From contig MU056550.1 of NCBI GenBank assembly GCA_013239625.1, forward strand, positions 1,039,720 to 1,103,719: a stretch of 64,000 nucleotides of DNA. Direction: 5' to 3'. A program made the translations under genes and the position numbers. Source of the stretch: Lama guanicoe. Its lineage: Eukaryota. Below are positions 1 to 64,000 of the stretch, piece by piece. Below the pieces are notes generated by a model, which was not told the DNA's origin, did not search any database, and saw only the letters and a list, made by a program, of their open reading frames with translations. The first letter of the stretch is position 1. Every line of letters begins with the position of its first letter.

Positions 1-140
1 AAATGTTATGATAAATCACAGAGAAAAAAATGTGACAATGAGTGTGTATATGTCCATGAATGACTGAAAAATTGTGCTGAACACTGGAATTTGACACAAC
101 ATTGTAAAATGATTATAAATCAATAAAAAATGTTAAAAAA
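1..140 (+). mobile_element. 3' end of a LINE-1, followed by the A-rich tail of a Vic-1-type SINE (to ~235)
   Basis: Typical L1 3'UTR terminus (tgtgctgaacactggaatttgacacaacattgtaaaatgattataaatcaataaaaaa). It is followed by aaataaacctaattaccacccc, the tail seen in the SINEs of this window. Confidence 0.65.
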
Positions 141-643
141 TAAATAAATAAATAAACCTAATTACCACCCCGCCAAAATAAATTAAAAAAAAATAAACTA
201 AAAAGAAAAAGATGTTAAAAGAAAGAGAAAAAAATTCTTTAAAGTCTTGTACGTTCTGACTGTAATCAAGTTATATCCATTCTATGATTCTTCTCAGGCA
301 ACGTCACAATGATGCATATAGATAAAGTTCATTCCACAAAGCAGCAGTAACCAGAACACAGGTGACAGCCCCCCTGCACTCTTAAATTCTAGTACTGGCT
401 CTGCAACAATGCATGTCATTTCTGCTTCTTTAGTCCTTAATTTCCTGCTCGGTAAAACAAGGCAAGACAGTCCTTAGAATTCCTTTCAGTGACATCTCTG
501 TGCTGCTCCCTATAGGTTAAATACATTTAGTGAACATCAGGTACCTCCAGAAGTCATTAACTGTAATCTGTCTCAAAGAAACTCAAAAGGATGTTAAGTA
601 CATTCAAAACTATCTGAAAGGAGAAATAAAAAGAATTTTTAGG

Positions 644-1475
644 TCTTTTTCCCCACTGGAACCACGGAGGGTGCCGAAGAGAAGAAAAAGGTTTCTGTTG
701 TGCCAGAAACCCTTAAGAAAAAGCAAAACAATTTCACAGCTTAAAGATCAAATGCCTGAGAAAGACATTTGCCCAAAAGATGCTTCGAAAGGCAAGTAGG
801 AAGCTTATCTATGAAAAAGCTAAACACTACCACAAGGATACAGGCAGATGTACAGAACTGAGATTACAATGGCCAGGACGGCAAGCAAAGCTGGCAACTT
901 TCATGTACTTGCAGAACCCAAACTGGCATTTGTCATCAGGATCAGAGGTATCAATGGTGTGAGCCTGAAGGTTCAAAAGGTGCTACAGCTTCTTTGCCTC
1001 CATCAGACCTTCAAGGGTGCCTTTGTGAAGCTCACCTTCAATTACCATGCTGAGAATTGTGGAACCATATATTGCATGGGAATACCCAAACCCGACGTCA
1101 GTAAATGAACTGATCTATAAGCGTGATTACGGCAAAATCAATAAGCGAGCTGCCCTGACAGATAATCTGTTGATGGCTTGATCTCTTAGTAAATATGGCA
1201 TCATCCGCATGGAGGACTTGATTCATGACATCTATACCATTAGAAAATGTTTCAAAGAAGCAAACAACTTCCTGCAGCCCTTCAAACTGTCTCCTCCATA
1301 GGATGGAACGAAGAAAAAGACCACCCATTTTGTAGTAGGTAGACATGCTGGCAACAGGGTAGACCAGATCGACAGGCTTATTAGAAGGATGAACTAAGGT
1401 ATCTATCAAGATTATTTTTGTAATCCAGACAGTTAACAAACAATGAGTACTTTCAAATTGAAGGGGAAAAAAAAA
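644..1475 (+). pseudogene. RPL7: RPL7 (60S ribosomal protein L7/uL30) processed pseudogene, antisense within RABEP1 intron 1
   Basis: Intronless fragments [19 protein letters not shown] and [39 protein letters not shown] lie in shifted frames and end LIRRMN-TAA (1395-1397). Start ATG is mutated to ACG (664). There is a 5'TOP pyrimidine tract at 644, an A-tail at ~1467-1475, and a degenerate TSD agaatttttagg (632-643) / ggaatatttagg (1478-1489). Confidence 0.96.
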
Positions 1476-2401
1476 GAGGAATATTTAGGAAGGACATATG
1501 TTATCATCAATTTTCTTCAGACTAACATAGAGAAGAATGCCTTGGATTTCTCTGTGTGGTCCTAGAGAAGAGAACTAAAACCAATGGGTAGAAATAATGG
1601 TGAGGCAAATTTCCACTTAATTAAAGGATAAACAAAACACTAGAACTTGCCAAAACTAGGAGGTAGTGAGTTCCTTCTCTCTCCAGAGGCATTCAAACAG
1701 AAAGCAGTCCCACTTGGAAGAGATTCAAGTATTTAGTGAGAAAACTGAACAAAAGTACCTTCTTTCATAGCTCTTCCTGTTCATTCACTTGTAGTTAACA
1801 GCTTCCTCTGTGATCCAACAGACAACTATCTTCCATCACTAGATACCTCATTTCACATTCGTGTCCCTAAGGTCCATTCCTCTACCAATCATCACAAAAT
1901 TCCTGAAATCAAAACTATCTCATTCATTTCTACATCCCTTCCACATTACCTGGCACAACTGTACTGCACAAAAACAAACATAACAAATGTTTACTAAATA
2001 CTCTTATGAAGACTAAACTCAATTTAATGATTATACAACAAGAGCACATCAAATTTCACTGGATAAAAATCCAGCGTATGGTGTAGTCAAGGTATTTTAG
2101 AAATCAGAGCCCTTAAGATGCAAAGTCAGTTCCATCCATAGGGAGTCAGGTAAGGTATACAAATTAAAAGATACTACGTATCTTTTATGTGTTAGACTAC
2201 TACTGTGTGTTGGGACATCAGAGTAGGGGTGTGGGGTAAGCTCAGGGCTTTTACGTTTTGGATTAAGTATCTCTGCAAGTTTAGTGTTTGGGAGATTGAT
2301 CAAGTTATAATAGACAAACCAAATATATGGATTATTGAATAAATGGTTTTAAAACAACTAGCTATCCATTTGGAAGAAAAATTAAAAATAAATTCCAGAT
2401 G

Positions 2402-2687
2402 CAGGCAGTTTTCCCCAGCAAGCCAGAAAGTGGCTTTCCAGCAAGTTCTGCAGATGTGGTCACTTAGTGAACTGTGCCCTTCAGAGGGCCACAGCTGCAG
2501 AGTCTGGATCTCAGTTCTGGGAGTGGCCTTCTCAAGATGTGTTCCTTCCCTGGGTGCTCTACCTTAGCTCTAGAGGCAGCTACTAGCTACTCCCTATATC
2601 TACTATTCTTATATTTTTAGGGTTCCCTTTTTCTCCTAGGTAATCCCCTGTTTAGTTAATCTTTATATTAAATTTCACCCATTAAAT
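2402..2687 (+). mobile_element. ERVL-type LTR 3' fragment flanked by a 20-bp direct repeat, inserted in an L1 remnant
   Basis: ttaaaaataaattccagatg occurs at 2382-2401 and 2688-2707. The insert ends in tagttaatctttatattaaatttc, which resembles LTR33/LTR41-like poly(A) regions (family from memory). Confidence 0.6.
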
Positions 2688-3149
2688 TTAAAAATAAATT
2701 CCAGATGATCTAAAGTACTAAATATAAAAGACGAAATTATAAAATGTTGAAAATTAGGGTTTTTTTAAATAAACATGGGAGTTGAAATCTTCCTAAGACC
2801 CAGAAACCATAACTTTTTAAAATAGATCTATGTAAAAATTAAAGCTTTCTGCACAACAAAAGAAAAAATAAATATGTATAATCACTCTCAGGGAAGTACA
2901 AATTAAAAAGCCATTATCCATTTTATTTCTTTCTGAGAACATAACTTGAAACACTACATAGCCAATAAACATATAAAAAGTGCACCTGTAAACACTGTAT
3001 GGTTTTATACACGTTTACAATGTACTTTTGCTGCCTTCTAGATAATTTATTTTGCAACACATTATTGCACAGTTGTAAATAAATTATGTACTGTAACATC
3101 ACTTCAGTTATGTGTAAAGAAATAAATTAATTTTAAAAACAAATCAATA

Positions 3150-4570
3150 AAAAGCCATTATCTTACCTACTTGCTTAAAACCCTTCAACGGCTTCTCCTA
3201 CAGCTCTAAGGCTAAAGCCCACTCAGGCCAGCCCATACCTATCTGACTCTCTCATTCTTTCTACCCAGGCACACTTTCTTCAGTTCTCTTACTCATCCTA
3301 ATTCTTCCAAAAAAGGGGCTCTTGCTCATCTCAGCTCTAGGCACTTCCTCAGAAACCTTTCCTGGACTCACTATTGGCTCACATTCCTCAGTTACAGCAT
3401 TTATAGCACTGTGTACCTCTGACAGTTCCTCAGCCCCAAAATCTCTGAGTGATCCTCTCTCTCTTACATCCCATATCTAATGCAAATCCTGTTGGCCATA
3501 CCTTCAAAATATAACCTCCACCAATACACCCAAGCCTCATTGTCTTTTTCCTGGATTAATGCCTCCCTTACCTTCCTTTACTCTACTGCCAATCTAGCAG
3601 CCAGACAGGTTTTTGGTTTTTGTAATATATTATTTCTTAATGTATTATTTTTTAGTTTTTTTATTTTGAGGGGAGGAGGTGATCAGATTTATTTTTAGAG
3701 GAGGTACTGGGGATCAAACCCAGGACCTTGTGAATGCTGAGCATGCACTCTACCACTTGAGCTATATCCTCCCCCTAAGGTTTGTTTCTTTTTTTTTTTT
3801 TTTTAACATAAGTCAGATCACATCACTCCTCTGCTCAAAACCTTTTCAATGATTCCCCATAAAGAAAGCCAATCTTCACAATCTTCTAGGGCCCTACGAG
3901 ATCTGCCCCACTCCATTACCTCTCATCTCATATCCCACTACTCTTCCCTCCCTTCCTCTCCCACCTCCTCCCACCCACTTCCACCACTAGGTCATTCTAG
4001 CCACACTGACCTCCACGCCATTCCTCAAACAAGCCAAACATATTCCTTCCCTAAGGCATTTACAAAAATTGATCCCTGTCTGAAACACTCTTCCTCCAGA
4101 AAGCCTCACAGTAGCTCTTCTATCTCCTTCAAGTCTTATCAAATGTCATCTTCTCAATAAGGCTACTCTGACCACCCTATTTAAAATCAGCCATGTCCCC
4201 CTTCCTTTTACCCTGCTTTTTTCCTTTTTTTCTTTCTTTTTTCCATAGCACTTATCATCTAACAATTCCTTTGATTTGCTTATGTTTGTTGTTTAGTATC
4301 TGTTTCTCCCACACTAGGGCAGGGTTATTTATTATCTGTTGTATTCCCACTGATGTATTTCATGTATCTAGAATTGTGCCTGGCAAGTAGTACACACTCA
4401 TATTTGTTGAATAGTTTTATACTTGGGATTATCTAATTAACAGCCTTATGATTCACTACCTAGGAACACTGACTGGGTTTAATGTTGTTCGTCACTGAAT
4501 GTCCTAGAGCCTAGCACAGGACTTGGCATAGACTAGGCACACAAATATTTGTTAACTGAAGCATATCTGT
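3150..4570 (+). mobile_element. L2 LINE fragments
   Basis: L2 motifs: gatcacatcactcctctgctcaaaacc, ccacactgacctcc, and tagaattgtgcctggcaagtag...atatttgttgaat. Confidence 0.7.
3660..3775 (-). mobile_element. Vic-1-type tRNA-derived SINE
   Basis: Reverse complement reads ggggaggatatagctcaagtggtagagtgcatgctcagcattcacaaggtcctgggtttgatccccagtacctcc, containing Pol III A/B boxes. Confidence 0.85.
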
Positions 4571-4989
4571 TCATTTGTTTTTTGTCTATCAGAAGATACA
4601 AATTTAAAACAAATGACATTATCAGGACTTGTACGAGTGTAGGGAAAATCCACCCTCTCAGACTGTTGGCAGGTATGTAAATTGATACTTTTTGAGAGCA
4701 AGCTAGCAATAGCTATTAAAATTTAAATCACTCAGAGCTCATGCCCTTTAATCCAGTAGTCTTACAGAAGTAAAAGCAAGAGTATCTGAAAAAAATTTGT
4801 ACAAAAATATCTATTATAGAACTGCTTATAAAATGAGAAAACTGGAAGCAACGTACTTTCCATCAATAAAGACACAGGCAAATAAATCATGTGTGGCACA
4901 TGAATGTGATGAACATTCTTTAACAAGAATGAGGCAGATCTATAATATTGAACTGGAAAGTAGTCCATGATCTAGTAAACAGACCAGAG

Positions 4990-5170
4990 GGCCTTGGCAT
5001 TAGATGGCCTGGATTTGAATCCTAGCTCCCTTCACTTCCCAGCTATGTAACTCCAAGCACTTTTAACTTCTCTGTACTTCAGTTTCCTTATCAATAAAAT
5101 ATTATAATAGTACCCACCTCACTGATAAGAAGATTTCCTGAGATAACATATGTAGTGCCTGTAACGCATT
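4990..5170 (+). mobile_element. MIR SINE
   Basis: MIR core: ctggatttgaatcctagctcc...aacttctctgtacttcagtttccttatcaataaaat. Confidence 0.75.
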
Positions 5171-5607
5171 ACATGGCCACATAACTACTTACAAGCATAC
5201 AATAATTACAGCTAACATTTATTACGTGAAATACACAAGTTGTAGACCCACATATGTAAAGCATGTCCATTTCAGGGAGAATAGGTAGCATATCTGTGTA
5301 ACTACAGAGAAAAATCAAGGACAAAAAATTTAATACTGGTTTCCTCTGGGAGATTGGAGAAGACATACTTTCTAATATTCACAACTTTTTAATGGAGGGA
5401 TTTTAGAAAACAGTGTTCTTAAATAAAAAAGAAATGAAGTACTTCTACTTCTAACTTAGATTTCAACAGTACAAGCAAATACATCTAACTTGGATTGTAA
5501 AATATTAAAATTCGAAAAATTTTATATTATACATAGTCTTTGAATTCTCTAGGTAAAGTGAAATAATCAGCTGAAATTTGTTCGGCTAGTAAAGTTACCT
5601 TTGTTCT

Positions 5608-5759
5608 GGGGGAGGGGAAAGCTCAGTGGTAGAAAGCCTGCCTAGCATGCACAAGGTCCTGGGTTCAATCCCCAGTAACTCCACTAAAGAAAATAAGTAA
5701 ATAAATAAACCTAATTACCTCCTCCCCTAAATAAAAAAAAAAAAGCTAATATATGTTTT
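5608..5759 (+). mobile_element. Vic-1-type tRNA-derived SINE with 16-bp TSD
   Basis: A box gctcagtggtag, B box gggttcaatccc and an A-rich tail. TSD aagttacctttgttct at 5592-5607 and 5760-5775. Confidence 0.92.
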
Positions 5760-7739
5760 AAGTTACCTTTGTTCTAAATGAATAAATGAAGATGCATCAT
5801 CAAAAAATGTTTTTTCAAAAAACTTACAAAATAAGGAATTAAAAAGAATGAAAAGAAAATTATTATATTTCATCCTGTCGGTATACACACAAATCAATTC
5901 TTTACTACTGTACCTCTGTGAAAAACAAACATGTCAAAAAAGGAAAAGGAAACAATGTCAATGTAAAAGACAACTGTTTCTAAAATGGGATAAAAGAAAG
6001 ATTAAAGCCAAAAACTAAAATTTATCTTTACTGTCAGTTTGACTCAAAAGATCGTTGTTTTTTTTTTTTTTAAATCAGCCAGGCTAGGAAAATCAAGTGT
6101 CCTTAAAGCTAAAGTGTTAGGAAGTGATCTATATTAAGTTCAGCCAAAGAAAAAAATTAAATCCCCAAGATGAGCTTCTGAGAAGACACTGACACAAAGC
6201 TCTCAAATATACCAAATTCTCTCTCCTTCTGTGAACAATAGTTGTGGGTGCTCATTTACTACACTAATTGAAAATAAATACTGCAATTTATGTAAACTAA
6301 ATCTCACCCTGGAATCACAGGAATTGAAAAATCAGGAATAAACCTGTACTAAGAGTATACGATTTCCTAAAGCTAATTTTTCCTAGCCTCTTTCAAGTGC
6401 TTAGTCACTTCTGCCTATTTACAAAGAAGACCATTTCACATCTAGAAAGAGGCAGGGAATTTTTATTCCAGACTGTCATGTCACCTGAGCTGCCCTAGAC
6501 AGTTTGTTTCCATGCAACTCGAGAGAAGGCAGCAGCCAACTAAGCATACCTACCACTCCAGATCAGAACCAGGAGCCACAGGGGCTCCTCTCTATTCTGC
6601 CTCTGTCTGCAATAACAAAGAGGCGTTTGTGGAAAAGCAAAGTTTTCTTCCCTGACACCAAACACAGAAGGTGAGAATTAAAATGTAGCCTGAAAACATT
6701 CTCTCCCGTTTCCTCTAACAGCACACCACAAATGCCTCCCTTCTCTTCTACTGAAACAGAAACAGCAAGCAGATTCTTACACAACTCCAGATGTGGGTAC
6801 TAGACCTTTCTCCTTAGGCAACTAACAAAACCTATAACTAGAGCCTAAGAGGCTTTGGAGCACACTTCCAAGCTAGCAGCTGGTTTTAAAATCTGATAAC
6901 ATTGTTTCAGGTTCCCCAAAAGCAAGAAAGAAGAGTAAGGTTTTCATGAAAGATCGTCTTAAGAGACAACCCTAGGCCAAGGCAAGTTTTTAAGCACCTA
7001 GTATGTGCTCAGCACCAAATCCCAACATTCCACTCCACTTAAAAGATGCTAAGCTGATTACAGAATCACACCTGAAAGAACTCTCTCTCTCTCAGATACA
7101 GTAGTGCCTTCCCAAAGACCAAGCACATTCTTTCCAAACATAACTCCAAGTAGTAAAACCTGGAATCACCTGGTCAATCTCTGAAGCAGAGCTTAGTCCA
7201 CTTCCCAGAAGGTCATGGACTCTTGACAACCAACTTGAACTATTCAGGATGGAGCTCTTTCCCCTCTCAAGAATGTAAGTGCTATAAAAGCCATTGTTTC
7301 CTCGACTTCAGTATCCTCAAACATCATTCTCATTCTTCCCAAATATCCCCTTAATAACACCACTTTACATACATATGTGTTCCCGTCTCTACAGATAAAA
7401 TATAAAGGCACGCATTAACCTCTTTTCATGAGGATAGTGACGTTCAAAAAGGCCAAGAAATTCGAATAGGCCTGTTAGTGAAGGCTCGAGGTCCTTTAGG
7501 CGCCCAGGCCTCAACACTTACCAGTAAGCCACACTGCCTTTCAAGGAACGCTACTAAATCCAGTTACTGATCCCAACTAGTTTTATGTCACAAAACTGGG
7601 TGCAAAGCGTTCAGTGACATGGATGGGGGGGCAGGGAGGGGTGGAAAGGGGACACCACCATTACCTGAGCAATTTTTTTCTCTCACTAATAATATATACA
7701 TGTTCCCGATTTCCATCTTCCCCACGGGCAGAACCCACG

Positions 7740-8540
7740 TGCCGGTTCCACCGCTACCCACAGCAGCTCCCTCTCCAAGCTCCCCAGCTTCTGCCGGGTC
7801 CCCAGTAGCCTCCCACGCTCCCTCCCCCAGACCAGCCCTGCCGCCGGCGCCTACCGCCCCCTCCCCAGCGACGGCCGCCCAGGCCCCCGCGCCGCCCTCT
7901 CAAGCAGCCGGCTCCCGAACGGGCGCGCTCCCGCCTCCGCCCGAAGGGGTCACCCCCGGGGCCTGCGCGCGCCCTTCCCGCCGCCCGGAGGTTCCCCCCA
8001 CGACGCCGGCGCCGGCGCCTGGCAGGCCGCGCCCGCCGCGCCTGCCATGGTGGGCGCCTCACCGTCAGGCTGAGGAGCCGGGCCCGGCTGCGCCATGGCC
8101 AGGCGGCCGGCCTCGGGGAGCGGGGATGGGAGGGGAAACGGCGTCCTGGGCTCTCGCCGGCTCAGCTGGCGGAGCAGGCGTCGACCGAGCCGCCGCCGCC
8201 GCCGCCCAGGGAGGAACCGCTAAGGCTGGNNNNNNNNNNNNNNNNNNNNNNNNNNNNNNNNNNNNNNNNNNNNNNNNNNNNNNNNNNNNNNNNNNNNNNN
8301 NNNNNNNNNNNNNNNNNNNNNNNNNNNNNNNNNNNNNNNNNNNNNNNNNNNNNNNNNNNNNGGAGGGGCGGGGCTTCGCGAGGGGAGGGGGAGCGCGGCG
8401 CGGGGGGAGGCTGGAGGAGGAGCGGAGCCCGCGGCGGCGAGCAAGGCGGGTGGGATGGAGGGGGGAGGGGCGAGGAGGCGAGCCCGGGCGAGAAGGGCCA
8501 GGACGCCGAGAGGAGCCACTCGCGGTCCTCCGCCCTAGGA
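7740..8540. promoter_or_regulatory. CpG island / RABEP1 promoter and 5'UTR
   Basis: Very GC- and CpG-rich, with a GC box ggggcggggc at ~8365, G-runs and (gcc)n. It surrounds RABEP1 exon 1 and is interrupted by the N gap at 8230-8361. Confidence 0.9.
8063..8096 (-). CDS. RABEP1: RABEP1 (Rabaptin-5) coding part of exon 1; the rest of the gene lies beyond the window start
   Basis: gccATGG Kozak context, ATG GCG CAG CCG GGC CCG GCT CCT CAG CCT GAC G|gtgagg = MAQPGPAPQPD. This matches the recalled human N-terminus MAQPGPASQPD. The head-to-head arrangement with SCIMP matches human 17p13. Confidence 0.92.
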
Positions 8541-8579
8541 CAGAGGCAAAGAAAGAGTAATAATAAAAAGAGGGCGAGA

Positions 8580-8760
8580 CAGGAGGGTTGATGGTGAAGT
8601 GAGTGCAAATCCAGCTCTGCCTCTTCTAGCTATGTGACCTTGGGCGAGTCACTTAACCTCTTTGAACCTTACAGCCTTCGTCAGTATAATGGCTAAGAGA
8701 AGTTTAAATGAAGTAAAATGTGTGGAACTGTTTCTGGCGTACTTTCCATTACGCACCTGT
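8580..8760 (+). mobile_element. MIR SINE
   Basis: gcaaatccagctctgcctcttctagctatgtgaccttgggcgagtcacttaacctct. Confidence 0.75.
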
Positions 8761-10499
8761 GTACGTGCGATGTGACTTTTAAGTGCCAGGCACCGTGGAA
8801 GATGCTGGGGCAGCAACCAGACACAGTCCTTGCACCCATGAGGGGAGAGGAGAGATGATGTGCAGACAACACCGCCCTTATACCTGGGCATAGGTGCCAT
8901 ACATAAGAGGCTCACCCAGCTCTGGCCACATTCTTTCCACAGGGTCCAGGGGACATGCCCACCTGGCATCTGCGCCCCTCCTTTAAGATCAAGTTCTGGG
9001 AACTTGTGATCCCAGAATTCCGTCCCCAATGGCTGGAGGCTGTGGTCTCTTCCCCAGGTCCATCTTCTCTAGCTCAGTCTGGGGAGCCCTAAAAGTGGTT
9101 AAGGGCAGCTGTGTTTGGGGGAGGTGGCACATCACAACACTTGAGCTGCTCTGTCCAGGGATCCCTAGTGCAAGACAGAGATGGGAAAAGAGGGCAGGTG
9201 GGCCAAGGCCAAAGCTACCACTACCACCTCATTCAAGTGCATAAATCTAAGGAATCCAGGAATTGCAAATTTGAACCTGGTCTTCAGTGTCTTTAAAGAT
9301 GTGTATTTGTCGAGGTAGAATAGACTATTTAAAGGTAACAGTTGGAGTGATTTGTCATTTTAAATAATTTAAGTAGACACATGGCATCTATTTGTACTTT
9401 TGCCCCAGATCCTGTTGACATTAGGTAAAGACCTATATACAGACTCAAGTTTTTTGAGCAGTGAATATCCTTAGATGTCTGGTGTGCCTTTGAGAAGGCA
9501 AGCAGGGTGGTTTCCCTAACCCTTCATTAAATGACTTTCTTGGGTGAGCAAATTCGTGCTCGGCATGGAGACCTTTGTCCAGGATAAGGCAGCCCAGTGC
9601 ACCCTCTGTCTGGGGATGACTAATACTAGGCAGGGACTATAAAGATAGCAGGTGCTGATGCCCTCTTCAGAAGGAGCTCCTTCTAGTGAGTAAGAGGCAC
9701 CTTTATTGCCATTGATAATCTGGGGCTTGAAGCCAGGCCCTCAAGATAGAGGTCACTCAGAAATAGTCAGGCTGCTGGTTTGGACAGCTAGAGGTCCCCA
9801 TGCCAAGGAGGAGGTTGAAAAAGCAGTTTGGAAATCACATAGGAGCATGCAGAAGTTACGTACATTTTCATCTTTTTAGGCAAATATGAAATAGTCCATC
9901 CCCTACAGAATATATTTTAAAGAAAAGTAGTGTGTGCTCAAAGCCTTTATTAAGTATTAAAGACATGATTCTAATATTTTGAAATTGGGAGATAAGATTT
10001 AAACACGTGTAATAATTTAAACACATGTAATAATTACTTATTGGACACATTGGACATGGCCTGGGAGACACGTACAAGAATATTTAAGGTGGCATAGTTT
10101 ATAATACAGTAAAGAAATAAAAAACCCAAGTGTTCATCAACAGTAGAATGTAGATAAATACATTTTTAACTATTCATACCATGGAATACTGTACGGTAAT
10201 AATAATGAACAAACTACAGCTACATATTCAAAATAGATGAATCTCACAAACATAATTTCAAGGGAAAGAAGCAAATTATAAAATAATACATACAAGCATG
10301 ATTCCATTTATATAAAGTTCTAAAACAGGCAAAACTAAACATTATGCATATGTAGTGAACTGTAAAGACAGGAAGAGAACCAGTATCACAGAAGTCATGA
10401 CAGTGGTTTCTGAACTAGGGACGGAAGGGCATGTGATTAACAATTGCACCTAAAAGCCAATAGTTGTCTAGGGTGCTGGCAGTGTGGTATTTCCTTAAC

Positions 10500-11200
10500 C
10501 TGGGTCCATTCAAACTAATTATAAATCTGGGAGGTTGATGTTCAGGTGAGAAAGATTTGGGGATATTTGCCCATCATAAGCTTAAAATGAGCAAATTTGA
10601 TGCAACCGCTAGAAAGCACTCATTTTGTGCTTCATTAATAGAGTCACAGAGTAATGTTTGGGAGAATTCACCATTGGGGGAAGAAAAATAGAGTCACAGA
10701 GTATGAATTATAGGAGGTGATGTCTCTCCTGCACTTTGCCCTGGTTGGGTCACATCACCAGCATTAGCTGTGTTTGTTTCTGGACACTATTATTTGCAAG
10801 GGGACACTGGCCAGCTGGAGTGGGTGGAGTCCCAGGGAATGAAGAATCTGAAAATTATTCTCTGATGGAAATAGCAGGCAGAAGTACTGGAGATTAAAAA
10901 GGAAGAAAAAAAAGCAGAAGAAAAAAAAAGAAAGATGACTTGGACTGTGAAGACTGTCCTCAAAAACGTGCTATGTGCCCAGAGATTGCAGCAAGACAGA
11001 CTTCAACTCGACCTAAAGAAGAACTTTTTCCCAGAGCTGACCAGAGAGAGAAGGGGCTATCTTTCAGGGAGTGAGCTCCCTGTCACTGCAAGGGTGCAAA
11101 TAGAGCTGGCTAGCAATTGGTCAGAAGTGCTAATAGGATTCCTGATGCATTTGGGGGATTAGACTAGACCATCTTTACAATCCTTTTCAGCCTCAATATT
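10500..11200 (+). mobile_element. Ancient CR1/L3 LINE 3' fragment
   Basis: CR1-like motifs: gccctggttgggtcacatc, tgtttctggacac, agtgagctccctgtcactg, and gactagaccatctttacaatccttttcagcc. Confidence 0.6.
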
Positions 11201-13339
11201 CTATAACACTAACGACAATAATAAGTTGGCTGCATTTTTAATTTTACTGGGCACTTTCTCATATATTATTTACTTTTACCCTTCACAACAACCCAAAAGG
11301 TGGACAATAGGCACAGAGTAGATAAACTAAAATTTCCTGGATCAATTCCACTTCAAAATTCTATCCTGTGGTTTCTGTAAGTAAAGACATGTCTGTCAGA
11401 CAAGGTGTCCCAGCTTGGCATTCAACTGATAGTACTCAGGAGTCTTGGGATTCTCTCTCCCTGGGACCCAGATTCTCAAGGGCAGGAAGGGAACAGGGAG
11501 TAGGTCTCTGGCCTTCAATAAGGGACAGCTTCAGTGCAGGTTGTGGAGGAAGGACCAGAATCAAGGGGCCTCTCCTCCAGGGGTCCTGTCTCTTTCCAGG
11601 CACTTGGGGACATGGAAAGACCCAACCTGTGTATTAGCTTCCTCACTAAGAGTTCCCAGGAAGAACCCACCAGGGACAAACACCATTATGTCCTCAGCCA
11701 AAATACCCCAGCCTTGGTCCCTCTCTCACTGATTAGCCCCTTTTAGTATTACATTTTAATACTAAAAGAATAGGACCCTCATCAATCGATAGAGACATAT
11801 AGAAATAGTCGTACTCCAGCTACAAAATGTCAATGTCAGGTGATAGCTTTGAACTGGAAATGGTGGTTAGACAGAAGGTGATATTTTAGCTGACATAGAA
11901 AGCAGGCAATGAGGAAAGTAGAGCCTCCTTTCCCCTCCTGGGACCTTGGGTGGGAAAATGCTGACTATTTCTCCAATCCATCCCTGCCTCAGTCTCTCTC
12001 CCAATGAGACGTATATGGGAGACTGCCACAAACAGAAGGATGATTTCTCTCTCATACTCTCATGAGATGCAGGTGGATGTCCAGGGAGGAGGTCCAAGCA
12101 CAGAATCAGAAGACCTGGAATTCTGGCCAGATTAGCTGTTAACCCAGAGCACATTATTTAACCTCTTTGAGCCCCTGTTCACTTATCTCTAAAATGGGGA
12201 TGATAGACCAGCCTCAAGGCGCATCAGGAAGGCTGAAGAGATAAAACACCTAACCCCCAGGATGCAGTAGTTGCTCTGTAAATGTCTGCTTCCCCCTCTC
12301 CTTTTCTCCTTTCCTTTGTTTTTTTTCCCCCTAGATCAGTAGTTTCCATCCTGGGGAAGAGGGATCCCTCAACTTTAGAACTGTCTGTGAAGGTATTCCT
12401 AGAGATTCAGGGCAGAAATTTCCAATATTATCAAAGCCTAGCGGAACTGTCCCATTTACACTAGATAATGTCCCACAGCTAAAATGTCAAGTTTCTTTGC
12501 TTTGCAGATAAATTATATCGTGTTGCTTATCTCATGTTGATTAAAAGTTCTTTTTCCAGTTCTATGTCAGCTGTTGATTAATAATACAGAGGGATCCATT
12601 ATTATCAAGTGAATTCATTTTTAAAAGAATTTTAAGAGATATCTACTAAAGTTACCCTCCTTTTTATTTCTTGTTTTTTGTTTCAAATTACTCCAGTAAA
12701 ACTCTAATTCTAATTTTTTTTAAATACAGATAAAGCAGAAGTACCCCCTCAACCTCTCCTCCCCTCAACACACACACAATCCCACACCCCTCTCAGGGAC
12801 AAACTACTGTTACTAGCTTTGTGTGAATCCTTTCAGACATTTTTCTATGCATCTATGAACATGCAGAAATACATGCCTCTGTTTTATGTTCCTCGAATAG
12901 GTATGATCATACTGTACACGTTATTCTGAACTTGCCTTTTTCCTTAACAGTATAGTCAGTACATATGGCTTTACTTCATTCTTTTTGACTCTCACATAGT
13001 TTCCCGTTTGGGTAAAAGGTTAGATTAATTACAACTTTTCATTATTTATAAGCAATGCTGCAAGAAACATGCATAGCTATTTAGGCACTTACATGTGTGA
13101 TTTCCCAGGAGACTTACCTGCCCACTTAGGATTACCAGATCAAAAGTCACGAACAGTTTTTCATTATAATAGATACTGATGAATTACTCTCAAAGAGTAC
13201 CCACATTAGTGATATACCAACAGTGTATATCCATTTCTGTACATCCTTGCCAACACTGCCTTTTATCAACCTTCTTTATGTCTGTCAGTCTGATGGAGGA
13301 AAGATTATAGTATAATAATGTCACTTTAATAAGCATTTT

Positions 13340-13460
13340 CAGTTTGGGATTAGCAAATACAAACTACTGTATACAAAATTGATAAACAACAAGGTCCTAC
13401 TCTATAGCACAGGGAACTATAGTCAATAGCTTGTAATAACATTGTAAGTCAATTACACTT
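13340..13460 (+). mobile_element. L1 3' terminal fragment
   Basis: gataaacaacaaggtcctactctatagcacagggaactatagtcaatagcttgtaataac followed by an A-tail. Confidence 0.75.
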
Positions 13461-13479
13461 CAATTGAAAAAAAAAAGAT

Positions 13480-15170
13480 TTGTTCCTTGGTTTTGTTTTC
13501 CAAGTTTGATTATGATGCAGCTAGGTATTCATAATTTGAGCGTACCATACTTGGAGTTGGTTGAGTTTCCTGAATGTACAAATTAATGTTTTTCATCAAA
13601 TTTGGGAACTTTTCTGCTATTATTTCTTTAAATATTCTTTTTTTCCTCTCTCTTCTCCTTCTGAGACTCCTATTATTCATGTGTTAGAATGCTTGATGGA
13701 GTGTGTCCCATAGGTCTCAGGCTCTGTTCACTTTTCTTCATTGTTTTTTTCTTCCACTTCTCAGACTGGATGATCTCAAATGACCTATTTTCAAGTTTGC
13801 TGAGTATTTCTTCTAATCTTCTGTTTAGCCCCTCCAGTGATTTTCATTTCAGTTATTAAACTTTTCAACTCCTGGATTTCTACTTGGTCCATCTCTTTAC
13901 TGACATTCTCTATTTGTTGAGGCATCATTCTCATACTTTAATTTAGTTCTTCAGATATGGTTTCTTTTAGTTCTTTGAACATATTTATAATAGTTGATTT
14001 AAAGTCTTTATCTAGTAAGTCCAATGTCTGGACTGCCACAAGGACAGCTTCTATTGACTGCTTTTTTTCCTGTGTATGGGCCATACTTTTGTATCCAGAC
14101 TCATTATGAATAATAATTTTTTCTTGAAAACTGAACGTACAAAATGATATAATGTAGCACTTCTGGAAATCAGATTCCCAATTCCCCAGAATTTGTTGTT
14201 GTTCCAGTTTGTTGTTGATATTGTTGCTGTTTGTTTAATGACTCTCCTGGACTAATCTGTAAAGTCTGTATTTCTGATCTATGCAGCCACTAAAGTCTCT
14301 GCTCAATTAGTTTAACAATCAGCTAATAATTGGACAGGGAGTCCCTTAAATGCCTCGAATCAATAAGCCTCTCAGCCTTTGCTGAGGGGCTCTGTGCATG
14401 TGTTTGGTCATGACTTCAACGATCAGCAGGTGGTTTACAACTCTGCCTTACCTTCAGTTCCTGCTTGTACAAAGCCTCAAGTTTGGACAGAAGTGAGCGA
14501 CTGAGGCCTCTCAGGTCCTTCTCAGGTATGTGCACAGCCCGAGTCCTTCTAGAGTCCCGAGGATGAGTCAGATATTATCAAAGTCTTCTGTGGACATCTC
14601 ATTCCGCAGTTTTTCCTTTCAAGTTCTTTGGTCAGCCTCTTGCTACACCCAGCTGGTATTACTGCCACTGGCAGCTGTGATGTTAAACAGTTGCATCTGA
14701 TTTTTTTTTTCAACAATTGCCCTGGGGATATGACTGTTTGCTTGGAGTGAGCTCTGAGTCAGTTCAAATAAAAACAAGCCCCAAGAGTGGAGGTTCTGAG
14801 GGAGCTATCAGACAGATCACATGGTGATAATTCTCTGGGTTGGAGACTTTAGGGGGAGGTTCAGACCTACTCTGTCCCTTCCAGTGGCTTCTAGGCTGCT
14901 TGTTTTCATAGCTACTACTTTCAAGTCTACTGCAGAACTAAGGGGAAGGGGATGGGACTGGAGTAAGCTAAAACACCAGAAAGCTTTCTGTTCTTATCTA
15001 GTTTCAGCTGTCTTTCTTGAATAGATCCTCCTTGAATTTTAGCAGAACTTTGGTTAATTTCGAGAGTTCTAAAAAGGTTGATTTTTGACCTTTTTTGCCT
15101 GTGTTTTTATTGCTGTTATGGAGGAGTAGATTTTTCAAAGACCTTTATCTAGCCATTCTAGGAGTGTTTC
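13480..15170 (-). mobile_element. Old L1M 5'UTR/ORF1 region
   Basis: T-rich L1 antisense signatures (tttcatcaaatttgggaacttttctgctattatttctt, gagactcctattattcatgtgttagaatgcttgatgg). Confidence 0.65.
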
Positions 15171-16455
15171 TATGTGTATTCATTTTTTTTTTACAAAAGG
15201 AAAAGATAAACCATAGACTAATAAAAATCACTAGGTAGGGAGTACTCCCCAAACTCTTGGATATATTATGGGATAGAGCAAATACACAACTATATTGATT
15301 TTATTGAGAACCAGGATTCTCACTGTGGGCAAAAGAACATATAAATAAAGAAGGATGAAGGTAGAATGGTAGTTGTTGACTTTAAATAGGTGGTATTAAT
15401 ATTAACAGGATTTTTTAATATATATATTTTTTCAAGAGTTCATGATTTTTGTTCTGTCAACTGAAAGGGCTTAGAAGCAATGATACTCCAATAGCAATGA
15501 ACACCTCTGGCATCTAGTTCTTGGTTTCTGAACACCATGCCCCACTAAAACAAAACAAAACAAAAAAACAAGGAATATTTTGAGAAATGGATGATTTCAG
15601 GGCAGGAGCAGGGAAAGTAGAAGGTGAGCCTGGACATATTTTGTGCCATAAAGAGAAAAAAAAAACTAAGAAGGCTAAAGAAAGGGTATGGGGAGGAAAT
15701 AATAGATGAGGGAGATTAAGAGATAACAACTTCCAGCTGCAAAGTGAGTGAGTCATGGGTATGAAATGTACAGTGTGGGGAATGCAGTCAATAACTATGA
15801 AAAATAAAAATAAAAATAATAAAGCATCTTAAAAAAATAAGACTAAAGAAAGCTCAAAGACTAATGGAAATGCCAAAAGGACACAGGAGGCAGCTTAAAG
15901 TGACTCCGACTGGCCAAATTAGTCACAATTTGAGCATCAAAATGAGTAATGATGATAATGGTCTATAAAATATTAAGTTAAATTTTTCCATTAGCCCAAA
16001 ACAGTGGTAAATTGAAAAAGAAAACTAGAAATGGAAAGCTCTTCTTCAAAGAAGAATCCTAGCTAATAATTACAGAAGGAATGATAGAATAAAAGAAAAC
16101 AACCATTCTACAAGCCCCAGTGTACTAGTTGGTTCAGCTTAAGGATTATCAATGGAGGCTAAACTACTGGGTAACATATTTGGGGGTGATAGAAAATTCA
16201 CAAGATCTCCAAGTATCACCCCAGAGATTACTTACTAATTACAAAGCAGCAAATGTAGCTTTCCAATGGAGAGATCCAGCAGTCTCCACTTCAAGTGATC
16301 AGACTGAGGAACCACCAAGAGGGACAATTGGACAAGAAGGGCCTCCTGATGAGATTCACCAAAAAGCCACAATACCACCTGTGCAGGTTTCTCACACACA
16401 CACAAAATAAGTTGAACCTGAATCTAACCATAAGTGAACAATCAGATAAATCTAG

Positions 16456-17014
16456 ACGAGGGTTTCTCAATCTTGGTACTATTGACATTTGGGGCTGGAT
16501 AATTCTTTATTGTGGGAACTGTTCTGTGCACTGTTGGAAGTTTAGAAGCAACTCTGGTCTCCGCCCAGTACACGCCAATAGCACCTTGTTATAGACTGAA
16601 TGTGTCCCCCCAAAATTCGTAGGTTGCTGTCCTAATCCCCAAGTCAATAGTATTAGAAAGTAGGGCCTTGGAGAGATGATGAGGTCATGAGGAATTAGTG
16701 TCCCTATAAAAGAGGCCCGAGGAAGTGCCCTCCTTCCTTTCAACATTTGAGATTACAGCAAAAAGAAAGTCTATGACCCAGGAGGTGGGCCTTCAGCNNN
16801 NNNNNNNNNNNNNNNNNNNNNNNNNNNNNNNNNNNNNNNNNNNNNNNNNNNNNNNNNNNNNNNNNNNNNNNNNNNNNNNNNNNNNNNNNNNNNNNNNNNN
16901 NNNNNNNNNNNNNNNNNNNNNNNNNNNNNCCTCCCTAGTTGTGATGATCAAAAATGTCTCCAAACACTGCCAAATTTCCCCTGCAGGTAAAATCACCCAA
17001 GCTGGAAAACACTG
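16456..17014 (+). mobile_element. MER20-like hAT MITE interrupted by an MLT1 MaLR LTR (from ~16587 into the gap), within an L1M 3' region
   Basis: MER20-like start agggtttctcaatcttggtactattgacatttggggctggataattc and end ggaaaacactg. The MLT1 start is tgttatagactgaatgtgtccccccaaaattc. Confidence 0.75.
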
Positions 17015-17599
17015 ATCTAGAACATTCTACAAGAGAGGGCTCTTCCAAAAAAGTCTACATTGTGGGAGACTGGGGGGAAGGCAGGGGAAGAATTATCTGT
17101 TTTAAAATTAAAGAGACTAGAAACATTAACAATCAAATGTAATAGGAAGATCTTGATTGGATCTTGGGTGTAACTGAAAAACTTCTATAAATGTCATATA
17201 TCAGAGATTTGGGGAAATTTGAATATGCACTGCATATTAGGTGATATAAATTTATTGTCAATTTTCATAGGTGTAATAATGGTATTATGGTTACTTAGGA
17301 AAATCTTTACTCCAGCTTTGGAACATACATGCTAAAATATTTAAGGGAGAAGTATCACCTTGATTGCAACTTGCTTCCAAATGGTTCAGCAAAAAATAAA
17401 GTATGTGGGGCAAGGGGAGAGGTGAGGGAAGGAAAGAGAGGGTGCACACACAAAGGCTGGCAAAATGTTAGCAACTGATGGGCTTCATGGAAGGAGATGG
17501 GTGTTCATAGTTACTAGTCTTCCAACTTTTAATCAAACTTGAAAATTTTCAGAATAAGGCGTTGAGTAGAAATATGCTCAAATTCATGGAGAAAAAAAA

Positions 17600-18480
17600 T
17601 TAGGTAAAGAGACTGGAAATCACATGAGGGACAGAATGTCGATGGAGGAGAGGAGACTGCTCAGGTGAGAGTCCTGGGGAAACAAAGTGGGTTGAGAAGG
17701 AGGAGAAAAACCAGTGTGAAACCAGGAAGTTCGAAAAGAAAGTATTTCCAAAAGGACAGAGCGTCCAGCAGTATTAGATGCCGATGAGAAGTTCCATAAG
17801 GTGCCCACAGAGGAGTCCAAGAAGCAAACGTGGGCTTGGACAAGATGTAGGTCAGTGGAGACCTTGGTACAATACCAGGGACAAAAGCCTGATTGAAGTG
17901 GTTGGTGGAAAACTTGGATGTGAGGGAGAGTGAGAGCAAGAATAGGCAATTCTCACCGTGAGAATTGTTTAGGAACGAGAACAGAGATGTGAGGCAAGAG
18001 TTGGAGGGCGGCATGGGCTGGGGGCAGGTTTTTGTTTTACTTAGACAACATGATTTTGAAGATAAGGGGTGTGAGTACATATTTCCGCACCAGTGGGAAT
18101 GTTCCACTAGAATGTGGAAAAGGAGCGATTGCAGGAGTGAAGTCTTTGAGAGGATGAGAGGGGGGAGGGAGCCAGAGAACAAGTGGAAGGCTTGCGCTGG
18201 TGGGAAGAGGATGGCACAGCTCCTCTGCTATGTCTGCTATCTCCAAGGATCACTGAACAAAGACACCATGGGCTGAGGGGGTGATGCTGGAGATCTGAGC
18301 AGAGAGAAAAATGAGATAGCATCTCAGAAAGTCGAAAAATGAATGTGCTGAGAAAGTGGAGGAGAAGAGTCCGGGCAGTGTTGCAAACTCACTTGAGCCT
18401 ATGGCCATACATTGAAAGTGAATTCAGTCAGTGTCGGGAGGCAATGGTCTCACACGACAGTCACTTGTTTGGGCACAGGT
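17600..18480 (-). mobile_element. L2 LINE fragment
   Basis: Purine-rich L2 antisense motifs (aggtcagtggagaccttgg, gacaaaagcctgattgaagtgg). Confidence 0.6.
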
Positions 18481-20279
18481 GCAGAGTAAGAGACGAGATG
18501 GGGTTAACCAGTGATGGTGGGCTTTTCTATTTTTTACTGACTGTTCAGAAGCTGAACCCCTTTTCTATGTATCAGAACCCCATTCCCATATTTCCTGTAT
18601 TTAGAACCCTTTCCCCATCTTAACAGTCCTGGTGAGTGGTATAGCCCTCCTCCCACCATAGAAGCTGACACTGCCAGATACTTACTTTCCCAGGCTCCTT
18701 TGCTGACAGGACTGACTGAGCACATGACCTGGGTACAGCCAATCAAACGCACGGTCCTGAACTTCAAATCGGGAGCTAAGAGATAAGCAGAGACAGTGGA
18801 GTGTCATCACTGACAGTAGTAGAGATGGTGGCAGCACCGTTCAGCTTCTGGGACTGGCAGTGGCAACAATGCCAGTGGTAGCCTCCAGTTCTCAGTGCCA
18901 TCAGCAATGTCACTGCACATTTACCCCTCTGGGAGGGCAGCAGAGGTGTCCTCTCCACTCTGGTCCTATGCCAGAATTTTGGTTGTGACTCTTAGCACGT
19001 AACCACAAACCTGGTTCTCCAGCTCTCCCAGCAACTCTTTGAGCCAACTAACGTCTATGCAATATAAATTACTTCATTTATAAAATGGTAGATGAATTAT
19101 CATAAAGCCATGGAGTTCATTTACGGACTAAGTGAGCAAATTTGATTTCCTAAAACAAGCATATTTTGTGGTCTAAATGAACAATCTGTCATAATAAATA
19201 TATTTTACAAGTTTTATGGTTATCCCAAGCCTGTGTTTAAAGGTTACCGTCCTGTGAGATTAAACAGAAACACAAAAATCTCTTGTACTCTAATAGATGA
19301 ATATCTCATGGAACATTTTTAGTTCCTTCTTTTTAAATATCAGTAAACACACGAGAAGGAACTACCATGACGATGACGAGGAAGCAGGCATGTATAATTG
19401 AATCATAAACCAGATCTTTGGTGACAGCTGGCTAGTCCCCAACAGTGCTCACTTTTTCTTCCTTCTCTTGCTAAGATGGTAAAAACCAGCACAACACCTG
19501 CATTCTTAAATAATTTGGCAAATTATTTCCTTTCCAGCCTCCTCTCAAATTCCCATGTGGCCAACAGTTTCTTTTGATTTTAGCTAAGGCTGGATTCGAG
19601 TTTTGAGTCCTATGAGGTTAAGTCTACATTTCTAGCAATTGTACGTTTTGCGGCTGGTGGTGGTGGTGGTGGTAGTAGGTTTGTTGGGGTTTTTTTGTTT
19701 GTTTTTTTGTCTTATTGCATTGGCCAAAACCCTCAGGTCATTATTAAGTAGTAGAAGTGAGATGATTGTGCAGGCAGCCGGTGTAAATCAATTCTCCAGC
19801 AAAGCTATGACTCTAGACTTTGGGAGGGAGCAAGATGGGTGGAATCTGACGTGTAGCCCATGGTCTAATCTCTCATTTTGCTTATCTTAGCTCTTTATTT
19901 TGCCCCCTACCTGCAGTAATCCACCTTTCGCTTCTCAGAACTTCTCTATCAGTTTTTCTGTTAATCCTCATTCTGTAAGTGAGGAATATGAACCTTCAAG
20001 GCTTTGAGTCTGAAGACACACAGCTAATTATGCTAGATTTTTGTGGCAGCAAGTCTAAACCCTTTTCAGAGTATTATTCTTCAGCTACTGAGTTCTGTGA
20101 GTTTGCGTTTTGTTCTAATTTAAGGTAGTCATGGTATTTTTCTATGTTTGTATAATGTAAATCACTTAGCCAATGAGGACAGGCCTTGATTAAATTCAAC
20201 AATAAAATTAGTTAAGAGAAAGTTTTTTTAAAACACTGAAACTTTGTAAAATAACTTTTTCTCACTTACACACAAAAAA

Positions 20280-20371
20280 TTTTTTATGGAGGTCCTAGGG
20301 ATTGAACCCTGGACCTTGTGCATGCTAACTAAACACATGCTCTTTCACTGAGCTGTACATCCATACCCCCC
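20280..20371 (-). mobile_element. Vic-1-type SINE
   Basis: ggaggtcctagggattgaaccctggaccttgtgcatgcta...actgagctgtac. Confidence 0.8.
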
Positions 20372-23300
20372 AAAATTTTTATTTTGGAAAAGATTCAAAT
20401 ATCAAAAAAACAAACAGCTAAGAATGCAAGAACGTTCTAAAGTCATTGTATCTTCTAGAGAAATGGGAACATGCTTTACAAGCTATTCAGCATGTTGCTT
20501 TTAATTTAACAAATACAATGGACATTTTTTCATTCCAGTACTTCTGGGTAAAACTCATTTTTGTAATATTTATAACATTTTAATACATAAACATTTATAC
20601 TTTTTATTATCCATTACCTGTTGATGAAAATTTGACTTGTTTCCAATTTAAACCAATGCTGCCATAATGAATAGTAACTTCGTAAAAAGAGCTTTGGCCT
20701 GTGAATTTCAATATACTAGGAGCTATACTTTTAAATGAGCTATACTTTTAAAAAGTGGTGCATTTAAAAATATTTTTTGGTGTAATTGCCAATTTTTTTC
20801 TCCAAAGAGATTTTGCCAACTTACAGTCCCTGCAATAGTGTATAAAAGTACCCATTCCCCACACACTCCTCACCACTGTTATCAGTCCTTGAAATTCTTG
20901 GCAATCTGATAAGTGAAAAATGATATGAATTTTATTTTGCATTCCTCTGATTCCTGGTTTATTCAGAAGCTAACTGCCCACTTTTATTTCTACTCTAGAA
21001 TTGCCCGTTCATACCCTTTTACCTGTCCTTATCACTGAATTCTGCTTCATTGAATGGATGTACCACAGTTTATCCATTCTGCCTCATCAGTTTCTTTCAC
21101 TGGTTTATTTACTTACAGGAGCCCTCTATATTTTATGGATAGTAATCCTCTGTTTTATATGTTACAAGTATGTTCTCCCCGACTCTTACTTATCTCTTAA
21201 CTTTGTAATGTCTATTCAGTTATGAAAGATTTGGGGGTTTAATATATATCAAGTCAAGCTGGTAAATATTTTCCATATGGTTTCTAGTCTTTATAAATTT
21301 GTGTTGTATTCTGCCATTTAACTAAATTGAGTTCAGTCTTAGATGATGAGAAGTTAGGCAGGTGAAGGCAAGGAAGGGCATTCCAAACGGAGAGACCAGA
21401 AAGACAACTCCGCAGAAGGGAGCAGGTGGCTCACTTCCCTAGGCTGACTTTCTTCCAAACTGCTTCAATTCTGCCCCCAGACCATGTGACTGTCCTGCCT
21501 CTCAGCTTCAACAGTGTTTGGGTTTGGACAGAAAATGATACAGTTGCCTTTACTTGAGGGCCACAGTAAGGGAGTTGGATATTTTCTTAATGCACCGAGA
21601 TGCCATTGGAGGGTTTTAGGCAGGAGGGTCAATGATCCCATATTGGATGCTTCCTTTGGCTACAACAGAGCTTTCTCCATTTCTGAAATAAGAGAGAACA
21701 GCCGCCATGATCCAGCTTCTATTTCGAGGGATCTGCAAGCTGACCCACCTGAGTGTGACTTTATAACAAACCCTACAAGTTTGAAATACATGACATGTGG
21801 CTAACATATATTCTGCAGCTTGGCATTAGCCTCCTAGTGCGTAGATCAGATCCCTGCAAGTCCGGCAGGGTGTACCACTTGTAGGGTGGTGGTGGTTGCA
21901 GGTGGGCCTCCCCCACCTCTCCCCCACCCCTCCCCGCATACCCCAGTCCCAGGTCCTGAGATACAAATGAGATAGGATTTGATCTGCCCATCAGCCCTGG
22001 GGCCCTAGGAAGGGCAAATATGATCATCCCCATCTCACAGGCATGTAAGATGGCAGGCAGGAAACTGATGACAGGACCGGGGGCTGGCGGACGGGCGAGG
22101 GGGAGGGCCACCTGCAGCAGCACACAGTGGCAACCGCGACCTTGGCTTTCACCGTATTGTGACGTATTGCAGCTAAAGTGGGCCCAGTGGAACACAGCTT
22201 CTGATTCTGTTATCCGGTTTGCATACCCTTCAAGCCTAGACATGAGGCTTACAAAGATAAACAGATTGCAGATAAACCAATAAAGCCAGTACGAGCCCCA
22301 AACTAGGAAACGGCAGACCTGAAGCCTTTCCTACGCCTGGTAGAAGTCCTTCTACAGCTAGGAGAGGATGCAAAAACGATGATGAACTAATCATATCTGA
22401 CAAAAATCTGGCAAACGAGCAACACAGCAAGAGAGAGAGAAATTATCAAATAGGCCGTTCGAAATACATGTTTATATTAACAATGCCTTTGACCCTGAGT
22501 GTATAGTCTGTTTTGAGAAAATAATAACAGTCGTATGAGTAATTATAAATAAGTAATGGGAATAATTGGTAGTATGTAGTCTACCAATTGGTAGTCTCTC
22601 AAAAATGTGTTGTTGTTAATCACCTAAATATGGAGATCAGTCGGTGAGAGCAAATTTCTTACTGAATCTGGGACTGATCTTAATCCTCCACAGCACAATG
22701 TCTGACCCACGGCAGGTGCCCCCAAAATATGTGTTCAAAAATATTTGATGGGGGAGCATAAGATGGGGATGATCATATTTGCCCTTCCGAGGGCCCAGGG
22801 CTGATGGGCAGACCAAATCCCACCTCATTCGTATCTCAATCCATCGCCTATCATTCTCACTGCAAGTGCCCAGCTCCAGCCTCACTGCTGACCACTTGGG
22901 ATGCCTGCATCACCTCCCTGCTGGTTTGCCCACCTCCCAGCTTTCTCGCCTCTATCCCACTCTGACTCGGAGCCATCCTTCTAACGTGCCTAAAACCTTT
23001 GGTGGCTCCCCGCTCCTAGCTGGATTACAACCCACATTTCTTAGCCAGGTATACAAGGCCTTCAAGAAGACCATCCTGCCAATGTGCCCAGCCTTGCCTC
23101 ACCTGGTCACAAGCCCCCATCCCATCTCCCTCTAGATGCCCAACAGCCAAACTACTCACAGCTCCTTGAAGATATCTCCAAGGCCATCGGTCCTGATGGC
23201 CACCTGACACATCTCTCTCAGTTTATTCCTTCTAATTCTTTGGACTTGAATCTAAATAGTATCTCTTCCAGCAAACCTTCCATGACTCATCTCCTCCCAG

Positions 23301-24240
23301 ATCTGGGCTGAAGATTGGCCCCCTTATGGCCCCTGTCACAGCGTTTGTAATTTCTGGTTTTGTTTTTTGGTCTCCACTCCTTGAAAGCAGGATGGAGGTC
23401 TGTGACCAGAGCTTCAATGAAGAGGCTTCATTGAATATTTGCTGCATGGATAACTGGATGAAAGAATGAAATACTTGGCTTGGGCAGGGTATTTCAGACA
23501 CCCATTTATTGTTATGATGTCAATCAAAGGCTCCCTGCAGATTCCTCACTGAGGAGGGTGAAACTTGCAGGAATCCATTCCCTGGGGACATCAGTCACGC
23601 TGCATGGCCCTAACCTTGCCTCCAGCTTTGGGTTTGGCCCCCATCTTTCTCAGGACCCTGCTGTCTCCTACAGATACACCTGCTCTTTCTCTATCATCAG
23701 ATTGCAAACTTGTGCCCAAAGAACCCTCCCTGCCGCAAGGGTCTGTATCTACAGGCTTGGGGAAGTCTTGGTCTTTTGCCCTGAACACACACAGGAAGTC
23801 TGCCAGGCAGGCAGGCAGTCACAGTTATATTTAGATTTCTGTCACCTGATGGGGTCATCCATTAATCAGGGCACAGTGGCAGCTGTAGCATTTCCGGAGT
23901 AAACGGAGGTGGGATCAGGGGCAGTGAGGAAGGGGCAGGAAATCTGGGCATTGCCTCCAGGCTTGTTTAAGCAAGACATAGGGCGAGGATGAAAATGCGT
24001 GGCTTACCTTAAAGCTGGAAAGATGGAGGTCAGACCCAAGCGGGTACTGGGGCTTGAGGGAGGAATCAGTGCCTGGCTCAGGCAGGGGAAAGGCGGCATT
24101 TGGGAGATCAGTAGGAAGAATGGCTCAGCTGGTCGGGCCCTTTTCCTGCCCCGGAGGCAGGCGGGGGCAGGATCTTGTGCCCCTTCCTGCCTGGCGAGCT
24201 GTGGCTGAATGAGTGGCTCCCTGACAGGCAGTAACGCCCA

Positions 24241-24293
24241 GCTGCGGTCAGCAGAGAGAGCTGTGGTCAGCAGAGAGAGCTGTGGTCACCAGA
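24241..24293 (+). repeat. 19-bp tandem repeat (about 2.8 copies) carrying RUNX-like TGYGGT motifs
   Basis: gctgcggtcagcagagaga / gctgtggtcagcagagaga / gctgtggtcaccaga. Confidence 0.9.
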
Positions 24294-24689
24294 CCCCGTC
24301 CACAAGGGAGAAACCAGGAAGGAGCGGACATGCAGGATTTTTTTTTTCAAGCCTCAAAGGCCTTCCTTGCCCCAGATTTGGTTTATTAAATGACTGCCCT
24401 GGGAGCCAGGGAATGGGCCCTAAATCGGTTGCTTTCCTTCCTTATAACTCTAGAATCCATCCCCTCTTCTGATGGGGCCACTGCAACCCTGGCTTGCCCC
24501 CTCCTCCCGGCTATTCCAGACCCTTCCCCGAGGTTCACTTTTCTACAACCAAATCCCATCTGAAACACCTAGTGCTACCCACCACCTCCAGGTCACTGAT
24601 GCCCCTCAGTTTGGCTTTCAAAATCTCCCGTGTTTGGACACCCAGCCTTCCCCCCCACCTTTTTCTCAACAGCCTTCCTATGGTATTAG

Positions 24690-27660
24690 TGACATGAAAG
24701 AAATCGCTCATCTTTACACAATTTGGTTAAGTCATGACATATACACAAATATATATCCCAGAATCCAACACCACAGTCAAAAGAATGAACATATTTATCA
24801 CTCCCCCAAACTTCCTCATGTCCTTTTGTTATCCTTTTTTCCCTCTCCTCCCCCCTCCCACAGCAACCACTAATACACTTCCTGTCACTATAGATTAGTT
24901 TGCAATTTGGGGGGTTTTATGCATCAATGTACCCAAACAGCACATGCCTCCTTTTGTCTGGCTTTTTTCACTCCACACAGTTATTCTGAGATTCATCCCC
25001 ACCAGAGCAGGTATCAACAGTGCATTTCTCTTTTTTGCTGAGTTTAATATTTAGCATTGTATGAATGTACTGCAACGTGTGATCCATTTACCTGTGGACG
25101 AATATTTAGACTACTCCCAGTATTTTAGGGGCTTTTCTTCTTTTCTTTTTTTTTTAAATTTTTTACTGGAGTGTAGTTGATTTACAATGTTAGTTTCAGG
25201 TGTACAGCAAAGGGATTCAGTTATACATCTACATACATATATATTTTCTCTTTTCATATTCTTTTCCATTATATGTTTTTACAAGGAATTGAATATAGTT
25301 CCCTTTGGTATACAGTAGGTCCTTGTTGTTTATCTATTCTATACATAGTAATGCGTGTCTGCTCCCAGTTTTTGACTGTAAAATAAAGCAGCTCTGAGTG
25401 TTTGTGTACAAATCTTCGCGTGGACATAAGCTTTCATTCCTCTTGAGTAAATAAGGGATCCAAGGGGTAGGGGAGATCATAGGGAGGGTATAGCTCAGTG
25501 GTAGGGTGTCTGCTTAGCATGTGCGAGATCCTGGTTCAATCCCCAGTACCTCCATTAAAATAAATAAACCTAATTACTCCCCCCCAAAAATTAAATTAAA
25601 AAAAAGTTCCATTTCCAGGTATTCCCTGTCCTCATCGAGACTTGAATGGTGACTCTTTTTCATTGCTGCCATTCTAATAGGTATGTAGATGTTTCATTGA
25701 GATTTTAATTTGCATTCCCCTAACCACTAGTGGTGTTGAGGATGTTTGCATGTGCTCATTTACCATGTGTATATCTTCTTTGGTGAAGTGTCTGTTCAAA
25801 TATTTTCTACAATTTTTAATCGGATTGTTTGTTTTCTTATCATTGAGAGAGATAAAAAAAATCGTTTGTTTTCTTTTCAATTGAGACTCCTTTAAATACT
25901 CTGTATCCAAATCTTTATCAGATACAGGNNNNNNNNNNNNNNNNNNNNNNNNNNNNNNNNNNNNNNNNNNNNNNNNNNNNNNNNNNNNNNNNNNNNNNNN
26001 NNNNNNNNNNNNNNNNNNNNNNNNNNNNNNNNNNNNNNNNNNNNNNNNNNNNNNNNNNNNNAGAAATCTGTGCTAAATCCAAGGTCAGGGAGAGTCTCTC
26101 CTGTGTTTTCTTCTGGAAGCTGTATAGTTTTAAGTTTTACATTTAGTTCTATGATTCATTTTGAGTGTTTCGGTTTTGCTTTGTTGTTTTGGTTTTAGTT
26201 TGTTTTGTTTTGTTTGCATACAGATATTCCATGGTTTCAGCACTATTTTTTGCAAAGACTATTCTTTCTTTCTGCACTGAATTGTCTTTGCACCTTTGTT
26301 GAAAATCAATTGACCATAAATGTGTACATCTATTTCTGAACACTCTATTCTGTGCTGTTGACCTATTTAAAGAATTGAAAAACTATCCTTTCTCCAGTGA
26401 ATTGCCTTTGCACCTTTGTCGAAAACCAACTGACCATATACATGCAAGTCTATTTCTTGAGTCTCTATTCTGTTCCACTGATCTATTTGCATATTTGATA
26501 CATTTGCACTGATGACACATTTTTTTTTATTACATGAGCTTTATAGTAAGTCTTGAATCAAGTAGCATGAAGTCCTTCAACTTTCTTCTTCTTCCATGTT
26601 ATTTTGGCCATTCTAGGTCCATATAAATTTTAGAATCAGCTTGTCCTACCAAAAAAGCCCACTGAGATTTTGACAGGAGCAGTGTTGATTTTGTAGGTCA
26701 ACTTGTGGAGATTCGACACCTTACCAACACTGAGTCTTTGTACCATGAATATAACATAGGCCTCTATTTAGGATTTCTCTAATTTTTCTGTAGTCTTCAA
26801 TGCACAGGTCTTAACACATTTTTGTCAGATGTCTCCTTAAGTATTTAATATTTTTATGTTATTTTGAAAATTTTCAATCTCTGACTGATCATCTCTATTA
26901 TATAATAATACAATTTAGTTTTGTATTGTATCCTGCAACATTATTAAGCTCACTAATTCGAGTATCTGTTTTGTTGATCTACAGAATTCTAGAAAGTTTC
27001 TTCCTTTCAGTACTTTTAAATTGTTGCTCCCTTATCTTCTGGATCACCTTGATTCCAGCAAGAAGACTGCTGAAATTTGTGCTTCTCTAGCCATAATGTG
27101 CCCTTTTTCTCTCTGGCTGCTTTTAGATTTTCTCTTTATTGCTAGTTTTAAATAGTTTGATTATGATGTCATTTGGTGTCATTTTCTTCATGTTTCTTGT
27201 GCTTTTGGCTCTTTGAGTTTCTTGGATCTGTGGGCTTATAGTTTTCATCAGATTTGAAAAAATTGTATCTATTGTTTCTTGGAATATTTTTTCTGCACTT
27301 CTTCCTTTTAGGACTCAGTTGCATGTATATTAGCCTTCTTGAAGTTATCCCACACTGTGTTTCTTTCTTTCCAGCCTTTTTCCCTCCATGTTTCTTTGTG
27401 GATAGTTTCTCTTACTGTGAGAATTAGAGCTCACTAGTCTTGTCTCCTGCAGTGTCTAATCTGCTTTGAACTCCATTCAGTGTATTTTTCCTCTTTAGAA
27501 GTTTGATTTGGGTCATATGCGTCTTCAGCGTCTCTCCTGAACACCCTCTTCTCCACTAATGTCATCACCTCTGTCATTTCTGTGTCTCTTTCGACTGATT
27601 GATATTTCTCTCTATTATGAGTTGCAGTTTCCTGATTCATCACATGCTTGGTGGTTTTTC
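24690..27660 (-). mobile_element. Fragmented L1M (3'UTR, ORF2 and ORF1 remnants) with a younger L1 3' end nested at ~25140-25360
   Basis: Minus-strand ORFs with L1 ORF2 similarity (KTNNPIKNCRKYLNRHFTKEDIHMVNEHM). L1 3'UTR antisense: gtagttgatttacaatgttagtttcaggtgtacagcaaag. Confidence 0.75.
25481..25605 (+). mobile_element. Vic-1-type SINE
   Basis: gggagggtatagctcagtggtag...ctggttcaatccccagtacctccattaaaataaataaacctaattac. Confidence 0.88.
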
Positions 27661-28384
27661 ATCAGGGTATGTCATTTCAGATAAAATCAAAGCCTCTCTG
27701 AGGCAATGACATTAGATTGGAGACTGACTATTGAGAAGCAGCCAGCAGCCTTCTTCATCTGGACTGACACTGGTAAGAAGAAAGTGCATCTCCCTTTAAT
27801 CTGTATTTCCCTGATTACTGATGAGGCTAAGTATCTTTCCAGGCTTGGACATTTGAATTTTGAAAAGAAGACATTCATTTTTGTTTTTGCCCATTTTACC
27901 CCTATTATTTTGTGAATCTTTCACATCAATTTGTAATAGTTTTTTAATATATTAAGACAAGTAAGTCTTGACACATAGTACAGATATTTCTCACAATTTG
28001 TCTTTTGTGTTTCAAAGTTGAGCTCTTCCCTACCCCTGAAAGGCAGCTAATTCTTACTCTCCGTTATTCCAACCTCCCTTATGATGCTCCATTACTCCCC
28101 AAAACCCTTATCACCTGCCATATTACATATTCATTTGTGTTATGTTTTCTTTTATGATTGTCTGCTAACTAGAAAATAAACTGTATAAGGGTAGAGATAT
28201 ATCTGTTTTATTTACTGTGTGTCCTCCGAGCATCAAGAACAGAGCACGTGATAAGTGCTTATTAAATATATTTTGGGGATTAAAAGTGTTCATCTTGTTT
28301 TAATGTGGTTTTTTTTTCATTAAAATGGATCACCTTTTCCATTATGATTTCTGACTCTAAGATATCTTTCCCATTTCAAGAATA

Positions 28385-28555
28385 TTTGTTTTATTTTTGT
28401 TTGTTTGGGGTATTTTTCGGGGGGGGGAGTAATTAGCTGCATGTATGTAGGTGTTTATTTATTTATTTATTTATTTAATGGCAGTGCTGGAGATTGAACC
28501 CAGGACCTTGTGCATGCTAAGCATGTGCTGTACCACTGAGCTATACCCTCCCCCC
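28385..28555 (-). mobile_element. Vic-1-type SINE
   Basis: gggattgaacccaggaccttgtgcatgctaagcatgtgctgtaccactgagctataccctccccc. Confidence 0.88.
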
Positions 28556-28869
28556 TGAGCCAATGAATTTTTAACGGTTCGAATTTCAAATTTTGTACAA
28601 AGTGAAGTGAAACAATAAAAAAGATAAGAGCAGGGGTTGGTGAGGAGAGTTGGAGAAAGATTTCTGATCAGGATCGTCTTTCCTTTCCTGGGTTCTCAGC
28701 TCTCCAGGAGATACCTACTTTCCTTCGCTCCTCCCCTGAACCCGAAGAGCTGAAATTCCCATGGTTCTGGGCTGGGGGAGCAGGCTGGGTAAGCAAGGTT
28801 CCTTCCAGGCTCAAAGGCAGCTGGGCGAGCCTCTAGTCTGGTTTAACATTGAGCCAGTGTGGTGGTGAA

Positions 28870-28888
28870 GGGCGCCATCTGGTGGTAG
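28870..28888 (-). promoter_or_regulatory. CTCF motif (reverse orientation)
   Basis: Reverse complement ctaccaccagatggcgccc closely matches the CTCF core CCACCAGRKGGCRS. Confidence 0.65.
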
Positions 28889-30426
28889 ACATGAGAATGC
28901 CTCCAGACGCTCAGTAATTTATCTTTTCCGTTGAGAATCCCAGGAAGACGCTGGATGGGGGTTGAAGCAGGGTTTAACTGGATGAGCCAGGCTTTAATTT
29001 TTCGAGAATCTCTTCAGCTTAGGGGGTACTGAGATGGTTTCTTCCCCACCTCAGCTTTGGGGATGCCAGGGCAGCAATCACAGGCAGAGCTCCCCTGGTT
29101 GCGCTCCTAGGGACTCCAGAATGTCCCATGCCCGCAGGCAAGGAATTCCCTCACAGAGTCCCCAGATTCCTCCTTCAGGGTCAGCCTTGTCCTTTCCACT
29201 TCTGGAATGTACTTCCCTCCATTCATGCCCAGCCCTCAGGGCCTCCTTCGCCTAGAGAACACCCAAGGCAGCCCCTGGTCTGAGTGGTCCAGCCTGGGTC
29301 AGACTACCTGAGTGACCCTGGTGCCACATGCCTGCAGCTCAGCCTGCATCTCCACACTGTGGCTCTCCTGCCCACAGCAGCTCTGGGTTCGAGCCTTGCT
29401 TTGTGGCTTCCCCTTCCTGGCTGCACCTGAAGCCAACGCTCAGCTCTTTCACATCAGAAAGATTCATTGTAAAATTCAGCAGTGATTCAGGCAGTAACAA
29501 CATAACAACTGAAGCTCTAGTACCTTCCAGACCTTTGCTCGGTCTTATTCCTGAAGCCCTTCCTCTCTCAGAAGCTCCACTGACCTGCCCTTCTTTCTAA
29601 TTCCTTTGCCTCAACCCTGCCACTTCTCATGTAGAGGGGGGAAAGATTGGTTCAGTGGATAACTGCATTGTCTAAATTCTAGAGGTTATCCCTCTGAGCT
29701 TTCTGATCCCAGTTCACTGTAGTGTAGAGATAACTGACAGCAAGATGAAAATAATTCTTATCTATAGATATGGAAATTCTGTCCTGTCCCTATTTCAAGA
29801 GATTGAAATGATTTTCCTCCCGCCCCACCTCTTTGTGGAAAAACCGGTTTGGCTCAGCTTTGCACATTCCTTTCAATATTCCTGGTCTATAAATCTGTCT
29901 GTTCTTTGGGTTTTCTTTTAAATCTACTCGAACACCTGCCTGGTTATCTCATGGATTACTTAGTCGAATAAAATCTTTAACACGTGCTTATTTTTCCATC
30001 GGCAGGAGATTCATGATTTTGTCTTTGATTGAAAATAATCTTTGAACACTGAACTGGGTAGGCTCTGCACCCAGAAAAGCTCAGCTCCCTGGCATTGAGA
30101 CCTGGAGAGGTCTCTTATCAGGCGGAACAACAGAAGCGCCTGGGTTCCTCTTCGATTGCCCTCTGGCCTCTGGTGGAGATCTCACCTCTGTGTCCTGGTC
30201 CCCACAGGGAGCAGCATGTGGGACTGGTGATCGTGTCATGAAGGCAAAGTTGCGATTTTTCTGGAGCGGTGGGAGGAGGCTTGCTTTGAAGGTTTCCGTA
30301 TTGTTTTGCCCTAAAGCAGTTCAAGGCTAGCTCCTGGCCATCCACGCACTTGCCAGGAGCTAAAACGGTTGGCTTTTGAAGGCTTTAAAAATGTTTTAGC
30401 CTTCTTCAAGAAAAAGTTGCTACCAG

Positions 30427-32090
30427 AGGAAACATTTTCTGACGTAAATCTTAGCAATGTTCTCCTAGGGAAGTCTACCCAGGAAAGAGAAATAAGAGCA
30501 GAAATAAACAAATTGGACCTAAATTAAACATATAAGCTTTTGCACAGCAAAGGAAACCATAAGAAAAACAAAACAACAACCTATGGAATGGGAGAAAATA
30601 TTTGCAAATGATGCGACTGACAAAGGTTTAATTTCCAGAATATATAAACAGCTCATATAACTTAATAACAAGAAAACAAACTGGTGGGAATGAAGTTTGG
30701 TGCAGCCACTATGGAAAACAGTATGGAGATTCCTCAAAAAACTAAAAATAGACTTAGCATATGATCCAGCAATCCCACTCCTGGGCATGTATCCAGGGAA
30801 TTCTCATTCGAAAAGACATGCACCCCAATGTTCATATATACAATATATGTATACACTATATACAATANNNNNNNNNNNNNNNNNNNNNNNNNNNNNNNNN
30901 NNNNNNNNNNNNNNNNNNNNNNNNNNNNNNNNNNNNNNNNNNNNNNNNNNNNNNNNNNNNNNNNNNNNNNNNNNNNNNNNNNNNNNNNNNNNNNNNNNNN
31001 NNNNNNNNNNNNNNNNNNNNNNNNNNGTAAGCCAGAAAGAGAAAGAAAAAGACCATATTGTGGCAGAAGGGAAGGGGGCAGGACACAGCCATTCAAGGAA
31101 AGACAGCAATTAACACCAAAATGGTGGAAAATTCAACTTCCTTTAGGCCTTGAGGCTCAAGATGGTGGGAGAGTTGACTTCTAGTAGACCTTGAGCTTCA
31201 TTATATGCTCATTGTAATATATTAGCATGATAAATAACATGCCTGCTGGAGCCGAGACATTTCCAAGGCTAACCATAAAAGGTCAAAGAGTGGGCAGTGG
31301 CCCAATTCCTGGGAATCTCAGCCCCTTTACCAGGGTAGTTGGAATCGTCCTCCCACTTGCTGGCGCGTGAAGCTACCAAGCCCATAAAAACTGGCAAAAC
31401 CATGCCTCTTGGCCTCTCTCACTCCCTTGTCTTTGGAGACGCGCTGCACTCTGTCTATGGAGTTTGTAGCTACTTTTACTTTAACCTGAGCCTCCAACCC
31501 TCACACCTCGTGGCCTTTCTCTAGTCATTTGAAACAGCCTACACTCTATATAGTATGTATCTCTCTAAATAAATCTACCTTTAATCTAAATATATCACTC
31601 TTGAATTCTTTCCTGAATGAAGCCAAAGGCCCACACTTGGCAGGGCGCATCCCAAGGACTCAACCGAGACCAGGGACGTGGCCCTCCTCTCACCCCACAT
31701 TTGTTTTTTTTTCCTTGCATCAATATGATATCACTCATATGGAATCTTAAAAAAAAAAGAAAAGAAAAAAGAGGATGCTAATGAACTCATCTACAAAATA
31801 GAAAGACTTGCAGACATAGTAAACAATCTTATAGTTACCAGGGGAAAGGGGTGGGAAGGGATAAATTTTGGAGTCTGAGAATTGCAAATGTTAACCACTA
31901 TACATATATAGATTTTTAAAAAATTTCTTCTGTATAGCACAGGGAATTATATTCAATATTTTGTAATAACCTTTAATGAAAAAGAATATGAAAGCTAATC
32001 TATGTATATATATATATATATACATATGACTGGGAGGTTATGCTGTACATCAGAAAGTGATACATTGTAACCAACTATGTTTCAATTTTT
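30427..32090 (+). mobile_element. 5'-truncated younger L1 (ORF2 end and 3'UTR) with a perfect 16-bp TSD
   Basis: ORF2 C-terminal peptide [35 protein letters not shown] aaaaagttgctaccag at 30411-30426 and 32091-32106. Confidence 0.9.
31059..31722 (+). mobile_element. Solo ERV LTR (664 bp, ERV1-like) inserted in the L1
   Basis: TG...CA ends and a 4-bp TSD atat (31055-31058 / 31723-31726). It splits the L1 motif accatat|gatatcactc. TATA-like cataaaa at ~31383 and AATAAA at 31568-31573. Confidence 0.88.
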
Positions 32091-32106
32091 AAAAAGTTGC
32101 TACCAG

Positions 32107-32304
32107 GGGCCTGGGTGGGAGGGGGAACGAGGAGTTTGTATTTAACAGGGACAGAGTTTCAGTTTGGGATGATGAAAGAGTTCTGGAGATGGATAACGGT
32201 GAAAGTTGCAGGACAGTGTGAATGTACTTAATGTCATTGAACTGTATGCTCCAAAATGGTTAAAATGGTAAATTTTATGTTATGTATATTTTACCAAAGT
32301 TAAA
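32107..32304 (+). mobile_element. Older L1MB-like 3' end
   Basis: gggacagagtttcagtttgggatgatgaaagagttctggagatggat...aaaatggtaaattttatgttatgtatattttacca. Confidence 0.85.
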
Positions 32305-32906
32305 AAGAAAAAGTTGCTAATTTGAATACTCTTCTGGGTGGGTTCCTGTGGAGAAAGCAGAAATTGGACAAGATTTCACAGCTTTCGTGTGTGTGTATGT
32401 GTGATTTTTAAAAATAAACCTTCCTCCTCCCACCCCATCCCCTCAGTTCTCAACCAAACAACAAATAATGATGGTGACTCACCATCTAGAAGGTTCCACT
32501 GAATGGAATGGAGGAGATAAAAAGAAGGAGCCAGCAGTGTGAGGGGAGATGGGTTTGCCTGTCAATAGGATACTCGCTATTGTTCCAAAAGGATTGTTCA
32601 GGTAGCAAATGATCTTGAAACCATCTTTGAACTGGCTTAGCCATAAGCAAGAAGGTTTGGTAGGATTCTGGAGGTGCTGGAGGGGTAACAGTTTCCTGTT
32701 GTTGCTGTTGCCAATTACCACAAACCTGTCTGCTTAAAACAACACAAATGGAATCTCTTACAGTTCTGGACATCGGGCGTCTAATGAGTTTTCATATGTT
32801 TGCCAACTATTTGTATTTCTGCCATGAATTGCCTCTTTATAGCTTTTGCCCACCTATTGGGATGTTTCTTTTATTTCTTTTTTTGAAGTTGAATTTATTC
32901 ATTTTA

Positions 32907-33044
32907 CTATTTTTTTAATTAATGTTTTTGTGGGGAGAGGGAAGTAGTTAGGTTTATTTATTTTTTAAGTGGAGGTACTGGGGATTGAACCCAGGGCCTC
33001 ACGCATGCTGAGCATGCGCTCTGCCACTGAGCTATACAATCCCC
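32907..33044 (-). mobile_element. Vic-1-type SINE
   Basis: ggaggtactggggattgaacccagggcctcacgcatgctgagcatgcgctctgccactgagctatac; flanked by ttcatttta on both sides. Confidence 0.88.
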
Positions 33045-33997
33045 TTCATTTTATTTCTTATTAGCTTGTGAGATGTTTTCAAATTGGAAACATCAACACT
33101 TCCCCCTTTATGCACCAAATATTTTCCCCATTCAGTCTTCTTTCTTTCAACCATGTATCTGGTTTGTCTTATCCTTCAGAAAACTTTTAAAAATATAATC
33201 AAATGTGTCAATACTTTCTTTTACAGTTTTGGCTTTGTAGCAAACTTAGAAAGTCTTTCTATACCCAGGATAATTTTAAAAAGAAAAGTTTAAAAAAAGA
33301 AAGGAATCCATATTTTCTTCTGGTACTTCTCCAACTTCCTGTTTTAAAGTTAAATCTTTGCTCTACCTGGAATGTGTTTTCCTGTAAGAAGTGAGATTGG
33401 AATTGAGCTAAGTAGTCTTTCAAAGTGACCAGCCAGGATCATGAAAAAAATAATCTGTCTTTTCCTGATGGGTTTGATCTGAAATCCAGCCGTTATCACA
33501 TCCTGAACTCCCAAGCATCAGGACTCTCCACTGTGATCGCTGGCACAGTTGTCCTGACTGTAATAACCTACCCACTTGTCTTTGTCCCCATGGGACTGTG
33601 AGTCACCTGAAGATGCGGACTTGGTCCTGTTCAACCTTATACTCGGTGCTCAGCACATAGGAGACACTCAATAAATATTTGGTCAAATAAATGAATACTG
33701 ACAGATGGTGCCATGCGGCACCATTGATGCTTTTCCCCAGAGGGTCCTACTCCTCTCTCCCCAGCGTGAATGCACAGCCAGCTCTCATCTCCATGGAGGA
33801 TGTGCAGGCAAAGGTACGGTTTCAGAGGCAGTTAGGCAATTCAAGGGAGACTTCTGTGCGCGTGGCCAACCCTTGCTTGCATTTCAGGCTGGGTGAGCTC
33901 CTTAGAAAGCCACCTGAGTGGCAGGGCACATGCAGCAAGGCCATGGGCAGATTGTGCAGTCATTTCATGGACTGGATAATGATTTTAAGTCTTCATG

Positions 33998-34155
33998 GAG
34001 GGGGAGGATATAGCTCAGTAATAGACTGTGTGCTTAGCAGGCATGAGGTCCTGGGTTCAATCCCCAGTACCTCCATTCAAATAAATAAGTAAACAAATAA
34101 ACCTAATTACCTCCCCCCAAAACAAAAAGAAGCAAAAATAAAATATATATTTTTA
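33998..34155 (+). mobile_element. Vic-1-type SINE
   Basis: ggggaggatatagctcagtaatag...gtcctgggttcaatccccagtacctcc; cttcatgga repeated on both flanks. Confidence 0.88.
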
Positions 34156-35075
34156 AAGGCTTCATGGAAAACGCTATACTATAGTCCAAAATAGGAACTG
34201 TGGTGTTTTCCTTCCTTCGTTTCTTTCTTTCGGTTTAAGGTAGTTTGATACTTTGAACCATAGGGTGATGAGGTTGTTGGATTTGATGTAAGGGGCTCAA
34301 TAAGAAGGCAGGAGAAATGGTTAAAACCATGAATAAGAGAGAGTTTTCTATCCAAGTCATGCCACTGTGTTTCAAGACATCAGTGTCCTGGTTCAGTGGA
34401 AACAGCCACTCAGTTCACATTTGGGAGGACCTCACTCAGATCTGAGTTTGCCAAATGGGGTGCTTTCCACCTTGTACCACATTGCCCAACTGTGCCCTAT
34501 TGTTCAAGGTATCAAACTGTATTGAGCTTCCAGCCTCCACCCTTCAGTGACCACTCCCTCCAAGGGGACACCTACCACCATGGGGGCTTTCTTCGACACT
34601 GAGAACTTCCACCCATTGATTTCGATTCTGTGTTTTGATGCCACACATCAAATACTAGTGGAACCTTCTTCCCTTTGTCGGTAATTTTGTGATCAGAAGG
34701 CAGAAATCACAGCCCCTGGATATGTTATTCCTACCCATATGGCCCCCATACATCCCTGTCTTCAGTTTTTGCTCATGGAAGGGATTAATTGACACTTGTG
34801 AAGTGGCGCAAAGGGTAAGACCCTCATTTTATATGTGGCTTGGGTGCCTTGGTGAAAAGAAACAAAACAGCAGAGGCTGTGTGCCACCTGCCCAGATGTT
34901 GACAAGGACACTGAATCATGGGGTGAGGAATGGACTAGATTCCCTTCCAAGGTCCCTCTAGCCAGATGGTCTCTGGTTCTGTGACTTTGAAAGGTCAACA
35001 TCTTAAGTGTCCAGCTGTCCATTTGAGAGGTCAGGCTGGACCAGAATCCTAAAGAGGAGAAGAACTCTCCACAGA

Positions 35076-35093
35076 TGACCACCAGAGGGTGCC
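35076..35093 (+). promoter_or_regulatory. CTCF motif (forward orientation)
   Basis: tgaccaccagagggtgcc matches the CTCF core. Confidence 0.6.
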
Positions 35094-37422
35094 CTCCGTT
35101 TCTTTGACCACTGCAGGGAACTCTTCAGCTGCCCAGACCTGCAGGCAGCATTTCAGATGTGCACAAAGAAGGCCAAACAGACCACCCCAACTTTCTGTCC
35201 TCCTCCTGTGATGGGAAGACAGTGGTGGAGCCAAAGGAAGAGTGTGGGCCACAAGGAAGTGAGCAGGTCAGAATGACCTGGTGGGAGCCCTGAACTTTGC
35301 TCTCAGCCTCCATCTGCTAACACATTCAGTCCCCACCAGCCACACAACCATCTGCTACTCTCCAAACACTCTGGAGATGATCCATCCACATTCTCTCCAC
35401 TTGGTGAGCTCCTACACAATCTTCAAGGCCCAGTTCAAATGGCCTCTCAGCCCTCCCATTTTGTGTTCCCATGGCACCAGCATTCATTGCTTTCAATGCT
35501 AATTACCCATGTGCCCTTCTGTCCCAGCGAACATGAGTTCTGCCAGGGACAACTTGCTCAGCTCCAAGCAGAGACTTGTGAGCATAGGGCCTGGCACAAA
35601 GCGAAGAGCACTGCACCTCACCAGCATTATATCATGTTTCCACCTTCCTCCGCCACTTGGAGAGGCTTCCCTGAGGGCACAGTCTGATGCCTCTCTCTGG
35701 GCCTGGGCCTCACGCCGCCCAGCACAGGGCCTGGCAAAGTAAGCTCTCAAGTTTGCTAGAATGAAGTTGCCTCCTTTGGAGTATGTAACTTGCTTCTTCT
35801 CCCTGCAGACGGCGTGGCTTCTTTTTTCAGTCTACACACATCTATCAGGCATTTTCTATTGTGCTCTGGATGGACCGAGCTGGGTGCCAGGGTTGGGGAT
35901 GGAAGTTGAGGAGGTGTCCTGTCCCAGCTGGGAGGAGGAGACAATAACAGAAGAGAGACGCAGAGCCCAACCCCTGGACCTCCTTAATGTTTATCAACCT
36001 CTTTCATTTTACAGATGAGGAAACTGAGGCTCAGGGAGGGGAGAGGTTCACATGGGAAATTGTTGGCAGACCGAGCCCTTCACTCTGATTTCCTGACACT
36101 CCTGCTTGGATTTGCTGCAGGTCTTTTGAGTTTGCTGCATCACAGCTAAACACAACCGTCCCAGAGGCTTAGCCAGTTCCTTTATTGTATGAATCCATGA
36201 AACACAAACCAAGGAGTTCCCATTTTGGTCACAGAAGATGAGCTCTACCCACAGAAGCAATTGCTCGCTTTTCAAAAGATCATTTAAAATGTGCTCTTAG
36301 AGAGGTTTTTGAGCAGCTAAACTTTGGATCGACCCTAATAAGAAAGAACCTAGACTTTGCAAATGGACAGACCTGGGTTCAAGGTCCCTCCCAGGCTATG
36401 CAGAGCTGATTCATGATGTAACCTCCCAGAGCCTCAATGTTCTCACCTGTAAAATGGAGATAATACTATTCCAGGTAAGGGAAGACGAGGTGAGATAAGG
36501 AATGGAAAACACCAGTTTCGGGCCCTGGTCCCCAGCAGGTGCTCACTAATGGGATTTATCAGTTGAAGTGAGCTGCAAATTGTGTGCATCCCCTCCCAAT
36601 GCCAAGTCCAGTGACGTCCTGCTGGTAGTTTGAAGTAGGCCACAGTGGGAATATTTACCTCGTGGAAATTCGCAAACATGACAAATCAGGAATCTTTCTG
36701 TTTCCCAAGAGCTGATTGTTCAACATCTACCAGACCTCCCAGAGTAGCATCATTATCGCTGAGAATAATCATAACTTATTCACCCCAGGCAGACACAACA
36801 CACACCAGTTTGGCTATTTTTACTGACATGACCGCTCATTTCAGTTAGCATAGTTGATTTCACAAAATGGTTGATTGGTTTCCCCACCCCCCGGACCCCA
36901 TTTCAGGGGCCATAGTGTTGTGCGGAGACTCTACTCAGTCCAACAATCAGCTGGACCCCTTTCTTGATGCAGCCTGTCACACACCCTTCAAAACAGGAGG
37001 CCCCCCTCGCCTCCCTGGGAGGAAACTGGGTCAGCAGTCCCGGGGCTCCCCAGGGTTGGCAAGAGCTGTTTTCCTTGTGGGACACTGTGTGCACACATGA
37101 GCTGGTTTCTCGCCCAGGTCTGGCTCTGGGTCCAGCTCTGGGTCCAGCTCTGGGTCCGGGTGGGAGTCGGGCTCCTTTTCGTTTTTCTGGATGCTCAGGG
37201 CAGGCTCATTTGTGGGGACACCCCCAAACCCCAACACACTGCCAAGTCTCCACCCTGGGGCCTGACCCCTCCACCCTAGGCAGGACCACTGGTGGGCCTC
37301 GCTGGAGCACAGGGGCAGCGAGAAGATTCTGCCTCCTGGGAAGCCTTGGGAGTCAGCTTTCTTGGAAGAGGGATTGGTTGCCTGGTGACAGCGCCTGGGC
37401 CTCTCCCGGGTGGGCTGAGCAG

Positions 37423-37439
37423 AAAGGGGAAGTGTGGTC
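37423..37439 (+). promoter_or_regulatory. PU.1/Spi plus RUNX overlapping motif in the putative SCIMP promoter
   Basis: AAAGGGGAAGTG (PU.1 consensus) overlaps TGTGGTC (RUNX), ~140 bp upstream of the exon 1 donor. Confidence 0.65.
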
Positions 37440-37479
37440 AGGCTGGCACTCAGGCTTGGGGTGATGGGAAGGCCTGTGG

Positions 37480-37575
37480 GCGAGGAACCGCCTCTTCCCA
37501 GCTACACCCAAGCCACGGCACTCAGGGCCCTGCTGCCCCCTCAGCCGCTCACATCTGGACACCTTTACAGCTCAG
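37480..37575 (+). other. SCIMP: SCIMP exon 1 (5' boundary approximate; probably non-coding or CTG-initiated)
   Basis: CTG GAC ACC TTT ACA GCT CAG|gtaagc = (L)DTFTAQ, matching recalled human MDTFTVQ. Strong phase-0 donor, in frame with exon 2. Confidence 0.8.
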
Positions 37576-40500
37576 GTAAGCACCTGGGTGTGTGTCAGTG
37601 CGAGTGACCACCTGGGCTCGGCCCGGGATCGTGGGGAGTTGTAGCCTAGGCCCTGGGTAGGACCGCTGGGTGGGGTTGGAGAAACACTGGCCTTGGAGAA
37701 TCTGCCCTGCTGGTGACTGGCTAGGTGACCTTGGCATTACTTCGCCTCCCTGGGCCTCCATCTCCTCGTGGGTACTGTGGGGCCATGAAGAGGCTACCTC
37801 TCAGGTTGAAATGACATAATGATTGGGAGAGAGACGTGTGTCTGTGAGGGGGTTGTTATCCGTCTGGATTCTGATGGCAAGTTTGGGTAACTGACCTGTG
37901 AGAGGACCCTGACTGGTCTGTGCTGGAGGAGGGGCTGGAGGCATTGACTGTATGAGCTTTGGGCTCCATCTTGAAGCCCTTGGATGAATGCCACCAGCCT
38001 TGGTGTCTATCACTGTGTCTCTGGCATTCGGGGATGTATCTATACGGCATTCTGCCTTCCAGAGGCCTCAGGTCAGGTGTGCTGGGTTGGGGTCAGGAGG
38101 AGACCTGCGTTTGGCTGTTCTTTATACTTCCACCTTCTCACGAATCACTTGACCCAAAAGCCACTCCCTTTCGTGACCCCTTTACACATGTGGCCTCTGA
38201 GGGAGCATGGAAGGTGGGGATTGCTGAGCTGGGAGCTTCTTTTCATTTTTTTAGAGCATCTTTTGTTTTTTCTTTCTGAAAATTAGATCAATAGGGGAAA
38301 CAATGACCCCAAACCCCAGCACCTCCCAACAACCACAGTCAAGAATTTGCTCTCTTGCCTTCCAGCCTTTTTTCCCTCAGGTTTTGGAAAGTGATCCGTG
38401 TTTTATTTTGATGTAAGGATACTTTAGACGTAGAAATACAGGCTTCATCGCTGTCATCAGGGCACAAGCATCCCTGATCCACTCCACCCACTTAATGTGA
38501 CACTAGCATTCCTGCCAGAGAGCCCCTGGGTGACAGGTTCAAGTTTCTCTCCACATTCTTAGAGCCAAACAAATAAGAAAAAGAAATCAGCAGCAAGAGG
38601 CAATCTGCTTAGACCCAAGGAAGGACTTCTAGGGTGTAGAAATCCTGGGATAAACTTACTAGGAAGCATGAATGATCTGTAGCTCTGGAAGTGTCCACTA
38701 ACACATCACCCCGAACATCCCAGAGGAACTGGAAAAATGACCTGTTTGGGAGCAGGAAGCAGAAGCTCTTATAAAATGTGATACCTAAATTTTTGAAAAT
38801 GTGTTTATGGCTGGCGGCAAGGCTGGATGGGAGGGAAAGAAAGAATCCTACTCTTACACTAAATAATCAAAATCATTCTTCTGTATTTCCTCCCTGACAT
38901 TTCCAGCCACATTCTCAGGTAATGCTGGGAGATGTGGCTACAGTATAGACACAAGTCAGTATTCTGCTTTTTTCATCTTATGTGGTTTCCCAATAACTCA
39001 TAATGTGTTCTTCCTAACGATCCCTTGATTGCAGCATCCTATCCCATCAAGTGGCCAGAGTGTCGTTTTCTCCCCAAGCACCCCCTGTTGGACTGCTGCG
39101 AAGCTCCCTGTTTATCTCTACAGAGGTGGTGCACATGGTTACCCTGTTAGATTTTGACTTCCTTCAGATCACTTCTTAGGCTAGGTTTCTAGAAATGGTA
39201 TTATGGAATCAAAAGATGTGATCATTTTATAAATGTATTTCTATTTTCTTCCCCCCCCCAAATTTTTGTAATTGATGTATACAACCTCTGGCCCTATGGG
39301 AGGATCTGTTCTGCTAGGGTAAGATTTTATGATATGTTTCATTTTTGCTAGCAAATAGAGGTAATTTCTAACTGTGGCCAGGGGAGCAAGAAACTGTAAT
39401 GAGTCAGCTTGCACGAACAGAGTCAAGCCCCAAAATGAAATAAATCAGACAACAGGATTACTCTGAGGGCTAGTGTGATGAGCTGTTACACTGAAGGAAG
39501 CACATGCGATCAGCCTGGCTCTGCACTGCCAAAAAGGAGATGTTTGGCTCACCTTCTGCTTCCTCTGCCTAGGTCTTAAATGTACAGTTCCATACATTTG
39601 ACAGTTGCCTGACAAGATGCAGTTCTGAGACTCATAGTCAGACTTTCCCAGAAATGCGAGGACAGAGAGAAGGAGAAGAGAGGCCGGACTCCTTTTACTA
39701 CACTGCCCTGCCCCTCCTCAGGCGCACTCGGGTTTTTAAGTTGCCATCAACTCTCTACGTGGCCATTCCTGGTGCTGACATCAGCGAGGAGGTCAGAAGG
39801 TCAGGCGGGAACTTGGCCTCACGGAGCGTGGGCAGTGACAGTCTGGGAACTAGAGCTGAATTCAGGCAAGCGCTGCTTATGCTGGCTTGCAAGTGTAGCC
39901 TCAGGATTATCTACAGTCTCCCGGACCCTTGAGATCTAGGTAGAGAGCAGCTCAAACTCTCATTCCACATCCTGCGAAGTCCAAAGCCTTCCTGAAGACT
40001 TCCATGGGTTTCCCAGGAGATCCCCTCTTGCCTGTGGGTAGCCCTCGCTCCGAGCCCCTATAGGTGAGCCACTGACCCCGGGGTGAAACTTGGCTTCCTT
40101 GCTTCCCCACATCACCCTAACAAAACAAAACTGCTCACAACACACTGGCAGATGCAGTAAAACTTATGAAAGATTGGATGGGGCCTCAGGAGAGGTTTCT
40201 CATGCAGCAACACAAACCACTGGAAACTGGCATGCTATAGCCCTGTTCTTGACCCTCTGGCTGCTCCACCCCTGAGCACCCTCCAGGAGCTGCTTCTCCT
40301 GCTGGCTCCCCTTCCTCCCCTCCTCCCGTTTCTTCTCATCCCCTTCCCCAGCATAACTCCAAATCCCCCCACACCCCAATACCTAGAGTATTTAACAGTC
40401 CCCATCTCCTACCAGGAGACTTCATTCCCTGCCCCACCTGCTAAGTGCTGGAAAGGCAGCTCATTCTAGCTTTTATTTTTACTCTTTTAATGAGCTATAA

Positions 40501-40736
40501 TTCTAACTAAAGTGCCTAGGTCGTAAATGTACAGTTCCATACGTTTGACAATTGCCTGACAAGATGCAGACATCTCCGTCATTCCTGAAAGTTCCCTTGG
40601 GCCCCTTTGCAGTCAGGCCCTTTCTGCCCCCATTGAAACCACTATTCTGGTTTCTATCGCAGTAGTTCAGTCTGTTCTTGAACTTCATGTAGAGACTCAT
40701 ACAGGGTATACTCTTTTATTTGTTCAGGATTTTTCT

Positions 40737-40848
40737 GGTGGGGGTGGGTTTATTTATTTACTTATTTATTTTTTAGCAGAGGTACTGGGTAACAGAGCAC
40801 CTCGTGCGCGCTATGCATGAACCCTACCACTGAGCGATACCCTCCCCC
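40737..40848 (-). mobile_element. Degenerate Vic-1-type SINE within an L1 3' remnant (~40470-41030)
   Basis: gaggtactggg...cctcgtgcgcgctatgcatgaaccctaccactgagcgataccctcccc. Confidence 0.7.
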
Positions 40849-43800
40849 ATGCGCTTTTACAGTTGGCTTCTTTCACTTAACGTTGTCAGGATTCATCTAT
40901 ATTGTTGTGTGTATCAGGAACTCATTTTTTAAAAATTTCTGCGTAGCATTTCGTTATATGACAATACCAGACCACTTATCCATTCTTCTGTTGAATTCCA
41001 TTCTGTTTTTACACAGTTTTACAATTTTTTGAGCTGACATCAGTAAGTCCAACATGCCCAGATGGCAATCCTAAGAATCTTAGTGTGAGCTGTGGCGGGG
41101 GGTAGTGGGGTGCCGGCAGGAATTTCAGCTGGGGGCCAAAATTAAAATAGAAGGGAAAAAAAAGATGAAATTAAGTTTAGTAATACCTTTTACTTATCCC
41201 ATTATATCCAAAATATGACCATTTCCACATGTCATCGATATAAATACTTGTTAATGAGAGCTTTTATGTTCTTCTTTCTATACTAAGTCTATACTAAGGA
41301 CAGCATATCTCAGCTCCGATCAGCCAACTAGCCAGTGCTCAGTGGAGTAGCCTCGTGGGGCCAGTGGCTGCTGTCTTGGGCAGTGCAGACCTCAGGTAGA
41401 GGGATTTGTGTCCAGGGCCACAAAGCCCTTACTGGCAGAGAGCAAGGGGCTGGATTCATAGTCAGACCTCCCCATCTTCCTGCTGAGTTGTCTGCAAATC
41501 TTCTGCCTCTTCCCACAGAGATTTTCTGAAGACTCTTCCAACTCCTACTTTCTGAAACTTTAAGCAATGCCCCCTCCCCAGCCAACAAATGCATCCTACC
41601 CACACCTTTTGGGACTATTTCAGATCATTTATTTTTCACAAGAAGAATTCAAGTTGTCAATACACAGGGTCTAACCATTAGTGGGTTTTGAAATAAACTC
41701 AGGACTTTTTCTTGTGAAATGGGCTAGAATAGGTGTGAAAATGGTGGTTGGAGTGTATCACATGTAAAGACATTTTGTGAAACATGTTTTATTTATGAGA
41801 ATATATGTGTAGCTGTCAACCTGCAAACTGTGTATCTTACCCTGAGGATCTTGGTTTAAAAAAAACAAACAAACCAATTTCTGAATAAACCCACAGTCTC
41901 CGAGATTCCCGGTGATGGACAGTGACTATGATTTCTGTCACTGACTCCCCGGAAGTGCTTTTTGGGGAAGTGAGAGTCAGGGCTGGAGGGTGGTTGCTTT
42001 TAGCAGCTCTCCAACCCTGACATCACTCAGAATTGAAACAGGCTTGTTGACCAGAGTGCCTTAGGGCGCTGCAGGAATGAGCAGAAACAAGAGAGAAGCT
42101 GCCACTCCAGCCCACAACGCCTACCTGACCTCTGCTTCCCAGCCAGTGGCTTGACGGCCTCCCCGAAGGCGGCGGGGAGAACAGGGAGCCCACCCAAGGT
42201 CGCGTGTCCAGGTGAGGTGGCTTTAGAATTAGAACACCCAGTGCATGAATTTCAGACCCTGGGTCCAAACTGCCTACTGCTCTGCATCAGCAGAGGGGAA
42301 GTCTGCCAATGGCAGAGGAAAGCGGCCAGGGCATCAGGCATTCATTCATATGTTTGCATATACTGGATGGATCCCCTATTGTGTTCCAGGTGATGTTCCA
42401 GGCCCTGGAAACAGGGGTAAAGAGGGCGATAAAGCCCTTGCTCTCCTAGAGCTTATAGGTCAGCGTGAGAGACAGACAAGGAGCAAATGAACCAGCAGAA
42501 CAAATGTCACAGGAAGAGTACGCAGGCTCAGTTGGAGGGAAAATGCATTCCATATATTGATCATAACATATTTCAGAGAGAGAGAGTAGCTTTTGGGTGT
42601 GAGCTCTTGGCTTCCTGCCCCGACGCCCCAGGCTGCTTCCACTGAACAGCACATCCTCTCTCCCTCCTTATTCTCTTGTAAAATCTCCTTCTTGTCTCTG
42701 GGCCCGTGAAGGCGAAGGTAGCTCCTGCTCTCTCTTCTATCCCAGTGCTTCATTCTGGTCCTCTTTCCTGGCTCCGTCACAGTTGATAAACACACTGAAA
42801 TCTCTGATACTGTATTTTAAACAATATTTTCTCAACCTCATTTTCCTCCCTTCTTGAAATTCATGCTTCCCTTGCCTTCTGGACTTTCGTCAAGCTAACC
42901 AGAGCTCCTTTGAAGCTGTGATGGAGGACAGGGTGAGATACAGAGTCCGTCCTAAGGGCAGGATGATTGAGGAGAAAAAGGGAGAGAACGTATAGGACGG
43001 TGAGCTCCTGAGCAGGGAGCATCCGTGAGGCCAGGAGGAGACAACAAGCAGGGGGAGCATGATGCCTAGATTACAGGGTCTTCCTGGTCCTGCAGGAGCT
43101 TCATTCCTACCTTGTATGTAGCTATGACTATCCTCTAAGGAATCTGGAAGATTCTAGCATGCCCCTGCTCCTGTTAATGTCCTAAGGAAGAAATCCTGAA
43201 GCTCCAACAAAGTCATTCACACCCAGTTTCTCTTCCTCAGTGTCCAGCACACCAGGCAAATGAGATTAAATGGAGGGGAAGTGGGGAGAGGAGGGAGCGT
43301 GGGACTTTGTTCTGAAGATAAGTGATTTGATGGTGAAATTCCAGGCAGTGTGTGACAAGCAAACAGGAGAGGCATCTGGGTTCAAAGAGTCATTTTTAGC
43401 ACCTTCACTCTACCTGCTGCTGCTGCTCCTGCCTAGGACTGTTGTGGGGCACAAGCCGCCAGCTTCCTCAGCTGCCGCAGCGGCGGATCTGCAGGCTGGC
43501 CGGAGGCGGTGTTCCTCCCCGAGGCCTAGGGATCATCCAGAGTGCTTGTTAGCCATGCTGATTCCTGAGGCCCACATCAGTCGTACAAATCAGGATTAGG
43601 AGTGGAGTAGGGACCTAGGACCCTGGTATCTGCATTTTGATACATTTCCCAAAACCCTAGCCTGGTGGTCACAGTTTAGGGCCTTAGAGTTAGAGAGACC
43701 TGTGTTTGGCTTCTGATTTTCCCACTTCCTCGCCCTGCAACCTTGGGCAAGTTGATTGAGCTCTTCTAGGCCTCTATTTTCTTATCTATAAAATGGGATT

Positions 43801-44998
43801 ATAATTATGACCTGCCTCATAGAGCGGCTGTGAGGACTGAATGAGATGGGGCCTGTGACTCGTGGTAAAGCAGCACAGGATGTGTGTTGCTTTTCTAAGG
43901 TGCGTTTTCTTACTGAGGTTCTTGTTATTTTGGAACAAGTCACAGCTAAAGGCTGAGGTCTTGCCAGTATTGGAAGATCTTGACCAAGGGTTCTGCTTTC
44001 AGTTCTGTTATGAAAAGAAACATCTACCAGCTTGGTTTCAGCCTGGCAGAATAAAAAGACCACAAACTTTGGTGTCAGACTGGGCTCCCCTGCAATCTTA
44101 GAGTAGTCGATTGCTCGCTGTGCTGCCCTTAGCAAATTGCTTAATCTCTCTGGGTCCTACCTCTTTGTTGGTGCAGTGCGGGTGCTAATAACATCCCCAA
44201 CACCAGCTTATAATAAGGATTAAGTGATTACATGTATATCACTCTTTCTCAGCATTGGCCCATTGAAATCACTTGGTGCAATTTATTAAAACAAACAAAC
44301 GAACCGCAATGGCCAGGACCCAGGCAGGGTAGGGAACTTGCAATATTCCTCAAGCTCTTGCCCCAGGGCCTGACACATCCCAGGTACTTGATAACTAATA
44401 ACGAAAGGCTTCTCCCATGGTTCTCTTACTCTTCCTCCTTCCATTCATGGTGTCCACCCAATGCTCTCCCAGTTGACATCAAACTGGGGTCAGGCCCTGC
44501 AGCTCCCTGACCTCCTCCTGGCAGCCAGGACCCCTCACCTGTATCTGCGGACTCAGCCCCACACCCTCCCATGCCCTGGGACCTGCTGACCTACAGTTCA
44601 GAGCTGGACCAGCTCTGGGCCCACACTGGATCCTACCCTATTCTGGTCTATACTGGACCGTGGGCTGGTCTGCTCTGGCTCATGGGGCCTTATCTCTGAG
44701 TCCAAGTCCTGCCTTGAGACCTTCCTGTATCCTCAGACTTGTGAAAAACAACGATTTCCCCTCCCGTGTGGCAGTCACCTCCCAGAAATAGAGACCTGTG
44801 TCTGTCCCCAGCCTTGTGGCAGGTCCCCGCTGCTGCTTCACCAGGTGGACAGCATTGGTCAAGACAGTGGAATCATCACTGACTTTTTCCCCCATTCCTT
44901 CCTGAGACATCAATAGAAGGCAAACAAATGAAAATTTTAAAATGTATAAACCCATGGAACCACTCTAACTAGCGCCTCATCTTCCGGAGGTATGAGCA

Positions 44999-45507
44999 TG
45001 TGGCAAATTGTGTGGTGGCCCCACTCCCCCCACAAGATGTCCACATCCTAACCTCTGGAACCCATGAATATGTCACATTACATGGGAACTAAGGTCGCAG
45101 GTGGAACTGAGATTGGGAATCAGCTGCCCTGGAGACGGGGAGCTGACCCTGGATTATCCAGGTAGGCCAGATGTCAGCACCAGGGTCCTTGTAAGTGGGA
45201 GAGGAGGTCGGACGTGACTAGGGAAGAGTGGTCAGAGACACGCAGCACTGCTGGCCTTGAAGGTGGAGGAAGGGGCCACGAGCCACGGAACATGAGTGAC
45301 CTCCAGAAACTGAGGAGTCAGGAGACGGCTTCTCCAGAGGAGCCTCCAGAAGGGACCCAGCCCTGCCCACACTTCGATTTTAGCCTGCTGGCATCATATT
45401 GGCCCTCTGACCTCCAGAACTGTGAGATAACACTTCTGTGTGTTTTTAAGCCACTGCCTCTTTGGGAATTTGTGATTTTGTGAGAGCGGCTGCTGCAGAC
45501 AAATACA
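44999..45507 (+). mobile_element. MLT1 (MaLR) LTR, MLT1C/D-like
   Basis: caagatgtccacatcctaacctctggaacccatgaatatgtcac...tctgacctccagaactgtgagataa...aaataca. Confidence 0.85.
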
Positions 45508-46744
45508 GTTTGTTTCTAAGAAATGCTGCTGCCTGGCCTCCCCCAATGACATTTCAGTCCAATTCTCAAATTTTAAGTTACTTTTGATTACTAAGCAGAC
45601 TCATTTCAGTTGTAAAAATTTTGTCATGCTTATTTTAACACTGCTGTCTTTGATTCAAAGCTCCCCGCTTTGCCCAGGGGAGGGAGTAGAGAGAGGGGTG
45701 AGGGCAGCCTCAGCTCCCTCCACACCCCTTCCCTGCACTGACTTCCCTGATGTGGGATTGAGGAGGAAAGACAGGGAGACAGTTTCCCACAGGAGGTCTC
45801 CCATCAGTGGGCCATTCCTGCCCATCAAGCTTGTGGTATTGGGTAGAGATTCAACCCCTGGCCTTTGAGAGGTCCCTCATGGTCCCTGGAGAGGATCAGC
45901 TGCATCTTTAGGCTGCCTGCAGCATCCTGTCACGCAAGCACCTCTTTGCCCCATGCTTCAGTAGCTCTTGGGAGGCCTGCACCCCACAATCTTGTCTACT
46001 GCAGGCCTGCTAACAGGTGGGGCTCGGCTTCCTACCTTTCCAGGGCCTGAACCTGATCATGCAGCCGTGACATGCTCCCCACTGGCTGTACTCCCAGCCA
46101 CCTCTCCCCAGGGTGCCTCTCCCCTCTTTGGGGGCACCCTGGCCATTAAACTAGCCTGGTAGACCAGAGAACATCCAACTGGGAATGGAATATGGGTCCT
46201 GGTCCTACCCTCTTCAGCTGCATTCTCTCCAAAAGACAAGCTCTTCTTTGTTCTGTTGAAAATGCAGCACTCAGCAGTCCATGGGGAAGAGTGCTATTTC
46301 TCTGGTCTAAGAATGTGGGGAACTTGGTACCTGCATTCCTGACAGTGGGCCCTGATCATTCATTCTGGGGAATCCCTGGACCCCTCATACAACCATGTCA
46401 ACACCACAGCAACACTCCTTTTAAAGTAAGATATCCTGAACCCTGTTTGGTCTTTCCTTGATGACTTGGGGGCATCACAACTAACATCCACAGAGGAAGG
46501 CCATGTGACACAGAAAGCATTCTGCCCTCCCTCCTACCCGGGTGACCTGGGGTGGGTCATTTGACCTCAGAATCAGCCCCCTGTCTGAAGGAGGGTGTGG
46601 TGGTGAGGATGAAATGAGGTGAGTGGTGAGAAAGCACTTGCAGAGACTGCTCGGCACACTGAACACACGCAAAACATCTGATGGCAAATCAAAGCATCTG
46701 ATGTGTGAGAACAAAACTGCAAAATACTTACCACCTTACTGAGT

Positions 46745-46797
46745 TCTGAAAAGTGACCCAGAGTTTCGTTTTCTGACATCATCCTACTTCCCCTTTC
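46745..46797. promoter_or_regulatory. Candidate intronic enhancer: ISRE plus CRE-like plus PU.1
   Basis: AGTTTCGTTTTC (46762-46773, ISRE consensus AGTTTCNNTTTC), TGACATCA (46774-46781), and TACTTCCCCTTTC (reverse GAAAGGGGAAGTA). Confidence 0.55.
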
Positions 46798-47231
46798 TCC
46801 CTGAGAATTTGATGAGAATAACATGTCTTTGAACTTGAAATCTGGACAATGGGAAATCTACACTATATGGTTGGTTGGCTCTTCTTCAATTTTATCAAAG
46901 TAAATGCAAAAGAAAAAATCAAGTAGTTCACAGGGTTTGTGGTGGAAAGTTATAGCTGCCTGTCTTCCCACTTCTGTCCTTCCACCCTGTCACACTCTTC
47001 AAATGCAACAGCTTTTAATTTTGTGTCCTGTTATTTATTTTTATAGCTCTAAAGAGTATGTTTATGTTTCTTTTTGGAGAAATTCTTCAAAAATAAAAGA
47101 AAAAGACAAAGAGATTTAAAAAAATAGGGGGGTGGGAAATTAGACTAAGAACCAGAAGACATTTAAATAAGAGAAAAGAAAAACAAAGTGTATATAAGAG
47201 AAAAGAGAATGAGAAAATGACGGGGAGAAAA

Positions 47232-47342
47232 CTCTATCTCTCTATCCATCCATCCTTCCATCATTCCATGTATCTATGCATCTATATTTGTATGTATCCA
47301 GCCAGCCAGCCAGCCATTTACCTATCTATGCATCCAACTATC
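47232..47342. repeat. Degenerate (TCTA/TCCA/GCCA)n microsatellite
   Basis: ctatctctctatccatccatcc...cagccagccagccagcc. Confidence 0.8.
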
Positions 47343-49320
47343 TGGTTCACCAGAGATAAATAAGGTGAAATTCCGATTTAGTTTGTTGAACAAAGAGGCT
47401 GCCCTTATATAAGTGGCATCGTCTTAAGTCCAGTGCCCTGTGACCTCATGGGGCCCTGCAAAACCAGATTTCACAGGCCTCGACTGAGAGCCAAGTTTCC
47501 ATTCTCCATGGTTACCCTTTTTCTATTTGTTCTTCTGCCTCTCTTGCTTTCTTTTGTGCACCCTGAAAATGTGATCTACAACAAAACTTCTGCCAAATGC
47601 ATGCCTTGGGGGTGAGACACCCCCAGTAGCTGACACTTCACTCTCTCAAGAGTAAATCCTCAGACAACTACCAACATCAATAAATGACAAAAACAGAGCA
47701 TTAAGCAAAAAAGTAAGCAGCAGGGTTACGTGCATGGAAGAATACTAGTGACATATGATTGGTTTTGCCACATCTAACTTTACGAATATCCAAAGAACAT
47801 TCTACTGACCAAGCCAAACCTTCACAGAAGAAATGAAGCTTGGAACTGAAACTCCAAATCATAATATAACAGCTTAATAAATAAAGACACTATGCCAGTA
47901 ATACAAACACATGTTTAAGTCATAAGCCAAGTCAGAAGGTCTTTGTAGTAATAATGGCTTCAGCAGCATCCTTCGTTGGCCCCTGTATCTCAGCCTCCTG
48001 CCTCGGTCCCTGCTGATGTCGTTAATATTGATAGAAGCATGAATCAGAAATGGTATCCTATGATCACGAGTGAGTGAGTTTCCACGGGCTAAGTGGTGAA
48101 ACTCATATAATTCTCATATAACCAGGATATGTCAAGTTATCTCCCAGACTTCAAGGATCATTTTTACTTTAATATCCAAGTGAACTAGCAAAGTGCCCAT
48201 TCCACAGATAAGGGGAGCCCAGCCGCCGCGCCCCCCACCCCCCACCAAGATCTCCCTGAATATTTCTCTGGCGGCTCCTCCTCTGTTCATACAAGCTTTG
48301 GTCGTGCAATTTTAGTGGAATTTGATGGGAACAGATTAGAACACAGCATTACACAGGCAACAGTTGAAGACTGAATATTAGACATAATTTTCCCACAAAT
48401 GCATTGGTCATTTTCCACTACGGGGACTATCTAATGATGCTCCAACTTTATGTGCTCTCTCTTTTTTTTTTTTCCCTCTCTCTTTCTTCCCTCAGCTTTA
48501 TTGAGATACAATTGACATTACTGAGATACATTGTGTAAGTTAAAGGTGTACTATGTGTTGATTTGATACACTTGCATGTTGTAGAATGATTACCCCCAAA
48601 GTGGTACCTAACATCTCCATCACAAAACTACCACTTCTTTCTTATGGGGAGAACATTTAAGATCTACCCTCTTCTTGACCTCTCCCTCTGCTGTTACCCT
48701 CTCCCCAGACTCTCCTCCTCTCTGGTCAGCCAGCCTTCTACACCCAAATTCCTGTCCCTTCTCTTGTGCAGACTAGCTCAGTTTGCTTTTGCATCTTCAC
48801 CTTCTCCCCTCTGACCACACCTCACTCAAAGAGATCCATCAAGGTATTTTCCTAACCCCTACCTCAAAAAAAAAAAAAAGAACCTCTCAAAATTCTATCT
48901 CCCCTGTTATGAATTCAGTCTATGTTGCCCCTTTGATATAAAAACAACTGCAATCAGTTATTGCTTTAAATGGCATTTCCTCCTCCTGTTGCATGTTTGA
49001 CAGTATAAGAAAGAGGCGTGATTATGTCTACTGGGTCTAGAGGAACTAATAAGTACGTCTTACCTCTAATCTTTGTAAATCCCCTGTGAAGTATAGACAT
49101 TATCATGCCCATGTTGCAGATGAGAACACTGAGGCTTACAGAAGGTTAAGTCACTTTCCTGAGGTCTCCCAGCTGCTAATCAGCAGAGTTTGACTGTGAA
49201 CCAGTGCCTGTCTGATCCCTAAGCCAATGTAGCCGCACATCATGGTAGATACGGCCCCCACCGCCCCAGCAAGCCTTTCACTCATACGCCTTCCTCTCTC
49301 CCCATTCTTTTCAGGATCCC

Positions 49321-49438
49321 ATGGAGATGGATTGGTGGAGGAACAATTTCTGGATCATCCTGGCTGTGGCCATTGTCGTTGTCTCCATGGGCCTGGGCAT
49401 CATCATGTTCTGTGTCTGTAGGAGTCTGTTTAGAAAAG
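49321..49438 (+). CDS. SCIMP: SCIMP exon 2 coding part (exon starts 49315): short ectodomain, TM helix, palmitoylation CxC motif
   Basis: Polypyrimidine tract and tcag|GATCCC ATG, then MEMDWWRNNFWIILAVAIVVVSMGLGIIMFCVCRSLFRK-G|gtaatt. Matches recalled human MSWWRNNFWIILAVAIIVVSVGLGLILYCVC. Confidence 0.96.
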
Positions 49439-51073
49439 GTAATTACCACCTTGCCAGGGCAGGTGGAGGGAAGGGAGGGGCAGGGTGGTTATCAGTGTAT
49501 TAGGGCTCCTTTAGGGCAAAGAGATTAGTTCTGGGCCTGTCCAGCTTGGACTCTGGATTTAACATCATGCATTTTGGGTTTGAGTCCTAGCCCTGCCACT
49601 AATTTGTGCATTTGGGCCTCAATCTTCCCCTCTGCATAGCGAAGGGAGGGAGGTTACCTAACCTCCAGGAACTCTCCAGCCCCAAGAGTCTGGGGGGAAG
49701 CAGCTTGTGTTTCAGGGTGCACTGTGCTGTAGTGCTGCCGGTCACAGCACCTCACCTCCGGGACAGGAGTCCACAGAATGTCAAAAACTGTCTTCACGCC
49801 AAATGTGTAAAGTTGTATACATGTTGCACATATGAAATATGTACAGCTTCTTTTACATCAATCATTCTCCAACAAAGTTATTTTTTTTAATGTCTTGAGG
49901 CATGAAAAACGGACTCCTTCTATGATCACCACGTTTGACCACCCCGATTGCCTGCTCTAAGATCATACTCTGAATTTTCTGGTATATCTGTCTTGGCCAG
50001 ACAGTCTTAGCATCCTCAGACATAAATAAGCATAAATTTCTGTAGGATTAACATAATTTTAGATTATCTACTAGTGGGTTTCAAATTTACTACTAATTTC
50101 CAAAAACATGAAATCCTCAACTCAACGGTGTATTTTCTTGAGATCCTATCCCTTTACATAATGACCAGAACCTGGAGCACACCTGGAGAGGGTGAATACA
50201 CTGAGAGGTACAGCCACCTTCCCCTGGGGCAACCTGGGCAGGCATCTCTCCAAGATCAAGGCATTGTCCTCTCGTTGCATCTGGACACAGCTTCAGAATT
50301 CTACTGAACCAGTGCTGAAAGGTCAGGGCTGCTCAAGAAGTGAAAACTTTTTGTCATTCTTCTCAAACCCTTTTCAGAAATAAGAAAATTGAGGTTCAGG
50401 CAAATCCTTGGTTGAGGTCTTATTGGAATTGGTGGTGGCAGAGTTGGAACCAGAACTTGGGTCTTCTAGGCTCCCCGTTCAATGTTCTTTCCCCTCCATG
50501 CTTTGACAGCAATTGGTTTTTGGTTTTTGGTTTGTTTTTTTTAATACAGAAAGTGAGTTCTGGCCCTTAGAGTCCTCTAACCATTTGCCATTTTAAAATA
50601 TTTCATTTCTAGATATGGACAGAAGTACGAGCCTGAACAAAAACTTTACCTGTTCTCTTCTATCTTGACCCACTTCTATTAACAAGCAGGTTATAATGAG
50701 TAATAACTTACACATCCAGCACATCGCAGTTTACAAACTGCTTTTCCCAGCCTGTATCTCATTTCCTCCCAACCACACTTTTGGCTAGTCATTCGACCAA
50801 TATTTCTGAGTGCCAACTACATGCTAGGCAGGCTGAGTACCAGGCAATGAGGAAACACTCACAGCCAGCCCTGGATTAGCGTCCAGGCTCTGCGGTCAGA
50901 CTGCCTGGGGGAAGTTCCGCCTCTCCCACTCAACAGTTCTGTGTCCCTGAGTCTGCTTCCTCTGAACAGCTCTTCCCAAAGTCCCGAACTCGCCGGTTCT
51001 CTCATCTCTTCTAAACTCTCAAATCAAAACTTTTGCTAATTCTTCCTAAGAATACGCTTATTTGCTTCCCTAG

Positions 51074-51134
51074 GCAAGAAATGGGAAATTGTCAAGCCCT
51101 TGAAACAGAAGCAGAGAGATGAAGAGATGTACGA
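51074..51134 (+). CDS. SCIMP: SCIMP exon 3
   Basis: ttgcttccctag|GC AAG AAA TGG...ATG TAC GA|gtaagt = GKKWEIVKPLKQKQRDEEMYE. Phases 1 and 2 are consistent with the neighbouring exons. Confidence 0.95.
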
Positions 51135-51534
51135 GTAAGTCGGGGGAGGGGGAGGGAATCCTTCCGCTTATTAACTCTGAGAACCAACTGCTCACTTCCA
51201 TTCTTGCACCTACGCTACTGTTGCTAGTATGACCTAAACTCCAGTGCGATGTCATCTCTGCCAACTCTTCCCACTCTAAAGGGAAAGGCTGTAGGGCTTT
51301 GGGGACATAGGGCACCATATGGCTCTCTCTGCTCTCCAAGTCCTCCCTCGTCTCATCTAGTTGGACAGAGGTCACAGGTCCGGCCCTAGGTTCTGGGCCC
51401 ACCACTCAGGATTAAATTTACCCTTCTTTTCTTTAGATGGGTTGCAAGTATAGCCCTCTAAAAGGTACTGTGCAGAACAAAAATATGACAAACTCTTTGC
51501 TTTTGTATTTTGTGATATCTCGAGGTTTTATGAT

Positions 51535-51900
51535 TGTTATCTGTCTCAGGAATCCCCAAGACCACATTCAGACTTGATTATTTGCTAGGAGGATTCACAG
51601 GACCCACAAAAGGTTATAGGTTATTTCAGCAAAAGGATACCCATTAAACTCAGCAAAGGGGAAAGACGCATGTGGCGGAGTCCAGGAGAGAGCAGGTGCA
51701 AGCTTCCAGCTGTCCTCTCCCAAGGGAATCACACGAACAGCACCTACTTCTCCCAACACTGATGTGTGACAGCACATGAGAAGCATTGCCAACCAGAGAA
51801 GTTCACTCAAGCCTTGGTTTCCAGGGTTTTACTGGGCGGGGGAGTCACATAGACCAGAGCGCCCACGTGACCTACTTTAACCTACATGGTGACCTACATG
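51535..51900 (-). mobile_element. MER21/MER77-like ERVL LTR fragment
   Basis: ccccaagaccac...cagcaaaggggaaagacgcatg...gcaagcttccagctgtcctctcc...ccagggtttta. Family and orientation assigned from memory. Confidence 0.65.
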
Positions 51901-52814
51901 GAGAGGGCTGGGGGTGTAGGTAAGGAGTTTTGCTGGGAGTCTATCTCTTTGTTAAAACTTCTTACTGAACTATAATACGAATACAGAAAAATGCACATGG
52001 TAAGAGGACAACTCAGTGAACTTCCACAAACTGAACAGACCCGGTGGCTGGCACCCAGATCAAGAAACAAAATCACCAGCACCTCAACCCCAGACATGCC
52101 CTTTCAGCCATTACACCCCAAGGATAACCACTATCTGAAATAGAACAGACTAGTTTTCCCTTGATTTTATGCTTTATATACCTGGAATTATACAGTATGT
52201 ACCATCTGGTGTTTAGCTTCTTCTGTTCAGTGTGTTTTGTGAGATTCATCATGTGTAGTTGTAGATTGTTCATTCTTGTTGCCATAGAGTCTTCCGCTGT
52301 GGCAGTGAACCACGATGAATGTATCCATTCTATTGCTGATGAGCATTTGGGTCGTGTCCAATTTGGGGCTGTTACAAACTGTGCTGCTAGGAACATTCTA
52401 GTAACATGTCTTTCCATGATTGGCAGGATATATACCCAGTACTGCCATCACATGGTGTATATACATATATTTAGCAGTAGAAGTATATCTGTTTTGTAGG
52501 TCAAAATAAACCTGGTGCTTACCTCCCCCTCCTAAGCCAGCTCAGGAGATACTGGAAGATGAGCTCCATGCTCCCAGTTACAGTGCTTCAGCTCCCTTCC
52601 CTCTAATCCAGCTATTCCCTGTGCTCAAGGAAATGGTTTCTTCAGGGTACCAGTTACAAATGGGGTGCAAGTCCTGAAAGGGAAGGAAATGCTTCCAATT
52701 TTTAGGAACCAAGGTTTAAACGTTCAATTCTGTCCACTTTCCCCGGCGTTTTCCTTTAAATCAGCAGGCATGATCAAAACCAAACACTGACTCCTCTTCT
52801 TCCTCTCTCTCCAG

Positions 52815-52888
52815 GAATGTTACCGATCAATTCTCAGTTCAATTACCCCCTCTGCCACCCCGGGGTAAGCTTTCTCCAAAAGATGCTC
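52815..52888 (+). CDS. SCIMP: SCIMP exon 4 (completes YENV; proline-rich SH3 ligand)
   Basis: tcctctctctccag|G AAT GTT...GAT GCT C|gtgagt = ENVTDQFSVQLPPLPPRGKLSPKDA. Confidence 0.95.
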
Positions 52889-52943
52889 GTGAGTATTTTG
52901 CTGATAAGAGTCTCATTCAGGATAAGATAACAATTTTATCTAG

Positions 52944-53308
52944 GTGTCTTAGTCAGCTCAGGCTGCCCATAAAACAGTAACACAGAAAATATGGCTTAAA
53001 CAACAGTAACTTTCTCACAGTCCTGGAGGCTAGAAGTCCAAGATGAAGGTGCCAGCCAATTTGGTTTCTGATGAGGACTCCTTATGGCTTGAAGATAGCA
53101 GCCTTCTCACTATGTTCTCACACGGAGGGGAGAGCGCTCTCTGGTGTCTCTTCTTAAAAGGGCACCAATCCTATTGGATCAGGGCCACAGTCTTATGACC
53201 TTCCTTAACCTCCATTACTTCCTTAGAGGCCCCACCTCCAAATACAGCCACACTGGTGGTTAGGGCTTCACCATATGATTTTTGTGGGGACACATTCGGT
53301 CCATAACA
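52944..53308 (-). mobile_element. MLT1A-like MaLR LTR
   Basis: tgtcttagtcagctcaggctgcc...ttctcacagtcctggaggctagaagtccaagatgaaggtgccagc...acacattcggtccataaca. Confidence 0.85.
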
Positions 53309-53829
53309 CTGGAATTTGCAGATGGCAGCAACCTGGTTTAAACAGATGATTAAGTGTAAAGGGGACAGTATAAGTACCAATGCTCCCAATATTCAATGTG
53401 GAAATTCATATTCAAATTCCAGCTTGGAGCAGAAGTAAAAAGGAACGTGGGGGTGGGGGGTCACTAGGTCTCTCCCACTTCCTATCAGAAGAATTCTGCC
53501 TGGTTCCCTTGGCTGGAATGTTCTTCCTTAAGCTCTACACAGAGCTGACTTTACCTCACCCTTCAGGTTTCAACTCAAATGTCACTACCTCAGAGAGGTC
53601 ACTCCTGATCATCCTATCTAAAGAAATCCTGCTAATTTTCTTTATGAAGCTCATGGCAATTACCCTAAGTGGTCATTATCACCTAGAATGTAATATAAAC
53701 TTGAATACAAATTCTAGAAAACAGATGCCTTTCTTGTCCTGTTTACCACTGTTTACCCACCACTAAGAACAGTGCCTGGAGCTTCACAGATAATAAACAA
53801 AAATGTTTTGATTCAGCGAGTGAAAAACA

Positions 53830-54060
53830 ATATTAGCTAACACTTCTTGAACAGGTACTGTGTGTCAGGCCCCATGGTGGGCACCTTCTAGGCGTTATCT
53901 CATCTAATCCTCTCAACAACTCTATGAGGCTGGTACATAATTATGCTCCTCTGGTAGATGAGGACCCTGAGGCACAGAGAAATAAGTGACTTACCCATAG
54001 TCACACAGCTAGTGACTGATGGAAGAACATGAACTTGGATCTGTCTAACTGCAGAACTTT
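53830..54060 (-). mobile_element. MIR SINE
   Basis: ctcatctaatcctctcaacaactctatgagg...gatgaggaccctgaggcacagagaaataagtgacttacccatagtcacacagctagt. Confidence 0.8.
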
Positions 54061-54692
54061 GCAGGAAATGAAATAGTGATCATTTTTCAGGATCTCTTAG
54101 GAACAGGTGAGAGTGTGGTGAGGCAGTTCCAGTCTCCATCAAAGGTGGAGCTGAGCTGTTTCATTGTCGTTTTCCTAATATGTTCGCCCATTTGCTAGGC
54201 ACCCATCCTCCACTAATCCCACTTTTTGAAAACACCACTGCCTCTACCTTAGCAAAGAGATGACAGACATGAGCAATTATGGATAGTTCTGGAAAGCAGT
54301 ATACGTCATTGTGAGGGATTATCCCAAAAGGAACTATGGCTTGTATCACTTCCTTATGAGAATTAGGATCTGTAGATACAACACCACTCATTTGGCTACT
54401 AGCTCTGATCAGTTTCTTGTCTACACTTCTGTTTCATGGTTCTCACTGCAGTGCAGTCTCAGACAGAAGGACATGGGAGTCAAGACATCTGACCCATATT
54501 TGCCACTGACTCACTTGGGTGGGCCTGAGACTGTATCATGGCCAGGTCTCAGTTTCCTCTGTAAAATGGGGATCTGGTCCACCAAGAAGTGGGAGGATCA
54601 TCAAAACCCATGAAAATGATGCAGAACCACTTGGTCAAAAATATACAAACATACAATAGCTTTGCATCTAATACTTTTTGTGTGTATTCTAG

Positions 54693-54901
54693 CCCCACAG
54701 GAAACCCCAAGTCAGCCACCAGCTGCCTACTCATCGGTAAAAAAAGTTAGAAATAAGAAGACAGTTGCTGTCCCAAGTTATATTGAGCCTGAAGCTGACT
54801 ACGATGACATTGATATCCCTGCAAATACGGAAAACCATCATCGTGAAAAAAACGTTACTTCTTTTTGGCAAGCGGAAGAGGGTTCACACAGCTTATTTTA
54901 A
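54693..54901 (+). CDS. SCIMP: SCIMP exon 5 (terminal coding exon; YSSV and YDDI motifs)
   Basis: tgtgtattctag|CC CCA CAG...TTT TAA = [68 protein letters not shown]. Spliced CDS is 118+61+74+209 = 462 nt = 153 aa. Confidence 0.96.
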
Positions 54902-56349
54902 AACAGTCAAGAATGGTTGAACTTCAGTAGGTACCCAGGTCCCGAAAGCCAGTGGTCCTGTTATGAAGCTCTGTAAGATAAGCACTTCCTGAATCTTAGA
55001 AGAAGGGGCAGCAATCCTGACTCAGCCCTGAGAATGGAGAGGAGTCAGGCCTTGAACTTCTGCTGAGGGAGGCTCCAGGCGGAGGACCACTGGCTTCCAA
55101 GGCTCCTACCTGTGAGAAACTACTCAGTTCCTGGCACTTGTCCCCCTTTTCCCTCCCCTGTTTGTGTGGCTCTAAATGATCTCAAATCTTGGCGTTTGAC
55201 TGTGCAGAGCCTCCCAGTCTCCCATCCCCAGCACAGCCCCCACCAAGCACATGTCTTATTCCCACGCACCCCATCCACCTCACATGTTGAGAGGCTGTGG
55301 GTGGCGGTTACAGCTGAGCACTCTTTTGCGCAAGTCACACGTCACGCCTTGTGCGTTGGTCAAGGGCAGGGGAGGACTTTTCGTTCTTGCAAATCCTCCC
55401 CACCTACACAACCCCCGAACCCCCAGAGCCTCTCTGTGACCTTGGCAAGACTGACCACAGCGATCCAAGTTCTCACCCAGGGCTCCTCCTGGGCTTCCCG
55501 CTGCACCAAACAATCAACACAGGACAGAAGTCACCTTCTGGACCAAAGGACAGAAGTTACACATGGAGCTGTCATTTTGCAATACATGTATTGGCGGAGC
55601 TACAGGAAAAAGGTTTCCCTGGGAAGAATCATGGGAACAGGAAAGAAAGGGGAGATTAAATGGCAGATTCAAGATGAGAGTTCTGGGGACTTAATACCCT
55701 CCACCATAATTTTCATTATTGCTTCCTCCCTTGTGTAGAGTTCCAGGCAAACAGTGTCATGCCCCTCCCTGCCTGACTCCTGTCCCTGAGCTGCTGGGAG
55801 GCAGAAGCTCCAGTGCGATGTGCTGCAGCTAATGAGATGCCCGGCGAGTGGGCTGCTGTTCTGTCAAACAAGTACCCTAGTGGGGTCCCGAGGCCCGAGT
55901 CAGCTTTGTAGGCCCCTGAACCTCATCAGTTCCTTCAAGTTCATCTGATGGAGCCTGAGGACTTGACACTTTCCCAAGCAGACTCACAGGATGCTGAATT
56001 CTAAGCAGACCCTGGGAAATGCAGCGAACAGGCATGCAGGGAGAGCGCCATGAGCTGTGCAAAAGGCCCAGGAGCGTTCCTTGGACTGAGCTGCTGGACC
56101 CGTGGGGACATGAGCACCCTCCCAGGTTCTCTCTTCCTAGACTCCATGGAGACTTCCAGTTTCTCATAGTACCTCCTTATTTTAGGCCAGTGATTCTTTA
56201 CCTGTGGCCTTATGGACCTCTGGTACTCCACTATCCAAAGAGAGGACTTTTCCTAAATTACAGAGAGAGAGAAAGAAAGAAAAAGGCTAAAGGATGAAAT
56301 GTTTTACGTGCATGCTTTCCTCTTACAAATTCTCTGTAAACCATCCACA

Positions 56350-57760
56350 TCTATAGCAAAAGATGAAAGCACATACAATCAATGTTAACTCCTCCTTGGT
56401 TTCTGGGACACCATCTTCTGGTCCTCCTCCTGCCTTTCTAGCCTGTATCGGTCTCATTTGTGAGCTTGCATCTCTTGGAAACATCTCTTCAATGGTAGTC
56501 TTTCTCAGGGTCCTCATCTCGCTCCTAACACTCATGAGTGACCTCATCAATGCCCACGGGCTCAGTACCCCTCTTTTCTGATGACTCCCAATTGCAGGCT
56601 CCAGCTGAACTCTCTCTCCCCAGTTCCAGACCATGTTGCCCCAGGACATCGCCATATGCCTCTCCCACAGGCCCCTCAAGTTCAACATACACAGAGGGAA
56701 TTAATTACCCAACTCCACTTCCAAACTTCTTGTGCTCTGCTGTCTTCTTAGTTGGTGAACTCAGAAATCAGCATGGGTCTGGAGTCCTTTCCAGTGTTCC
56801 CCACCTCCTGTTGATTGTGCCTCTCAAGTAGCTCTCTGATCAGCCCACATTTCTCATTGGCTGTTCAGTTTGTGCCTCTCAAGTAGCTCTCTGATCAGCC
56901 CACATTTCTCATTGGCTGTTCAGTTCCTAGGTCCTTGCCAGCACTTGGCAAGAGAACACCAGCAGCCTCCCAGTTGGCCTCCTACCTCTGGTGTCTCAGC
57001 CTGCAATCCCCCTTCTGCATCGCAGCCAGTGACCTTGTAAAGTGAACATCTGACCGCTTCATCCCCTTGCTTAAATCTCTTTACCCATTAGCATCAGAAA
57101 AAGCCCAAACTCCTTAATCTGGGTTACCAGATTTGTCAGGATCTGGTCAGCAGTTATCTCTTACCAATCTCCTTCCCCACTGCCTTGTAACTGTACTCCC
57201 CCAGAGTTTTGCTCCAGCCATTTCAAATGACTTTGCCCATGGCCTCTCTTGCCCCTATGACTATGCACAGTCCTGCCCCCACGGTCTGGAACATTCTTCC
57301 CCACCTTTTGATCCTTCCCATCTCTGCTTAAATCCTTGCCTCACCACTCCAAATTCGGGTCCGGTGCCCTCATAGAGGCTCCCCTCTCATAGCATTAGCA
57401 TGCTGTAATTACCTGCTCACCTGTCTTTCTTCCCCACTAGACTGAAAGCAACACGAGGGCGGAGACTGTCTTTCCCCCACTGCTTTCTCTGTTCCTAGCA
57501 CAGTGCCCTGGACCATTGTAGATGCTCAGTAAATATGCTGAATAAACGATCAATTGAATGAGTGAATGAATGACTCCTGGACTTGGCCCTGGAGAAACAC
57601 TTCTCCTTCTGCATTGTAACTGCCTGGTTACTTTTCCATCCTCCTTCCTGATCTGGGGGCTCCTTTTCAGTGGAAGCTCTCTGGCTAACTGCTATATTCC
57701 TAGTGTCCAGCTCAAACCCTGGCACATAGTAGGCACCTGATAAATATTTACTGAATGTTG
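56350..57760 (+). mobile_element. L2 LINE fragments
   Basis: gtgacctcatcaatgcccacgg, gatgactcccaa, tccccactagactgaaagc, and the L2 3' end tcagtaaatatgctgaataaacgatcaattgaatgagtgaatgaatg. Confidence 0.75.
56815..56924. repeat. Perfect 55-bp tandem duplication
   Basis: ttgtgcctctcaagtagctctctgatcagcccacatttctcattggctgttcagt occurs twice in tandem. Confidence 0.95.
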
Positions 57761-57926
57761 GACATTTATGGAAAAATCTACCAGTCTGACAAATCATTTT
57801 CCTCTGGGTGTGTGTAACTTGGTTGAAATTTTATACTGGGTACCTGTAATAAAACCGCATTTTCTGCCAACAAAATTTTTTCCAGTTTGGATGATAGAAT
57901 TAAATATATTAAGATTTCACAGGACC

Positions 57927-58090
57927 TTTTTGTGTATTCTAGCTCCTCAGGAAACCCCAAGTCACCCACTAGCTTCATGCTCATGGATAAATTTAGAAAT
58001 AAAACACTTCCCCACCTGAGCTATTTGGAGCATGAAGATGAAATGTTAAAAACCTTACAAATATGGAAAACCATCATTTTGAAGCAACTC
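57927..58090 (+). pseudogene. Degenerate duplicate of SCIMP exon 5 (possible alternative terminal exon; ORF 57943-58019)
   Basis: tgtgtattctagctcctcaggaaaccccaagtcacccactagct versus exon 5 tgtgtattctagccccacaggaaaccccaagtcagccaccagct. The copies also share ttagaaataa and ggaaaaccatcat further on. Confidence 0.85.
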
Positions 58091-59625
58091 CTGCTCCACC
58101 ACCTTAACTGATTTGAGAACTGTTGGTCAGCAGTTATCTCTTTACGACCATGCCACGAATCAGGGGGTGATGCACCCAAAGCCAGGACGGCCACAGGCCC
58201 TGAACTTTAGGCCTGAGATCAAAATGGAGCCTCCTTGCTCTCACCCTGCGGGCCGGCAGACCTGGGTCTGCAGGGCCAGCTCCACCTCACCCGCTCACCC
58301 ACTTCCTGGGAAGAAGAAATGGAGGGGTACTGGGTCAGCAATGGGGGTTGGAGCCATGTCTCCCTTTTGAGATAAAATAACTCCACCTGTATTCACAGCA
58401 AATGCCAGATTCAATTCAGTCACATTAGTTCCTCCCCTCTCCTGCTCATGGGGAGAGAAAGGGACGCGCCTCTGTGGAAACTGAGGATGACTCCCTCCTG
58501 ACTCAGGATGACCTTTTCCCGACTGTGCTCTGTGGCCAAGGAGCAGGGGTCAGAGCAGTGTCCTGGGGGTCAGCCCAGCTCTGCCTCCCTCATGGGTGTT
58601 CTTCACCCCCCACTCCAGTATGTACTCCACTCTTTCCAGCAAAAGCCCCAGATTTTCCTGTTGGATCTGCTTCTTTCTCTTGTCAGTTGGTCCAAATTCT
58701 GTACAGCCTCATCCTCAACTCAGGCTGGAGCATGTGACCCAGCCTGGCCAATCGGAGATTTCCATTCCCTTGGCCCCAGTGACTGATTGGTTGATGCTCT
58801 GAGAATCAAGGCAGGAGTCCTCTCCCACTGGCTCTGAAGTTGAGGGGATATAAATTCTCAAGGTAGAACCTGTCACAGAGGATGTGGAGCTGAGCTATGA
58901 AGACAGTCCAGATCCTACTGGCATTGTTTGAGCTTCTGGAAACAGCCATGCTTGAAACAGGCATAATCTCTGGGTTTTTTAGTTCTTTGAGCCAATATTC
59001 TTTAAAAGCCTTCAACTCTGCCCCTTAAGGCTTATCCCCACCATCACTGCCTATTTTCAGTCTTGTCATCTTTCATCTGTCTTAATGCAAACGCCTCCTG
59101 ACTGTTCTCTCCTTCTCCAATACATCTCCCATGTACTGTCAGAGTGAACTTTCTAAGATGCAAACCTGATTAGATCACGGCCCTGCTTAAAATCCTTCAG
59201 TGGGACCCCTGTGCCTACAAAGATAAAATCCACACTCCTCAGCACAGAAGGCAAGGCCCTGATAACCTGGTCTCCACAGGCCTTGTTTCAGCATCTCCTG
59301 TCCTCCCCTCATGCATCCTGGCCACAGGAAACCGCTTGCAGCACCCACCCACCACCAAGCATCAAAATGGTGCTAAGGTTTTGTACATTCTCTTCCTTCT
59401 GCTGGGAACACCTTCCTTCCTCCTCCACCTGATAAACCACGACTCACCCCTCAGCACCCAGCTGGAGTGGCGCTTTCTCTGCGAGGGCTTTCCTCGCCGG
59501 GTCAGCAGCAGCCCCACCTCAGCACTCCTCTGAATACTTATCATGGTGCATAATTAGCCCCATCTCGGGGTTACACAGCTCTTTCCCATTAGACACTGGG
59601 TTCCTTGAGGGCTAGGATTATGTTG

Positions 59626-59759
59626 TAGGGTGACTCTACGTTCAAGTTTACCCAGGAGAGTTTCGGCTTTTGTTTAATATCTTGGTATAATTATTAATAG
59701 TACCCCCTTTCACTCTCAAAAGTGTCCTGGTTTGGATGATGAAGTATATTTTCACCCTA
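59626..59759. mobile_element. MER94/MER81-like hAT-Blackjack MITE
   Basis: Terminal inverted repeats tagggtga ... tcacccta spanning 134 bp. Confidence 0.7.
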
Positions 59760-60019
59760 CTTATTCATGATCAGGTCAGTGCCTACCCTCAACAGAGTGA
59801 GTGTTAAAAAGATACCTTTCTAGTGATTGTATGAATACATGACCCTCTCTAGATCTTATTTTCTTCTATCAAAAAAAAAAAATAGCTGAATTAGATGACT
59901 TCTTAGCTATTTACTGCTTGAAGTGATTCAAATAAAGTCAGTAATCCAAAAGGCTAGAACCAGCAGATTTAGCTTATCTTCCCCACGAAAGGACCTGCCA
60001 TATAGAATTACACCTTCAT

Positions 60020-60270
60020 GTCTAATATAGGCAAATTCACAGAGAGATTAATTTGCAAAGTAAATTAATGGTTGTCTGGGTCTGAGAGGAGGGCGAATTG
60101 GGACATGACTGCTAAACAGGTTTAGGGTTTCTTTTTGGGGTGATGGAAATGGTCTAGAATTATATGTGGTTATGGTTGCATGACATTGTGAATATATTGG
60201 AAGCCATTGAATTGTCCACTTTAAAATGATTGAATTTCATGTTATGTCGATTTGACCTTAATGAAAAAAT
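60020..60270 (+). mobile_element. L1MB-like 3' end
   Basis: gtttctttttggggtgatggaaatggtctagaatta...gccattgaattgtccactttaaaatg. Confidence 0.8.
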
Positions 60271-61611
60271 ATTTTGTTAGATTTTATCAGGTTTTTTTTC
60301 TGACATTTACTGTGATGATTCAATGAAAAAATTCCCTTGATTATAAATGTGTTAAATGTTAATACATTTAAGTCATACTTATACTCCTGAAATAAACCTA
60401 ATTTGGTGTTTAACAAAAAAAGAATTACACCTTCAAACATACTCACACCTGGATCAACAACTTTAGAGACCATTACCTGCTGAGAGACAGCAGATCTTCC
60501 CCCCAGCTGAAGACACAGTTCTCTCAGTTAGCCCTGCTAATAGCTGGATAATCTCCTAGCAACAGACAAAAACCAATTCCCATTTGTTCTTATGATGTGC
60601 GTTGCATCAACAGTATTGTTACTGCTCAGACATGACTCCTGACTCATGGTGTGCTTCAGTTTCTAACCTAGTTCACCTTCTCTGCATACCTGGGCCTGGC
60701 TGAGCAGCAGAATAAAATCCCACCCAGGTTAACATTTGGTTGCTGAAAGCCCTCAACCATAAGTAGGCAGGTAGCAGCTGATTGTGGTCCCTTTGCATTT
60801 TACTAGAGCAGAGTGTGCAAAACACTATGTGAAAAACCATTGCAAGAAACAGCTAATTAATACTCTTGCCTCTTGGTCCTTCAACCTTAGACGTCAGTTT
60901 TTGTATTTACCCACATCTCATTGCTAAAATATAATGCAGGTAAAGTATTAGATCAGCTACACTTGCATAATTTAAATTCTCTACAGTTATAAGAAAAATC
61001 TGAGTTTCTTGAAATAAACTCTCACTTATAAAGAGACCTATAAACTAACAGCTTTTGAATTATTTAAAAAAAATTAGATGCCTCAGCATTTTTTTTACAA
61101 ATTGGGTGTCAGAGGAACATGGTTTAGGTTTTAACCAAAATTGCAGAAGGTAATCTTAAGAAAAATGAAATTCCCCTGATGGTTAAAAAAAAAAGTTTAT
61201 TTGCATAACTTGTACACTTCTACCTCCCACGAGGCACCAAACAAAAATAAATTTTCCGATACATTTAATGTTGACACTCTACAACTCTATTTTGGGTGGC
61301 CAAGAAAAAAACTTCTTCCTTTGAGTACACTGAAAATAAAATTACCTTGAATTTCTCACTATTGTTTAGAAAAGATATTCAATACTTCATAGATCAAATT
61401 TCTGTTGTATCACTAGCTTAGTTTAATAAAATTCTATAATTCTTTAGTTTCAAACTTGCCTGAAAACAAAACTCACAACTACATACAGATTTTTTTTTTT
61501 AAAGGTCAGCTTTAGCCACTTTGGGGAGCAATTTGGCAACGTCTAGTAAAATTGAAAATGTAGGCACCCTATGTGACCCAGCAACCCTACTTCAGAATAC
61601 ACATACTAGAA

Positions 61612-62069
61612 CAGTAGCTTTCAAACTTTCTGGTACCAGTCTCCAACATATTCTTAAAAGTGACCAAGGACACCAAAGAGAATTTTGTTTATGTAGAAGA
61701 TAATCTGTTGATATTTACCTTTGGAAAGTAAAAGTAAGAAAGATTTAGGATGTTTATTAATTCGTTCATATTAATGTAAATAATTTTAATTAAAATAATT
61801 ACATTTCCCAAGCCAAAAAAAAAAAGTGAGAAGAGTAACATGGTGTTACATTTTTGTGACTCTCTTTAATGTCTGGCTTAATAGAAAATATCTGGATTCT
61901 CATATCTGCTTCTGCAGTCACTTTGTTGCAAATCAACATATGGAGCCTCTGGAAAACCCCATTATACATTCAGGAGAGAGTAAGCATGAATAGGGGAAAA
62001 TAACATCTTAGTGTTATTTATAAACATAGTTTCAATCTCATGGCCCAGACCACATTTTGAGAACCACTG
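61612..62069. mobile_element. hAT-Charlie-type DNA transposon remnant
   Basis: Ends cagtagctttcaaactt and cacattttgagaaccactg form imperfect terminal inverted repeats. Confidence 0.6.
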
Positions 62070-62504
62070 TCCAAGAGAAACTCAAGAACCCGTACAAAAA
62101 TGTTCTTTCTGGTATCAGTCTGTTATAAATGGAACTTACATATCCGTCCATCTATAAGGGGTTATGAGACCCATGGGGGCTGCACTTTTGCTACTTTGCT
62201 CATCTCCTTATTTCCAGTGACCCACAGAGTGGGTGCTCAGTAACTATTTGTGTAAGGAGGGAAGGAAGTGAGAGACGGATTGAGGGAGAATGTATGAATA
62301 TTGTTCTGCAATTTGCTTTGAAATTTAACTGTATTTTGTGGACATCTTTTCACAGATGTAGACTTTTAGTTCACAGGGTAGAAATGGCCAAAACACCATG
62401 TGATTCTTGTATAACTAGTAAGCTTCTTTCTTTCTTTCTATTGTCTAAAAATAAAATTGTATTTAAGGAGTTTTGATCTGTTAATCACCACGGGCTACAA
62501 ACTA

Positions 62505-62520
62505 CTGCCACCTAGCGGTG
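62505..62520 (-). promoter_or_regulatory. CTCF motif (reverse orientation)
   Basis: Reverse complement caccgctaggtggcag matches the CTCF core. Confidence 0.65.
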
Positions 62521-64000
62521 TATTAAGAAGTCCACATATTATGGGCAAAATGGCCTTTGCTATTAAAAAGAACACTGAATATTTTGCCTATATTTTGTTT
62601 GGAGGCATTCCTTAATTCAAACAGAAGATTGAACTATTTACTTAAAGGCCTTTCTATAAATTAGACAACTAATGTAGAACTCTTTGTTACTCCTGTAGTT
62701 TACATGCACATTGGAGGATTTTCTTAAGATATTTTAGGTAAATCTGTTAAAATTTCTCAGGCCAAAGAGCAAAACCAATGGTTAAAACAAGTTAATAGAT
62801 TATTTTCTTCTTTAAAGATATTTTCATTTCTCTCCTCTTTTCTTGTTTTCACTTGGTCTCTGATTTACATGGTAAGAGATTTTTTTTAAATGCATGCAGA
62901 AAAAAATAGCAACGCATAATAACTGCTCAATAAATGTTTACTGCCTAGTAGACATCTGCTCCTTTGCCTGCCCTAAGAGCTGTCTCATTTTTCTGGTAAA
63001 AACAAAAAGAAACCAAAAAAACTGCCTTTTCTTTCCATCACGTAATGGCTCTAGCAGTAACATGGTTCCCTTTCCCTATCCCAGTCTGTAATTCAAGCGG
63101 GTGGGTCAAAGTACCTCATCCACTGGGTACAGTGATTGGTCCAGGATTGGACATGTGATCTGAGCAGACCCAATCAGAGTCCTTTTTCTGCGACTGCTAT
63201 AGATACCCTTCTGTAATCCTGGGCACTGAAACATATCTCCATGTGGGGGGGAAAAAAAAGAAAATCAATGGCATTAACAGAGAGAGAAGCAAAATCAAAA
63301 GATGGAGAGACAGGAAAGAGTCCAGACAACGATTTTTAAAAATCCTTGAATTCTGGCCTTTCTGGAAGCCAGTCTACCCCCTGGACTTTGCTGTTATGTA
63401 AGTCAAGTTATATTGAAGCAGAGGAGGGTTTCTATTACTTCCTTGTCTTTCATCTGCCTAACTCTTCAGGGAGAGCCTGATTCCAGAAAGCCTTCATAGA
63501 CCTTCCTGTGTCTAATCTTCTTTTATAAACTCTTAGGGCACCATGTACTCTCCAGAATAGCACCCATCACTGTTATCATTTTATATTTATTCATGGAATT
63601 ATTTAAATAGCTCCTCCTCATGACAAATTCCATGAAAGGGCCTTGGATTTTGCTCAACATTCATGGCATCACCAGTGTCTGGCAGAGAGTGGGCACACCA
63701 TATGTATTTGTAGAGCAAATGAATTACATAATGAATCCACACTCCTGACAAGGGCACAATGTTAAACTCCCATGAGATCAGAAAGGTTTTTTTTCCTTAA
63801 AAAAAAAAAAAAGACCAAAAACCCAAAATAGACCACTCTCAACACTTTATATTTCTCAACAAAAATGTAGTTTTTATGTCCTTCCCTCGAACCTCCATTT
63901 TCAGTCTTCTGACTTAAGCAGATCTTGGTTCTTAAAACAAAGCAAAACAAAACAACAACCAAAAAAAAACAAAAAATAAAAAAGTCCCTTTATTTTGTTG

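What the first reader, a model, noticed from the sequence alone, without database searches (positions are those of the whole stretch)
57927..58090. Duplicated SCIMP last exon with an intact in-phase acceptor: a possible tyrosine-stripped decoy isoform
Seen: 3.25 kb downstream of exon 5 is a diverged copy with the same acceptor (tgtgtattctag|) and the same phase. Splicing exon 4 to 57943 gives ...DAP-PQETPSHPLASCSWINLEIKHFPT* (109 aa, stop ends 58019). Y97 of YSSV becomes Cys (TAC>TGC), and a frameshift removes Y114 and the Y121 YDDI motif. Known: SCIMP binds Grb2 via YENV, Lyn SH3 via the proline-rich motif, Csk via the YSxV tyrosine (also implicated in TLR binding in mouse), and SLP65/76 via YDDV. 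Inference: this isoform would keep the membrane anchor, Grb2 and Lyn sites but lose the Csk and SLP65 sites, and as a last exon it would escape NMD. Similarity looks highest at the acceptor and first ~14 codons, which hints at selection on splicing.
Basis: partly seen in the sequence, partly recalled or inferred. Interest (0 to 1): 0.72.

Follow-up and report, generated by a model that had tools for sequence, protein, structure and literature searches.

The report
Old decayed copy of SCIMP exon
A camelid carries a decayed partial copy of the last exon of the immune adaptor gene SCIMP 3.25 kb behind the real one; its splice site is intact and would give a protein lacking its two main signalling tyrosines, but the copy is likely an old, unselected relic that is rarely if ever used.

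Summary
In detail: 57927-58083 is a single 72.5%-identical copy of the start of SCIMP exon 5 with an intact in-phase acceptor. Splicing exon 4 to 57943 would give 109 aa that keep only Y59. The copy is old: at 13 diagnostic codons it sides with non-artiodactyl mammals 8 times, never with camelids. The claimed selection signal is weak: the 5'-to-3' similarity gradient is not significant (p 0.10-0.52) and vanishes against an outgroup-based reference. Five of six changed early codons alter the amino acid. No junction was seen, and none of 214 fetched SCIMP proteins, including all 7 camelid ones, ends in the copy's tail. Two AATAAA signals lie upstream. Against this reading: the last 12 intron bases are identical (P about 0.05, post hoc). 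The copy has its own AATAAA. Mustelid and white-rhino models stop just inside an exon-5-like start, and humans have a curated tyrosine-less isoform. Verdict: likely a relic pseudoexon (0.75); a functional decoy is untested (0.12).

The parts
57920..57942 (+). Copied intron-4 end: pyrimidine tract and acceptor AG (57941-57942)
   Evidence: 15 of 16 bases identical to the native acceptor, last 12 identical. The translated intron matches donkey and peccary read-through models from about -22. An extra AG lies at -22.
57943..58090 (+). Decayed copy of the first ~50 codons of SCIMP exon 5; three or four short deletions (14 nt in all), the first shifting the frame
57943..58019 (+). Frame that would be read after exon 4: 24 whole codons PQETPSHPLASCSWINLEIKHFPT, then TGA (58017-58019)
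57998..58003 (+). AATAAA inside the copy, 14 nt before its stop; a possible poly(A) signal for the copy as last exon (use not shown)
   Evidence: sequence
57541..57546 (+). First AATAAA after the exon-5 stop; likely main poly(A) signal (inferred), 400 nt upstream of the copy; a second lies at 57848
54693..54901 (+). Native exon 5, coding part (Y97, Y114, Y121; stop 54899-54901)
   Evidence: Pfam PF15050, E 1.4e-19
52815..52888 (+). Exon 4 (end of YENV, proline-rich motif); donor after 52888, second donor after 52864 (isoform X2), both phase 1
51074..51134 (+). Exon 3
49315..49438 (+). Exon 2 (ATG 49321, transmembrane segment)
58086..58142 (+). Segment directly after the copy that resembles 57108-57162 (30 of 39 identical, E 0.002); possibly part of the same duplication event

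Best explanation
The segment is a short same-strand copy of the end of SCIMP intron 4 and the first ~50 codons of exon 5, likely made by a DNA-level duplication before the artiodactyl radiation and likely decaying without selection since. Shown: it contains intron sequence, has no detectable flanking homology, and carries substitutions and frameshifting deletions along its length. Inferred: SCIMP transcripts splice exon 4 to the nearer, near-identical native acceptor and mostly end at or before AATAAA 57541, so the copy is usually neither transcribed into the mRNA nor chosen. Its acceptor survives because only about one base in five has changed. Occasional read-through transcripts may splice to it and give a trace 109-aa form without selected function.
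For: Age: 8 of 13 codons where camelids differ from the majority of 22 non-artiodactyl mammals side with the outgroup, 0 with camelids, 5 tie. Two of the 8 oppose states held by 8 of 8 and 7 of 8 other artiodactyls (copy bases assigned by hand-anchored blocks). Even decay: 36/44 against 78/97 with an outgroup-based reference, p 1.0, and the longest identical stretch in that alignment lies beyond the proposed stop. Of 6 changed codons among the first 14, 5 change the amino acid. Between species the copy differs at 6 of 151 letters plus one insertion, the nearby flank at 14 of 272, p 0.64 (two different runs, one of depth 2). All 7 members of the camelid cluster (isoforms X1/X2 of four species, plus partial models) end in the exon-5 tail, and 0 of 214 fetched proteins carry the copy's tail. 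Simulated neutral decay at the observed level leaves a tyrosine-free tail in 57% of runs, and an intact AG is expected about two times in three. AATAAA at 57541 and 57848 lie upstream. Flank alignments of 60-150 nt score like shuffles.
Against: The last 12 intron bases are all identical (P 0.046 at the exon's rate; 15 of 16, P 0.093; Fisher 0.20; windows chosen after looking). A tail both 24 aa or longer and free of tyrosine arose in only 6% of simulations. The copy has its own AATAAA just before its stop. RefSeq models of three Mustela species (two sequences) end ...EHTFP and a mink entry ...EHTSP, exactly where exon 5 reads FPQETP; a white-rhino model ends APQETPRQQTAT where the black rhino has APQETPSKPPATY. 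These may be splices to orthologous copies. One 151-letter contig of depth 2 from an RNA library lies on 57956-58105, though it does not span the acceptor. One of six flank tests (400 nt upstream, global) was reached by only 13 of 500 shuffles. No raw camelid immune-cell reads were laid, so rare use is untested.
Confidence: 0.75

Rival explanations
1. The copy is an old alternative last exon kept for its splice and poly(A) signals. When transcription passes the upstream poly(A) signals and exon 5 is skipped, it gives a membrane-anchored SCIMP that binds Lyn and Grb2 but not Csk, SLP65/76, Syk or TLR4, damping TLR and MHC-II signalling. Only the truncation matters, so the tail drifts.
For: Intact acceptor, 12 of 12; own AATAAA. 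Mustelid and white-rhino models stop inside an exon-5-like start. A curated human isoform (NP_001306119.1) and ape and monkey models have the same design with an unrelated last exon. The Y96F mouse mutant still binds Lyn and lowered IL-12p40 modestly (PMC5253658, passages); Y96 and Y120 dock Syk (PMC9052152, passages).
Against: No junction seen; no camelid isoform among 7 of 7 cluster members; the acceptor excess is marginal and post hoc. The mustelid ending could come from an acceptor 8 nt upstream of exon 5, and the rhino model from a poor assembly; neither DNA could be fetched. Of 196 proteins with the exon-4 motif, 177 keep YDD[VI], and the 19 others end in at least five unrelated ways, as splicing noise or model errors would.
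Confidence: 0.12
2. The copy is spliced at a measurable level in some lineages or tissues (as the mustelid models may show) but the product has no selected role; it is tolerated leakiness of an old duplicate.
For: Acceptor nearly identical to the native one; alternative-isoform models in mustelids. Unannotated intronic exon copies in human show on average some read and junction support (PMC9013439, parts 1-3 of 4 read), mainly at 80% identity or more.
Against: Absent from camelid annotation; lies behind two AATAAA.
Confidence: 0.1
3. The copy was once a functional duplicate last exon, conserved for a time, and lost function later; this would explain why homology is seen only from the pyrimidine tract to codon ~50 and not in the flanks.
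For: Homology starts about 22 nt before the acceptor, just where splice signals start; the native intron still matches donkey and peccary further upstream, the copy does not clearly.
Against: The copy lacks the last ~15 codons; the rhino model, if orthologous, already has a stop at the Y97 codon; a short duplication explains the same limits.
Confidence: 0.03

Closest known systems
Unannotated tandem exon duplicates near genes (Ivanov and Pervouchine 2022, PMC9013439)
   Same: A same-strand homolog of an annotated exon within or just beyond its gene, unannotated, at 57-100% identity; 4,027 such intronic targets were counted in human.
   Different: This copy is 72.5% identical and frameshifted, and lies behind the likely poly(A) signal; the paper's expression signal was shown for targets of at least 80% identity. 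Its online table could not be seen, so whether human SCIMP is listed is unknown.
Tandem exon duplication-derived C-terminal substitutions such as PRKCB (Martinez Gomez et al. 2021, PMC8373072)
   Same: Duplicated last coding exon, same phase, choice by alternative acceptor and poly(A) site.
   Different: Those events are annotated, keep two homologous open frames, are mostly conserved to fish and are enriched in proteomics; this copy has lost its frame and has no shown expression. SCIMP occurs 0 times in that paper's main text.
Human SCIMP isoform 3 (NP_001306119.1; UniProt isoform 2) and related primate models
   Same: Exons to the proline-rich motif, then another last exon; keeps YENV and PPLPPR, lacks the Csk and SLP65/76 tyrosines.
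   Different: Its tail is unrelated to exon 5 (it looks Alu-derived; recalled, not tested) and it has transcript annotation; no function was found for it in my searches.
Scimp TV1 (PMC9544816)
   Same: A second SCIMP form from one gene with altered TLR output.
   Different: Made by leaky scanning, shortens the N-terminus, keeps the tyrosines, and is shown experimentally.

Membership tests
Functional tandem-duplicated alternative last exon | Homologous to the gene's last coding exon, same strand, nearby | tested here: met
Functional tandem-duplicated alternative last exon | Intact acceptor in the phase of the upstream donor | tested here: met
Functional tandem-duplicated alternative last exon | Homologous reading frame preserved under purifying selection | tested here: not met
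   frameshift after codon 14; 5 of 6 changed early codons non-synonymous; no Pfam SCIMP match for the 24-aa tail
Functional tandem-duplicated alternative last exon | Junction to the upstream exon in RNA | tested here: inconclusive
   Only assembled contigs of 4 of 24 listed runs were laid, on 57770-58460, without exon 4; no loose end at 57943; one depth-2 contig inside the copy. No camelid annotation.
Functional tandem-duplicated alternative last exon | Own poly(A) site that is used | tested here: inconclusive
   AATAAA at 57998 is present; use not testable with contigs
Functional tandem-duplicated alternative last exon | Splice signals conserved across species above the neutral rate | not testable with these tools
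   No other mammal's DNA could be fetched (searches found nothing); the within-genome test is marginal
Pseudoexon / decayed exon duplicate | Disabling changes and even decay along its length | tested here: met
Pseudoexon / decayed exon duplicate | Not included in mature mRNA at a meaningful level | tested here: inconclusive
   0 of 7 camelid and 0 of 214 fetched proteins use it; absence in RNA cannot be shown with contigs
Processed retrocopy | Lacks intron sequence, joins exons, has a poly(A) tail | tested here: not met
   Keeps the intron end; no copy of exons 2-4 in the window or 60 kb of flanks at E 0.01, apart from one 31-nt minus-strand match to the intron flank of exon 3; no A-tail in the sequence

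The most novel reading that the evidence does not exclude
A partial exon-5 duplicate made in an early laurasiatherian has been kept in camelids, mustelids and rhinos as an alternative last exon whose only job is to truncate SCIMP before its Csk/TLR4/Syk and SLP65 tyrosines. Primates reached the same tyrosine-less isoform independently through an unrelated exon. SCIMP would then have a recurrent built-in dominant-negative form set by poly(A) and acceptor choice.
Probability: 0.12. Interest if true: 0.62.

Novelty: new member of a known kind. Interest (0 to 1): 0.24.

Why it matters
If it is a relic, it matters little, except as a trap: gene models can splice into it when exon 5 is missing from an assembly (the white-rhino model may be such a case). 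If the decoy reading holds, it would add a natural brake on TLR and MHC-II signalling in macrophages and B cells and give a reason to study the annotated but uncharacterised human tyrosine-less SCIMP isoform. Two quick look-ups decide most of this: camelid junction counts, and the location of the ferret isoform's last exon.

Tried and rejected
RNA cover: on 57770-58460, runs X1 and X14 had no contig laid (0 of 29 bins) and X5 none on the copy, although these runs hold 0.33-0.35 of the words of 54690-58400. The tool warns that contigs drop rare forms and that a filter leaves some out, so this is not counted as evidence. An estimate from word shares that transcripts reach about 57.3-57.7 kb needs a divergence of 2.8% or less between the species, while 5% was seen at 58189-58460, so it is only a hint. 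Other mammals' DNA: two metagenome scans found nothing. The 31-letter loose end of the X5 contig was not found in the window, in 60 kb of flanks (best 19 of 30) or in the genome at up to 2 mismatches. Retrocopy origin rejected (intron end present). A long tandem duplication was not supported: flanks score like shuffles in 11 of 12 tests. A search for SCIMP proteins under 125 aa gave 3, none with the copy's tail. Literature: six searches listed no paper on a SCIMP exon duplicate or last-exon isoform; SCIMP/C17orf87 was not found in 10 supplementary files of PMC5740500. The original SCIMP paper of 2011 was not held, so human residue assignments from it are recalled only. Earlier scan notes: none near, none by sequence, none on SCIMP by words. 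No fold or complex was predicted; neither bears on whether the exon is used.

Full report
What is there. The window holds SCIMP of a South American camelid. Exon 5 matches Camelus ferus at 97%, and the alpaca RefSeq protein P0027 maps to the exons at 98-99% for exons 2 and 5. Coding exons are 49315-49438, 51074-51134, 52815-52888 and 54693-54901. A self-comparison of the window finds 57927-58083 as a copy of 54677-54847 at 72.5% over 171 columns; the genome search returns only these two places. Six genome-sized runs hold 0.92-0.93 of the words of the region, so the copy is not an assembly error.

Extent and origin. Homology begins about 22 bases before the acceptor. In frame with the exon the copy reads [12 protein letters not shown], like the intron read-through models of donkey (RTYLCFLAPQET) and peccary ([12 protein letters not shown]). 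It ends near codon 50 of 68. Flanks of 60-400 nt score like shuffles in 11 of 12 tests; the exception is the global score of 400 nt upstream, reached by 13 of 500 shuffles. Directly after the copy, 58086-58142 resembles 57108-57162 (30 of 39 identical, E 0.002). Because intron sequence is present and exons 2-4 have no copy, this is a DNA-level event, not a processed retrocopy. A short templated duplication is inferred, not shown.

Age. At the 13 codons (of the first 56) where the camelid residue differs from the majority of 22 non-artiodactyl mammals, the copy is closer to the outgroup residue 8 times, to the camelid residue never, and ties 5 times. Two of the 8 oppose states held by 8 of 8 and 7 of 8 other artiodactyls. 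The copy therefore predates camelids and probably the artiodactyl radiation. Against a reference built from outgroup residues without looking at the copy, it differs at 27 of 141 positions. That is about what neutral decay over that time would give (rate recalled, not tested).

Is there selection on the 5' part? Against the present camelid exon the first 15 codons match at 36 of 44 and the rest at 73 of 97 (p 0.52). Against the outgroup-based reference the rest rises to 78 of 97 (p 1.0), and its longest identical stretch lies past the proposed stop. With the acceptor included the figures are 51 of 60 against 73 of 97 (p 0.16; permutation 0.10), and the longest run (17) is what shuffling gives (mean 16.4). 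Five of six changed early codons alter the residue. What remains is a marginal acceptor signal: 12 of 12 (P 0.046) or 15 of 16 (P 0.093), in windows chosen after looking. Simulated decay leaves a tyrosine-free tail in 57% of runs, a tail of 24 aa or more in 35%, and both in 6%.

Is it used? To be used, transcription must pass AATAAA at 57541 and 57848 and the spliceosome must skip the nearer native acceptor. The copy does carry its own AATAAA at 57998, 14 nt before its stop. All 7 members of the camelid cluster (X1 and X2 of four species) end in the exon-5 tail. None of 214 fetched SCIMP proteins carries the copy's tail; members were listed for 17 clusters only, at most 15 each. Contigs of 4 of 24 listed runs were laid on 57770-58460. 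One 151-letter contig of depth 2 lies at 57956-58105 without spanning the acceptor, which fits DNA, read-through or antisense RNA as well as an exon. One contig of depth 11.7 starts at 58189 with a loose end, so it does not continue into the copy. The junction itself could not be tested with these tools.

What keeps the decoy idea alive. Of 196 proteins with the exon-4 proline motif, 19 lack YDD[VI]. RefSeq alternative isoforms of three Mustela species end ...EHTFP and a mink entry ...EHTSP, where exon 5 reads FPQETP. A copy with a stop at the Gln codon would give this, but so would an acceptor 8 nt upstream of exon 5. The white-rhino model ends APQETPRQQTAT: 4 changes and a stop in 12 codons against the black rhino, which differs at only 5 of the 217 residues before. 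That looks like a model spliced into a diverged copy. Humans have a curated isoform with the same architecture and an unrelated tail (NP_001306119.1). In mouse, Y96 and Y120 dock Syk, Csk and SLP65 (PMC9052152, passages). Y96F cannot bind TLR4 in cells, still binds Lyn and lowered IL-12p40 modestly (PMC5253658, passages). So the predicted effect of such a protein is reasonable. None of these hints could be checked at DNA level, and the truncated models end in many unrelated ways, as noise would.

Comparison with what is known. Unannotated exon copies near their genes are common: 4,027 intronic targets in human (PMC9013439, parts 1-3 of 4 read). Functional duplicated last exons keep both frames and are mostly conserved to fish (PMC8373072, passages); this copy fails the frame test. 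Six literature searches listed nothing on a SCIMP exon duplicate. PMC9544816 (passages) describes only an N-terminal variant. Supplements of PMC5740500 do not name the gene. The online table of PMC9013439 and bioRxiv supplements could not be seen.

Verdict. A real, old, partial exon duplicate; most likely a relic with at most trace splicing (0.75). Measurable but unselected use 0.10, functional decoy 0.12, formerly functional exon 0.03. New member of a known kind; interest 0.24.

Noticed in passing
proteins P0088, P0093-P0097, P0085-P0087 (human, apes, Old World monkeys): A primate SCIMP isoform, curated in human as NP_001306119.1, replaces exon 5 by an unrelated tail (Alu-like by recall) and so lacks the Csk and SLP65/76 tyrosines; no paper on it was listed by my searches.
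   Followed up: partly
proteins P0208, P0210, P0213 (mustelids), P0083 (white rhino): Models that stop 1 or 11 residues into an exon-5-like sequence; possible orthologous copies of the duplicate.
   Followed up: partly
window 58189-58460: A 391-letter contig of depth 11.7 in RNA-like run X5 starts here with a 31-letter loose end. The minus strand reads GT at the break, so it may be an exon of an antisense transcript, but the partner sequence was not found in the window, flanks or genome.
   Followed up: partly
L008:1-1300 and L008:7298-9337 (just right of the window): A CpG island directly beyond the window, followed by a plus-strand open frame of 680 codons with 14 C2H2 fingers; a second zinc-finger frame (13 fingers) lies on the minus strand further on. 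The island could drive antisense transcription over the SCIMP 3' end (not tested).
   Followed up: no
window 56815-56924: Perfect 55-nt tandem duplication (2 copies, 100% identical) in the presumed 3' UTR; very recent or an assembly slip.
   Followed up: no
window 52865-52866: A second donor 24 nt inside exon 4 gives camelid isoform X2 (145 aa), which drops 8 residues after the proline-rich motif.
   Followed up: yes
window 54860-54901: The C-terminal [17 protein letters not shown] tail is kept in many mammals but cut short in whales, carnivores and apes or monkeys in the fetched proteins; it lies outside the Pfam model and I saw no function described.
   Followed up: no
window 7600-8600: G+C-rich stretch with long open frames on both strands, typical of a CpG-island promoter of the neighbouring gene.
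   Followed up: no
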